Source: Macrostomum hystrix (taxonomy: Eukaryota > Animalia > Platyhelminthes). Taken from it: a stretch of 64,000 nt of DNA. Shown here piece after piece: positions 1-64,000 of this stretch. The notes under the pieces are model-generated. The model was not told the origin of the DNA. It did no database searches and saw nothing but the letters and a program-made list of their open reading frames with translations. The position numbers and the translations under genes were made by a program. Location of the stretch: positions 6,138,001 to 6,202,000 of the forward strand of contig CATNEN010000025.1 in assembly GCA_950097015.1 (NCBI GenBank), given 5' to 3'. The first letter of the stretch is position 1. Every line of letters begins with the position of its first letter.

Positions 1-2
1 CG

Positions 3-257
3 GAATCGGCTGCTCCTACTCAGCTGCCATTGGAGAAGCATTTCCAGCAGCAGTTGCTTTTAATGCAAAAGAGAACAGCCAGGACGCCGCCAGCGCAGCG
101 TAGGTTAACTCCGCCTAGCGACAGGAATGGTCGGCGTTTGTTGATTCTCTGTCCTATTCCCGAGGCGGAAGCCGCCGCCGCTGCTGCCGCCGCCGCAGCC
201 GCCGCCGCTGCTGCCGCCTCTCCTACATGTTTGTCGCCCGAGTCGGGTCACTTTTAG
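3..257 (+). CDS. Probable 3' end of an upstream gene (low-complexity, poly-Ala C-terminus), truncated by window start
   Basis: Frame open from base 3 to TAG at 255-257 (ESAAPTQLPLEKHFQQQLL...A16...SPESGHF*). GC-rich like the other exons and followed by AT-rich sequence. No recognisable domain. Confidence 0.35.
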   Translation, partial: ESAAPTQLPLEKHFQQQLLLMQKRTARTPPAQRRLTPPSDRNGRRLLILCPIPEAEAAAAAAAAAAAAAAAASPTCLSPESGHF

Positions 258-1446
258 ACAAAGGAAGCACTTGACAGTTTAAATCGGCATCGAATCTTAT
301 TTTTTTAAATGGTCTAGTAAATGGCGATAGTACTTTTCTTTCAGTCAATTATAGCTGTTGGCTATTTTACTAAACTTTATATGAGTGCTGAATTTATTAT
401 TAATTCATAACTCAATATGCACTGCACCCTGACATGTTTGCTTATTTGTTTCTATCTAGATAAACGCTTTATTATTACTATCAGTAGGGATATTGCACGC
501 AGCTAATTTTTCACCTGGGACCTATTTCACCCCAAATTTCAATATTTATTACCTAATTTCAACATGCAAAATGCTTAAAGTCTGATCACAATACTAGTAG
601 TATTAGACTATATATGCTGTTGCATGATTATAAGCATATTTGAATTGTTTTGAAGTGCTTGAAATCTCTATTTTTAAGCGTGTTATTTAATAACTAAATA
701 TTATTTTGTTCATTCCATTGACTTTCTTTCAGAATTCAATTTTTCATGCAGAAACTATTTAGATTTTTGTTTCACTACTAAAAATATTAAATCTTTGTAT
801 TTCCACTCTTGTTCTGCTCTGAGCACTGTTTATTGTGATGTTTTAAAGCTAAACGATAGCTTTGAAGATCGAGATAGATGAGGCACTGTTTAGGAATGAT
901 GCCTTGCTATCTGAATTCTTTGTTAAGCTTTTATTTAGAAATGCTTTAATGTCATCGGCTATATGTGTATATATAGTCTTTCTGTATAGTCTAAAAGTTA
1001 TTTGCTTCCGCGTTTTATATTTGCGAAGTGTGAAAATTAGTCACGTATAGTATGTTGTATAGTTGTATTTGTATTACCACAAGCCTCAAAGGCTTGACAG
1101 GTAAAGTTGGTTTATCATTTTGATGTCTGTTAACTACTGAATAAACTATTTTATATGTATTTTTGCAGTAAAGTTTTGTAGTCGCATCTGCAAACAACAT
1201 CTCACTCTCTCTCTCTCTGAAAGCACTTTTTACCTTTCTCGTTTTTCCTGCTTTCGCTTTATATCCTTGCGCATAATCGGATGTTGCTACTTTGAGTAGC
1301 ATTACATTTTTTCGTAATAAATTAGTCGAATTCACGAAAAACTCGCATTAATATTACTAATGTGCTAACAACTACATTTTACCAATCCATATTTATCGCA
1401 AAGCATTCAAATTGACTAATTACTAAATAAAATTTCCTCTAAGTGT

Positions 1447-1730
1447 AAATGTCGAACAACACCCCTCCAAATGTACACTTGCCAAACAGCACCCCCTCCA
1501 AATGTACACTTGCCGAACAACACCCCTCCAAATGTATATTAGCCAAACAGCACCCCGCTCCAAATGTACATTTGCCGAACAACACCCCTCCAAATGTATA
1601 TTAGCCAAACACCACCCCGCTCCAAATGTACACTTGCGGAACATCATCCCCCTCCAAATGTACACTTGCCGAACAACATCCCCCTCCATATGTACACTTG
1701 CCGAACATCATTCCCCTCCAAATGTACACT
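1447..1730. repeat. Minisatellite, ~31-bp unit (CCCCTCCAAATGTACACTTGCCGAACAACA-like)
   Basis: About 9 degenerate tandem copies; source of the spurious ORFs at 1423-1876. Confidence 0.9.
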
Positions 1731-2489
1731 CACAGACCAGCATCACCCATCTCGTTTACGCTAAGGGAACAAAACCCCGTATCAATGTATACTTACGGGC
1801 AACACCCCATCCCAATGTTAACTCATTTATTTATGTACACCCCTCCCAAGGACAATGCTTTACAGCTTTAAATTAAATACGTTGTAGTATTTATCTATGC
1901 GTCTTGTTTCTTTCCTCTGCCTTGCAATAAAGGTTGCAATTACAGAATTTCTGTAATAAACAGTGCTTCGCAGTATTGCTTCGCCAGCCAGTGTGTTTAA
2001 TTATTGTTTTTTTTGTTTTGTTTTGTGTTCCTAATACTTATTTGTGTTTCTGTTGCTATCCAGACATCATTGGCCTAGTTATTAATCGTGTAGGTCACTT
2101 TAGGCTAGTAAGTATTTTGTTAATTTGAATCCCTATTTTATGTCACAGCAAATAGCGTTGACTTATGTTTATTTTTTTCTCATGCGATAACGCGTGATAA
2201 GCGTTTAAAGTATTTTGAGTAGCTACTACTTTTGAGCTGGCTGTTTTATTATAAATTTTAATATTACTTAATAATTGTACGATAGATAACGCTTTCGCGT
2301 TACTGCTTGCCAGACTGTCTCGAAATGCTGTAAAACACATCGACCGACCAACTATTAACAATAGCTTGATGCTGTCTATGAAAAAAATATATTTTGTGCC
2401 GGTTCGAATTCGACTTAACTTGTTTGTGAACATTTTTTCTCATTGCTCAAATAGCAAGATAAAATTAGCAATGGAATTTCCGCGGGACA

Positions 2490-2790
2490 GATAAGTACGA
2501 GCTAGTATAGGAACTTTTCGCAGGATAAATTAGTGGTATAGGAATTCTCCACAGGATAGATTAGAAGTATTGGCCAGGATAATAGGAATTTTCCGCAGGA
2601 CTGATTAGTAGTATAGGAATTTTCCACAAGACAGATTAGTAGTATAGGAATTTTCCACAAGACAGATTAGTAGTATAGGAATTTTCCACAAGACAGATTA
2701 GTAGTATAGGAATTTTCCACAAGACAGATTAGTAGTATAGGAATTTTCCACAAGACAGATTAGTAGTATAGGAATTTTCCACAAGACAGT
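2490..2790. repeat. Minisatellite, 31-bp unit GATTAGTAGTATAGGAATTTTCCACAAGACA
   Basis: About 5 near-perfect copies (2610-2788) plus degenerate upstream copies. Confidence 0.9.
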
Positions 2791-2937
2791 AGGGGTTTTC
2801 CTAAAATAGCGCTACTATCGGATGTAATAGTTTTCAACCAATCAGCAATTTATTGTGCGCGATCGGTCTATTTTAAGTTTTTAATTGTTTCTCGTTTCAG
2901 TGTTGTGCCTGTATAAACCTGTCCCTGTGCTGAAGTC

Positions 2938-5188
2938 ATGCAGTCCTCCGCAGACCAGGCGCTGCAGACAGGCAGGCAGCTGGTGGACAGTCCGCCTGCT
3001 GCTCTCATCCGCCTAGTCCGCATGGTTGCTAGGGCGTTCTACACTGGCGAACAGGCTGTCATTGTTGACTATCTGTGCAAGCGGACCATTGTGAAGGAGG
3101 AAGATATGGTCGCCTTGTTTCGGCTGGATATGAAACAACTCAGACAGCTGCTGGTTGTACTCAAACAGGTCAGTTGTTCGGCCTACCCGACTGCCAAATC
3201 CTCATTTCTCCCCAGATACTAATTGCTCCCCGAGATCCTATTTTCTCCCCAGATCCTCATTTATCCCTAGACACTTATTTCCCCCAAAATCCTCGTTTCT
3301 CCCCAGATCCTCATCTGTCTCAGATACATAATTCTCCCTCATTGAACCCTAATGCTAATGAATCCTCAATTATCCTATGTTGCCATTGTCTTTATATCAT
3401 TAGTTTTCCCCGATTCCGCATTTCTACCAGAGCCCTAGTTCTCTCAGATCCTCATTTATCCCAGATCCCCATTTCTCCGAGACCACCGTCCCCGCAAGAA
3501 CTCATGCCCACCCCATACTACTATTAGTGGTGCTGTGTTGTCAATTACAACTGTTGCATATTGCAGGACCAGCTGATTCGCAGCAAGAAGCGCATGGAGA
3601 CAAGCGCAGACGGCCGGGTTACCAAATACGATTACTTCTACATCAACTATGAGGTGTTTGTGAATGTGGTCAAGTACAAGCTGGACACCATGCAGCACCG
3701 CTTAGAGAAAGAACAGAGAGAGTTCACGGCTAGGGCTGCCTTTCACTGCACCGCCTGCTGCAAGACATTCACGGATTTGGAGGCAAGCATGGGCTACCCT
3801 GTTTCATCAATGTCGTAGTTTCGATTAATTATACTCTTTATCCATTCCTTCCATCGCAGGTGAAGGAGCTAGTTGACTTCACCACTGGCGAATTGAAATG
3901 CTCATTTTGCAATGCCGAAGTGGTTGAAGAAGAGAATTTAGCCACTAGGCAGGATTTGCGGCTCAACATGGCTCGCTTTCATGAACAGGTACTATGAAAC
4001 ACGTTTCGATATTTTGCTTCTAGGCAATTGCTTTGACAGAAACTCTCTCAGATCCTCAGTTTGAGCAGGCACCCTCTCAGATCCTCAATTTGAGCAGCCA
4101 TTCTCTCTCTGATCCTCAGTTTGAGCAGCCACTCTCTTAGATCCTCAGTTTGAGCAGCCACTCTCTCAGATCCTCAGTTTGAGAAGGTACCCGACCCTCT
4201 AAGATCACTGTGGCAATCCTAAAACTGTTATCTCAATGGTCTCAATCAGGTGCGTGACCCACTCGACGCCCTGCTAAAAGAGATCGAACGCTTTCGATTC
4301 GGTCCCAGCCTGCTGGAGCCGCCCCTGTCTGACCTGCCCGCTGGCGGCGGTTCGGTCGGCGCTGGCGGCGACCGTCCAGACCTCGCCGGCTCGTCCTCTA
4401 TGGCTTCGCAGCAGGGCGGCGGTACCGGAGTCCCTGGCGGGGGTTCCACAGCATCAATCACTGTCGACATGTCGTCAGCTGGCTCAGACACCGGCGGTAA
4501 ATCGGGCGTTAAAGAAGTGCCCCTGTGGATGCTGGGCAGCGCCATCAATCTAGACGACGATTCCAATAGTCGATTCTCATTGGACGGTGGCGGCGTTGGC
4601 ACAGCCGCTGCAGGCTCCGCTTCTGGTGGCATCGACGGCGGTGACACAGCGCGGAAGGAAGCTATTCAAGATCTACTATTGCAGAACGAGCTGCGTCAGA
4701 AGAAGCTTCAGCAGAAGCAGCAGGCGGCAGCGTCCTCTTCAGCGGCTCCAGCTTCCTCCGCCCCTCCGGCTAGAAAAAAACGTTTAAAAGGTAAAAAACC
4801 GGCCGCCAAATCGGCCTACAGCGACGATGACGACGACGAGGCTGATGAAGATGTCGGCGATAATTCTTCGTCGGTGTCGACTTCAACATCGTCCGAATCC
4901 GATGTCGCTACCGGCGTCGTTAGTTCAAAGGCGCCGTCGGCCGCCAAGCGATTCCGCCCAGGCAACGCGTCCGAGGTTGAAGACTCAGAAGAAGACGAAG
5001 AGGACGACGACGATGAAGGCGCCGGCGGCGATAGCGACGAATGCGACGACGATTTGGCGGTGACCTTTCAAGGAAGACGGCTGCCATACGACGAGGTCAC
5101 GGAAGAAATGGTGCAAGCAATGACAGCGGCTGAAAAGCAAGAGTACGCTGCTGTCGGACAGAAATTCTACGCGCAATTCGATGATTAG
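2938..5188 (+). CDS. GTF2E1: General transcription factor IIE subunit alpha (4 exons, ~504 aa)
   Basis: Exons 2938-3168, 3567-3782, 3860-3988, 4250-5188, all junctions phase 0; intron 2 is GC-AG. Winged-helix segment YFYINYEVFVNVVKYKLDTM, zinc ribbon CTAC...CSFC, and acidic C-terminus ending VTFQGRRLPYDEV...MTAAEKQEY match TFIIE-alpha as I recall it. Confidence 0.95.
3190..3500. repeat. Degenerate pyrimidine-rich minisatellite (CTCATTTCTCCCCAGATC-like) in GTF2E1 intron 1
   Basis: Recurrent TCTCCCCAGATCCTCAT variants. Confidence 0.7.
4043..4185. repeat. Minisatellite, 27-29-bp unit CTCTCAGATCCTCAGTTTGAGCAGCCA in GTF2E1 intron 3
   Basis: About 5 tandem copies. Confidence 0.9.
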
Positions 5189-5304
5189 GCTAACCCTACT
5201 TATGGGCATAAGAGTGAAGCCAGGCGGCTCTTATGGGAAGTAGTTACGTAGGATTACAATATTGCTATAAACCATGTCTACACTTGAACCTTTAGTCTGC
5301 TGTA

Positions 5305-5615
5305 TGTCTGTCTACCTGTCTCCTCTCTAAGTCTACCTGTCTCCTCCCTTTCTAAGTCTACCGGTCTCCTATCTCAGTCTACCGATCTCCTCTCTCAGTC
5401 TACCGGTCTCCTGTCTCAGTCTACCGGTCTCCTCTCTGTCTACCTGTCTCCTCTCTCAGTCTACCGGTCTCATCTCTCAGTCTACCGGTCTCCTCTCTCA
5501 GTCTACTGGTTTCCTCTCTCAGTCTACCTGTCTCCTCTCTCAGTCTACCTGTCTCATCTCTCAGTCTACCTGTGTCCCTTTAAGTCTACCTGTGTCCCTT
5601 TAAGTCTACCTGTCT
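5305..5615. repeat. Minisatellite, ~21-bp unit AGTCTACC(T/G)GTCTCCTCTCTC
   Basis: About 14 degenerate copies downstream of the GTF2E1 stop. Confidence 0.9.
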
Positions 5616-5884
5616 CAAAAATTAAAGAAGTTTATTAACTTAAACTAGTATAATTTCCAATCATTGTAATCTTATCAGCGCCTTGCTCTCTAGTATCTGA
5701 CATTTGTAAAAAAATAAAAAATAGCATTTATATGTTCGCTTGTTATGCTGCCCTATTCAATAACTTTCATTATTGTACTTGAAATACACAGAGTTTCATT
5801 ATCTTGCCAATGTCAGTTTTATCAATTCTTTCTTAATTGCTTTTTTGGATAGATCAATAAGCTACGATTGTATCCTCATTGTCT

Positions 5885-6765
5885 TTTAAGGATTCAGATC
5901 CCCAACTCTCCAGTACTTTGAGGATTCAGATCCCAACCCTCCAGTGCTTTGAGGATTCAGATCCCCAACCCTCCAGTGCTTTGAGGATTCAGATCCCAAC
6001 CCTCCAGTGCTTTGAGGATTCAGATCCCCAACCCTCCAGTGCTTTGAGGATTCAGATCCCAACACTCCAGTGCTTTGAGGATTCAGATCCCAACCCTCCA
6101 GTGCTTTGAGGATTCAGATCCCAACCCTCCAGTGCTTTGAGGATTCAGATCCCAACCCTCCAGTGCTTTGAGGATTCAGATCCCCAACCCTCCAGTGCTT
6201 TGAGGATTCAGATCCCAACACTCCAGTGCTTTGAGGATTCAGATCCCCAACCCTCCAGTGCTTTGAGGATTCAGATCCCCAACCCTCCAGTGCTTTGAGG
6301 ATTCAGATCCCAACACTCCAGTGCTTTGAGGATTCAGATCCCAACCCTCCAGTGCTTTGAGGATTCAGATCCCAACCCTCCAGTGCTTTGAGGATTCAGA
6401 TCCCAACCCTCCAGTGCTTTGAGGATTCAGATCCCCAACCCTCCAGTGCTTTGAGGATTCAGATCCCAACACTCCAGTGCTTTGAGGATTCAGATCCCAA
6501 CCCTCCAGTGCTTTGAGGATTCAGATCCCAACCCTCCAGTGCTTTGAGGATTCAGATCCCAACCCTCCAGTGCTTTGAGGATTCAGATCCCAACACTCCA
6601 GTGCTTTGAGGATTCAGATCCCAACACTCCAGTGCTTTGAGGATTCAGATCCCAACCCTCCAGTGCTTTGAGGATTCAGATCCCAACACTCCAGTGCTTT
6701 GAGGATTCAGATCCCAACACTCCAGTGCTTTGAGGATTCAGATCCCAACCCTCCAGTGCTTTGAT
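5885..6765. repeat. Minisatellite, 31/32-bp unit TTTGAGGATTCAGATCCC(C)AAC(C/A)CTCCAGTGC
   Basis: About 28 near-identical copies in the GTF2E1-LYRM4 spacer. Confidence 0.97.
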
Positions 6766-6957
6766 GATTTAAAGACTAAACCCTATGTAGTCCCTTAGGG
6801 ATTTTGATTCTCTACTTCCACATAACTTCCCTTACCTAAAAAACTCTAAGCGTGATTTTGAGCCTAGTAAGTACGAGCGTACAATCCCATTCTCAATATT
6901 TATAATCCTCTATTTTTCTCCAGCTCCCTTCGCCGAATCCCAGCAATCCAAGCAAGC

Positions 6958-7236
6958 ATGTCTTCAACAGCCGCGGTTAGATCTGAGGCGTTGATCATCT
7001 ACAAGCAGCTACTCCGGGCTGGTCAACAGTTCAGTCTGTACAATTTTCGAAGCTACGCGCGCGATAGAATCAGGCACGAGTTCAGGCTCAACCGCAGCGT
7101 GTCTGATCCGGAACGACTGCGAGACCTCCTTGGCGAGGCCCGACGGAGCCTTGAAATGCTGCGGCGTCAGACTGTCATCAGTCAGATGTTCTCAACCCAG
7201 CGACTTGTCATTGAGCACGGAGTTAAGCTTGTCTGA
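6958..7236 (+). CDS. LYRM4: LYR motif-containing protein 4 / ISD11 (Fe-S cluster assembly, NFS1 partner), 92 aa, no coding introns
   Basis: LIIYKQLLRAGQQFSLYNFRSYARDRIRHEFRLN...LRRQTVISQMFSTQRLVIE aligns end to end with LYRM4/ISD11 (LYR motif, F..YN.R.YA..RIR..F). Confidence 0.93.
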   Translation: MSSTAAVRSEALIIYKQLLRAGQQFSLYNFRSYARDRIRHEFRLNRSVSDPERLRDLLGEARRSLEMLRRQTVISQMFSTQRLVIEHGVKLV

Positions 7237-7282
7237 ACTTCTGAATCATTGGAGCTTTGACTGTCCGTTTGCATTATCATTC

Positions 7283-7855
7283 TATCTGCATTGGATTGCT
7301 AATCTATACAGTTTGGATTGCTAATCTATACAGTTTGGATTGCTAATCTATACAGTTTGGATTGCTAATCTATACAGTTTGGATTGCTAATCTATACAGT
7401 TTGGATTGCTAATCTATCCACTAGGGGTTAGAATGGATTGCTAATCTATCCACTAGGGGTTAGAATGGATTGCTAATCTATCCACTAGGGGTTAGAATGG
7501 ATTGCTAATCTATCCACTAGGGGTTAGAATGGATTGCTAATCTATCCACTAGGGGTTAGAATGGATTGCTAATCTATCCACTAGGGGTTAGAATGCATTG
7601 CTAATCTATCCACTAGGGGTTAGAATGGATTGCTAATCTATCCACTAGGGGTTAGAATGGATTGCTAATCTATCCACTAGGGGTTAGAATGGATTGCTAA
7701 TCTATCCACTAGGGGTTAGAATGGATTGCTAATCTATCCACTAGGGGTTAGAATGCATTGCTAATCTATCCACTAGGGGTTAAAATGGATTGCTAATCTA
7801 TCCACTAGGGGTTAAAATGGATTGCTAATCTATCCACTAGGGTTTAAAATGGATT
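7283..7855. repeat. Compound minisatellite: 22-bp unit GGATTGCTAATCTATACAGTTT switching to 32-bp unit GGATTGCTAATCTATCCACTAGGGGTTAGAAT
   Basis: About 5 copies of the short unit, then about 14 of the long unit. Confidence 0.97.
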
Positions 7856-8393
7856 TCTTACTAAAAGTTTGATCTGATATCCTAAAACAGACTTGCAGAT
7901 TGTAAGCAGGAAACTGTATTTATAATAACCTTGTGTGACTTTTGGATCACATTAACTTCTTATTTTTCTAATTAAGATCTTTTTCTTCTATTATTGGCTA
8001 GAACTGAAACCCGTTGAACTGTGCAGCATGCAGTTTAAAATGCTTGCTGCAGTCATATTGTTTGTTGCAGAGACAGATAAATTAGTTCCGCTGCACCAAA
8101 CCTATAAAATCTGTTTGATTGCTTAGTTGAATTCATTTTGCATTCTAGTTTTGTAGCCAGTGCTAGATTTTGTAGCAACTTTTTTTGACGAAAATGCATA
8201 GTTAACAGTAGCTTGTATTCTTCCCTTCTGTTGTTCAGAAAAGTACATCTTTCATGTTTCCAATTATACATCAAAATTGATTATGTAATTCAAGAAGTCA
8301 TAAATCCAGTTTTTTTCTTTGGGTTCAGTAAAAAGTATTGGTTCTAATAATTACTGCAAAAATAAGTCCCCAAAAGTACTTTAAGCCAACCCA

Positions 8394-10134
8394 CAGATCC
8401 TCAAGTTCAGTACTCACCCATTCACTCAGATCCTCAAGCTCAGTACTCACCCATTCACTCAGATCCTCAAGTTCAGTACTCACCCATTCACTCAGATCCT
8501 CAAGTTCAGTACTCACCCATTCACTCAGATCCTCAAGTTCAGTACTCACCCATTCACTCAGATCCTCAAGTTCAGTACTCACCCATTCACTCAGATCCTC
8601 AAGTTCAGTACTCACCCATTCACTCAGATCCTCAAGTTCAGTACTCACCCATTCACTCAGATCCCCAGGTTCAGTACTCACCCATTCACTCAGATCCTCA
8701 AGCTCAGTACTCACCCATTCACTCAGATCCTCAAGTTCAGTACTCACCCATTCACTCAGATCCTCAAGTTCAGTACTCACCCATTCACTCAGATCCTCAA
8801 GTTCAGTACTCACCCATTCACTCAGATCCTCAAGTTCAGTACTCACCCATTCACTCAGATCCTCAAGCTCAGTACTCACCCATTCACTCAGATCCTCAGG
8901 TTCAGTACTCACCCATTCACTCAGATCCTCAGGTTCAGTACTCACCCATTCACTCAGAACCTCAGGTTCAGTACTCACCCATTCACTCAGATCCTCAAGT
9001 TCAGTACTCACCCATTCACTCAGATCCTCAAGTTCAGTACTCACCCATTCACTCAGATCCTCAGGTTCAGTACTCACCCATTCACTCAGATCCTCAAGTT
9101 CAGTACTCACCCATTCACTCAGATCCTCAGGTTCAGTACTCACCCATTCACTCAGATCCTCAAGTTCAGTACTCACCCATTCACTCAGATCCTCAGGTTC
9201 AGTACTCACCCATTCACTCAGATCCTCAGGTTCAGTACTCACCCATTCACTCAGATCCTCAGGTTCAGTACTCACCCATTCACTCAGATCCTCAGGTTCA
9301 GTACTCACCCATTCACTCAGATCCTCAGGTTCAGTACTCACCCATTCACTCAGATCCTCAGGTTCAGTACTCACCCATTCACTCAGATCCTCAAGTTCAG
9401 TACTCACCCATTCACTCAGATCCTCAAGTTCAGTACTCACCCATTCACTCAGATCCTCAAGTTCAGTACTCACCCATTCACTCAGATCCTCAGGTTCAGT
9501 ACTCACCCATTCACTCAGATCCTCAGGTTCAGTACTCACCCATTCACTCAGATCCTCAAGTTCAGTACTCACCCATTCACTCAGATCCTCAAGTTCAGTA
9601 CTCACCCATTCACTCAGATCCTCAGGTTCAGTACTCACCCATTCACTCAGATCCCCAGGTTCAGTACTCACCCATTCACTCAGAACCTCAGGTTCAGTAC
9701 TCACCCATTCACTCAGATCCTCAAGTTCAGTACTCACCCATTCACTCAGATCCTCAGGTTCAGTACTCACCCATTCACTCAGAACCTCAGGTTCAGTACT
9801 CACCCATTCACTCAGATCCTCAAGTTCAGTACTCACCCATTCACTCAGATCCTCAAGTTCAGTACTCACCCATTCACTCAGATCCTCAAGTTCAGTACTC
9901 ACCCATTCACTCAGATCCTCAGGTTCAGTACTCACCCATTCACTCAGATCCTCAAGTTCAGTACTCACCCATTCACTCAGATCCTCAGGTTCAGTACTCA
10001 CCCATTCACTCAGATCCTCAGGTTCAGTACTCACCCATTCACTCAGATCCTCAGGTTCAGTACTCACCCATTCACTCAGATCCTCAAGTTCAGTACTCAC
10101 CCATTCACTCAGATCCTCAGGTTCAGTACTCATC
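8394..10134. repeat. Minisatellite, 33-bp unit CAGATCCTCA(A/G)GTTCAGTACTCACCCATTCACT
   Basis: About 52 copies. The unit is 11 codons long, which explains the spurious 602- and 608-aa ORFs. Confidence 0.98.
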
Positions 10135-10170
10135 CTAGTGATGAGTACTCAAGTTCTCACTTGAGTACTA

Positions 10171-10285
10171 GGGGTTGTAGCCTAGTGTTTAGAGCGACAC
10201 TACTAGATACTCGGGGGTTCGCTTCCCGTCTCTGCTGTAATAATTTGTGTCCCTCAGCAAGACACTAAAGTCTGCATTGTATACC
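10171..10285 (+). mobile_element. Degenerate tRNA-derived SINE (CORE-SINE-like), 5' part
   Basis: tRNA-like head GGGGTTGTAGCCTAGTGTTTAGAGCG (A-box-like) and B-box-like GGTTCGCTTCCC (~10216-10227). These are followed by TTGTGTCCCTCAGCAAGACACTAAAG, resembling the CORE domain (TGTGTCCTTGGGCAAGACACTTAAC). A related copy lies at 22150-22282. Confidence 0.65.
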
Positions 10286-10320
10286 TTCCAGTCAGCGCTG
10301 TTACACATTAATAGAATCCA

Positions 10321-13300
10321 ATGAAAGCTCAGCCAGCAGCGGCCGCTTCGGCCACGCCGACACCCGTCCTCGGTGGCGGCGTCGACAAAGCTAAGAGAAA
10401 TAAGAAGCGAAGAAAGCTGAAATTAAAGCGCCAAAAGAAGGCCAAGAAAGCCGCGGCAGAAAAAAAGCAGAAGCAACTGACGCAGAAGCAGCCTGTCGCT
10501 GATGAGCCGGCAATTCAACAGGATCCAGCAGCATCAGCCTCTCAGCTGGACATGTCCATGTGGGAGTCCCTGGGCGTCTGTCCGCAGATTCTGACGGCCC
10601 TGCGCCAGCTTGGATTCTCTGAGCCCACGCCAATTCAGAGGGAAGCCATACCGGCTGCTCTGCGCGACAGACGCGATGTTCTTGGCGCCGCTGAGACTGT
10701 GAGAACTGGCCTATACTCACTGGGTGGTTCTTGTCCGCCTGACCCCACTCTCTCACCTGTCCGTGTCCACCTGTCCCCACTCTCTCACCTGTCCGTGTCC
10801 GCCTGTCCCCACTCTCTCACCTGTCCGTGTCCGCCTGTTCCGACGCTCTCACCTGTCTGTGTCCACCTGTCCCCTCGCTCTCACCTGTCCGTGTCCGCCT
10901 GTCCCCAATCTCTCACCTGTCTGTGTCCACCTGTTCCGACGCTCTCACCTGTCTCAGTCCACCTGTTCCCTCGCTCTCACCTGTCTGTGTCCGCCTGTTC
11001 ACACTCTCTCACCTGTCTGTGTCCACCTGTTCCGACGCTCTCACCTGTCTGTGTCCGCCTGTTCACACTCTCTCACCTGTCTGTGTCCACCTGTTCCGAC
11101 GCTCTCACCTGTCTGTGTCCGCCTGTTCACACTCTCTCACCTGTCTGTGTCCACCTGTTCCGACGCTCTCACCTGTCCGTTTCCACCTGTCCGCACTCTC
11201 TCACCTGTGTGGGGGTCTGTAATTAACCAGTCAATCCAGCCTAAACTCGCCCGCTCACCCCGTCCAGGGCAGCGGCAAGACCCTCGCCTTCGGCATTCCG
11301 ATAATTCAACGCATCATGGCTATGAAAGCGGAGAGTGCCGCCGCCAAAGCTGACGCTGAAGGTAACGAAGCCGACGCTGATGAAGAAGGCGATGACGATG
11401 GCGAGCCTCCGGACGACGATGCGGACCAATCGCCAGACGAGGACGAGCTTGCCGAATTCGGCTTTGCCGATGGTGAAATCGAAGAAGACCTCGGCCTGCT
11501 GGCCGGCAGCCTGACTGAACTGGGCCCTGACGGAGAGCCGATAGCTGAGCCGCAGAGTCTGGCCTTCTCAGCTGAGAGCGCCGGCCTGGACGCCTTCGAT
11601 GACGATTACGGAGGCCGAGGTCGAAACAGAAAGAAGGGGCGACTCTACTGCCTTGTGCTGACACCGACTAGAGAGCTGGCTAAGCAGGTTTGATTCCTTA
11701 TCTGACTGATCCCTAACCTACCTAATCCTAATCTGACTGATCCCTAACCTACCTGATCCTAATCTGACTGATTCCTACCTGTTCCTAATCTGACTGATCC
11801 CTAACCTACCTGATCCTAATCTGACTGATCCCTAACCTACCTAATCCTAATCTGACTAATCCCTAACCTACCTGATCCTAATCTGACTGATTCCTACCTG
11901 TTCCTAATCTGACTGATCCCTAACCTACCTGATCCTAATCGGACTGATCCCTAACCTACCTGTTCCTTATCTGACTGATCCGTAACCTACCTGATCCTTA
12001 ATCTGACTGATCCCTACCTGATCCTTAATTTGACTGATCCCTACCTGATCCTTAATCTGACTGATCCCTACCTGATCCTTAATTTGACTGATCCCTACCT
12101 GATCCTTAATTTGACTGATCCCTAACCTACCTGTTCCTTATCTGACTGATCCCTAACCTACCTGATCCTTAATCTGACTGATCCCTAACCTACCTGATCC
12201 TTAATCTGACTGATCCCTACCTGATCCTTAATTTGACTGATTCCTACCTGTTCCTAATCTGACTGATCCCTAACCTACCTGATCCTTAATCTGACTGATC
12301 CCAACCTGCTCCTTAATCTGACTGATCCTAATCTGACTGATCCCTAACCTACCTGATCCTTAATCTTACTGATCCCTAACCTACCTGATCCTTAATCTGA
12401 CTGATCCCTAACCTACCTGATCCTTAATCTGACTGATCCCTACCTGATCCTTAATTTGACTGATTCCTACCTGTTCCTAATCTGACTGATCCCTAACCTA
12501 CCTGATCCTTAATCTGACTGATCCCAACCTGCTCCTTAATCTGACTGATCCTAATCTGACTGATCCCTAACCTACCTGATCCTTAATCTTACTGATCCCT
12601 AACCTACCTGATCCTTAGTCTGAATGATTCCTAACCACCCTGATCCCTAACCTACCTGATCCTTAGTCTGAATGATTCCTAACCACCCTGATCCCTAACC
12701 TACCTGATCCTTAGTCTGAATGATTCCTAACCACCCTGATCCCTAACCTACTTGATCCCTTACGTAACAGTTCCATTAACCTACTTATCCCTGACCTACC
12801 TGATTCCGGTGTCATTAGATCCCAACCTGATCCCAATCATCCCAGGTAGCAACTCACCTTCAGCGCGTAGCCATCCACACCGGGGTGACTGTGGCCTCAG
12901 TACTCGGCGGCCTATCCGCCCAGCGCCAGGAGCGCCTACTAGCAGGACGGCCAGACATTGTGGTTGGCACGCCAGGCCGCCTTTGGGATCTAATCCAATC
13001 CGGACAGCCTCATCTGGCTGGCGGCCTGTCCGGTCTGCCTCTGCTAGTGCTAGACGAGGCCGACCGGCTAGCCGAGCCCGGACACTTTGCCGAGATGCGC
13101 GCCCTATTGGAGCGAATCAACGCCAGGCAAAATAATAATGGCGATGGAGAGAACGATACTAAGCGGATTAACAACCGGCGAAGGCAGACTCTGCTATTCT
13201 CGGCTACTCTGACGTTTGTTCACAAGCCGCCAGAGAGATTAGATCAGCGTCGATCTAAACTAAAACGAATGCGTCAATTGGGCGCGGACGATCGAGTCCA

Positions 13301-16257
13301 GTCACTGGCTCAGCTGGTTGGCATGTCTGGCAAGCCGAAACTGGTGGACACCACCAGGCAGGTTGGCGGCCTGACCGAATGCCGCCTAGACTGCGAGTCT
13401 AAGGATAAAGACCTGTGAGATTCTGCTGTTTTCTTAGAAATAGTGATATGTTTCTTGGAATTCAGAAATAGGATCATCGCCTGCAAACTCCGGCCCCCTT
13501 CCAACACCTATAGTCTCATCTCATCTCACGTGTCTTATCTCTCCCCTGTCTCATCCCTCCCCTGTCTCGTCTATCCCGTGTCTCATCTCTCCCGTGTCTC
13601 ATCTCTCCCCTGTCTCATCTCTCCCATTTCTCATCTCTCCCCTGTCTCATCTCTCCCGTGTCTCATCTCTCCCGTGTCTCATCTCTCCCTTGTCTCATCT
13701 CTCCCCTTTCTCATCCCTCCCCTGTCTCGTCTATCCCGTGTCTCATCTCTCCCCTGTCTCATCTCTCCCCTGTCTCATCTCTCCCTGTCTCATCTCTTCT
13801 CTGTCTCATCCCTCCCCTGTCTCGTCTATCCCGTGTCTCATCTCTCGCCTGTCTCATCTCTCCCCTGTCTCATCTCTCCCCTGTCTCATCTCTCCCCTGT
13901 TCATCTCTTCTCTGTCTCATCCCTCCCCTGTCTCATCTCTCCCGTGTCTCATCTCTCCCGTGTCTCATCTCTCCCGTGTCTCATCTCTCTCTGTCTCATC
14001 CCTCCACTGTCTCGTCTATCCCGTGTCTTATCTCTCCCCTGTCTCATCTCTAGTAGTTTCTAAATCCATCTTGTTTCTTTTCTTAGAAATATATATTTGT
14101 GCTTATTGGTTTCGATTAAAATTTTCTTAAGTCTTGTTTGGTTTTTTAATTCTCGGTTGTTTTCTAAAGATCTTGATTGCCATTATCTCATTGATTTCTA
14201 AACAATTAGATTCGTTTCTTAGAAACCTTGATTGATTTCTTGGAAATCCAATTGTCTTCATTTATATTAGAAGTATCTTGTTTGTTTTTGTATATAAGCA
14301 TGTTTTGTTTCTTAGAAAGTTTTCTATTCATTTTAAATCTCGTAAGTTTCTTAGAAACCCTAAATTATTTCTTAGAAACATTTTTTATTTCTTGGAAATG
14401 CTTAAGTATCAATAATTCAATAAAGTATCGTTCGTTGCACTTTTTGCATCTAATAAAATATTTCTATCGCTAGTCACTCTACACAACTATCATGGCAGCT
14501 ATCTGTGGTGGCTACTCCGCAGCCGTCGCGGTCGCACCCTGGTATTCTGCTCCAGCAAAGACACTGTGCGCCGCCTTCATCGCCTGCTGGCTCTTCTCCG
14601 CTGTCCCTGCAGGCCGTTGCACTCCGATATGCAACAGCGGCAGCGATTGAAAAGTCTGGACAAATTTTCCGCCAATCCTGACGCTGTGCTGCTGGCTACG
14701 GATGTGGCATCCAGGGGCCTGGACATTCCCGGGGTGGATCACGTGGTGCACTATCAGGCATGTAGATTTGAAAGCTTCAGAAGTAGACTAATAGCACATT
14801 AACAATAGACCAGTTGGCCTAAGAAGTATACAGGCTTGGTTGGTTCTGAAGTAGATTAGTAGCTAATGGGTATAACTTGGAAAGAAAACACGGATCATAG
14901 TTTGAAAAATACGGCTCGCGTTCAAAGTATATTGTTAGATTGAGAAGTGGACTTGTGGCTAAGAAAATTATTGGTAGCTTAAGAAGTAGAAAGTTGCCTT
15001 AAGAAGTTGTCAGGTAGATTAGAAAAAGTAGACAGCTTAACTGAGAAGTGGTCAGCTAGATCACTTTGATTGTTTGACAGTTTGATTGAGAAATACATTT
15101 CCACAATAGAATTGAGAAGTAGATTGCTAGCCTCGGAAGTAGATAGCAGGATTGAGAAGTAGACAGCTAGATTTAGAAGTATATAAGTAGCATGAGAAGT
15201 AGATTAGTGGCATGAGAAGTAGATTAGTAGCATGAGAAGTAGATTAGTGGCATGAGAAGTAGATTAGTGGCATGAGAAGTAGATTAGTAGCATGAGAAGT
15301 AGATTGTTAGCATGAGAAGTAGATTGTTAGCATGAGAATTAGATTAGTAGCATGAGAAGTAGATTGGTAGCCTGTGAAGCTAGAATAGATGGACTGCTTG
15401 AGAAGTAGATTTGTAGCATGAGAAGTAGATTAGTAGCATGAGAAGTAGATTAGTAGCATGAGAAGTAGATTGGTAGCATGAGAAGTAGATTAGTAGCATG
15501 AGAAGTAGATTTGTAGCATGAGAAGTAGATTAGTAGCATGAGAAGTAGATTGGTAGCCTGTGAAGCTAGAATAGATGGATTGCTTGAGAATTAGACAGAC
15601 AGCTTCTAAATGTGTCCTGCACGCCAACAGGTGCCGAAAGTGGCCGAGCTCTACCTGCACCGCTGCGGTCGCACCGCCCGGGCCAGCCGCAGCGGCACCG
15701 CCGTCGCCCTGGTGTCGCCGGAGGAGGCGGCCCCGTTGCGCCGCCTACTGCGCAGTTTAGATCGCGACGAAGATAACCTGACGCCGTTGACGTCGCCGCG
15801 ACCTCCGGGCCCCGACCAACTGGCCCGGCTTCGTCCAGCGATGACAGCCGCCCGAGCAGCCGAAACCGAAGAGCATCGGCTACTGCGGCAGCACGCCAAG
15901 CGGCTTTGGTTCGAGCGCACAGCCGAGGAGCTGGACCTGGTGCCCGACCTGCCCGAACTGGTCGATCGTCGAGCCGAAGACGAGGGCGTCGAAATGTCGC
16001 ACCACCTGGCCAAGCTGGACCGGCCGGCAAAGAAGCGCCTGGAAATAGCCAGGGCGGGCCTGGCTCAGCTGCTGGATCAGCTGGACAATGCCGCTGCTTC
16101 AGGCGCGACTGCCCCGACTGCCGCAGCCGGTGTCAGGCCTGCGTCTATTCGCTATCCGACTCTGTGTACCGCCATCACTACTAGCCGCGGCACCGAGTAC
16201 CTGCTGCAGTCTGGCAACTGCGATGGGAGCAAGCGCAATAGGGGGAAAAGGACTTGA
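10321..16257 (+). CDS. DDX24: DEAD-box RNA helicase DDX24/Mak5 (5 exons, ~750 aa)
   Basis: Exons 10321-10698, 11268-11687, 12846-13414, 14499-14757, 15631-16257; phases are consistent and intron 4 is GC-AG. Motifs: Q motif GFSEPTPIQ, AAET|GSGKT, PTRELA, TPGRL, DEAD, SAT, TDVASRGLDIP, HYQ|VP, HRCGRTAR. The acidic insert between motifs I and Ia is typical of DDX24. Confidence 0.95.
10740..11205. repeat. Minisatellite, 32-bp unit CTCTCACCTGTCTGTGTCCACCTGTTCCGACG-like in DDX24 intron 1
   Basis: About 14 copies; source of the Cys/Pro-rich spurious ORFs. Confidence 0.95.
11697..12760. repeat. Minisatellite of 26-31-bp variants (CTGACTGATCCCTAACCTACCTGATCCT(T)AAT) in DDX24 intron 2
   Basis: About 35 variable copies with internally duplicated blocks. 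Confidence 0.95.
13515..14050. repeat. Minisatellite, ~16-bp unit TGTCTCATCTCTCCC(C/G) in DDX24 intron 3
   Basis: About 30 degenerate copies. Confidence 0.95.
15185..15590. repeat. Minisatellite, 20-bp unit AGTAGATTAGTAGCATGAGA in DDX24 intron 4
   Basis: About 18 copies, interrupted twice by the same CCTGTGAAGCTAGAATAGATGGA insert (~15371 and ~15557). Confidence 0.95.
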
Positions 16258-16479
16258 GAAAAAAACTGCGTGAAACTATCTGCTGGATTATCCTCACTGA
16301 AAAGTACTGAATAATCCTCTCCAATCCCGCCTCATTCTCCCGGAAAAGCCCCTAATCCCTAGGTGCTAATCCCAAATCTTCCTCGAAAATCCTAAATTAA
16401 ACCCGGAATGTTTTTTGCAAAAAATCACATATGATAATCCAAAAATTCCCCTATGGTTATCCCATAACTAACCTATGAT

Positions 16480-16970
16480 TATCCCTAACAAACCCCTCTA
16501 ATTATCCCATAACTCTCGTTTGATTATCCCCAACAATCCCATCTAATTATCCCCAACAATCCCCTCTAATTATCCCCAACAATCCCCTCTGATTATCCCT
16601 AACAATCCCCTCTAATTATCCCCAACAATCCCCTCTGATTATCCCTAACAATCCCCTCTAATTATCCCCAACAATCCCATCTAATTATCCCCAACAATCC
16701 CCTCTAATTATCCCCAACAATCCCCTCTGATTATCCCTAACAATCCCCTCTAATTATCCCCAACAATCCCCTCTAATTATCCCCAACAATCCCATCTAAT
16801 TATCCCCAACAATCCCCTCTGATTATCCCTAACTATCCCCTCTGATTATCCCCAACAATCCCCTCTAATTATCCCCAACAATCCCCTCTAATTATCCCAT
16901 AACTCTCATCTGATTATCCCATAGCTCTTTTCTTATTATCCCTAATTATCCTATCTGATTATCCCATAAC
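16480..16970. repeat. Minisatellite, 23-bp unit ATTATCCCCAACAATCCCCTCT(A/G)
   Basis: About 18 copies in the DDX24-nocturnin spacer. Confidence 0.95.
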
Positions 16971-17365
16971 TTGCCTTTAATTCCAAATAATCCTCTCTAA
17001 TTATTCACCTTCTAAAATCCCATTTAATTATGCCCATTTCAAGGTTCTACTTGCTACAGCATTTCTGGTTTTCAAATTTGCACAGCAATCATCTAGTTTT
17101 GTCAGTTGTCAATAATTAGCCTGATTTCTGCTGTCAACTTTTTTGAATTAACAAACAAGCTTTGTCTCAGAATTGTGCATTCATTCTATTGGACAGAATA
17201 TACCTAAGCATTTCGGATTTGCTTCGGGGCGCATTGTGACACAATAATCGGTTGTTGTTAAAAATTACTTTTTTAAATCGGATAAATGTCTACTACTCTA
17301 CTGATGCATCAAAAAGCAGTAGTATGTATCGAATATCAATTTTACATTATTTCAGCGCGGCTGGC

Positions 17366-19290
17366 ATGTCAACCGAAGCCGCTGAAATTAAAAAACTACG
17401 CCAGGAGCTCGTTGCGAAAGTCGACAAGCTCTGCGCCGACGGTCCAAATCCCGCTGGCCAATTCCCACGCCAATTTATTCCTATCAATGAGGCGTCTAGC
17501 TCTGGCCAGCAGCGGCAGCCGTTTCGCGTACTGCACTGGAACATTCTGGCCCAAGCGCTGACTGGAGCGGACGGCGGCAGTCATTTCGATCGGGTCGACC
17601 CGATCGTCACCAACTGGGAGCGGCGACGCTGGTATCTGCTGCGCGAACTGCTGCGTTACGAGCCAGATATTCTCTGCCTGAACGAGGTCGATGTTTATCA
17701 GTTCCTATCCGAGCAGCTCGTCCCGCTTGGCTATCGGGGCTTCTTCAGGCCCAAGCCGCGATCGCCCTGCCTCATCTTTCCTGGAAACTTCGGACCGGAC
17801 GGCACTGCGGTGAGCTTCTGATTGTTTAATTGCTGTTGTTGTTTACTAACAAATGAGGATCTATTCAAGGGTGAGATTTCCGACTTCCCTAAAACTCAGG
17901 GGTGAGATTTCCGACCTCCCTAAAACTCAGGGGTAAAATTTCCGACCCCCTAAAACTCAGGGGTGAGATTTCCGACCCCTAAAACTCAGGGGCGAGATTT
18001 CCGACCCCCTAAAACTCAGGGGTGAGATTTCCGACCCCCTAAAACTCAGGGGTGAGATTTCCGACCCCTTAAAACTCAGGGGTGAGATTTCCGACTTCCC
18101 TAAAACTCAGGGGTGAGATTTCTGATCACCCTAAAACTCAGGGGTGAGATTTCTGATCTCCTCAAACACTCATGGGTGAGATTTCCAAACTCTTGTTCAA
18201 ACTCAGGTGTAAGTTTCTCACCTCCCCAAAATCAGGGGTGAGATTTCATGCCTCCTAAAAGCAAAACTCAGGTGTGAATCCCAAAACTCAGGGGTGAGAT
18301 TTCAGATTAAAACTTTAAATGTTACCTCAGATCCTGTACAACAGTCACCGCTTCGAGTGCCTGCATTCGGACAGCGATTTCCTGATTGAGTCCAGCCACG
18401 ATGGCGCCGCCTCCTCCAGCGGCTCCGGCGCCCAGGTCTTCGTTCTCCTCCGACTGCGCTCGCTGGCGCCCCAAGACAATAGCCGAGAACTGTGGATTGC
18501 GGCCACACATCTCAAGGCCAAAGTGGCGTTTGCCAACCTGCGCCTGCTGCAGACTGAGGTGAGTACGGACCGCCTCTGCCCTCCGCTTCCTCAGCCCCTT
18601 CAGCCTCTGCCCTCCGCTTCCTCAGCCCCTTCAGCCTCTGCCCTCCGCTTCCTCAGCCTCTGCCCTCCGCTTCCTCAGCCTCTGCCCTCCGCTTCCTCAG
18701 CCTCTGCCCTCCGCTTCCTCAGCCTCTGCCCTCCGCTTCCTCAGCCTCTGCCCTCCGCTTCCTCAGCCTCTGCCCTCCGCTTCCTCAGCCTCTGCCCTCC
18801 GCTTCCTCAGCCTCTGCCCTCCACGTCCTCAGCCTCTGCCCTCCGCTTACTCAGCCTCTGCCCTCCACGTCCTCAGCCTCTGCCCTCCGCTTACTCAGCC
18901 TCTGCCCTCCGCTTACTCTGCTTTCAAATTTCGCAGGCGCTAATCGCGGCCCTAGCCAAACGAGTGCCAGCTGAGGCTCCTCTGTTGCTGTGCGGCGATT
19001 TCAACGGGGAAAGCTTCGAGCCCTACTACAGCCTGTTGTCTCAGTCCAGCCTGAATCTGACCTCCGCCTACAAGCAGCCAGCTGAGCCACCATTCACCAC
19101 CTACAAGTATGTCAGTGGCGCAGCTGAGCCTCAAGCCCGGGCCATTGACTATATCTGGTATCGGCGGCTGCTGCCCACTGCCCTGCTGGAGATTCCGCCC
19201 AGAGACAGCGTCGAACCAACCGGCCTGCCCTGCGCCGCCTTCCCGTCTGATCACTTCTGCCTGTCTGCCGACTTCCTGCTGGCTGACTAG
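17366..19290 (+). CDS. NOCT: Nocturnin (CCR4-like EEP-family phosphatase; NADP(H) 2'-phosphatase in studied animals), 3 exons, ~341 aa
   Basis: Exons 17366-17809, 18331-18558, 18937-19290, all junctions phase 0. EEP motifs RVLHWNILAQAL, DILCLNEVD, KPRSPCL...GPDG, ATHLKA, CGDFNGE, SAY, EPPFTTYK, IDYIWY, FPSDH match nocturnin. Confidence 0.93.
17868..18300. repeat. Minisatellite, ~30-bp unit CTAAAACTCAGGGGTGAGATTTCCGACCCC in nocturnin intron 1
   Basis: About 13 copies, degenerating towards the 3' end. Confidence 0.93.
18572..18918. repeat. Minisatellite, 22-bp unit CCTCAGCCTCTGCCCTCCGCTT in nocturnin intron 2
   Basis: About 15 copies filling almost the whole intron. Confidence 0.95.
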
Positions 19291-19354
19291 CTCCGTGATC
19301 AGCTGCGGACTGCTCACACTCACTCAGCCCTGCACCTATTTTGGCTTCCTTTCC

Positions 19355-19820
19355 ACCTCTGACTCTCCCCTCCGCCTCTGACTCTCCACCCTCCGCCTTT
19401 GACTCTCCCCCTCCACCTCTGACTCTCCCCCTCCCCCTCCGCCTCTGATTATCCCCCTCCGCCTTTGACTCTCCCCCTCCACCTCTGACTCTCCCCCTCC
19501 ACCTCTGACTCTCCCCCTCCGCCTCTGATTCTCCCCCTCCCCCTCCGCCTCTGACTCTCCCCCTCCCCCTCCGCCTCTGACTCTCCCCCTCCCCCTCCGC
19601 CTCTGATTCCCCCCCTCTGCCTCTGACTCTCCCCCTCCGACTCTGACTCTCCCCCTCCACCTCTGACTCTCCCTCTGCATCTCTGACACTCCCCCTTTAC
19701 ATCTGACTTTTCCGCCTCCACCTCTGACTCTCCCCTTACACCTCTGAATTTCTCCCTCTGCCTCTGACTCTCCCCTTACACCTCTGACTCTTCCCCTCCA
19801 CCTCTGACTCTCCCCCTACA
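19355..19820. repeat. C-rich minisatellite, 20-26-bp unit CCTCTGACTCTCCCCCTCC(A/G)
   Basis: About 20 copies directly downstream of the nocturnin stop. Confidence 0.93.
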
Positions 19821-20730
19821 CCAGTCTCCCTGATCCCTATCTATTTTCCCATAATCAGATGTTCGCAATGTTTAATTCTCATGCCATCCGTGTAGTATTG
19901 ATCGCGTATTGATTTAGTTGTAGATCTCGATCTTATTTATCACCAGGATTTAGTATATATCAAAGCTTCGTCAGTTACTGTGAGTAGTATAATCATTATA
20001 TTGATTGTTTTCACAGCTGGTGGTTTGTTAGCTTTGTTTTGCAACTTTCAAACACAACAGTGTGTAGTTTTCATTTTAGTTGAATTTATTTTTTTATAAT
20101 TCGGATTTCAATTTTGTATGCGGCCCCCCCTGTGCTTTGGGATTTGTTATTTAATTGTACTCGTAGTTAGCGTTTGTTTATCATTCTGAGATTGATCTCA
20201 AATCAGTATAATTGTTTGTTTATAATTTAACTTATGCATTATTTAATATAGACAACTAATATTTATGCTAAATACGACTCCGCACTAATAAAACTGTGCT
20301 TTGTCAATAGCTTATCAATTAACGTGTACTCGAATAAAATTATTCAAAAAACTCTCGCGTTTTACTTTAAGTAGTCTCGTTTTTTTAAAATGCTGCTTTT
20401 GCTTTTTTGTTGCAAATTTTCTTTTTTTGATCCGGTAGTTCAGTCCATATGACTGTGTTTTCAATTTCAACCTGTACAAATCTGAGCCTTTCAATCAAGC
20501 GATTGCATGAAACTTTGTAGTAAATATGAACCCCATAATAAGTGTACATTTTTATGCTATAACCTCTTAGTTCTACAAATGCATTGGCAGACTAAATACA
20601 CACACTGAAATAGCCTCGTATATATCTACTGTATGCACCTTTCTATTACTGATTAATTCTGATTTATCAGCTTTTAACTATTGCCTGCTATTAACTTCTG
20701 TGATCTCATTGTCATTTGTCAAGCTTGCGA

Positions 20731-21550
20731 CTGATCTATAGTCTGTCCACACTGTGTGATCTATAGTCTATCCACACTGTGTGATCTATAGTCTATCCAC
20801 ACTGTGTGATCTATAGTCTATCCACACTGTGTGATCTATAGTCTGTCCACACTGTGTGATCTATAGTCTGTCCACACTGTGTGATCTATAGTCTGTCCAC
20901 ACTGTGTGATCTATAGTCTATCCACACTGTGTGATCTATAGTCTGTCCACACTGTGTGATCTATAGTCTGTCCACACTGTGTGATCTATAGTCTGTCCAC
21001 ACTGTGTGATCTATAGTCTGTCCACACTGTGTGATCTATAGTCTGTCCACACTGTGTGATCTATAGTCTGTCCACACTGTGTGATCTATAGTCTATCCAC
21101 ACTGTGTGATCTATAGTCTATCCACACTGTGTGATCTATAGTCTATCCACACTGTGTGATCTATAGTCTATCCACACTGTGTGATCTATAGTCTGTCCAC
21201 ACTGTGTGATCTATAGTCTGTCCACACTGTGTGATCTATAGTCTATCCACACTGTATGATCTATAGTCTGTCCACACTGTGTGATCTATAGTCTGTCCAC
21301 ACTGTGTGATCTATAGTCTATCCACACTGTGTGATCTATAGTCTGTCCACACTGTGTGATCTATAGTCTATCCACACTGTGTGATCTATAGTCTGTCCAC
21401 ACTGTGTGATCTATAGTCTATCCACACTGTGTGATCTATAGTCTATCCACACTGTGTGATCTATAGTCTATCCACACTGTGTGATCTATAGTCTATCCAC
21501 ACAATGATCTATAGTCTATCCACATGTGATCTATAGTCTATCCACACTAT
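20731..21550. repeat. Minisatellite, 25-bp unit GTGTGATCTATAGTCT(A/G)TCCACACT
   Basis: About 31 copies; the same family occurs inverted at 42283-42805. Confidence 0.97.
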
Positions 21551-22149
21551 GGTCTATGTTCGTGCCGTGCCGTAAGCTATTTAAAGAATATTCTTATTTA
21601 ATAGTTAAGGTTTTTTCAGAAGCCACCCGCCTAGCGACTAAGAGCTCATCTTTCGGTTGGTGTCTCCCGGTGTGTTTTTAATGAGGCCCCAATTATCGCG
21701 CCTGTTTGCCCACCTGCCCGAGTGGAGAAACTCATCGTGACCCAGCTTCCGCTTCGCTAAACCCGCTTCCCAATTTCGGAGCCCCAAAGCCGCGTTTTCC
21801 CACGACTCCCAACTCTGCTGACTGGCTCGAGTCACTTTCTCGCGCGTCTAGTTTCTCCTCCGCTGCGTTTTTTTATCATCCCGATAATCAATTGCCGCAT
21901 TGGGATAAAAAAACTCATTCCCTGGGAGAAGTAGCGGCTGTTGCCTTCCTGGAATCTTCCGTTCATAACTTTCTTTTTAGAAAAACTTTTCTTTGAGTCT
22001 ACTATATCCACAAAAGGCAACGGGGTATTTCAAATATTCACCATTTTCTTTCTTCTGTAGAAAAATCCAGAAATTGTTATCACAAAACATTGGCATACGT
22101 CGAGATATTCAAATACTCCTGCAGATTCAAGCTCCGGCACCTTTGGCTT

Positions 22150-22282
22150 GGTACTAGCCTAGCCTAGTGGACTCACGACTTGAAGGTCGGAGGTTCGATT
22201 CCCGACTCCACTGAGACAATTTGTGTCCTTTGGCAAGACACTTAACTCAGTATTGCTTCAGTTCACCCAGCTTATTAAATGG
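22150..22282 (+). mobile_element. tRNA-derived SINE with CORE-like domain
   Basis: A box TAGCCTAGTGG (22160-22170) and B box GGTTCGATTCCC (22192-22203). These are followed by TTGTGTCCTTTGGCAAGACACTTAACTC...TGCTTCAGTTCACCCAG...TAAATGG, which resembles the CORE-SINE central domain. No tRNA 3' acceptor stem. Confidence 0.75.
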
Positions 22283-22829
22283 CATCATCAACTGGGTTTA
22301 GAAATTTGTCTGTCGGCATCTGTGTTTCATCTGGCAGTAGGTTTAGTCTCCAGCCGGCTAGCATACGGGCAGAGTTTCAATGAAAGCCACTTTATAATAT
22401 CGAGGCGACTGCACGAGTTGGTTTTTCAACTGACCCCTGTCACCTCTGCGCCCAGTTCTCAACTCCCGCGGCTAGTTTTTGAAAAACTATCAGTTTTCCT
22501 TTGTTTATCTTTCTATTTAAAAATCTGTGTTTAAACTCAAGAAATTTGTTTTGTATCGCGTGGCAGACTCAATTGGTTATGCGAAAATTTTGTTTAAAAT
22601 ATTTTTTGTCACTCAGCTTTGCTTGTGGTCTGATTGCTTTTCGAGATCTGACTGGGAAACGGTTTCTCGTGTGATGCCTCCAACGGATTGGAATCGGCTT
22701 GACAACGGATGTTTCCAGGTCAAATCAGGTCAGAGGGGAGTTGGCCATTTTCTTTTCTATGAAACCAATTGTAATTCCCTTATCCTTCAGACTATCAACT
22801 CTTCTACACTAATCCACCAGATTAGCATC

Positions 22830-23640
22830 TCTCAACCCCTAATCCTTCCGACTCGCATCCCTAATCCCTAATCCTTCAGACTGACATCCCTAATACCTAA
22901 TGCTTCAGACTGACATCCCTTATTTCTAATCCTTCAGACTGTCATCCCTAATCCCTAACCCTTCAGACTGTCATCCCTAATCCCTAACCCTTCAGACTGT
23001 CATCCCTAATCCCTAATCCTTCAGACTGTCATCCCTAATCCCTAACCCTTCAGACTGTCATCCCTAATCCCTAACCCTTCAGACTGTCTTCCCTAATCCT
23101 TCAGACTGTCATCCCTAATCCTTCAGACTGTCATCCCTAATCCTTCAGACTGTCATCCCTAACCCTTCAGACTGTCATCCCTAATCCCTAACCCTTCAGA
23201 CTGTCATCCCTAATCCCTAACCCTTCAGACTGTCATCCCTAATCCTTCAGACTGTCATCCCTAATCCTTCAGACTGTCATCCCTAATCCTTCAGACTGTC
23301 ATCCCTAATCCTTCAGACTGTCATCCCTAATCCTTCAGACTGTCATCCCTAATCCTTCAGACTGTCATCCCTAATCCTTCAGACTGTCATCCCTAATCCT
23401 TCAGACTGTCATCCCTAATCCTTCAGACTGTCATCCCTAATCCTTCAGACTGTCATCCCTAATCCTTCAGACTGTCATCCCTAATCCTTCAGACTGTCAT
23501 CCCTTATCCTTCGGACTGTCATCCCTAATCCTTCGGACTGTCATCCCTAATCCTTCAGACTGTCATCCCTATTCCTAATCACAAATCTATTGGATTTTTT
23601 CCTTATCATTTATCCCTAATCCCTAACCCATCGGATAATC
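22830..23640. repeat. Minisatellite, 22/28-bp units CCCTAA(T/C)[CCCTAAC]CCTTCAGACTGTCAT containing telomeric CCCTAA hexamers
   Basis: About 30 copies; 28-bp units at the left end, 22-bp units at the right end. Confidence 0.95.
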
Positions 23641-24285
23641 CCTAACCCCATAATCCATAAGATTGCAAAGATTCTATCCACTCAGTCCTTTAGATTATAA
23701 TTTAATAGAATTCTAATGTCGCGTATACTTCAACATCTAACACCATCAGGTGTGTCGGTGATGCAATCCCAACTTCTGCAACTAGCGCCTAATTTATTGA
23801 CTGCGCATTGCTGCCGTCAGGCCTCAAAAATTGTTCGCAAGTCTCCTGAGGATCGGACAGCTTGATTGGCCGTTTAGAGAAATTCTTTAGTGGGATTTCA
23901 GAACGACAGCTGCCATAGCTCAATTGAGCAATTAAAAAAATATGCCTCGAAACAGCGGGAGTTTACGATTTCGATGGCCTCATTGTGGTACTACGAGTTA
24001 AAATCTCACATTTTTAGCCCAATCCCAAAACTTTCTCTTCCCATTCTCTCTGTCGATCCCCACGCTTGTAAAAATGGCATGGCGCTTTGTCCTCAATCCC
24101 CAGAATTCGCCCAGCCCCCTGTAGCACTCGACTCCGGTGGCCAATGATAGCACGGCGTGGGGTTACTGGGGACCGCGTTTCAGAATTAAAAACGAAGATA
24201 AACTCAAACTGAGCAACTAATTATTTAGCGGCGGATTTGCTCAGCCAATTTAATAATTTAATAATTTGAAATACCCAGCCGGAAA

Positions 24286-25355
24286 ATGGAACTGTATTCT
24301 TTAGTGAGCAGTCTTAGGAAGCCGGAATCATTGCGCAGTCAGAAATCGACGAAAATTCTGTCTAGCCGCGAAATTGGTTTCCAAGAAACCACTCGCCTAT
24401 CCGGTTTCCAAGAAACCACTCGCCCATCCGGTTTCCAAGAAACCACTCGCCCATCCGGTTTCCAAGAAACCACTCGCTCATCCGGTTTCCAAGAAACCAC
24501 TCGCTCATCCGGTTTCCAAGAAACCACTCGCTCATCCGGTTTCCAAGAAACCAATCGCTCATCCGGTGTCCAAGAAACCACTCGCTTATCCGGTTTTCCC
24601 AATGGCGACACTTCGGGGCTCGACGAAGCCAGTTTTTCAAAATCGAGGAACAGTATCCATCGATTGGCACCATTTCAAACTGGTGCTTTCCAAGAAAGCA
24701 GCAGAACTTTGGTCCGGATTCAGAGCATTGGTTCTCAGGATGCTCGAGCCGCAAGACGCCGCGTTGTGTTCGCTGGCACTGGCGCTCCCCGGGCGACGGC
24801 TGCAGTCGCCGCAACTTCAGCTTCGTCTGGACGCTTGGCAGAACTACGACCACGTCTGCTGGCGTCCAGCTACCTTCCCGAGTTCTACTCGAGGCGACCG
24901 CGAAGGCTGCCAGCGAAGAGAGGCGCCAATAGGCGACAAGGAGCTCATTGTAAGTAACGGCTGTGGATAGATCCCATATCCCAGATCCCATGTCCCAGAT
25001 CCCATGTCCCAGATCCCATGTCCCAGATCCCATGTCCCAGATCCCATGTCCCAGATCCCATGTCCCAGATCCCATGTCCCAGATCCCATGTCCCAGATCC
25101 CATGTCCCAGATCCCATGTCCCAGATCCCATGTCCCAGATCCCATGTCCCAGATCCCATGTCCCAGATCCCATGTCCCAGATCCCATGTCCCAGATCCCA
25201 TGTAAGAATCTAACCATTCTTTTGCAGACATCAGCCAGCACGAGAAGAAATTTCCAAGGGGAGCTTCATACAGCAGCAAGTCGATATCCTCAGCGGTGGC
25301 TGCAGGCGGTGGCAGTCGAGTTCATTCGCTGAGGGGCCGTCCAGCATCAATTTGA
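24286..25355 (+). CDS. Putative highly divergent Cip/Kip-like CDK inhibitor (paralogue A), 2 exons, ~263 aa, with an N-terminal 9-aa repeat
   Basis: Exons 24286-24949 and 25228-25355. The intron is phase 1 with a GTAAGT donor, CTAAC branch site at 25210-25214 and TTTTGCAG acceptor. Start context is aaaATGg. Contains ARRRVVF and LPEFYSRRPR (p27: LPEFYYRPPR). Family assignment rests on short motifs only. Confidence 0.5.
24376..24592 (+). repeat. 27-bp tandem repeat (GGTTTCCAAGAAACCACTCGCTCATCC) inside the predicted CDS, encoding SGFQETTR(S/P/L) x8
   Basis: Eight copies with the frame preserved; a related FQE motif recurs downstream (GAFQESSRT). Confidence 0.9.
24969..25203. repeat. Minisatellite, 14-bp unit CCCAGATCCCATGT filling the intron of gene 24286-25355
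   Basis: About 17 almost perfect copies. Confidence 0.97.
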
Positions 25356-25804
25356 ATTTTTGCTTCTCTGCTCTTTGTCATGTAAATGATACTTTAATTA
25401 TTAATTTCTTACCTTGTAATACTTATGTTTAAATATATTCGTAAGTAGTGCAACAGACTGCGTGTAATTTGCTCGCAAATTAGCAAGTCAATCTAAAATA
25501 TCTAAACAATTTTGTTAATTTTTTAAAACGTAAAGAAAAATATTATTTTGGCGAAGTCCGTTGTCAAAAAACAAGCATTGAAATTTGGAATTTATTATTT
25601 GTTTCCGTTCTACACTTTGGCATAAAAGATTTTGCATGACAAATTCAAATCGTTTGTTTTTGCCCATCCGGGCACTTAACAGATTTTTGCATTACTTTTT
25701 AATTTTACTGGCTCATTGCAAGCTTTCATGGCTACTTGCAGTAGCCAACTAAGAATTACTTCCTGAAACTAAAGATCGTAAAGGATATTTCCCGATTTGG
25801 TCCC

Positions 25805-25970
25805 AATTACTTCAGGACCAATAGTACCAGTTGCTCCATTACTTCAGGACCAATAGTATCAGTTGCTTCATTACTTCAGGACCAATAGTACCAGTTGCTC
25901 CATTACTTCAGGACCAATAGTACCAGTTGCTCCATTACTTCAGGACCAATAGTCCCAGTTGCTTCATGAC
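25805..25970. repeat. Minisatellite, 32-bp unit CATTACTTCAGGACCAATAGTACCAGTTGCTC
   Basis: About 5 copies. Confidence 0.9.
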
Positions 25971-26419
25971 TTCAAAGCAACTAATCCCAGCTCTCATTAT
26001 CCCAGACATTGGCAATAAAATTTCTTCTTTGAGTGGAGTTACTGTACTCTGGTCAGACAAATCACTGCAAATGTGAAAGGCTATGGTTGTGTCCGTTGAT
26101 TTCCGGTCATACCCTTGCCTTCTGTTTCAAATGACATGTAGTGGGCAAATTCTGCGAAACCCGAGACCAATCTGCCTGCTTTGATTTTTAATTAGTGCTA
26201 GTGTTGGCACATTGGTCAATTGTGACTGCTTCTTATCTGGAGCTGTGCTGTGTGTGAGTGAGGCCAAGTTGTTTGGGTTCTTGACTGCTTGTGATCAGGT
26301 TACGAGCTAAATTACATGCGTTATACCTATAATGCATGAGAAATCTTCCAGACCAATCGGCAAATCAGATATCAGAAAAAAAATCGGGAATCGAGAAATC
26401 TCCTATCTTCCCGATGGGA

Positions 26420-27000
26420 GAGAAATTTGGGAAACAGGGGAGAAATCGGGAAGATGGGAGAGAAATCGGGAAGATGGGGGGAGAAATCGGGGCGACGGGA
26501 AAGAAATTGAGGAGAGGGGGATAAATCGGGAAGATGGCGGATAAATCGGGAAGATGGTGGAGAAATCGGGGCGACGCGGGAGAAATCGGGAAGATAGAGG
26601 AGAAATCGGTAAGATGGGGGGAGAAATCGGGAAGATGGGGGGAGAAATCGGGGCGACCGGAAAGAAATTGAGGAGAAGGGGATAAATCGGGAAGATGGTG
26701 GAGAAATCGGGGCGACGCGGGAGAAATCGGGAAGAGGGGAAGAAATAGTGAATATGGGTAGAGAAATCGGGAAGATGGGGGAGAAATCGGGGCGACGGGA
26801 AAGAAATTGAGGAGAGGGGGAGAAATAGGGAAGATGGGGATAAATCGGGAAGATGGGGGATTAATCGGGAAGATGGTGGAGAAATCGGGAAGAGGGGAAG
26901 AAATAGTGAAGATGGGTGGAGAAATCGGGCGACGGGGGAGAAATTGGGAGAGGGGGAGAAATCGGGAAGATGGGGGAGAACTGGGGCGACAGGGAAGAAT
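26420..27000. repeat. Purine-rich minisatellite, ~20-bp unit GAGAAATCGGGAAGATGGGG with larger duplicated blocks
   Basis: About 27 degenerate copies. Confidence 0.9.
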
Positions 27001-27245
27001 CGGGGCAGAAATTGGTCCTAGGAGATGGGAACACAGATGGAATTTGAAAGAGAGTGACATGGAGGTTAAAAGGGGGTTGCATGACTTGAGCTTGTTGAAA
27101 TGCATAGTATAGTGAAGTGACAGATCGAATTGAATGACTGTTTAGAAGCAGATAGAAGCCAGATAGAAGCGATAGCGTGGGAGAATGCAAGCAAAACAAG
27201 CTTGTGAAGAAACAGCAGAGAAAAAAAACATGCAAAGTGAAAGAC

Positions 27246-27397
27246 GAGAAAGAATATTAATTTATGAAGGCAGCGAATAGAACTTCATTTATAAATGCAA
27301 CACTGCAACCAATGAGAGAGAAAGAATATTAATTTATGAAGGCAGCGAATAGAACTTCATTTATAAATGCAACACTGCAACCAATGAGAGAGAAAGA
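27246..27397. repeat. 72-bp direct tandem duplication
   Basis: GAGAAAGAATATTAATTTATGAAGG...CCAATGAGA repeated at 27246 and 27318. Confidence 0.9.
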
Positions 27398-28019
27398 AAT
27401 GGATAGGTGTTCTCAAATTTCTTTTATTCCGAACTTGCTAATGGAATTCATCATTCCTATTATTCGATTTGGGATTATGAAAGGCGGGCAGGCAGGTGTT
27501 CAGCGAGGTAGGCTGTCTCATGCAGTCACAAAAATCAGCATCTCATTATATAGACATCCCGCATTAACCAGCTGCTTCAACTGCTGCTGACGCTAATAAG
27601 ATTGATATCGGATTACTGAGATGAGATCCGTCATCGTTAAAATCTGGATCATCTTCTGGAGACTGCAGGAGCCCGCATCTGCTGTCTGCAGCCGCAATGC
27701 TGAATATATGTGCATTAAAGTGAGCGGTTATCGGAACCTGCGGGCTGCAAGCTCTGTGCCACGTCCTGGCCCTGCATGATTCTATATTTTAGTTAGCCCC
27801 TATCAATGCCTCGCCCGTATGTACGAGCTATAATGCGTATAGTTATCAACTAATGGCTGTGGCGAATGCTTTATTGGCTGGCGATTGGGCGTTGCGCAAC
27901 CTTATACAATCCTTATATGCATATGGCAATACGAGCTGCCATTTCACATCTTTATGATTTTAATCTAATCTCTACTCATCTCAAAATAACCTCTCTTCTC
28001 ATTTAACCATCCTGAAATT

Positions 28020-28420
28020 TTGCCTCTCCTCTCGCTCCCCATCCTCTCCCTTGCTCTCTCTACACCCTCTCCCCCTCTTTTCTCTCTCTCTCCATCCTCT
28101 CCCTCTACTCTCTCTACATCCTCTCCCTCTACTCTCTCTCTCCCTCTACTCTCTCTCCATCCTCTCCCTCTACTCTCTCTCCATCCTCTCCCTCTTCTCT
28201 CTCCATCCTCTCCCTCTACTCTCTCTCCATCCTCTCCCTCTACTCTCTCTCCATCCTCTCCCTCTACTCTCTCTCCATCCTCTCCCTCTTCTCTCTCTCC
28301 ATCCTCTCCCTCTTCTCTCTCTACACCCTCTCCCCCTCCTCTCTTTCCATCTTCTCCCCTTCCTCTCTCTCCATCCTCTCCCTTCTACTCTCCCTAGTTC
28401 TCCCCTCCTCTTCGTCTTTC
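28020..28420. repeat. CT-rich minisatellite (CTCTCCATCCTCTCCCTCTACTCT-like, ~24 bp)
   Basis: Polypyrimidine array. Confidence 0.9.
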
Positions 28421-29149
28421 TCATTTTCCTGTCTTGCTCTCCATAGCATTTTGGCAGCTGTCGGGGATAGATCGTAGGAGGCGCCTGTCTCTATTTCATG
28501 TTCCAACACAGCTGTCATACATATAACCCATTAGCTGATCAGTCCTCACTTTATAACGTGGATTTTATTTATGCTAATATTTAGATAGTGAACAGTCAGA
28601 GGCCAGTTGAGGGACTATAGGCAACAGTTTCCATAGTAATCACTTCCTTTTGTATGCTCGATTGTTCGTTAAAGACTAGACTTAATTGGATGCCTGAAAA
28701 TTGTCTTAGTAACTAATAAAGGCTAGTTGTTTTCCGCGCCTACTAATAGTTGCTAAGCCGGGGTTGTAAATCCTGCTGGCGGGGGCCCCACTCCACTAAG
28801 CCCAACCCACCCCAACCACCTAGCCAACCAACCAACCCACAAACTTATCACTATGGGGACAGAGAAACACCGCTTTTAATGACTCACTCACCCATTTATG
28901 CGACTGATCAAAAGTTCTATTACTAATGTTTTTCGTATAATAAAATTATTTTCTAAATCACAAATATCAACCTTATCTTCCTTCCGTTCCACTTTTAATT
29001 ATAGATTTAAGGCAGTGTTTGCCATGAATCCAAAAGCTGACTAAATTTGTTACATGGCTAGAGCCGAAGATTGGCTTGCAGGAGAGGAGAGGTAGACATG
29101 TAGGGAGACGAGAAGTAGACACGGGAAGAGAAGTAGATAGGCGACGGGT

Positions 29150-29812
29150 GGTTGATAGGCGAGGAGAGGTAGACAGAAAAGGAGAGGTAGACAGAAAAGG
29201 AGAGGTAGACAGAAGAGGAGAGGTAGACAGAAGAGGAGAGGTAGACAGAAGAGGAGAGGTAGACAGAAGAGGAGAGGTAGACAGAAGAGGAGAGGTAGAC
29301 AGAAGAGGAGAGGTAGACAGAAGAGGAGAGGTAGACAGAAGAGGAGAGGTAGACAGAAGAGGAGAGGTAGACAGAAGAGGAGAGGTAGACAGAAGAGGAG
29401 AGGTAGACAGAAGAGGAGATGTAGACAGAAGAGGAGAGGTAGACAGAAGAGGAGAGGTAGACAGAAGAGGAGAGGTAGACAGAAGAGGAGAGGTAGACAG
29501 AAGAGGAGATGTAGACAGAAGAGGAGAGGTAGACAGAAGAGGAGAGGTAGACAGAAGAGGAGAGGTAGACAGAAGAGGAGAGGTAGACAGAAAAGGAGAG
29601 GTAGACAGAAGAGGAGAGGTAGACAGAAGAGGAGAGGTAGACAGAAGAGGAGAGGTAGACAGAAAAGGAGAGGTAGACAGAAGAGGAGAGGTAGACAGAA
29701 GAGGAGAGGTAGACAGAAGAGGAGAGGTAGACAGAAGAGGAGAGGTAGACAGAAAAGGAGAGGTAGACAGAAAAGGAGAGGTAGACAGAAGAGGAGAGGT
29801 AGACAGAAGGAG
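29150..29812. repeat. Minisatellite, 18-bp unit GAGAGGTAGACAGAA(G/A)AG
   Basis: About 36 copies; produces the spurious EVDRRG ORF. Confidence 0.97.
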
Positions 29813-30477
29813 AGGTAAGAGTAAGATAGAACAGAAGTGTAGCCCCTCGGATGTCGGTGCGATACTAATATTTATTCGGTGTGCAAAACTGAAATTCTGT
29901 ACATAAATTTTAATTATAGCCTACACAGTGATAATAGTTTCAGACAATAAAGTAGTCAAAACGGGCACCAAATTATAACGTTCAAATCTGACTTCAACAC
30001 ACTAGCGGGCTTCAATTTTCAGCCAACCGCGCAACCACCCCACCACCCCAATCTGTTCGTCCTTGCAAACCCTAGACTATAAACGCGGGCCGGCCGGCCG
30101 GCATGTCATAAAATTGTGGGGGTGCTGCGCTTAGTCATGCTCATGCCCTGGCAGGCCTGGGGGACCTTCATGCGTGTTTTTCACGCTAGCACCCAAGTTC
30201 AGCAGGGTGAAGAGGGGTAAAGAACGGAGGATGGGGTGGGGCTGAATCAGCCAATAGAAAGCGATCTGACCAAACCCCCTCGAGTGCCCACATATTTTGT
30301 GGCCCAGCCAACCCCACCCCCAGGGCTATATCACGTGAGGCTTTGCCGGCTGCTCCATATTTTCCAGTTATTTCTCTCAGCAGCCCAGCCGAGCTTTGTC
30401 TTTAGAAGAAACGCCCCGCCGGCTATTATTTTTTTCCATATTGCTCCGGACTTTAAAAAAGCAAGTTTTGTTCAGCA

Positions 30478-31087
30478 ATGCCATTCAGTGCTAGCGCAGC
30501 TCCCAACGGCAGCCGCAGTGGAAGCGGAGGTGCAGTTCGGGGAATTCGCTTCGTCAATAGCAACACTGGCAGCGGAAAAGTTGGATCATTGCAACAGCAA
30601 CATCAGACAGAGAAGCAGCATCAGCAACAGTTGACATTCAATAGCGACATTCTGAGCTCCCGCCTCGACCGTCTGGGCCTGACCGTAGAAGACGCAGCTG
30701 CCATTGCCAAGGCCTACCGGCTGACAGCCGTGCCAGCATCGCGACTGCCCAGCTTCTATAGCAGGCGTCACTGCAGCTGCAAGTCTGCAAAATGCACCGA
30801 AGATGACAGCAGCAGCAGCAGCAGCAAGGCCGGCCTCAGTTCCGTTGGCGCTGGAGTCGTCAAGAGGCGTCCCTTGGTGCAGGCCAGAATTTGTGGTGAG
30901 TTGCTTGAACTTTTATCTGCTATGTTTTCTGTTAGTTTATTATCTATATAAATTTTTTGAAGGTGCTTCATTTTCCCCATCATTCTCTTTTTTTCCAGAC
31001 ATGTTCCCAAGCAAGAAGCGAATCAGACTGCAAGCCTTACCTCAGCAGCAGTTCGCTTCTTTGGCCAAGAAGAAGTCAACTAACTAG
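30478..31087 (+). CDS. Putative divergent Cip/Kip-family CDK inhibitor (paralogue B, p21/p27/p57-like), 2 exons, 168 aa
   Basis: Exons 30478-30895 and 30999-31087 (phase 1, G|GTGAG...TTTTCCAG|AC). YRLTAVPASRLPSFYSR aligns without gaps to p27 YEWQEVEKGSLPEFYYR. The C-terminal KRRPLVQARICDMFPSKKRI resembles the p21 PIP degron KRRQTSMTDFYHSKRRL, with the intron inside the Asp codon. Confidence 0.62.
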
Positions 31088-32067
31088 GATTTTTAGGCCT
31101 GGTTCGAAGTGAAAAATAAGGCAAGGTGTGACTGTTCCGCATGACTCATCGGCCCACTCCAAAGTCTGTTTCTTCCGCTGGGTCTTCATCCCCGCCAGCA
31201 ACCCCACTCCTTTGTTTGGTCGCCCCGAGGGGCCGCCCAAGCGCATGCAGCGGTTGAGGCTTTGAGGGTGACGTCATCGCGCACGTGTCCCAGGCCCCAT
31301 CTTGTGCCATAAACAAAGTGGAAAAGTCTTAGACTTAAAGGGTTCGGGGGAAATGGGAATACGAGTCATCGCGTGTTTGCCATGAGTAAAGGTGGCCTCG
31401 TTATATTCTATGCCAGCTATAGCATTGCTTGAATGATTAATTGGTGAGGGTGTGAATTTCATTATTCTAGTTTTCTTTAAGTCTTCTGTTTATAAATTGT
31501 CAGGCTTTTTCTCTGTTCATCTGTGATTGATTGTTTTGTCTGATTGTTTCAATAATCCTACTGTACAATAGGTTATTGTAATATTTGTATTATCCGTCAC
31601 AAAATTGCTACTGTTAATTTGCCATTAGTTCTCGATATAAACAGCATTGCATTGTGTGTAGAATATCAAATATATGGAAAGCATTGTTTCCTAATTCATA
31701 AACTGTACATTGTATTTTTATTGCTATAGTACTTTATATTTGTGAATTGTGTTTTGAAATTTATTGCAATTTTTTTTCTTTTTCAAAAGGAGGACAGATG
31801 AACTTCTAACGGACCCTGCACAATATAGCAGAAAAACTGTTGTTGCTTTTAGATCTGGACTTGTAGCATGTGTAAACACAGTCTTACAAATGCAGTCTGA
31901 ACTTAATTTGAATACCATTTACCAATTTAGTGTCTGTGAGTCATGTGGCCTGGCCTGTAACCAGTAAGGAATTTTGCAATTCAAATCATAGGCTATAGTG
32001 TTGTGACATTATAATGTTATCATGATTAGGGTCAAAATGATATTATCTTCTCCGAAATCCCTATTCT

Positions 32068-33960
32068 AGAATTCCCGACTCTCTCCGAATTCCTGACTCT
32101 CTCCGAATTCCTGACTCTCCGAATTCCTGACTCTCTCCGAATTCCTGACTCTCCGAAATCCTGACTCTCTCCGAATTCCTGACTCTCTCCGAAATCCTGA
32201 CTCTCTCCGAATTCCTGACTCTCTCCGAAATCCTGACTCTCTCCGAATTCCTGACTCTCTCCGAATTCCTGACTCTCTCCGAATTCCTGACTCTCTCCGA
32301 ATTCCTGACTCTCTCCGAATTCCTGACTCTCTCCGAATTCCTGACTCTCTCCGAATTCCTGACTCTCCGAATTCCTGACTCTCTCCGAATTCCTGACTCT
32401 CTCCGAATTCCTGACTCTCTCCGAATTCCTGACTCTCTCCGAATTCCTGACTCTCCAAATTCCTGATTCTCCAAATTCCTGACTGTCTCCGAATTCCTGA
32501 CTCTCCGAAATACTGATTCTCTCCGAGTTCCTGAATCTGCGAATTCCTGACTCTCTCCGAACTCCTGCCTCTCTGAATTCCTGACTCTCTCCGAATTCCT
32601 GACTCTCTCCGAATTCCTGACTCTCTCCGAATTCCTGACTCTCCAAATTCCTGATTCTCCAAATTCCTGACTGTCTCCGAATTCCTGACTCTCCGAAATA
32701 CTGATTCTCTCCGAGTTCCTGAATCTGCGAATTCCTGACTCTCTCCGAACTCCTGCCTCTCTGAATTCCTGACTCTCTCCGAATTCCTGACTCTCTCCGA
32801 ATTCCTGCCTCTCTCTCTCTCCGAATTTCTGACTCTCTCCGAATTTCTAACTCTCCGAAGTCCTGACTCTCTCCGAATTCCTGACTCTCTCCGAATTCCT
32901 GACTCTCTCCGAATTCCTGACTCTCTCTCAGAATTTCTGACTCTCCGAAGTCCTGACTCTCTCCGAAGTCCTGACTCTCTCCGAATTCCTGACTCTCTCC
33001 GAATTCCTGACTCTCTCCGAATTCCTAACTCTCTCCAAATTCCTGACTCTCTCCAAATTCCTGATTCTCCAAATTCCTGACTCTCCGAATTCCTGATTCT
33101 CTCTCCGAATTCCTAACTCTCTCCGAATTCCTAACTCTCTCCAAATTCCTGATTCTCCAAATTCCTGACTGTCTCCGAATTCCTGACTCTCCGAAATACT
33201 GATTCTCTCCGAGTTCCTGAATCTGCGAATTCCTGACTCTCTCCGAACTCCTGCCTCTCTGAATTCCTGACTCTCTCCGAATTCCTGCCTCTCCGAATTC
33301 CTGACTCTCTCCGACTTCCTGACTCTCTCCGAATTCCAGACTCTCTCCGAATTTCTGACTCTCTCCGAATTCCTTACTCTCTCCGAAATCCTGATTTTCC
33401 GAATTCCTGACTCTCCGAATTCCTGATTCTCTCTCCGAATTCCTAACTCTCTCCGAATTCCTAACTCCCTCCGAATTTCTGACTCTCTCCGAATTCCTGA
33501 CTCTCTCCGAATTCCTGCCTCTCTCTCTCCGAATTCCTGACTCTCTCCGAATTCCTGACTCTCTCCGAATTCCTGCCTCTCTCTCTCTCCGAATTTCTGA
33601 CTCTCTCCAATTTCTGACTCTCTCCGAATTTCTAACTCTCCGAAGTCCTGACTCTCTCCGAATTCCTGACTCTCTCCGAATTCCTGACTCTCTCCGAATT
33701 CCTGACTCTCTCTCAGAATTTCTGACTCTCCGAAGTCCTGACTCTCTCCGAAGTCCTGACTCTCTGAGTTCCTGACTCTCTCCGAATTCCTGACTCTCTC
33801 CGAATTTCTGACTCTCTCCGAATTCCTTACTCTCTCCGAAATCCTGATTTTCCGAATTCCTGACTCTCCGAATTCCTGACTCTCTCCGAATTCCTGACTC
33901 TCTCCGAATTCCTGACTCTGCGAATTCCTGACTCTCAGGATTTCTGACTCTCTCCCAATT
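32068..33960. repeat. Minisatellite, 16/18-bp unit CCGAATTCCTGACTCT(CT) with higher-order blocks
   Basis: About 105 copies, most with an EcoRI site; source of the ESQEFG/RRESGI spurious ORFs. Confidence 0.97.
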
Positions 33961-34422
33961 CCGTGTTTCCATTCTGAGTTTTATTATTTGGAATTAAAAT
34001 AACAGTTTAAGGTTTGTTTTTTGAAAGGCAGGTTATGTCGCAACTGATTTGAAGAAAAAAGTGAGTAATACATTGGTAGAAAAATCAGAAATAAGTCGCT
34101 ACTTAAAGTACAGCATCTGTTGTGTATTTTATTTTAAGTTATCAATATATTTTTGGCTTACATTTTTACGGTTATATTGTGAGTAATTCAGTTCAAAAAC
34201 CTTCTTATCACCGATCCAAGCAGTTAGACTGGATAGAGACATTGAGCTCGCTCGACAGTAGTTTAAATAGACTGTAAGGACGCTTGAAAATGAAAAAAAC
34301 AATTGGCTTTCTAAATAAATTACCTGAAGCTAAATTTTGAACACGAATCTCTCATCACACTACTGTTAGTAGATAAAAAACGTAAGTGCAATAATTTGTA
34401 ACGATTGAAAAAGACAGTCAAT

Positions 34423-35973
34423 TCATTTCTTCTTCTTGCCGGACAACCGGCCGGACTTCTTGCCGTCCGTCTCCGCCGCCGCCGCAGTCGGCTGCTGTTG
34501 TGCCGCTGGCGCCACCAGCTTGCCGAGGGCCTCGTCAGACTGCTTCAGCTGACCGCCAAAGCTGGAGCGCAGCTCCTGCATCTCCGCAGCCAGTCGCTCT
34601 CGGACGATTCTCTTGAGCTCGCGAAGCGACTCCGAGCGCGGATCAGAAGCGTCCTCGTGATCGGCCTCCTCCCCTGTCGGCATTGCAGCGGATTTTTTTC
34701 AGTTTAAACAAAAAAACAATTCAACTTTTGTCTTACTGAATAGAAACGACTATTGCATACACAACAATATTGAAAAGCCTGTAATATAATGAAAAAAAAT
34801 AAACTGTATCATTTCGTGTGTCATTATGCCTTGTATAATAAAAATATTAACGTTTTTTAAATATATCATAAGCTATAGAATGAGTATTAAACAATATTTT
34901 GAAGTTCGAAATTGTAATTAGAGTCACTTCCTCTAAGTTGGAGCGATAAAAGTTGAAATTAATGTAAAGAGAATTCCTTTTTTCTATTGAATGGCAGTCT
35001 ACCAAAAGTTTGAGGCCTGTAAAAGCCTATGTAAAAACTATAAAGGAGGACAAAAAAAATAATTAAAAAAATACACAAATTAAATTAGCATATATATGCA
35101 TATGTGTAAATGTGTATGTATATATGTATGATTGAATGTATGATTATGGAATATGGAATATGTATGATTATGGAGTATGGAAATCATATATATATATATA
35201 TATATATGATTTGTGATTTCACATATATATGTTTATAAGAAGTATGCAGACGTATTTTGTACACAATCAATAATGTGGTTTTATATTTATTTGTGCAATT
35301 GCTAATAGTAAAAAAAACAAGACAATTTTTTACCTTGCAGCTTACCGCGATCTGCATTGCCATCAGCTTCACTTCGAACAGAAGCGGGCACTTCTTCGTT
35401 TATAATTTTCTTTTCGTCATCAAGCTCCTGCAGTGTCTTTGGAATTTTGATGTAATCAATTGACAGATCCAACTGAACCTGCGGTGTGAATGCATACTTG
35501 TACAGCTTAAAGTGGCGGAAGTATGTGTCAATGAAGTAATGCGAAAGAGCCGATGCTTCTTGTGGAGAAAAGATGCCAAGACTAAAAGGTGGTCGGTGGA
35601 CTGAATGACACAGTACCAAATCCTTGAATAGTTTCAAGGTTTCACCTATATTTCCAAAAGGTGTTTCTGTGGCCAGTTCATGGGTTTGTTTAATAATGGA
35701 TAGAAAGCAAGATGTCTTTTCGCTGTTCAATGCGCTCCTTTGGCAGAAATAAACTGCATAATAAAACAAATCGATAAGTATAAGATGTCGACCATTTGGG
35801 TCCTCTGAGATCTGCAGAGTGTCCTTCAGGTAGCTCTTTATTGCATCACTATCCTTCAAACGAAGAAGCTTGTCCGTGTCCATAACGCCAATGTCTTTCC
35901 AAATATATGCCTTCGCTCTGCGTAATCTTGGAAGCTGCAGAATCGGCTGATCGGTGTCGACATCCTCAGACAT
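34423..35973 (-). CDS. CFAP119: Cilia- and flagella-associated protein 119 / CCDC189 (CLAMP family), 2 exons, ~296 aa
   Basis: Exons 35973-35334 and 34673-34423 (phase 1, CAAG|GTAAAA...GACAG|GG). Motifs IWK...DLFYYAVYFC...TPFGN...CHSVHRPPFS...YFIDTYFRHFKLYKYAFTPQVQLDL match CCDC189; basic C-terminal tail. Confidence 0.88.
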
Positions 35974-37569
35974 TTTAAGGTGAAATAGTTAATATTTAAG
36001 TAAAATCAAACATGCAAACTGCGATTTATTTAGGAAAAGAAAAACTGAATCCGTTTACTAAGCAACAAACTTGACTATAATTTATATCGCTTTCCAAAAA
36101 GTTTTAAGAAAACTTTTTTAAAAAGTAAAAAGCCTTCTAGTTAATGCGTGCGTAGTAGTTATAATTTTAGATTTGTATCATTTTTACCTTATCTTTTGTT
36201 TAATTTTTAGCATATTTATGTTTCGACGGGTTTATTTAAGAATAACGATTGCGACGTTTTTATAAATAAAAACGAACTAAGCACAAATGGTAATTGGTCC
36301 AAAGGTAAAAAATTGAATTTTTACAGGGAGTATGTGCGAGTGCTAGCTAAAAGTTTGGTTCAACTTTGCTTGCGAAAGATCGAAGTTCGGTATCAGAAAT
36401 GCTCGTTTCTAAATTTGCAGTCTGCCCCAGTCTAAGTCCGGCCAAACTTTGTAATGCGTCAAATCAGAATTTTCGTCACTTTTTTCTGCAATTTTTCTTC
36501 TGCTTACTTTTGATTCTATAAAATTCTAAAGTACACAAAATTCAATGTACATTTTGATGACTATGATATGACGTCCATCAATACTAATGGATTGCATGGA
36601 TACGACGTCCAAGGAGAAGTTGTCCTTGCATGATGACGTTAAGAAACTTTGGAAAATGTAAAGTCCAAACTTTTTTTCAAACACGGTTTTTTTGTAACCG
36701 TTTAAAGTCGAGCTGTTACAAAGCCAATGAATTATATTGATGAATCGATTAATCAGGAATAGCACGCGGAAAAAAGTTAGTGAATGATTATAGTTACTTA
36801 ATAGCTTATATTTGTACAGATTTTAAATCAATATTTTACTTTACATTCATTAGCTTCACCTTTACGCATTTTTTGTTTTAACATTTAGCAAGAAATCAGA
36901 TCAGCATAAAGTATACAGTTCTTAGTGGTGAGCGCAGATTGGTGCAATGAACAACCGTTGACAAGATTTGTAAGACAAGCAGAAAGGATTTGTTTCATTT
37001 CACTAGGGTAGAAAAGCAGGTTTATTGCTTTCTTAAAATGATTTATGATTTAAAAAATGCCAAGTGAAATTTGGATGTGTTGCGGATCCCAAATAATGCA
37101 GTTTCATCAGCAATTTCATAATTTTGATCTTTAGTCTTCACTTTGATTCTTACCTATTCCCATCTCCGCTTCCAGAAGAAGGCTAGTACAAATAAGGTTG
37201 TGATGATGCGCAGAAATATAAGAAGCATTGGAGGATCAGTGTAAGGAGGGATTCAACTAAAACTGGACTCAAACGGCACTGTTTTTCCATTCCCAATGAG
37301 TGAAGAGGAATAGATCATATGGGAAAGTATTATTTTTTGTTAATGTCTGATAATCCACTAAAGGCATTTTAGTATAGTGTACTATGCAGTATGCGGCAAG
37401 CTGCTCAAGCCACTGTCTAAGCCACTGATGTTTAAGCGAATATAATTTGTACTGCTCTACGAAGTTCATCTGGTTCGCGTTCAGCTCTCTAATATGTTAT
37501 ATATATTATAGCGTGTCTGACATGGCGAGGCACGTAATATCTATTGTTTATTACCCACTTGCTCTCAAT

Positions 37570-37753
37570 GTCTGTCCCACTCTCACTCTCAATCTCATTC
37601 TCACATCCTCTCACTTTTATTTTCACTCTCACTCGATCACTCATATTCTCTCACACTGTCACTGTCACTTTCACTCTCACTCACTCTCTCACTCTCACTC
37701 TCACTCACTCTCACTCACTCTCTCATTCTCACTCTCACTCTCACTCACTCTCA

Positions 37754-37786
<33 letters not shown>

Positions 37787-37890
37787 CCTCTTATTTTCAC
37801 TGTCACTCGCTCACTCTTATTCTCTCACACTGACACTCTCACTCTCACTCTCGCACTCTCACTCACCCTCTCAGTCTCAGTCTCACTGGC
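37570..37890. repeat. (CTCA/CTCTCA)n microsatellite-like tract
   Basis: Low-complexity CTCACT repeats. Confidence 0.9.
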
Positions 37891-38374
37891 ATTCTCTATC
37901 AAAGTGTTTGATCTCTCCTATGCCCAGTTTTGTTTATAGCCTGGTCCGCGACATGGTCCAAATTGTTTCGGCGCCCTGTTTACAAGCTCATAGGCGATTG
38001 CAACATCGGTATAGAAGTAAAATAATCGGCTTCCACAGTGCCGTGAGAACCAGTTCCAGACAGATAAGCGGGGCGGGTTAAAAATCTTCCGACACTAAAA
38101 AGAGTTTCCTGGAAAATATAACAACAATAATTACAGATTGCTGAAAGGAGCAAAGCTTATACAGAGGCGAAAGTGCGATATGCGCCAAGTGAGAAATGAT
38201 AGGATATAGTGTTACACTTTCCTTAGCAGCAGGACAGGCTCGGAAATTAGCTATTATTTGCTTGCATGATGGCACTGACAAAAACTAGTGATAAGAAAAT
38301 AGAAAAAATACTTTTGTTATCTCGCACTGGTTTTAAAATACGCTCGTATTATATAGGCTATTAGGGATCACGTT

Positions 38375-38690
38375 AATTTTGGGATCAAGTCGATTGCGGG
38401 ATCTAGTAAAATTATGGGATCTAATATAATTTCGGGATCTATTCGAATTAAGTTTGGGGATATAGTCAAAGCTTGGGATATAGTCGAATTTCGGGATCTA
38501 ATCGAATTTTTGGGATCTAGTCGATTTTTGGGATATTGTCGAATTTCTGGATCCAGTCGAATTTCGGGATCTAGTCGAATTTTCGGGATCTAGTCGAATT
38601 TTCGGGATCTAGTCGAAGTTTGGGATCTAGACGAGTTTCGAGATCCAGTCAAATTTCGGGAACTCATCGATTGTGTGATCTAGTCAAACT
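38375..38690. repeat. Degenerate ~18-19-bp minisatellite GGGATCTAGTCGAATTTTC
   Basis: About 15 copies. Confidence 0.85.
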
Positions 38691-38935
38691 CGTCAATTAT
38701 TTAGGGTTCGTCATGACAAAAAATCAATTTTTTTCACCGTTCATCGTAAAAGCATGATTCACGAAAGGAAACTAAAATAATAAGCATAGCAGCTTTTCGC
38801 TTTCTCGGCTCAGTAGATATTGTCCTAACACTGCAGTAGGTCTTTCACTGGGTTGTCCACTTGTTCAGTCGGTTTGCCTACCCGATCCCTTTTCCCGTTT
38901 CGGATTTTTACACAGCCAGGAATTAGGTCTGATCC

Positions 38936-41900
38936 CTAGACAAAGGTGACGGACACCAGCTGGCTTTGGCCATAGTGCGCCAGCATCGGCGCCTGCGCCA
39001 GCAGCTTGGCCTGCCGGGCCGCGGTAGCCGCCGCAGCCGCCGCCGCTTTGTGCCGTCGCAGTTGTCGCTTCCGCTCTCGCCTAGGAGCCCACCGACCAAG
39101 GCAGCTCGCCAGATCGTCGTCCGTGCCAGCTCCGGGCCGCTCCTCTGCCAGCTGACGCGCGCGCTCTCGCAGCAGCCGCGCCCGCACCGGTCGCCGAGTG
39201 ACGTAGCGACTACCGTCAGCGCGACGCTTAACCACCCACTCCATGCCGGTGGAGTCGTTTGTGACATCGTCGGCTCCGTCGTCCGCGGTCTGACACGCGG
39301 TCGACGCCGAGGTCGATGAGGCGGTCATTGCTGCCTGGACGGTAGTGGTCATTGTGGCCGTGCATGACGGTATCGGGCTGGCCCTATGAAGCCGCGTACC
39401 CATGCGGGGTACGGCGGGCCGCCCATTGCTGTAAGACCCGACCGCGGCAGTCGCCACCTCCGCAGCCGCCGCAGCTGCAGCAGCGGCACGCAGACGGGCA
39501 ATACTAGCCGACAATTCATCGATGACTGAGGCGGAAGTCACGGCGGGGGTGGCGGCGGCCGGTGCAGCCGCCTTGTTGCTCTGCGCGCTGCCGAGGCCGG
39601 AGTCTTTGCGGTCTACGCCGGAGTCGTCTTCGTCGACTAAAGTGTCCTCAGCCGCTTCGTCGTCATTCTCCTCGGCTGCCGTGGCTTCAACTTCGTGCTC
39701 GGCAGCTGTGGCTGGCGCGTCCTCTTCCTCTAACTCTTCAGCGTCTTCCTCTTCCTCTTCGTCGCCGTCAACGAGACGCCGCAGCCGCGGCCGGGCCACG
39801 AGCAGGCTGACGACGAGGCCGGAGGTGGCGAAGAGTCGCACAGCCTGGTCGCGAGTTCTCGCCGCCTCGCCGTTGATGCGCAGAATCTGGTCGCCGATGC
39901 GTAGACGTCCGCTGGCTGCGGCTAAACTGTCTGGAGTCACCTGGAATGGGGAGCAGAAGGAAGGGATAACGATGGTTAGAAAGAATCCCATTCAATGCCG
40001 CTTGCTGGCGGGGCAGATGAGGAAAAGATTGTTGAATGGATGGAGCTGGACTCTGAGAATCTGGGCGAATGCGTGCAGCCTCCAATCACTTTGGACGAGT
40101 TTCAGGGGCTGAGGGCAGGATGAACTGGGAGACTAGGGGGGTGGTTTGCCAGGGGACCATTGCACAATTAGGATAATTGACTTCAGCGCTTCCTATTATT
40201 GATATAGTGGGCCGGGTGAGTCAACTGCTAAATACGAGTATATTCCTATACTCGAATGGGCTGATTTATTAGGCTGGAGGAGAGACGGAAAAGAGACATT
40301 GTGCGGAGGGAGAGTTGAAGAAAGGGAGAGTGGGGAGTGGTAGATTAAGGAGTGGTAGAGTGGGTGAGGTAGAGTGGGGAGAGGTAGAGCGGGGAGAGAT
40401 AGAGTGGGAGAGGTAGAGTGGGAGAGGTAAAGTGGGAGAGTTAGAGTGGGGTGAGGTAGAATGGGGGGTAGAGTGGGGAGAGTTAGAGTGGGGTGAGGTA
40501 GAATGGGGGGTAGAGTGGGGAGAGTTAGGGTGAGGTAGAATGGGTGAGTTAGAGCGGGGAGAGGTAGAGTGGGGAGAGGTAGAGTGGGGAGAGGTAGAGT
40601 GGGAGAGGTAGAGTGGGGAGAGTTAGGGTGAGGTAGAATGGGAGAGGTAGATTGGGGGTAGAGTGGGGAGAGTTAGGGTGAGGTAGAATGGGAGAGGTAA
40701 ATTGGGGAGAGTTAGGGTGAGGTAGAATGGGGGGTAGAGTTGGGAGAGTTAGGGTGAGTCGAAATAAAGTACTAGAGAGTGAGAAAAATCGATCGAAAAT
40801 GTTTTTTGCCTAATAAAAAAATGCTTTTTCTAATTTACCTCTCCTATGTAGACGTCTGTCAGGGCCTGCTGCTGCTGCTGCTCGGTGGTTGCCCATGCAG
40901 TATCTTCCGAGCTGGAGCTGCTGCTGTAGCAGAGGGTCAGGCCCAGTTTCTGTCCAACTGCGCTTCTTGTCAGCTGCACTTCCTGTTGTTGGGATATTTT
41001 ATAAGGAAAACTATCATTATCCCTCGCTACAGCTCATCCGGAACGCAAATTATTGAAATTTTCTGTTCCTAGGGAAAATTTATATTTTTGAGATGTAGAG
41101 AAGAAATATGAAGTCTTGAAGTTCAAAGATAGCCAAATATTTAAAGTTTGTGAATTTTAGACAAAGACCTCTTTGGCAAAGACCACTTTGTTATTGAAAG
41201 ACCATTTTGTCAGACAAAGACCATTTTCTAAGACAAAGACCATTTTGTCAGACAAAGACCATTTTGTCAGACAAAGACCATTTTGTCAGACAAAGACCAT
41301 TTTGTCAGACAAAGACCATTTTGTCAGACAAAGACCATTTTGTCAGACAAAGACCATTTTGTCAGACAAAGACCATTTTGTCAGACAAAGACCATTTTGT
41401 CAGACAAAGACCATTTTGTCAGACAAAGACCATTTTGTCAGACAAAGACCATTTTGTCAGACAAAGACCATTTTGTCAGACATAGGTCTTCTCAGCGAAA
41501 ACCACTAAAAACACAAAGACTATTTTGTTCGAAAAAAGCTATATATAGGCAACTGCCACTTTGTTCTAGACAATAACCAGGACTGCAATTCAATTGATAT
41601 TGTCACTTGCCTCGTAGTCGAAATCTTCCACAGCCTGAAAGAAGAGTTCAACAGCGGAGTGAGTCAGAGAAGCGGTGGCCTTGCTGATGCCATCGCTGGA
41701 GGGTGCTGTCGGACCTGCCTTAAGTTGGCTGGACTGACTGGTTGCCATGCCGTGAAGGCTGTTGTAGCTTTGATCGCGACCCTGACTGCGGCCTCCACTG
41801 CCGCTGTGCTGCCGCTGTCGCTGCCAGAGTTGCTGCTGCTGCAGTTTGTTTCGCTCGGACTGGCACAGCAGCGGCTGGTAGTGCTGTACAATGGCTCCAG

Positions 41901-44900
41901 TGTTCGATCCAGTTGCTGGCAGATCATAGTCGGACTGCTGCTGCTGCTTTTCAGGAGAATTTAGAGGTAAAAACAGCAACGGTGGCTGCTGAGGTGGTGG
42001 GGGCAGAGGCCTACGAAGACTGCTGCTGCTGTTGCTGCAGATGTTATTGTTGTTATTTCTTGTTAACTGAGCGAATTGAGGACAATGCTGCTGCTGCTGC
42101 TGCTGCTGCTGTCGCATCACCTGCACAATAATGGGCTCCTTGGCACTTTTGAACGCTTCAACAGCCTCCTCGTGTGTAGCCCGACTCAGGTCCTGCCCGT
42201 TCACCTGCGCGGTTGGAAGCGAAACACGGTTGCTTTGATTGGAGATTTATCATTGAGCGACATCTCTGTTGTAGCTAGGGATGGACTATAGATCCTGTGT
42301 GGATAGACTATAGATCCTGTGTGGATGGACTATAGATCCTGTGTGGATGGACTATAGATCCTGTGTGGATGAACTATAGATCCTGTGTGGATGGACTATA
42401 GATCCTGTGTGGATGGACTATAGATCCTGTGTGGATAGACTATAGATCACTGTGTGGATAGACTATAGATCCTGTGTGGATAGACTATAGATCACTGTGT
42501 GGATAGACTATAGATCACACAGTGTGGATAGACTATAGATCACTGAGTGGATAGACTATAGATCACTTGTGTGGATAGACTATAGATCACTGAGTGGATA
42601 GACTATAGATCACAGTGTGGATAGACTATAGATCACAGTGTGGATAGACTATAGATCACAGTGTGGATAGACTATAGATCACAGTGTGGACAGACTATAG
42701 ATCACACAGTGTGGATAGACTATAGATCACAGTGTGGACAGACTATAGATCACAGTGTGGATAGACTATAGATCACAGTGTGGATAGACCATAGACCACA
42801 CAGTGAGAGTACTTTAAAAATTGAGGCAAGATGCCAATGTTACAAGGCCAATTGAAAAGCGTTTGCTCAGAAGTTCATCCCGCTGGGTCTACTGAAGTAC
42901 AAAGGAACTCATGTTGTGCTCCATAATAATATATAATTTGAGTTCGCATCGACCGGCCTGAAGAGATGAGGAGACTCGGCAAGGGGAAGATTATGACGAC
43001 CTTGGCTTCCCCATCCCCTAAGAGCCGCCATCTGGTCCTGGGTTGTTATTCCTTCGGCGGGAGACTCTCAACTGTGCTGGAGTGGAAAAGAAGCGTGCCC
43101 GGTGCCCAATAGAATCTGTCGCAGCCGGCGAGTGTGTGTGTGTGTCTTTAAGCTGAAGGATGGATGGAGGGAATTGCCCCAGCCCTGGCTTGGTGGTGGC
43201 CTCGTTCGTCATATGCTCAGCATGGGAGCACACATGCATATGCATAAGTGCCCTGGACATCATCCTGTCTTTGGCTTTCCCTCTCGGATTAACCCACTCG
43301 GCTCTCCCCCTCTATAATTCTTTCTCATCATCTGCTTCATCTTCGTAGCTTGCATGCATTTTTTGTTGCAAGTCTGAGACGCGAAGGCGCCCTGAAGTGG
43401 GTGGGGATGTGGGGGAGCTGGGGACATGGGACTAGTTGCCAGCAATCCCAATCGAGGCTGTTAGTATAGATGGGATTGGTTGTGAAACAAAGAGACGGCA
43501 TCGATTTCATGTGCATCTCATTTTTTCGTTCTATTCAGTGATGACTTGTCGGTTAAACGGGTGGTTGGGAGCATTAGGTATCAGTTGAGAGCCAATGGGT
43601 GCGATGAGAGCACGGTGAGAGCAATAGAGTGGTTTGATAACCAACAAAGAAAGGGTTCGGAGCGGTAGAGAGCGCTAATAGAGCGGTATGGAGCGGTAGA
43701 AAGTGGCTGTGAGCGGTTGAGAGCGGTAGGGAACGGTAGGAGCGGTTGAGAGTGGAAGTGACCGGTAGAGAATGGTAGTCAGAGGTAGAGAGCGGTAATT
43801 AGCGGAAGGGAGCGGTATAGAGAGCGGTATGGAGCGGTAGAAAGTGGCTGTGAGCGGTTGAGAGCGGTAGGGAACGGTAGGAGCGGTTGAGAGTGGAAGT
43901 GACCGGTAGAGATTGGTAGTCAGAGGTAGAGAGCGGTAATTAGCGGAAGGGAGCGGTATAGAGAGCGGTATGGAGCGGTAGAAAGTGGTAGTGAGCGGTA
44001 GAGATGGTAGGGGAGCGGTTGTACAGTTAGGAGCAGCCCTCACTTCAAACTGTTCAGTACAGTTTTCTGACTATTGAGTCGGACATTCATCTGAAATTTG
44101 TTGACCAGCGTGCCCAGCAGTAGTTAAGGATAAAGAGGCCAAAAGTGCGCAAAGGAGCCATAATCAAATGAAGGGGAAAACTTTGCCGCGCTAAATTCTT
44201 CGCCCAAAACTCAAAATCGCCTTCTCTATTCACACTGAGAGGCCCCACCCCATGCAATGGCTGGTGGTCTCACAGAAACCTGATTAGCGGAGGAGTCCAT
44301 GGCCAGGCACTCCCTTTACTAGTGGGTCTTGCATTTATCGCAGAGCTGGCCTAAGCTGCAGTGTCCCCAAACTCGGACCTCAGGAACCAGTCTGGCGAAT
44401 AAAGCTTACCAATAGAGACAGCGGAGGGGAAGATAGAGAGAAAGAGGGATGGCGGGGAGGCAAAAATTGGCGAATCGCATTAGCATCGCTTGAGTCCTTT
44501 TTACTTCTGTTTGATAACCAAATAATCCTGGCGCGTTATAGCAGGGAGGGAGGAGGGTTACTGAAGACTGCAGCTCGCACTTTCCGCTTGTCTCTCCACA
44601 TTCTCGGAGGCTCCGAAGCCTTCTCTGATTAAGTCGGCGGCGGTCCCACGATTTTGCAGACTTAGCTATTTTCCTGCCTCTTCTCTCTTCTTGTGCTAAG
44701 TTTATCCCATAGCGGTCTCATCCCGACCACGCTTTCTTGCTTGACTGACAAGGCATTTCAGCTTTCTAAACTTTTCATCCTTATCTGAAGCCAACCGATT
44801 CTTGAATATAATTGGTATACACTTATCTGCGTTAAGCTACTTTTGATTAAGAAAATCCGCCAGCCCATTCGGAGAAGAATATAATCTTTAAAAAGTTAGT

Positions 44901-47900
44901 TGTGGGACGAACAAAGACTATCGTAGAGCTTCTCGACTCTTGAGAGGCCGATGCCGCGTGTTACATTGTGCACCAGTTAGCTGACATGGAAAACTAAGCA
45001 TTTTTTTCTTTGCGTGAAAGATAATTTTACTGAAAAGAAACATGTTGGTTTGGTTAGTTTCTCTTCAACTTTGCGTCTTTATGTCTTCTTCTAGCCAATT
45101 TTTTAGCCATTAAAAAAGCCACCGACTGAGTGTCAGCCATTGTCGAGTGGAATAAAAGCCAAGCAAATAAAAATAGAAATAATCTGAATTTCAGTCTCTT
45201 TAAAGGCTTTGGGTATGATTTTTAGGCCCCAACCGAACCGAATGGTCAGTTGCTCACTGACAGACCTCTCACAATGACCCTTCGTGCGCCTGACCCACTC
45301 GAATGTCATACCTCCGCAACCCTCACTTATGCATATCCGTTTTCCTCGCTAGTACTGGGGCAGTCGGGCCTTCATAAATCTTATCCAGAGTTTGAGCAGT
45401 CTATCTTTATCTGCTCCAACACTGAGCCAACACTGAGCTGTCCAAGGCCACCTGGTGCGCTTTGATTAGGACGGGAGGAAGTGAGAATGTTACTCGTTCA
45501 CCTTTCGCTTTGACCTTGATCTAGAAGAAGGCAGAAAATATTTTTTGTCGAGAATCTTAGATCTATAGTCTTTGACAAATTCGATTGAATTGCTTAGTGC
45601 GGTTGCCATGGTCCTCTTGGTAACGCACCGAGACGCATGTATATCAATTGGGAGGAGATAAGACATTGCCAACTGAGAATCTACCAAGACAAACCAGCGA
45701 TTGATGACAGACGACCAACTGAGAATCTACCAAGACAAACCACTGGATGACAGACGACCAACTGAGAATCTACCAAGACAAACCAGCGATTGATGACAGA
45801 CGACCAACTGAGAATCTATCAAGACAAACCACTGGATGACAGACGACCAACTGAGAATCTACCAAGACAAACCAGTGATTGATGACCGACGACCAACTGA
45901 GAATCTACCAAGACAAACCAGCGATTGATGACCGACGACCAACTGAGAATCTACCAAGACAAACCAGCGATTGATGACCGACGACCAACTGAGAATCTAT
46001 CAAGACAAACCACTGGATGACAGACGACCAACTGAGAATCTACCAAGACAAACCAGCGATTGATGACCGACGACCAACTGAGAATCTATCAAGACAAACC
46101 ACTGGATGACAGACGACCAACTGAGAATCTACCAAGACCAGTGGATGACAGGCGACCAACTGAGAATCTACCAAGACAAACCAGCGATAGATGACAGGCG
46201 ACCAACTGAGAATCTACCAAGACAAACCAGCGATTGATGACCGACGACCAACTGAGAATCTATCAAGACAAACCACTGGATGACAGACGACCAACTGAGA
46301 ATCTACCAAGACAAACCAGCGATTGATGACCGACGACCAACTGAGAATCTACCAAGACAAACCACTGGATGACAGACGACCAGCTGAGAATCTACCAAGA
46401 CAAACCACTGGATGACAGACGACCAACTGAGAATCTACCAAGACCAGTGGATGACAGGCGACCAACTGAGAATCTACCAAGACAAACCAGCGATAGATGA
46501 CAGGTGACCAACTGAGAATCTTCCAAGACAAGCCAGTGGATGACAGATGACCAACTGAGAATTTTCCAAGACAAATCAGTGGATGACAGACGACCAACTG
46601 AGAATCTTCCAAGACCAGTGGATGACAGACGACCAACTGAGAATTTTCCAAGACAAATCAGTGGATGACAGACGGCCAACTGAGAATCTACCCCGGCAAA
46701 GTTAAGTTGCGATAGACGAATGTAACCGCAAACCAATTCTTATCGTGCAGGAAAGGCAGCAGTAAAACCAATTACATGGCATTGTTGACTTTTTCTGTGC
46801 ACGAGTGCTTGCTCACTAGTGCTAGAGCAGTGCAACAGGTAAACCGAAAGGAGCCTTCAGAGGACAGGAAGACTGAAAGAGCCCCAAATCATAACAGATT
46901 TTTTATTGATTGATTGATTGATTGATCACGGAAAGTTCGTGGCTTTCCAAAAGCTGTCCAACGTTGGCCATAAAAATGTTTCAAGCCATCAAATCGCATC
47001 GCAGCTGCTTCAAAGTTGGGCTTTGTTGAAGAGAGAAAATCTCTGTAAGGAGACGCTGAATTGAGAAAATGATAATACAACAATCAAGCCCTCATATTGC
47101 TATGGTATCGGTCGCTGCAGAACTTCCTGTTTGACCGTCGCCCAGCTCATGCCAGGTCCTTAGTGAAACAGCATTGGGCATCATTATTCTCTTGGGTTTA
47201 GACTGATATTCCACGCCCTCAATTCACCCCGCGCTATAAACTTGAACGGCTTATAATAGTGTGAAGATGCGAGAGCAGATCAATGATTGACACTTGCATA
47301 AACATAGTTAATTACTATTTGCATATAGACCAAGCCTAATTCAGCTTGTATTTACTGGTTCAATGAGTATACATGTTTTCGTATTAATATTACTTGATAT
47401 TCAAATCAAGTGTTGTCATGGTGAGGCATCGGGACATTGCACTGGAGAGGTACGCTATGCTCATGCGAGTTCATTTTTTGTCGGCAAATTTTTTTCACAA
47501 AGCAATATTTCACACGGCCAACAAACACTATTAATAGCTGATTAGAAGGAATTTTAGTGCGCAAACTGGGAGTCTGGGGAGAGCTCTGAGGCGATGGGAT
47601 GTGGCATAAATTCTGTGCGCCAATTTTGCGGAATAAATTTATTGCAAATAAGAATAGTCATGATTTGCAAGTTTGGGGATAAAGTCTATCACAGTTGAGG
47701 CAAAAGGATTTGAACATTATACTAGTATTTATGGACTTGTGCTTTGAAGATTGGATTTTTTAGCTAATGAGTATGCTGAGTAACTGAGTGAAAATTGGAG
47801 TGAATGATAGAGTAAACAGTGAAGTGAATTAAATAGTAAACTTTTTAGTAAACAGTGAAGTAAACGGTGGAGTGAAGGGTGGCGTGAAGGGTGGAGTGAA

Positions 47901-50900
47901 GGGTGGCGTGAAGGGTGGCGTGAAGGGTCGCGTGAAGTGTGGAGTGAAGTGTGGAGTGAAGGGTGGCGTGAAGGGTAGCGTGAAGGGTGGAGTGAAGGGT
48001 GGAGTGAAGGGTGGAGTGAAGGGTGGCGTGAAGGGTGGCGTGAAGGGTCGCGTGAAGTGTGGAGTGAAGGGTGGCGTGAAGTGTGGAGTGAAGGGTGGCG
48101 TGAAGGGTGGAGTGAAGGGTAGCGTGAAGGGTGGAGTGAAGGGTGGAGTGAAGTTTAGAGTGAAAGGTGGAGTGAAGGGTTGAGTGAAGGGTGGTGTGAA
48201 GGGTTGAGTGAAGGGTGGATGAACAAACGAATGAAGGGTTGAGTGAAGGGTTGAGTGAAGGGTTGAGTGAAGGGTTGAGTAAAGGGTTGAGTGAAGGGTG
48301 GAGTGAAAGGTGGAGTGAAGGGTGGATGAACAAACGAATGAAGGTTGAGTGAAGAGTTAAATGAAGGGTTGAGTGAAGGGTTAAATGAAGGGTTGAGTGA
48401 AGGGTGGAGTAAAGGGTGCAGTGAAGGTTGAGTGAAAGGTTGTGTGAAGGGTAGAGTGAAGGGAGGAGTGAAGGGAGGAGTGAAGGTTGGAGTGAAGTGT
48501 GGAGTGAAGAGTGGCATGAAGGGTGGTGTGAAGGGTGGAGTGAAGGGTGGAGTGAAGGGTGATGTGAAGGGTGGAGTAAAGGGTGGAGTGAAGGGTGGAG
48601 TGAAGGGTGGAGTGAAGGGTGATGTGAAGGGTTGATAAATAATCGAGTGAAGGGTGGAGTAAAGGATTGAGTGAAGGGTTAAATGAAGGGTGGAGTGAAA
48701 GGTTGAGCGAATTACGGAATAAACGGCGATGGCCATCGTTGATAACCTACCATCCGCTGTGCAAAACTTACCTTGAGTATGAGAAACTCCATGCCGGGCA
48801 GAATGGACTCAAATCTCAATGGGGGGCCACATAATTCTTCAGTTTCTCAACCGGAGCAACATGCAATTGGAATTGCATGTCAACTTCCATTTTTTAGAAT
48901 GAATTTTTAGGTACTTGAAACTAAACTAACTCAAAAACTAATTTGGACTGCAGTTCCAGGTAAGTTGGTATATAATTAAAAAATAGACGGCTAGGTTCAC
49001 TGTTCAATTTTAACAGGTTAGTTAGTATCTATGCATATCTATCTATATAAATGCATATAGGCGCCTAAGCAATGCATTTTCGAGCATAACTCGGCATTTT
49101 GCGCTCGCCCCACCCCTCCCTCCCTCTCTCTCTGTCTCTCACTACTCACACTCTTATTTGCCATTGCCACTGATTGGCTGATTGGAAAGGGCAAGAAGCG
49201 AGCACAGATAAATAATAAAAACCTGGCATTTTTTAATAATTGTGCGACTTTGCTACTTAAAGTAGCGTTGAAAAGTATTATTTTTGAAATCGGTAAAGCC
49301 GGCAAACTGGCAGGCTTGGACAGATATGGCAGCTTGGGCCAGATGTACATTTCATCTAAAGTGTACAGCTGCCCAGTCCGCGGACTGGGCTACAAGCTCA
49401 TTTATAGACTTGACATAACACGGGCTCTAATTATGTTTAAAGCCTGCAAAGTGTCCGGTTTTTCTAAACAGTTTTCTTCATTAAGAACACCCGCTTGGCG
49501 CTAAAAGTGTATATTTTGCTCAATTAAAAAAAAATTAATTACTAAACTGGCCTGTGAATTGTAAAAAAGTACAACTTTTCTAGTTTTCAATTGGTCGCTT
49601 AGCGGTTTCAAGGCGTTTGAAATTTTAGATTTCAAAGAAAGCTAACGAGATTGACTATCCGATGGCGTCACGACAGATTCGTAACTGGCCTCCGAAAGGG
49701 GCTCATAGCTTAAAAAGGCGAGGGAAGGGGGTCACCAGGGAGTGGGAAATGATGTCATGAGGTAGGCGAAAGGGGTCATGAGGAAGGGGAAAGGGGTCAT
49801 GAGGAAGGGGAAAGGGGTAATGAGGAAGGGGAAAGGGGTCATGAGGAAGGGGAAAGGGGTCATGAGGAAGGGGAAAGGGGTAATGAGGAAGGGGAAAGGG
49901 GTCATGAGGAAGGGGAAAAGGGTCATGAGGAAGGCGAAAGGGGTCATGAGGAAGGGGAAAGGGGTCATGAGGAAGGGGAAAGGGATCATGAGGAAGGGGA
50001 AATGGGTCATGAGGAAGGGGAAAGGGGTCATGAGGAAGGGGAAAGGGGTCATGAGGTAGGGGAAAGGGGTCATGAGGTAGGGGAAAGGGGTCATGAGGAA
50101 GGGGAAAGGGGTCATGAGGAAGGGGAAAGGGGTCATGAGGTAGGCGAAAGGGGCCATGAGGTCAAAAGGGGCCATGAGGGAAAGGGTCATCAGAGGGTGG
50201 GGAAGGGGTCATCAGAAGGGGTCATGAGAGAGTGGGTAAGAGGTCATCAGTGAGTGGGGAAGGGGGTCATGAGAGAGCGGAGAAGTGGGTCATCTGAGAG
50301 TGGGCAAGGGGGGTCTCAGGGAGCGGGTGCGAGTACCGCAAAGACTGGAGCCGTAAATTGGATGACATTGCAATAACATTTTAATTGTCAGCGGTAATGA
50401 AGGGCCGACAGATGATTATATAAAAAAATAGTCTAAAAACCCTGCGAAGACATATTTTTGCCCCCACCTTCTGCCGCCAGATTTAGTTTTCTCAGATTTC
50501 TCACATTCTATTCGAAGAAAATCTAATTATCCGAAAGCAAATTCATTGGAGACTATAACTTCAATGATTTCCTGTCATAAAGATCATAAAAAGTTAATAA
50601 TTCAAAATAAACTAATTTCAGCTGCCCAGGTAGCTGAAAGTTGCATGCATAATTGTCTTATTCAGAACTGCTTTATTGGACAGAAATAATAATCAAATTA
50701 ACAGCAGCAGAGCTGAATAGAATTAAATCTCTGAAATTCTCTTTGTTTTTTTTAAAAATATATTTATCTCTTGAAAGCGGAGATAGAGTCAATGGTTGTT
50801 GAGTTTCGACACAATGCTAACCAATGTGGGTTGGCTGTCTTAGAATACTGATTCATAAGCAGCAGCAGCTAGGTTGAAAAGAAGAGAGGAAAAAGTTCAG

Positions 50901-53900
50901 ATCAAAGGAAATGAACCGCCATTACCTCTTAGTTTTTTATTCCCTATATTTGCTTCCCCATCTGGTCACACAGCAAGCCAGTGCTCAGTGCTCAAGGTGA
51001 GGCATGACAAATTGAGCTGCTATCTGGGGGTGGAGGGCTTCCTTCCTCGCTCCCTACAAGAACTCCACCTACAAAACTCTCGGTTTTGAGTTCCCCGTTT
51101 TGCACCAACAACCCCAGAGTACGAGTCTTTGTTCCGGCTGTCTTTATCCGTATTGAAATACATTTATAAGTCTTATTTGAGCAGGTCGGCCCGTCTTTCT
51201 TCTCGCTTTTTTTAGCCTCAAAGGAAACCCAAAAAATTGGACAGGAGACCCCGTCACCTTTTTTCTTCTTGATGTAACAAAATATCGCGGTAATATATGG
51301 TACAAACGGGGTGCACTGAACTCAAACTATGAGACTAACAAAAATGGTATCACCTGCTCAGGTGCTGCTTCCGCCGCACAGCTATAGATTAGATTTTTAA
51401 GCAGATAGAATCGGCCCAGATGTTCCACTGATTTCAGCCAATTAAGAATTTTCCAGAGAGAAGAAATCAATGCAAAATGAGCTTATCGCTGTCATAAATC
51501 AAAGAATGCCGGTATGCGTTGAAAATGGTAGAGTGGAACGATGATTGACAAAATCGGAATTTTCCAATCAATTAGTATCTGATATTATCTTTCGCTTTGC
51601 CAGTGTGTTTACATGCATTAGGCTTGGCAATGGTCAGTCCGTGGGATAGCACCGGATGGCACTGAATTTCTATTCCTTTGTCTTCTGTCTGTGTGAATTA
51701 CTATATTCGGCCGGCTTATTTGTAGTCAAATACGAGCGTAGAAATAGTGTATATTTCCCCTGATTTATAGGCCAAAAAAATGACCTATCGTCTATTGAGT
51801 ATTTATTTGCTTACAAGCCTTTAGAAAAGTTTTCTTAGAAACATTTATATTGAAACTTCGAACCGACACTGCGAAAACACTGCAATTCAATAATCCTTGA
51901 TCCTCAGGAACCTGCGCTATCGCCATTTTATTACGGATGTCAACCCGAAAAGCCGGAAAAAAATTACGCAAAACCCGGAAAGCTACTCAAACGCTAAAGG
52001 TGATTGACATGCGGATTCAGTTAGCAGTTGCACTCACACATTGGATGCTATCTCCCTGTCGCATGCCGGCAAGCCAGGCTGGCGAGTCGCGAGTCACCTT
52101 GGTTACTATGACAACACCTCCGGTGCCTTGGCTGTGTAGTTGTGGAGCCTTTAAAAGTTTAGTGACGGGATGACAGACTACACATGAAATTAAGAATTAT
52201 CTCATTGAAAATTTTCTAATAGACTACACAGTGAAACAAAAAATTAGGATTTCTATCAAATTAGCAATCTGTCATGAAGTTATGCTGTCATAATAATCGA
52301 ATAAGCTTTGTAATGAGGGACGGAAGTCTGTCTGATCAATAGGGCCTGCACAATCACCCTTGTATTTCTCCCAGTAAGAATTGGCCGCAGTTCCCACAAA
52401 GCGAATTACAAGCTTCCCCCGCCTGCTGCCATCCTTGTCAGATTTTTCCTGGCTTTGGACCATAACTCAATACAGCCGTGCCTTCCAAGCAGAGCCAGGC
52501 TAACATGCGACTCAAGTGGGTGCTTGATAAGGATCAGCGACTGTTGGTCCCGGCTTTTCCGGGAAATCCTCGGCAGATCACGAAGAGAGTCCACTTGAAA
52601 ACAGTCAAGAGTTGCATAGTCAGCCACACGATCGATGATGATTTTTGGGACCTCCGTGAATTTGCTGATGCTGAAGACCTGATGGCACTGCTGGGCATGC
52701 ATCATTTCGAAAAATGCAAACCTGGACTTCAGCAACTGACAGTCGACTAGTTGAAATTCTCGAGGGTGAAGTAGAGGAGGCGACTGGTGCGGGCCGGTGC
52801 GGAGGGAGGGGGGAGAGAAGTGATTACGTCACAGCGGTCTGTCTATGGGCGGCTGGCAGGCTGGGCGTGCGGGCGGCATAGATCAAAGAGCGACTGCCGC
52901 AGCAGATGCCGCAGCCGCAGCCATTCACCTAATAACCCCCACCTCTCTCAGACTGAGGTTCTGAGGTTGGTGGCCACTTGACAAATTTTTGGCCCTTACG
53001 AATCTCTGCAAGCAGTTTTTGTTATATATAACGTATTTCAGTATTACTGCTCATATTGATTATGCAGTCAATAAATAAGAAAATTGTGCAATTCTCGACT
53101 AAGTTGGAGTGGACTAGAATGAATGCAGCTGAGACACAGTGTTATAGTCTTGTGTTCTATTTGAAGCAGCTAATTTTATTGCAGTCAAATTAAATTTCCG
53201 TTTTCTAGAAACACAGCTGCATTTAATGACTAAATCCTGCTGAATCTAATGACCCAATCCTGCTGTATCTAATGACCCAATCCTGCTGTATCTAATGACC
53301 CAATCATGCTGTATCTAATGACTCAATCCTGCTGTATCTAATGACCCAATCATGCTGTATCTAATGACCCAATCCTGCTGTATCTAATGACTCAATCCTG
53401 CTGTATCTAATGACTCAATCCTGCTGTATCTAATGACCCAATCCTGCTGTATCTAATGACCCAATCATGCTGTATCTAATGACCCAATCCTGCTGTATCT
53501 AATGACCCAATCATGCTGTATCTAATCACCCAATCCTGCTGTATCTAATAACCCAATCATGCTGTATCTAATGACCCAATCCTGCTGTATCTAATGACCC
53601 AATCCTGCTGTATCTAATGACCCAATCCTGCTGTATCTAATGACCCAATCATGCTGTATCTAATGACCCAATCCTGCTGTATCTAATGACCCAATCATGC
53701 TGTATCTAATCACCCAATCCTGCTGTATCTAATAACCCAATCATGCTGTATCTAATGACCCAATCCTGCTGTATCTAATGACCCAATCCTGCTGTATCTA
53801 ATGACCCAATCCTGCTGTATCTAATGACCCAATCATGCTGTATCTAATCACCCAATCCTGCTGTATCTAATAACCCAATCATGCTGTATCTAATCACCCA

Positions 53901-56900
53901 ATCCTGCTGTATCTAATAACCCAATCCTGCTGTATCTAATGACCCAATCATGCTGTATCTAATGACCCAATCCTGCTGTATCTAATGACCCAATCCTGCT
54001 AAATCTAATGACCCAATCAGGCTGTATCTAATGACCCAATCATGCTGTATCTAATGACCCAATCCTGCTGTATCTAATGACCCAATCCTGCTAAATCTAA
54101 TGACCCAATCAGGCTGTATCTAATCACCCAATCCTGCTGTATCTAATAACCCAATCATGCTGTATCTAATGACCCAATCCTGCTGTATCTAATGACCCAA
54201 TCCTGCTAAATCTAATGACTCAATCATGCTGTATCTAATGACCCAATCCTGCTGTATCTAATGACCCAATCCTGCTGTATCTAATGACCCAATCATGCTG
54301 TATCTAATAACCCAATCATGCTGTATCTAATAACCCAATCATGCTGTATCTAATGACCCAATCATGCTGTATCTAATAACCCAATCCTGCTGTATCTAAT
54401 GACCCAATCATGCTGTATCTAATGACCCAATCCTGCTGTATCTAATAACCCAATCATGCTGTATCTAATGACCCAATCCTGCTGTATCTAATGACCCAAT
54501 CCTGCTAAATCTAATGACCCAATCATGCTGTATCTAATCACCCAATCCTGCTGTATCTAATAACCCAATCATGCTGTATCTAATGACCCAATCCTGCTGT
54601 ATCTAATGACCCAATCCTGCTGTATCTAATGACCCAATCCTGCTGTATCTAATAACCCAATCCTGCTGTATCTAATGACTCAATCATGCTGTATCTAATG
54701 ACCCAATCCTGCTGTATCTAATAACCCAATCCTGCTGTATCTAATGACCCAATCCTGCTGTATCTAATGACCCAATCCTGCTAAATCTAATGACTCAATC
54801 ATGCTGTATCTAATAACCCAATCCTGCTGTATCTAATGACCCAATCATGCTGTATCTAATGACCCAATCCTGCTGTATCTAATGACCCAATCCTGCTGTA
54901 TCTAATGACCCAATCCTGCTGTATCTAATGACCCAATCCTGCTAAATCTAATGACTCAATCATGCTGTATCTAATGACCCAATCCTGCTGTATCTAATAA
55001 CCCAATCCTGCTGTATCTAATGACCCAATCATGCTGTATCTAATGACCCAATCCTGCTGTATCTAATAACCCAATCCTGCTGTATCTAATGACCCAATCA
55101 TGCTGTATCTAATGACCCAATCCTGCTGTATCTAATAACCCAATCCTGCTGTATCTAATAACCCAATCCTGCTGTATCTAATGACCCAATCCTGCTAAAT
55201 CTAATGACTCAATCATGCTGTATCTAATAACCCAATCCTGCTGTATCTAATGACCCAATCATGCTGTATCTAATGACCCAATCCTGCTGTATCTAATGAC
55301 CCAATCCTGCTGTATCTAATGACCCAATCCTGCTGTATCTAATGACCCAATCCTGCTAAATCTAATGACTCAATCATGCTGTATCTAATGACCCAATCCT
55401 GCTAAATCTAATGACTCAATCATGCTGTATCTAATGACCCAATCCTGCTGTATCTAATGACCCAATCCTGCTGTATCTAATGACCCAATCATGCTGTATC
55501 TAATAACCCAATCATGCTGTATCTAATAACCCAATCATGCTGTATCTAATGACCCAATCATGCTGTATCTAATAACCCAATCATGCTGTATCTAATGACT
55601 CAATCCTGCTGTATCTAATGACCCAATCCTGCTGTATCTAATGACCCAATCATGCTAAATCTAATGACTCAATCCTGCTGTATCTAATAACCCAATCCTG
55701 CTGTATCTAATGACCCAATCATGCTGTATCTAATAACCCAATCATGCTGTATCTAATGACCCAATCATGCTGTATCTAATGACTCAATCCTGCTGTATCT
55801 AATCACCCAATCCTGCTGTATCTAATAACCCAATCATGCTGTATCTAATAACCCAATCATGCTGTATCTAATGACCCAATCATGCTGTATCTAATAACCC
55901 AATCATGCTGTATCTAATGACCCAATCCTGCTGTATCTAATGACCCAATCATGCTGTATCTAATGACCCAATCATGCTGTATCTAATAACCCAATCATGC
56001 TGTATCTAATGACCCAATCATGCTGTATCTAATAACCCAATCCTGCTGTATCTAATAACCCAATCCTGCTGTATCTAATGACCCAATCATGCTGTATCTA
56101 ATGACCCAATCATGCTGTATCTAATGACCCAATCATGCTGTATCTAATGACCCAATCATGCTGTATCTAATGACCCAATCCTGCTGTATCTAATGACCCA
56201 ATCCTGCTGTATCTAATGACCCAATCATGCTGTATCTAATAACCCAATCATGCTGTATCTAATAACCCAATCATGCTGTATCTAATGACCCAATCATGCT
56301 GTATCTAATAACCCAATCCTGCTGTATCTAATGACCCAATCATGCTGTATCTAATGACCCAATCCTGCTGTATCTAATAACCCAATCATGCTGTATCTAA
56401 TGACCCAATCCTGCTGTATCTAATGACCCAATCCTGCTAAATCTAATGACCCAATCATGCTGTATCTAATCACCCAATCCTGCTGTATCTAATAACCCAA
56501 TCATGCTGTATCTAATGACCCAATCCTGCTGTATCTAATGACCCAATCCTGCTGTATCTAATGACCCAATCCTGCTGTATCTAATAACCCAATCCTGCTG
56601 TATCTAATGACTCAATCATGCTGTATCTAATGACCCAATCCTGCTGTATCTAATAACCCAATCCTGCTGTATCTAATGACCCAATCCTGCTGTATCTAAT
56701 GACCCAATCCTGCTAAATCTAATGACTCAATCATGCTGTATCTAATAACCCAATCCTGCTGTATCTAATGACCCAATCATGCTGTATCTAATGACCCAAT
56801 CCTGCTGTATCTAATGACCCAATCCTGCTGTATCTAATGACCCAATCCTGCTGTATCTAATGACCCAATCCTGCTAAATCTAATGACTCAATCATGCTGT

Positions 56901-59900
56901 ATCTAATGACCCAATCCTGCTGTATCTAATAACCCAATCCTGCTGTATCTAATGACCCAATCATGCTGTATCTAATGACCCAATCCTGCTGTATCTAATA
57001 ACCCAATCCTGCTGTATCTAATGACCCAATCATGCTGTATCTAATGACCCAATCCTGCTGTATCTAATAACCCAATCCTGCTGTATCTAATAACCCAATC
57101 CTGCTGTATCTAATGACCCAATCCTGCTAAATCTAATGACTCAATCATGCTGTATCTAATAACCCAATCCTGCTGTATCTAATGACCCAATCATGCTGTA
57201 TCTAATGACCCAATCCTGCTGTATCTAATGACCCAATCCTGCTGTATCTAATGACCCAATCCTGCTGTATCTAATGACCCAATCCTGCTAAATCTAATGA
57301 CTCAATCATGCTGTATCTAATGACCCAATCCTGCTAAATCTAATGACTCAATCATGCTGTATCTAATGACCCAATCCTGCTGTATCTAATGACCCAATCC
57401 TGCTGTATCTAATGACCCAATCATGCTGTATCTAATAACCCAATCATGCTGTATCTAATAACCCAATCATGCTGTATCTAATGACCCAATCATGCTGTAT
57501 CTAATAACCCAATCATGCTGTATCTAATGACTCAATCCTGCTGTATCTAATGACCCAATCCTGCTGTATCTAATGACCCAATCATGCTAAATCTAATGAC
57601 TCAATCCTGCTGTATCTAATAACCCAATCCTGCTGTATCTAATGACCCAATCATGCTGTATCTAATAACCCAATCATGCTGTATCTAATGACCCAATCAT
57701 GCTGTATCTAATGACTCAATCCTGCTGTATCTAATCACCCAATCCTGCTGTATCTAATAACCCAATCATGCTGTATCTAATAACCCAATCATGCTGTATC
57801 TAATGACCCAATCATGCTGTATCTAATAACCCAATCATGCTGTATCTAATGACCCAATCCTGCTGTATCTAATGACCCAATCATGCTGTATCTAATGACC
57901 CAATCATGCTGTATCTAATAACCCAATCATGCTGTATCTAATGACCCAATCATGCTGTATCTAATAACCCAATCCTGCTGTATCTAATAACCCAATCCTG
58001 CTGTATCTAATGACCCAATCATGCTGTATCTAATGACCCAATCATGCTGTATCTAATGACCCAATCATGCTGTATCTAATGACCCAATCATGCTGTATCC
58101 AATGACCCAATCCTGCTGTATCTAATAACCCAATCCTGCTGTATCTAATAACCCAATCCTGCTGTATCTAATGACCCAATCATGCTGTATCTAATGACTC
58201 AATCCTGCTGTATCTAATGACTCAATCCTGCTGTATCTAATGACCCAATCCTGCTTTATCTAATAACCCAATCCTGCTGTATCTAATGACCCAATCCTGT
58301 TGTATCTAATGACCCCATCATTCATAGCCTAGTTCCCAGAGTCGAACCAGTGACCTATTACACTGGAAATGCAGCTGGCCTCCTAATCACCCTGAGAATC
58401 AACTCACCCGAAAATCAACGCAGCCGCCGCCGACAATTGTGAAGCCCCAGGGCGTGTTTGGCCTCGGACGGCGCAGAATAACCGACCGACAACAACAGGT
58501 CGAGTGCACCGCTGCTGATGGCTCTGTAGGCTGTTGCTCACCTGACACTGCTGCCGCTGCGGACGCTGCTGCTGCTGCTGCTGCTACCGCTGCGGCTGTG
58601 GCAACCGCCAGGCTTCTATCTATCTTGTCTTCGTTAAGTACCTGCCAAGGTGATTGAATTGTGTCTTCTCTTGGTGCTATATGAATATACGTACTACCTG
58701 CCTATGCCAATTAGAGCTTAATGGCAAAAATAAAATACCAAGTGGGGAGAAAAAAAATTGACGCAGTTTTTTTTTCTCACCCTAGGGGAGAAACAGTAAA
58801 GTGACGGGAGGAAAATGGCGTACTGTCTTACCGCTAGTCTATATTCGACTATCCAGCTATTCTATGGAATATTGGGGAGTGGCAACTGAATGAACAAGCA
58901 ATGGGACGGAGATATTGTGGCTGCGTAGAAGGAAACACACGCAGGGTGGCAGTCTATTAACGAATAATTTATATATTCTCATTCTCTATATAGCGGCGAG
59001 CCAGAGTCTACGGGGCTGCTTTTCGACTGGACGAGGCGTGCCACCCCCTGCTTGCCAGTTGTATTGCTGAGGACCTTCGGGGGAGGCGGAGGTGCTCACT
59101 CACAGCTGTGTGTGTGTGGCGTGTCTTCGCAATGATTGCGTAACTGGTTTTGCCACATTTCTATTTCTGTCCCTCCCTCCGTTCTCCTCGCTGCTTCCTC
59201 CCCGCCTCCATTGCGTCGCCTTTTTCTCAATGTTTACGCAGTCGATGAGGTGGGGATGGTGGGGAATGAGGACTGGGGGGGGGAATTGACTGACCCGTCG
59301 GATGGGGGGTTCCAAGAAATTAAGAAGCAAAGGTTCATAATGAGTGGAGTGGAGGTCGCGCAATCATTTGGGGAAAATTGAGTGCCACTATAAGATCAGT
59401 GTAATAGGGAGTCTATCTATGGGGGTCATGATTGGCGGAGACAAGGTGCAGAGTCGCAGAGAGTAGAGACAGTGGGGCAAGCAGAGGCAGGTGAGGGACA
59501 AGGTGAGACTGATGAGAGACAAGGTGAGACTGATGAGATACAAGGTGAGACTGATGAGAGTCAAGGTGAGACAGATGAAATACAATGTGACACAGATGAG
59601 AGACAATGTGAAACAGATGAGAGTCAAGGTGAGACAGATGAGAGACAGAGAAACTAGATTAGATAGGGAGACAAGGGATGAGACAGAGAGACAAGGGTTG
59701 AGACAGAGAGACAAGGGATGAGACAGAGAGACAAGGGATGAGACAGAGAGACAAACAGTGAGACAGAGAGACAAGGGGTGAGACACAGACACAATGGATG
59801 AGACAGAGAGACAAGGGATGAGACAGAGAGACAAACAGTGAGACAGAGAGACAAACAGTGAGACAGAGAGACAAGGGATGAGACAGAGAGACAAGGGATG

Positions 59901-62625
59901 AGACAGAGAGACATGGGGTGAGACAGAGAGACTATCTCGTTTTGCGAGACAAAGCCTAAGCATTATAAATTTATGTAAACACGAGTGACTTAGATCTGAA
60001 TTTTGGCCCAGTTCAAACAAAAGTGATGGGACTTGGATGTGCTTTAAAAAGAGACACATAAAAGAGCTTTTCTGTCCGAGCCTGCAGGACACAACTGTCT
60101 CGCTTGTCCCCTCGGGCGGTGGAAGCGTCGGGTAGACTATCATTCTATTTTGTGTGGCACCCTTTGTGTGACAATTCTGGAATGAGACATCACTGCAGCT
60201 TTTTCTCACTTATTTCTTTTTCTTTTGTTGCAATTTCTGTGCTCCACACTCCGCATGCAGTTTACCATTTTATTATTAAAATCGAGGTGCATCGTTATTG
60301 ATTTCCCCTCCTAATTATCTATTAGATTGTTCCGTATAGTCTATGCAGACATGATTCTTCAGGTGGACTCACTGAAATATGCCTTTGTTACTGGCCTAGG
60401 TTGCTTTGCTTTGTTGAATAATTCAACTTCATCCATTGCTTTGATCGGAGTTTCACTTTTAATATTCCGAGAACTATATAGTCTTTGTTTCTATTCCCCA
60501 AGACCAGCAGAAGGCCCAATGTCCGTCAACGACGCTCCGAATAATCGAGGCCGCTGGAGGGTATTGAAAACTAGAAATAAATAAGGGCCCCAGATCCCGA
60601 CCAACGGACCTCCCAGACAGGTGAAAGGTGCTTGCGGCAAAGAGAAAGGAGGGACAAAGAGAGCGAAAGTCCCAAAATTATCCCGGGAGTTTAGCAGTCG
60701 CGACAAAGAGAGTGAGGGAATCAGGGCGCGTGGCGCCAGAGGGGATTTAGGAATAATGCGGCGGGGAACTGGAAATAAAGAAAAGCAAATCGGTGGGAGG
60801 GGATAATGAGAACAGGAAGGTAAAAGCAAGTGTCAGCCAGAAGAAGAAACAGCTTTGAGTAGAAAGTTGAGCACAGTTGAGCTGTGAGCATCATACAGTG
60901 TAAACTACGGGCTGATTTAGTATATTGTGATGAAATTCTTACTGATAATGTTGAGCCTGAATCGTCATGTTTTTTATGACAATGGGAATCGGCCTGACGC
61001 ATAGCTGATAATAACCTTTGCATGACAAACTGCACAATGAATTATAGCTTTTTTAGAAGAAAAAAGTCGCTAGTCTACCATCGTGTGACGGGATCGGGGA
61101 AATCCTTCAGCTCTAACGAGGAGGGACTAAGTAGTTCGAGTCCTCAGAATAATCCCAATGTCCCCCCGGGGCGTGGGCGTGTCACGCGCGGCTGTAAAAA
61201 CCAGATATCCCATTTTATCCCATTTTTCTATTCACCTCTTGCTTGATTATTGTCTTAACTTTTTCTTCTTCGCTCCTAATTCCGTCGAATATAAAAAGGA
61301 GATAAAGTTGGGGATGGGGATCAGGGGAATTCCGATAGCTGGCTAAGAATATCCCGCTGAGCTGCTTGTTAAACTGTCAGCAAGACAAAGGGAGGTTTTC
61401 ACGCAAGTATTGGGATTAGACTGAGCAGGGTTTTGGATTTAGGATTTCGTGTACGTCAAAAGAGACGAAACAAGAAGCAATAAAGTTTTTGGATCCTCTT
61501 CTCTATTATCCACGATTCATGGCCAGGTTTAACAAGAAAAAAGCCTATTATTATTTATCTGATAAGTAAAATAGTTCTAAGTAATAACAAATAAGAAAGT
61601 TGAAAATCTCTTGCGGGCAATTATCTAACAGGTAATTATCACACAGGTAATTATATCACAGGTAGATTTGACACAACAAAAGTAGTTATCTCACGGGTAA
61701 TATTCTCAAAGGTAAAAATCTCAGGTCTCACAGGTTTATTACGTCACATCTAGTCATCTCTTATCTCGTAATTGCTCCATAGTTAGGCAATTATCATGCA
61801 TGTAATTATCTACAGGTGTTAACTCAAAGTTAATTGTCCTAAAGCAGTGATTATCTCATAGATAAAGTCTCACAGGCAAGTAGCCGGTGACTGTCCCCCC
61901 AATCTAAACAGACTTCCCCCAAGTGCAATGCTGTTTCTTCATTTGACTCCTGTGGTTTAAACAAACTGCGCAAAAAATGACAATGTTTGGCGGAAATGGC
62001 TAGAAAAAATGGAATAATGAGATCACAGCCGCGATCGCAAATCCAGTAAAATAAATGGGCGCGCGTGCATGCGTTCCTTCTCAGACTAAGGTGCTGCTCT
62101 CTCGAAATATTGTATTTCTCTCTCCCGTCCTCTTCTCCATATTTCTGACTGTCTATATTAGCCTTCTTTGATGTTTGCCGACATTCGGCTTCGCTCACAC
62201 TTACCCCTCTCTGTCCTCTCTCTCTCTCTCTCCCTCTCTCCCTCTCTTTCTGGTTAATTTCTCTGTTCATGAAAAGGCAAATTGATTCCTAGGTTGTGTT
62301 TTTCCAACGTCAAGTAAAATTGTTTCAATTTATATAGTCAAAAATTTCAAGCATGGAATATTTTCAACAGATTTCAGTGACTATTTTTCTAGTATGGAGC
62401 GAGAGACTGCGATGCACTCACTGAAAAAACACGCATGCTTTCAAATACAAGTCAGCCTTCTCGAGGTGAGGGCCCAAGAGGTTTAGAAGATCAAACAGTG
62501 CCGCCGCCGTTTCGTGTCGTGTGCAGCCCAGACTCAGCACTTCGAACCATCCACCCCACCCCAGGATTGCTACGGATTACCCAAGCCTGTGTCTGAGGTC
62601 TCCGAGAAAGTCTCCTTATATCCAT
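38936..62625 (-). CDS. PDZRN3: PDZ-domain RING finger 3/4-like (LNX3/4) protein; two PDZ domains and conserved C-terminal region, ~710 aa as modelled; RING exon not found in window
   Basis: Exons (minus) 62625-62581 (tentative), 58641-58408, 52148-52038, 42204-41611, 40982-40839, 39940-38936, all junctions phase 0. PDZ1: [20 protein letters not shown] / [23 protein letters not shown] / [32 protein letters not shown]2: DFDYE|EVQLTRS...KLGLTLCY...VYIGE|[24 protein letters not shown]. Family signature [29 protein letters not shown]...TDDD and C-terminal SVTFV*. Cannot distinguish PDZRN3 from PDZRN4. Confidence 0.85.
40320..40760. repeat. G-rich minisatellite (GAGAGGTAGAGTGGGG / GAGTTAGGGTGAGGTAGAATG)
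   Basis: Intronic; G-quadruplex-prone runs on the plus strand. Confidence 0.9.
41155..41480. repeat. Minisatellite, 19-bp unit AGACAAAGACCATTTTGTC
   Basis: About 15 copies. Confidence 0.96.
42283..42805. repeat. Minisatellite, 22-25-bp unit GACTATAGATC(CT/AC/ACACA)GTGTGGAT(G/A)
   Basis: About 22 copies; reverse complement of the family at 20731-21550. Confidence 0.96.
43660..44020. repeat. 141-bp higher-order repeat built from GAGCGGTA-like monomers
   Basis: GAGCGGTATGGAGCGGTAGAAAG recurs at 43681, 43822 and 43963. Confidence 0.9.
45660..46690. repeat. Minisatellite, 38/42/46-bp variants around GACGACCAACTGAGAATCTACCAAGAC
   Basis: About 24 copies with a small set of recurring linkers. Confidence 0.95.
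47866..48700. repeat. Minisatellite, 12-bp unit GTGAAGGGTGG(A/C) / GTGAAGGGTTGA
   Basis: About 65 copies. Confidence 0.95.
49750..50290. repeat. Minisatellite, 21-bp unit GGGGTCATGAGGAAGGGGAAA
   Basis: About 20 copies plus a degenerate tail; G4-prone. Confidence 0.96.
53228..58318. repeat. Large satellite array, 23-bp unit AATC(C/A)TGCTGTATCTAAT(G/A)ACCC (~220 copies)
   Basis: 5.1 kb inside a PDZRN intron; contains a 1932-bp internal duplication. Confidence 0.98.
59470..59930. repeat. GA-rich minisatellite (21-bp GAGACAAGGTGAGACTGATGA then 20-bp GAGACAGAGAGACAAGGGAT)
   Basis: About 22 copies. Confidence 0.93.
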
Positions 62626-62656
62626 TGCTGCAGCTTCTAGATAAGACAACTTTTGA

Positions 62657-62895
62657 AGATTCTGAAGGTCTTGACTGAAGATTCTGAAGGTCTTGACTGA
62701 AGATTCTGAAGGTCTTGACTGAAGATTCTGAAGGTCTTGACTGAAGATTCTGAAGGTCTTGACTGAAGATTCTGAAGGTCTTGACTGAAGATTCTGAAGG
62801 TCTTGACTGAAGATTCTGAAGGTCTTGACTGAAGATTCTGAAGGTCTTGACTGAAGATTCTGAAGGTCTTGACTGAAGATTCTGAAGGTCTTGAC
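62657..62895. repeat. Minisatellite, 22-bp unit TGACTGAAGATTCTGAAGGTCT
   Basis: About 11 perfect copies. Confidence 0.97.
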
Positions 62896-62925
62896 TTGAC
62901 TTGACTTGACTGGTCTTGTCTTTCA

Positions 62926-63385
62926 GACATGAGGAAGGTTTCGACATGAGGAAGGTTTCGACATGAGGAAGGTTTCGACATGAGGAAGGTTTCGACATGA
63001 GGAAGGTTTCGACATGAGGAAGGTTTCGACATGAGGAAGGTTTCGACATGAGGAAGGTTTCGACATGAGGAAGGTTTCGACATGAGGAAGGTTTCGACAT
63101 GAGGAAGGTTTCGACATGAGGAAGGTTTCGACATGAGGAAGGTTTCGACATGAGGAAGGTTTCGACATGAGGAAGGTTTCGACATGAGGAAGGTTTCGAC
63201 ATGAGGAAGGTTTCGACATGAGGAAGGTTTCGACATGAGGAAGGTTTCGACATGAGGAAGGTTTCGACATGAGGAAGGTTTCGACATGAGGAAGGTTTCG
63301 ACATGAGGAAGGTTTCGACATGAGGAAGGTTTCGACATGAGGAAGGTTTCGACATTAGGAAAGTTTCGACATAATGGTTTCGACT
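62926..63385. repeat. Minisatellite, 17-bp unit GACATGAGGAAGGTTTC
   Basis: About 25 perfect copies plus a degenerate end. Confidence 0.98.
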
Positions 63386-63884
63386 TTCTCAGCTGCAAAA
63401 AGAATGCAGAAAGAAATGAGTTAAAGCAGCACGGGTTTAAATGCTAATCGAAAAAAGTACGTGAGAAAGTTCAGCACAATGCTATAGGAAACAGGAAAGT
63501 CATGCAGGCGGCAGAGGAAAGCAATGGGAGGGAGCAGCTCTGGCGTTGCGGGCAGATTAAAAGGCAGCAAAACACTGCTTTCTCTTTTCTTCATAAGCGT
63601 CGCGGGTGGGTCTGGAACGTGTAATCCAAGCAGGCTGCTGTAGCTGACGAGAGTGTGTCAGATCTGCCAGAAAATGAACCCTGTCCCCTTCAATTCACTA
63701 TTTCTCTGCGGCCAATGCGAAGGAAAATAAGAAAACAGTTTACTGCAGGACACATGGCATGGAAAACAAGTTGCATGCTAACAATCATTGAATCGGAAGG
63801 AATCAAGCTCTGCCAGAATTGTATCGATTTTTGTAAGCTCGTTTGAACATATTTCTTAATTACAGCTCGCATTTTAAATCCGAC

Positions 63885-64000
63885 CCAAACTGACGATAAA
63901 CCCAAACTCACGATAAACCCAAACTCTCGATAAGCCCTAACTCACAATAAACCCTAACTCACAATAAACCCTAACTCTCGATAAGCCCTAACTCTAATCA
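63885..64000. repeat. Minisatellite, ~17-bp unit AAACCCTAACTC(A/T)C(G/A)AT (telomere-motif containing), near window end
   Basis: About 6 copies, with CCCTAA or CCCAAA in each. Confidence 0.8.

Follow-up and report, generated by a model that had tools for sequence, protein, structure and literature searches.

A small family of candidate Cip/Kip-like genes sharing an LP.FYSRR signature in the flatworm Macrostomum hystrix

Whether free-living flatworms possess CDK inhibitors is the question raised by two small neighbouring genes, here called A and B, of Macrostomum hystrix. According to three recent papers, planarians and other free-living flatworms are without any CDK inhibitor gene (PMC12693960 among them); a tblastn search of three Macrostomum genomes returned no cki homologue, and no cki was found beside the TIMM21 homologues of M. 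lignano (PMC12693960). Considering that the free-living relatives have none, a horizontal transfer of cki into the parasites has been proposed (PMC12693960), and cdh1 has been proposed as the sole brake on the flatworm stem-cell cycle (bioRxiv 10.1101/2021.06.13.448266). We consider A and B, together with a third gene, C, to be testable counter-candidates to this reported absence. We analysed a stretch of 64,000 nucleotides (GCA_950097015.1 CATNEN010000025.1:6138001-6202000; hereafter the window), in which a preliminary description had proposed a pair of Cip/Kip-like genes arising from an old local duplication.

Both gene models are real. As described, the two genes are co-oriented, have two exons each and lie about 5 kb apart. 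The junction of gene A (24949|25228) is present in an RNA-derived contig (record 6, run X1), which spans 24798-24949 and then runs on into 30 letters that are the same as 25228-25257. Accordingly, gene A is transcribed and spliced as modelled. Its RNA coverage is low in both runs (X1 and X2), and no RNA-derived contig was found on the 800 bases upstream of the gene. The frame of 263 codons is intact. The splice of gene B matches M. lignano proteins and the M. lignano gene: two uncharacterised proteins (P0001 and P0002, E 1e-14) read across the junction as PLVQ..IC-D-MFP.KKR.RLQA. A literature search for the gene id of this orthologue found no mention, and a search of the M. hystrix genome with exon 1 of B returned nothing other than B. 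The two genes are organised as follows.

24141..24145, + strand: CCAAT box about 145 bp upstream of the gene A ATG, read from the sequence; a common promoter element, given as context.
24286-25355, + strand: gene A, two exons.
24286-24949, + strand: gene A exon 1, an open reading frame of 221 codons, then one base of the split codon (t|ac, phase 1); RNA-derived contigs of X1 and X2 lie over 24421-24949.
24376..24596, + strand: 27-bp tandem array, in frame, 8 copies (Tandem Repeats Finder, 96% matches), encoding GFQETTR.S in the N-terminal half of A.
24950-25227, + strand: gene A intron (GT..AG, phase 1), taken up by a 14-bp tandem array at 24969-25203.
25228-25355, + strand: gene A exon 2, finishing the Tyr codon, then 41 codons and the stop; no PIP box.
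30251..30255, + strand: CCAAT box about 227 bp upstream of the gene B ATG, read from the sequence.
30478-31087, + strand: gene B, two exons.
30478-30895, + strand: gene B exon 1, an open reading frame of 139 codons, then one base of the split Asp codon (g|ac, phase 1); the orthologues P0001 and P0002 cover 90%.
30896-30998, + strand: gene B intron, phase 1, within the Asp codon of the PIP-like motif; codon and phase are the same in the M. lignano orthologue and in C.
30999-31087, + strand: gene B exon 2, the last two Asp bases, then M-F-P-S-K-K-R-I-R (second half of the PIP-like motif, basic residues at +3/+4, NLS-like run), a tail and the stop.

GCCAAT similarly lies upstream of gene B and gene C.

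The two proteins share LP(E/S)FYSRR, identical at seven of eight residues, and a phase-1 intron near the C-terminus, as had been noted, and exon 2 starts with AC AT in both. The observation that they are otherwise unalignable was also upheld: BLASTP aligned 13 residues only (E 0.008), and a DNA comparison of the two loci revealed no similarity. FYSRR occurs at two sites only in the six frames of the window (24874-24897 in A and 30745-30768 in B). Among the repeat-masked open frames of the window, a seven-of-eight match was found for four pairs, so that the LP.FYSRR match alone is near the level of chance for a free scan. In the 220 Mb genome, the exact LP.FYSRR is encoded at only four sites, namely A, B, C and one short frame.

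Gene C was found by a genome-wide search on a contig other than that of A and B (G000:C39:1281992-1282985, minus strand), so that the family is not limited to the pair first described. It carries PASQLPSFYSRR, with F-E-W about 5-6 residues before LPSFY. To judge from the alignments, C is a clear paralogue of B: the proteins align with 11 of 12 residues identical (E 2e-4), and C matches the M. lignano orthologue of B over 45 residues (42% identity, E 2e-5). Moreover, C and B have a common phase-1 intron, which interrupts the Asp codon of V-Q-x-[KR]-[IV]-[CS]-D-M-F-x3-[KR]; the split codon of C is g|ac, and its exon 2 begins AC ATG TTC. Considering the genome-wide rarity of the motif and the paralogy of C, another copy of the exact motif that lies 5 kb away from B, co-oriented with it and within an expressed frame, is not due to chance, and pure chance is ruled out as the origin of LP.FYSRR. 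Because C has the shared motif and the same intron, we conclude on this sequence evidence that A, B and C form a small family.

The signature of this family is [W/Y/L]-R, a short spacer and [A/S]-S-x-L-P-x-F-Y-S-R-R, with a phase-1 intron further on, near the C-terminus. In a four-way alignment of A, B, the M. lignano orthologue of B and C, the residues F, R, S, L, P, F, Y, S, R and R are invariant. When all open frames were ranked by a profile of B, A came about 25th (E 12), and exon 1 of A matched the genome only in its low-complexity repeat stretch (residues about 3-123), with no match to the LP.FYSRR part. Two further candidates (L082 and L071) were rejected, their frames being short and their gene context not visible.

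The Cip/Kip reading of the preliminary description stood only in part, in terms of motif order, LP.FY and a p27-like peptide. The motifs that bear on it are the following.

24751..24771, + strand: ARRRVVF, A residues 156-162, a basic cluster and the family-invariant Phe; Cy-like, also RVxF-like.
24874..24897, + strand: LPEFYSRR, A residues 197-204, the family signature; resembles p27 residues 84-91 (p27 peptide: PMC1524731).
30532..30552, + strand: AVRGIRF, B residues 19-25, invariant between B and the M. lignano orthologues; Cy-like (R-x-I-x-F), also fits the PP1 RVxF motif.
30733..30768, + strand: PASRLPSFYSRR, B residues 86-97, the core of a block of 30 residues that is almost unchanged in M. 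lignano, 11 of 12 residues identical in C; LPSFYSRR occupies 30745-30768.
30880..30895, + strand: Q-A-R-I-C and the opening base of the Asp codon, which make up the first half of the PIP-degron-like motif in B.

In gene A, LPEFYSRRPRRLPAK matches p27 residues 84-96 (LPEFYYRPPRPPK) at 8 of 13 positions; the p27 peptide was printed as GSLPEFYYRPPRPPK, residues 82-96 (PMC1524731). LPEFY and the R.P.R pattern that follows it in A are nearer p27 than the corresponding residues of B or C. A [FY]-x-W strand and then L-P-x-[FL]-Y are represented in C by FEW and LPSFY, in B by AYRL (AWRL in M. lignano) and then LPSFY or LPGFY, and in A by LPEFY only. In p27, Y-E-W stands eight residues before LPEFY. 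The order of these motifs resembles that of p21 and p27.

On the other hand, neither a CDI profile match nor the W-N-F-D-F hairpin was found, and AVRGIRF is missing from C. Pfam searches with all exons and with C were empty. The Pfam CDI profile (PF02234, InterPro IPR003175) gave no match to A, B or C at E up to 10, and nothing in six frames of the whole genome; this model has 49 positions and stops short of LP.FY. The W[ND][FY]DF pattern had 43 matches in the genome, at the control level, and none of the 30 examined was in a CKI-like context. The six-frame Pfam scan and this pattern revealed no canonical CDI gene in the genome. In place of the W-[ND]-[FY]-D-F hairpin, which is absent from the family, the aligned residues are RFIDL in the M. 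lignano orthologue of B, TFNSDI in B, RFVDV in C and VF in A, and the orthologue has QRKRFIDL at the position of p27 QRKWNF (p27 form: PMC12693960, Table S5). A profile of B against 1.84 billion representatives found only itself, and against the PDB it did not find p21 or p27; C against the PDB gave chance matches only, with no p21 or p27. A language-model atlas searched with the B orthologue and C, and a metagenome scan with the B alignment, returned nothing. As for microsynteny with TIMM21, the only TIM21 match lies on contig C2, and the three genes are elsewhere, A and B on C25 and C on C39. A search with the PSTAIRE pattern found nothing. The CDK1-like gene of the species (L034) is multi-exon, and only a cyclin of the B type is contained in a single exon.

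For the N-terminal C-R-x-L-F-G (canonical form: PMC12693960, Table S5), the candidate counterpart is the invariant AVRGIRF in B and its orthologues and ARRRVVFAG in A; the N-terminus of C has none. The upstream A.R.[ILV].F common to A and B has a chance rate of 1.4% (p 0.014, composition-preserving shuffles of A), and in the four-way alignment ARRRVVF of A stands opposite RK-RF in the M. lignano orthologue and GLRF in C. With AVRGIRF missing from C, a cyclin-binding motif conserved between B and C is not established. AVRGIRF and RRVVF both fit the RVxF docking pattern, [RK]-x(0,1)-[VI]-x-[FW], and both proteins are disordered and basic (net charges +23 and +17), like small inhibitors of protein phosphatase 1, of which A and B could instead be regulators. 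However, RVxF-like strings are frequent by chance, the N-terminal motif is missing from C, and LP.FYSRR and the conserved PIP-like tail would be left unexplained. Accordingly, we regard a role as phosphatase regulators as very improbable.

The split of inhibitor features proposed for the pair was recovered, with ARRRVVFAG and the p27-like peptide in A and a PIP-degron-like motif in B. The PIP-degron signature is Q/N-x-x-psi-T-D-theta-theta-x-x-x-R/K, in which the Thr gives high PCNA affinity (PMC3973308). The C-terminus of B and C, V-Q-x-[KR]-[IV]-[CS]-D-M-F-x-x-x-[KR], is PIP-degron-like and split by the intron; the motif reads QARICDMF in B, QTKICDMF in the M. lignano orthologue and QLRVSDMF in C. 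B and C keep the Q, psi, D, the second aromatic residue and the basic residue at +4 (P-S-K-K in B, P-I-K-K in the orthologue, S-Q-Q-R in C), whereas Cys or Ser stands in place of Thr, and Met in place of the first aromatic residue. A strict PIP-degron DNA pattern had seven matches in the genome, none in a credible gene.

In a complex model of orthologue residues 143-188 with PCNA (not the species' own, 75% identical to the PCNA exon of this genome), ipSAE was 0.82 against 0.02 for the best of three controls; 51 of 78 solved complexes reach this mark, as do 2 of 108 mismatched pairs, and the score may reflect memorisation of solved PIP structures by the model. At least 81% of contacts are shared between the three runs, and the pLDDT of the partner is at least 54. 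The modelled interface joins PCNA 40, 43-47, 124-129, 233-234 and 250-257, the canonical PIP pocket, with orthologue residues 153-167. The tail of the B/C type is thus predicted to dock in the PIP pocket that lies beneath the interdomain connector loop of PCNA.

Considering this predicted docking, the family may consist of lineage-specific, disordered PCNA-binding proteins that are neither CDK inhibitors nor descended from Cip/Kip. The tail would then tether them to PCNA or lead to their destruction there, as in PAF15/PCLAF or fission-yeast Spd1, PAS.LP.FYSRR would bind another partner, and the p27 likeness would be a convergence of short motifs. The CDI domain detected by no method, the missing hairpin and an N-terminal motif not common to B and C agree with such proteins. 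On the other hand, four Cip/Kip-like elements occur in canonical order with similar spacing, C has FEW just before LPSFY, and A matches the p27 peptide at the positions given above. Also, of the small disordered animal proteins known to carry a PIP degron at their end, most are Cip/Kip inhibitors. We therefore consider PCNA partners of separate origin possible but somewhat doubtful.

Gene A could also be a duplicate, in decay or neofunctionalised, that plays no part in the cell cycle and that kept LP.FYSRR by descent, lost the PIP box, gained the 27-bp repeat and is merely transcribed. The absence of a PIP box, the low-complexity sequence outside the motif and the low coverage in two runs are consistent with this, as is the lack of an orthologue: a word search with A residues 108-221 detected none, and there is no copy of A within 10 kb of the B gene at the syntenic M. 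lignano locus. However, A has an intact frame, a repeat period divisible by three and a precisely spliced intron, and its LPEFY with R.P.R is nearer p27 than in B or C. Accordingly, such a fate of A seems unlikely. In terms of the old local duplication, the relatedness of A and B is borne out by signature, intron and alignment, but its age stays undated because the syntenic locus has no nearby A.

We consider the most likely explanation, at a probability of roughly 0.45, to be that the three genes encode CDK inhibitors of the Cip/Kip type that have diverged to an extreme degree, B and C being p21-like and A p27-like, within a Macrostomum-restricted family of basic, intrinsically disordered nuclear proteins. 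The AlphaFold2 model of a family protein has a long predicted helix, which spans residues 48-100 and separates the N-terminal motif from LP.FY, with the rest predicted to be disordered (mean pLDDT 46.7); the confidence of the atlas model of the B orthologue is 0.44. We infer binding and inhibition of CDK/cyclin, degradation and descent from Cip/Kip. In such inhibitors, LP.FY would form the 3-10 helix entering the ATP cleft of the CDK, preceded by [F/Y/W]-x-[W/L] as a strand. B and C would bind to PCNA and, through CRL4-Cdt2, be degraded during S phase, and A would have lost its PIP box.

More tentatively, free-living flatworms may never have lost Cip/Kip, and A, B and C may be vertically inherited descendants diverged past the reach of BLAST and Pfam, with A and B independently repeating the split between p27-like and p21-like proteins. 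If so, they would undercut the horizontal-transfer view (PMC12693960) and the cdh1-only view (bioRxiv 10.1101/2021.06.13.448266). Macrostomum is an RNAi-tractable model of stem cells and regeneration, and a family with LP.FY and PIP-degron motifs provides concrete genes to knock down. If they inhibit CDKs, the view of how flatworm stem cells leave the cycle would be revised and the argument for horizontal transfer weakened; if they do not, they would define a new class of PCNA partners.

Compared with known systems, the family resembles PAF15/PCLAF and fission-yeast Spd1 in being small and disordered and in its predicted docking to PCNA, on which those proteins act through a PIP box (a PIP degron in Spd1), but there is no sequence likeness beyond this box, and LP.FY is found in neither of the two. 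Schistosoma mansoni cki (Smp_199050) and the cki-1/cki-2 of parasitic flatworms (PMC12693960) are likewise small genes and candidate flatworm cell-cycle brakes, the schistosome cki being a functional tumour suppressor (PMC12693960). Unlike A, B and C, they keep CRRLFG...WNF (PMC12693960, Table S5), and they sit between TIMM21 and TUBB, whereas TIM21 of M. hystrix is on a contig other than those of the three genes. Gene A differs from p27/CDKN1B in its eight-fold 9-residue repeat and in having no canonical N-terminal CDI motifs, but shares with it LPEFYSRRPRRLPAK against LPEFYYRPPRPPK (8/13; PMC1524731) and the absence of a PIP box. With p21/CDKN1A-type inhibitors (also Xic1, Dacapo and CKI-1), the differences are the missing CDI profile match, canonical C-R-x-L-F-G and W-N-F-D-F, and C/S-D-M-F in B and C in place of T-D-[FY]-[FY]. 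On the other hand, these inhibitors are also small, basic and disordered; their inhibitory segment ends in L-P-x-[FL]-Y, and at the C-terminus basic residues come after a PIP degron. B and C have these elements in the same order.

The window carries two co-oriented genes about 5 kb apart that share LP(E/S)FYSRR, and the analysis both confirmed this pair, which the preliminary description had proposed, and extended it by a genome-wide search to a family of three genes in Macrostomum hystrix. The family may encode CDK inhibitors of the Cip/Kip (p21/p27) type, a reading that is plausible but unproven and to which we give a probability of somewhat under one half.

24286-25355, + strand: gene A, two exons
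30478-31087, + strand: gene B, exon 1 30478-30895, intron 30896-30998, exon 2 30999-31087
Contig C39:1281229-1284251 (segment L083), minus strand: gene C, exon 1 L083:992-1757, exon 2 L083:764-822

Among 5.8 billion proteins, gene B had only two relatives, both uncharacterised proteins of Macrostomum lignano (P0001 and P0002; E 1e-14 and 8e-13; BLASTP identity 39% and 37%, and 48% over aligned columns). Their alignments to B run across its exon junction, and the intron of the M. lignano B gene, BOX15_Mlig002845g1, lies in the same Asp codon and in the same phase, supporting the two-exon structure with a C-terminal phase-1 intron. B and these orthologues share three conserved blocks, namely the N-terminal GAVRGIRF, 30 residues around PASRLP[SG]FYSRRHCSCKSA and the C-terminal KR..PLVQ.[KR]ICDMFP.KKR.RLQA, and can hardly be aligned between them. 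This is the conservation pattern of a disordered protein with short functional motifs. The full-length M. lignano protein was used as a stand-in for B, and the exons of A, B, and C were searched singly. For the M. lignano orthologue, the AlphaFold2 model averages a pLDDT of 46.7 and includes a single long helical region, and the Atlas model score was 0.44.

The frame of gene A, as read from the sequence and the ORF listing, opens at 24286 and ends at 25355; a GT at 24950 follows one base of a codon, and AC ATC comes directly after the acceptor AG at 25226-25227. RNA-derived contigs from two public runs of one study were compared over 23600-25100. Their coverage is confined to 24421-24949, except for a contig at 25048-25091, which sits inside a 14-bp intron array and fits at two positions of the stretch. 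Another contig stops at 24949 and its next 30 letters equal 25228-25257, a junction known from a loose contig end. Since this contig end runs on into 25228-25257, gene A is transcribed and spliced exactly as modelled, as a two-exon gene with a phase-1 intron. The N-terminal half of A contains eight in-frame 27-bp repeats; inside this repeat, at 24575, one run (X2) has G where the assembly has A, a non-synonymous change from Asn to Ser seen in a single contig of depth 2. Tandem repeats occupy 41% of the window, and 25806-29817, between A and B, is largely composed of minisatellite arrays (periods 32, 20, 72, 24, and 18 bp).

A match like the shared motif would be expected from any unrestricted scan of all frames: after repeat masking, the open frames of the window include four pairs with some 7-of-8 match. 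BLASTP aligned 13 residues of A and B (E 0.008). Across the M. hystrix genome (220 Mb, 42 contigs, the window being C25:6138001-6202000), a degenerate DNA pattern for LP.FYSRR gave 11 matches versus 17 with a reversed control. Only four of the 11 encode LP.FYSRR exactly; besides A and B, these are a short frame on C25 and, on C39, one of 376 codons (L083). The short frame (L082, C25:7534408-7537430, site about 1501), of 70 codons, reads LPYFYSRR; VRVLFGG precedes this site by fourteen residues and VSCGSC follows it. The frame lacks a start codon and any visible gene context; it could be a chance match or a decayed fragment.

The frame on C39 belongs to gene C, which is about 274 codons long and contains FEW...PASQLPSFYSRR. 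Its middle part is rich in Pro, Ser, and Arg, and a phase-1 intron splits its PIP-degron-like end; upstream of the gene are a GCCAAT box and a TATA-like element. Around the motif C equals B at 11 of 12 residues (E 2e-4), and its alignment with the M. lignano B orthologue spans 45 residues, 42% of them identical (E 2e-5). Exon 1 ends with V-Q-L-R-V-S and then g, directly followed by gtgagc; the acceptor AG comes after 169 bases, then AC ATG TTC AGT CAG CAG AGG AAG, with a stop 18 codons past the split Asp codon. This junction gives C a phase-1 intron that, as in B, splits the Asp codon of the shared C-terminal motif. B and C are paralogues, with LP.FYSRR as a family signature.

The signature in gene A lies on the strand of B and 5 kb away from it; the intron of A, likewise of phase 1, is in the corresponding position, and its exon 2 begins with AC AT, as in B. 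The invariant columns of a four-way alignment, namely F, R, S, L, P, F, Y, S, R, R, hold in A as well, and A.R.[ILV].F lies upstream as in B (p 0.014 in shuffles). We take A to be a diverged member of the B/C family. Downstream of B, gene order is syntenic with an M. lignano contig (L014).

34471-41658, against L014:13387-21158: conserved order of a small gene, then a gene of 223 codons at 35302-35973 with 74% identity, then one with a PDZ domain

Upstream of B, nothing is conserved with M. lignano within 10 kb, and the 10 kb next to the B gene of M. lignano hold no copy of A. Of the old local duplication proposed earlier, the kinship of A and B is upheld by the signature, intron, and alignment columns, but its old age is not.

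The signature of the PIP degron, a PCNA-dependent degron, is Q/N-x-x-psi-T-D-theta-theta-x-x-x-R/K (PMC3973308). The corresponding C-terminal motif is Q-A-R-I-C-D-M-F-P-S-K-K in B, Q-T-K-I-C-D-M-F-P-I-K-K in the M. lignano orthologue, and Q-L-R-V-S-D-M-F-S-Q-Q-R in C. The Q, the hydrophobic residue, the D, the final F, and the +4 basic residue are common to B and C, otherwise almost unalignable; both depart from the signature in having Cys or Ser for Thr and Met for the first aromatic. A complex of residues 143-188 of P0001 with full-length PCNA (P0004, 75% identical to an M. hystrix PCNA exon) was modelled with an ipSAE of 0.82 versus 0.02 for the best control. Three runs agreed in at least 81% of contacts, with a partner pLDDT of at least 54; among solved complexes 51 of 78 attained the score mark, and among mismatched pairs 2 of 108. 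The modelled interface is the canonical PIP pocket, with PCNA residues 40, 43-47, 124-129, 233-234, and 250-257 facing partner residues 153-167. The model supports PCNA binding by a B-type tail without proving it, and the score may reflect memory of solved PIP complexes. With the motif kept in the orthologues and C, and this predicted docking, the reading as a PCNA degron, first suggested for B, is well supported by sequence and by modelling for B and also for C. Two PCNA genes of the genome (C24:3881814-3882188, L016, and 3885509-3885883, L015) lie 3.7 kb from each other and score identically for PCNA_N, which indicates a recent tandem duplication.

The order of elements in B is canonical for Cip/Kip proteins: a Cy-like R-x-I-x-F, a predicted helix, and a basic run with RF[IV]D[LV], followed in order by aromatic-x-[W/L] (F-E-W in C), LP.FY with basic residues, and the C-terminal PIP degron. 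The N-terminal motif of B has no counterpart in C and also fits a PP1 RVxF site. No profile method recognises a CDI domain (PF02234) in the family, and W-N-F-D-F is missing. The Pfam CDI model ends before LP.FY, so the best-conserved part of the family would lie outside it. The genome also encodes a CDK1-like protein with PSTAVRE for PSTAIRE, in short exons whose introns are full of tandem repeats (L034, C39:17743534-17746557), and a B-type cyclin with its whole cyclin box in one exon (L017:1048-2520, minus strand, on C24; best PDB match cyclin B1, E 3e-42).

Planarians were reported to lack INK4 and Cip/Kip genes, with cdh1 as the only known brake (bioRxiv 10.1101/2021.06.13.448266). Wendt and Collins (Sci Adv 2025, PMC12693960) showed schistosome cki to be a functional tumour suppressor, found cki in 57 of 60 parasitic and none of 37 free-living flatworm genomes, and proposed horizontal transfer. 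Their tblastn searches for cki included M. cliftonense, M. hystrix, and M. karlingi; for M. lignano, only the region downstream of TIMM21 homologues was reported to be without cki. The A/B/C family would be invisible to these searches, and it does not share the TIMM21 microsynteny of parasitic-flatworm cki. In comparison with p27, the M. lignano B orthologue has QRKRFIDL at the place of QRKWNF (Table S5 of PMC12693960). The p27-like motif ascribed to A stands, as does A.R.[ILV].F upstream of it, but without a CDI match by profile methods: LPEFYSRRPRRLPAK of A equals the p27 peptide (residues 84-96, PMC1524731) at 8 of 13 positions.

Follow-up and report, generated by a model that had tools for sequence, protein, structure and literature searches.

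A candidate p21-like, PCNA-coupled CDK inhibitor gene in the macrostomid flatworm Macrostomum hystrix

The CDK inhibitors p21 (CDKN1A), Xenopus Xic1, Drosophila Dacapo and C. elegans CKI-1 are small disordered proteins, and so is the predicted product of gene B, which we analysed in a 64,000-nt stretch of DNA from the flatworm Macrostomum hystrix (the window). In inhibitors of the p21 type, a docking motif (R-x-hydrophobic) is followed by a linker, an LP..Y motif, a Ser-rich disordered stretch and a C-terminal PIP degron, and the candidate modules of gene B stand in the same order. The degron-like motif of gene B also resembles the p21 type in its Asp at position 6, its basic residues at +3 and +4 and the basic clusters on both sides. 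Where p21 has an R-x-L motif directly after the degron (KRRLIF), the gene B counterpart is KKRIRL. In the human p21 gene, too, a large coding exon probably precedes a phase-1 intron, with a short exon closing the coding region; the intron would lie in the Asp codon of the degron (..ACA G|AT TTC, the coding part of exon 2 being 445 nt), a position that the initial annotation gives for both CDKN1A and CDKN1C, and the coding intron of p27 is probably also of phase 1. Gene B differs from the p21 type, however, in having no detectable CDI and no WNFDF, as well as Cys at position 5 and Met at position 7 of the PIP-like motif.

The second point of comparison is the kinase-inhibitory domain of p27 (CDKN1B), which has the pattern Y....V....LP.FY.R in common with gene B, Tyr94 of gene B aligning with Tyr88 of p27. 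A helix predicted upstream of the LPxFY segment of gene B, in a low-confidence model, recalls the linker helix of p27. In contrast, the hairpin between this helix and LPxFY is missing from gene B, the Trp of YEW is replaced by Leu, and p27 for its part has no PIP degron. The WNFDF hairpin is a main CDK contact of p27 and binds the N-lobe of the kinase.

In free-living flatworms, inhibitors of this kind have been reported as absent. The genes lost in planarians include p27, with no CKI found in Dugesia (10.1101/2021.06.13.448266); none of the CDK inhibitors was retrieved in Schmidtea (10.64898/2026.09.16.750956); Cdkn1 was not found in Rhabditophora (PMC11555623); and cki was detected by BLAST in 0 of 19 data sets of free-living flatworms, a result from which horizontal transfer was proposed for the cki of the parasites (PMC11160599). 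With the latter, namely Schistosoma mansoni cki (Smp_199050) and the cestode CDI proteins (PMC11160599), gene B was compared by description only. Smp_199050 is without an annotated CDI domain, yet it behaves in RNAi as a proliferation brake and functional tumour suppressor (Wendt & Collins 2024, PMC11160599), which indicates that flatworm CKIs can lie under the thresholds of domain detection. It keeps BLAST-level similarity to Dacapo and CDKN1B (PMC11160599), whereas gene B has none. Since the reported absences rest on BLAST and orthology searches, a protein that shares motifs only, like that of gene B, would escape them.

Gene B lies on the + strand and consists of two coding exons, which yield a product of 168 aa. 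Exon 1 (30478..30895, +) starts with the ATG at 30478, upstream of which there is an in-frame TAA at 30454-30456, and provides 139 full codons together with the initial base of the Asp140 codon; its 3' end reads ..CAG GCC AGA ATT TGT G and is followed by GTGAGT at 30896. The intron (30896..30998, +) is 103 nt long, has GT..AG ends and is of phase 1, interrupting the codon for the Asp in the PIP-degron-like motif; at its 3' end, a pyrimidine tract precedes the AG, which reaches up to 30998 (..CCAG|AC ATG TTC). Exon 2 (30999..31087, +; AC ATG TTC CCA AGC AAG AAG CGA ..) supplies the rest of Asp140 and 28 further residues, that is, MFPSKKRIRLQA and a variable tail, ending with TAG at 31085-31087. 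MFPSKKRIRLQA contains PIP positions 7-8, the basic residues at +3 and +4 and the KKRIR cluster. Over the splice joint, with the Asp140 codon split as G|AC, the protein reads QARIC-D-MFPSKKRIRL. The initial annotation, which had placed a phase-1 intron in this Asp codon, described the sequence of gene B correctly at every position.

The transcript evidence consisted of assembled contigs, not raw reads, from two runs of a 2020 study (X5 and X6) and two of a 2024 study (X1 and X2). In X5 and X6, single contigs of 1085 and 1180 nt lay on 30362/30373-30894 and 30998-31549/31655 and omitted 103 nt with GT..AG ends. The junction at 30895/30999, for which the initial annotation had named different splicing as a refutation, was thus the one matched by the contigs. 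X1 and X2 contained pieces of the gene B exons, one of which stopped at 30893, and the intron was covered by contigs in 0 of the 4 runs. The run type is unrecorded, and the contigs were read as RNA-derived, since the omission of a GT..AG intron is what RNA gives. The 5' UTR (30362..30477, +) lies within the transcript contigs, and the 3' UTR (31088..31700, +) extends to contig ends at 31549-31700. In this macrostomid flatworm, gene B is a true gene and is expressed.

A word search with exon 1 retrieved two proteins, both from Macrostomum lignano and with 37-39% local identity: P0001, of 188 aa, and P0002, of 190 aa (BOX15_Mlig002845g1), the latter locus, Mlig002845, having no mention that we could find in the literature. 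The two exons were searched separately, and P0001 stood in as the full-length representative. When an HMM of P0001, P0002 and the two window exons was run against 1.84 billion representative proteins, P0001 was the only match. The gene B family is known only from two species of Macrostomum (Rhabditophora, Macrostomorpha). The M. lignano gene (8001-9161 of sequence L001) has one intron, at the same position and in the same phase as in the window (..ATT TGC G|GTAAGT ... TTTCAG|AT ATG TTT), although it is 588 nt long and filled with a 21-nt tandem repeat.

Between the window and M. lignano, synonymous sites were saturated (pS about 0.67), and the 90 aligned codons outside three conserved blocks gave a pN of 0.54, near free drift. 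Within the blocks, pN was 0.05 (block 1), 0.13 (block 2) and 0.13 (block 3). Such confinement of constraint to blocks is a typical signature of a disordered protein that acts via short linear motifs, as the product of gene B may do. The structure predictions were in agreement with disorder: the ESM Atlas model of P0001 had a pLDDT of 0.44, and the AF2 model of the ortholog (pLDDT 46.7) contained helices at 48-84 and 87-100 as its sole structure, falling, in this low-confidence model, between RGIRF and LPGFY. AF2 put the equivalent of YRLTAV in a helix rather than a strand, also with low confidence, which counts against a CKI reading. In the ESM Atlas, the family had no feature match, and the structural rows, with TM <0.4 on a disordered model, are meaningless.

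Block 1, GAVRGIRF (G18-F25; 30529..30552, +), was invariant in the ortholog, with a pN of 0.05 versus a pS of 0.61. Its R-G-I-R-F resembles a cyclin-docking motif of the RxLxF type, a variant of the canonical R-x-L-F-G, and is a candidate for that role. R21-G-I-R-F25 is invariant and strongly constrained; the pattern itself appeared in ~15% of shuffled proteins and carries little information.

Block 2, YRLTAVPASRLPSFYSRRHCSCKSA (Y80-A104; 30715..30789, +), had 23 of its 25 residues identical in the ortholog. It forms the end of a 34-residue stretch, EDAAAIAKAYRLTAVPASRLPSFYSRRHCSCKSA (E71-A104), with a pN of 0.13, and its conserved pattern, RLTAVPASRLP.FYSRRHCSCKSA, includes the p27-like LPxFY, which in the window is LPSFY (30745-30759; L90-P-S-F-Y94-S-R) and in the ortholog LPGFY. 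For residues 80-96 (YRLTAVPASRLPSFYSR), an ungapped match to the p27 string with 7 identities in 17 had been reported; recomputation gave the same figure, and 3 of 20,000 shuffles reached the score (P = 1.5e-4). The absence of WNFDF, which had also been reported, was borne out: neither W-N-F-D-F nor anything similar was present in the window protein, whose sequence is devoid of Trp, and the motif was absent from P0001 and P0002 as well. The conservation of all 25 residues of the block, HCSCKSA included, exceeds what a CDK-site insert needs, which hints that block 2 binds another or an additional partner.

Block 3 (RPLVQARIC / MFPSKKRIRLQA; pN 0.13) includes the basic cluster KRR (residues 129-131), PLVQARIC and the first Asp base (30862..30895, +) and continues in exon 2. 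In both species, the block reads KR[RK]..PLVQ..ICDMFP.KKR.RL, a PIP-degron-like pattern with basic residues on either side. When Q135-A-R-I138-C-D-M141-F142, which is invariant in the ortholog, was compared with the PIP box Q-x-x-[ILMV]-x-x-[FY]-[FY], the Gln, the Ile and the Phe at position 8 fitted, and position 7 was Met. A PIP degron is defined by a PIP box in which positions 5-6 are TD and +4 is basic, and in human cells +3 matters as well (PMC8871960). Positions 5-6 of gene B are Cys-Asp in both species, so that the Asp is kept and the Thr replaced, and K145 and K146 occupy +3 and +4, as does the KK of the ortholog. For p21, high-affinity PCNA binding has been attributed to positively charged flanks (PMC12366268), and the gene B motif has KRR on its upstream side and KKRIR on its downstream side. 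Of the p21-like degron recognized in the initial annotation, the pattern Q-x-x-hydrophobic-x-D-x-F with a basic +4 is present, but no more than 4 of 12 residues agree with the p21 string, a match of pattern and not of sequence.

The frequencies at which these motifs would be expected by chance were estimated from 20,000 shuffles of the gene B protein composition, the split Asp being counted in the composition and the two exon products being kept apart by an X for matching. Seven identities with the 17-residue p27 string were expected at 1.5e-4 per protein, LP.FY at 2.2e-4, a PIP-degron pattern relaxed to admit any residue at position 5 and Met at position 7 at 3e-5 and R.[LIV].F at 0.15. LPxFY alone is not significant proteome-wide, a few being expected per proteome, whereas the combination of LP.FY with the PIP degron is significant, its expectation being ~7e-9 for one protein and roughly 2e-4 for a proteome of 30,000 proteins. 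The joint value is optimistic, since the patterns were set after the sequence had been seen. Even so, chance does not readily explain why the motifs coincide with the constrained blocks.

The reading that we favor, and whose truth we judge to be evenly poised, is that gene B encodes a CDK inhibitor that is p21-like but divergent and is destroyed via PCNA. Both the binding partners and the inhibitory activity are, throughout, what we infer from the motifs. The N-terminal R-x-I-x-F would dock on the cyclin, a helical linker would lead from there to LPSFY, and Tyr94 of this motif would fill the ATP pocket of the CDK, as Tyr88 of p27 does. The C-terminal module Q135-A-R-I-C-D-M-F142 would bind DNA-loaded PCNA, upon which the protein would pass to CRL4-Cdt2 and be destroyed in S phase; with KRR and KKRIR, the same module would double as a bipartite nuclear localization signal. 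A protein of this kind would keep cells in G1/G0 and be cleared once replication starts.

An alternative that we consider unlikely, though it deserves to be taken seriously, is that gene B encodes an unstable protein that binds PCNA and is coupled to replication without inhibiting CDKs, either a lineage-specific CRL4-Cdt2 substrate or a PCNA client, in which RLTAVPASRLP.FYSRRHCSCKSA of block 2 would bind some other partner. Proteins with such roles, like PCLAF/PAF15 and fission-yeast Spd1, resemble gene B in being small and disordered and in carrying a PIP-type motif, on which their own function rests, and the C-terminal module of gene B is its best-matching and most specific motif. The conservation of block 2 far past LPxFY, the absence of WNFDF and the lack of a match to the CDI profile are all in accordance with this alternative. 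To our knowledge, however, PCLAF/PAF15 and Spd1 lack both LPxFY and the C-terminal, basic-flanked arrangement of the p21 type, and the only proteins in which we know LPxFY to stand just before a basic-flanked PIP degron at the C terminus are inhibitors of the p21/Xic1/Dacapo/CKI-1 type. The joint chance of LPxFY and the degron (~7e-9) likewise speaks against a mere PCNA client, and the conserved N-terminal R-x-I-x-F and the linker helix suit the layout of a CKI.

It is improbable, in our view, that gene B is a Macrostomum-specific disordered protein of unrelated function whose resemblance to CKIs and PIP degrons is coincidental, although the database searches give this explanation some ground. 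Neither CDI (PF02234) nor any other Pfam family matched at E<=10 when exon 1, exon 2, P0001, P0002 and four fragments were searched, and sequence, profile, fragment and phmmer searches of the PDB returned nothing at E<=10, even though the solved structures should include chains of p27 and p21. No profile link to Cip/Kip emerged from Pfam, from the PDB or from the HMM search of the 1.84 billion representatives, which returned only P0001; no relative outside Macrostomum and no family, PDB or Atlas match was found in these searches. The motifs were, moreover, recognized in hindsight, in the course of a scan over many windows, and both are noncanonical (Cys at 5, Met at 7, no WNFDF). Against coincidence, the three constrained blocks are precisely where the matches fall, their order is the canonical one, and the joint expectation of LPxFY and the degron, per protein as per proteome, is that given above.

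Of the CKI-like reading put forward in the initial annotation, the gene model, the splice, the intron phase and the constraint on both motifs have held, but no profile method reaches Cip/Kip. With the motifs present and a profile link missing, "CKI-like" is a reasonable functional hypothesis and not a demonstrated family membership; gene B would "work like" a CKI rather than "be" a member of the CDI family. It may descend from the Cip/Kip ancestor with loss of the WNFDF hairpin, or it may have assembled the motifs independently. Somewhat more tentatively than the reading of gene B itself, we suggest that free-living flatworms may keep Cip/Kip descendants that lack WNFDF, lie below the reach of BLAST and HMM searches and retain the three motifs and the ancestral phase-1 intron.

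In animals reported to be without such brakes, gene B makes a credible candidate inhibitor of CDKs, p21-like and coupled to PCNA, a proposal that could fall either way. If gene B is a CKI, it bears directly on the reported lack of Cip/Kip/INK4 inhibitors in free-living flatworms. Should Cip/Kip descendants persist there, both the reported absence of cki from the 19 data sets of free-living flatworms and the horizontal-transfer origin proposed for the parasite cki would be a detection artefact, and in flatworm stem-cell biology Cdh1 would be joined by a second exit brake. Since Macrostomum lignano has been described as open to transgenesis (PMC5173321), its ortholog Mlig002845 offers a cheap and concrete test for a p21-like brake in the cell-cycle exit of neoblasts of free-living flatworms.

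Upstream of the coding region, several elements were kept between 30248-30372 of the window and 7750-7860 of L001 despite the saturation of synonymous sites. A CCAAT box in the promoter (CAGCCAATA; 30248..30257, +) did not differ between the window and the region upstream of the M. lignano gene, and a 20-nt element, CTCCATATTTTCCAGTTATT (30353..30372, +), was identical in both. This element marks the transcript 5' end, the RNA contigs starting at 30362 and 30373, and it ends in the acceptor-like TTTTCCAG; it could be a spliced-leader (trans-splice) acceptor or an initiator or start region. TATATCACG[TC]GA was also conserved upstream of gene B in both species, forming a CACGTG E-box in the window only. 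The 5' UTRs had the strings AACGCCCC.C.GGCTA, CCATATTG and ACTTTAAA..AAAGCAAG in common. Among p53 response elements, E2F, CHR and CCAAT, only the last was conserved in both promoters, and Rfam gave no match over 29800-32000. That gene B could be a chance ORF with a chance GT..AG pair, as its low-complexity composition and the minisatellites that fill the locus might suggest, is scarcely conceivable and is refuted by the spliced contigs in two runs, the coverage of exon but not intron in two further runs of a second study, the exon structure and intron kept in the ortholog, the strong purifying selection on the blocks and the conserved promoter elements.

A neighbor of gene B, gene A (24286-25355), also contains an LPxFY motif. 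SSYLPEFYSRR of gene A and ASRLPSFYSRR of gene B were identical at 8 of 11 positions (E = 0.009 for a single comparison), the two genes having S.LP.FYSRR in common, and gene A has R-R-V-V-F ~35 residues upstream. This likeness weakly suggests a paralogous pair. On reading, no PIP degron was found in the second exon of gene A; no homolog of gene A, its C-terminal region included, was found at E<=10; and Pfam gave no CDI and only DUF6636, at a meaningless E of 0.049. Within 8 kb upstream of the M. lignano ortholog of gene B, there was no gene-A-like LPxFY. The GFQETTR.S repeats at the N terminus of gene A (24376-24596) are encoded by 8.2 copies of a 27-nt minisatellite (96% matches), a recent expansion that makes the gene A model doubtful in this part. 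Gene A was accordingly discarded as a bridge to the canonical CKIs, having only the 8 of 11 identities with gene B, no homolog and young repeats.

In the 3' UTR of gene B, GTGACGTCATCGCGCACGTG (31268-31290) contains a perfect CRE palindrome (TGACGTCA) with a CACGTG E-box close behind. Such a combination is unusual within a UTR and could serve the promoter of something downstream or on the opposite strand.

Tandem repeats were a general feature of the region. The intron of gene A holds 16.8 copies of a 14-nt repeat, AGATCCCATGTCCC (24969-25203), and the intron of the M. lignano ortholog 20.5 copies of its 21-nt repeat, CTCTCAGATCCCCAATTCCCC (L001 8606-9027). Both repeat units contain CAGATCCC, which may be due to chance or reflect a related minisatellite family. 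Around gene B, dense minisatellites were found at 26413-26980, 28023-28392, 29161-29817 and 32069-33000, with units of 20/59 nt, 24/72 nt, 18 nt (36.6 copies) and 18 nt (53 copies). The 18-nt repeat with 36.6 copies corresponds to the EVDRRG repeats of a 276-aa "ORF" at 29076-29906, which is most likely just repeat.
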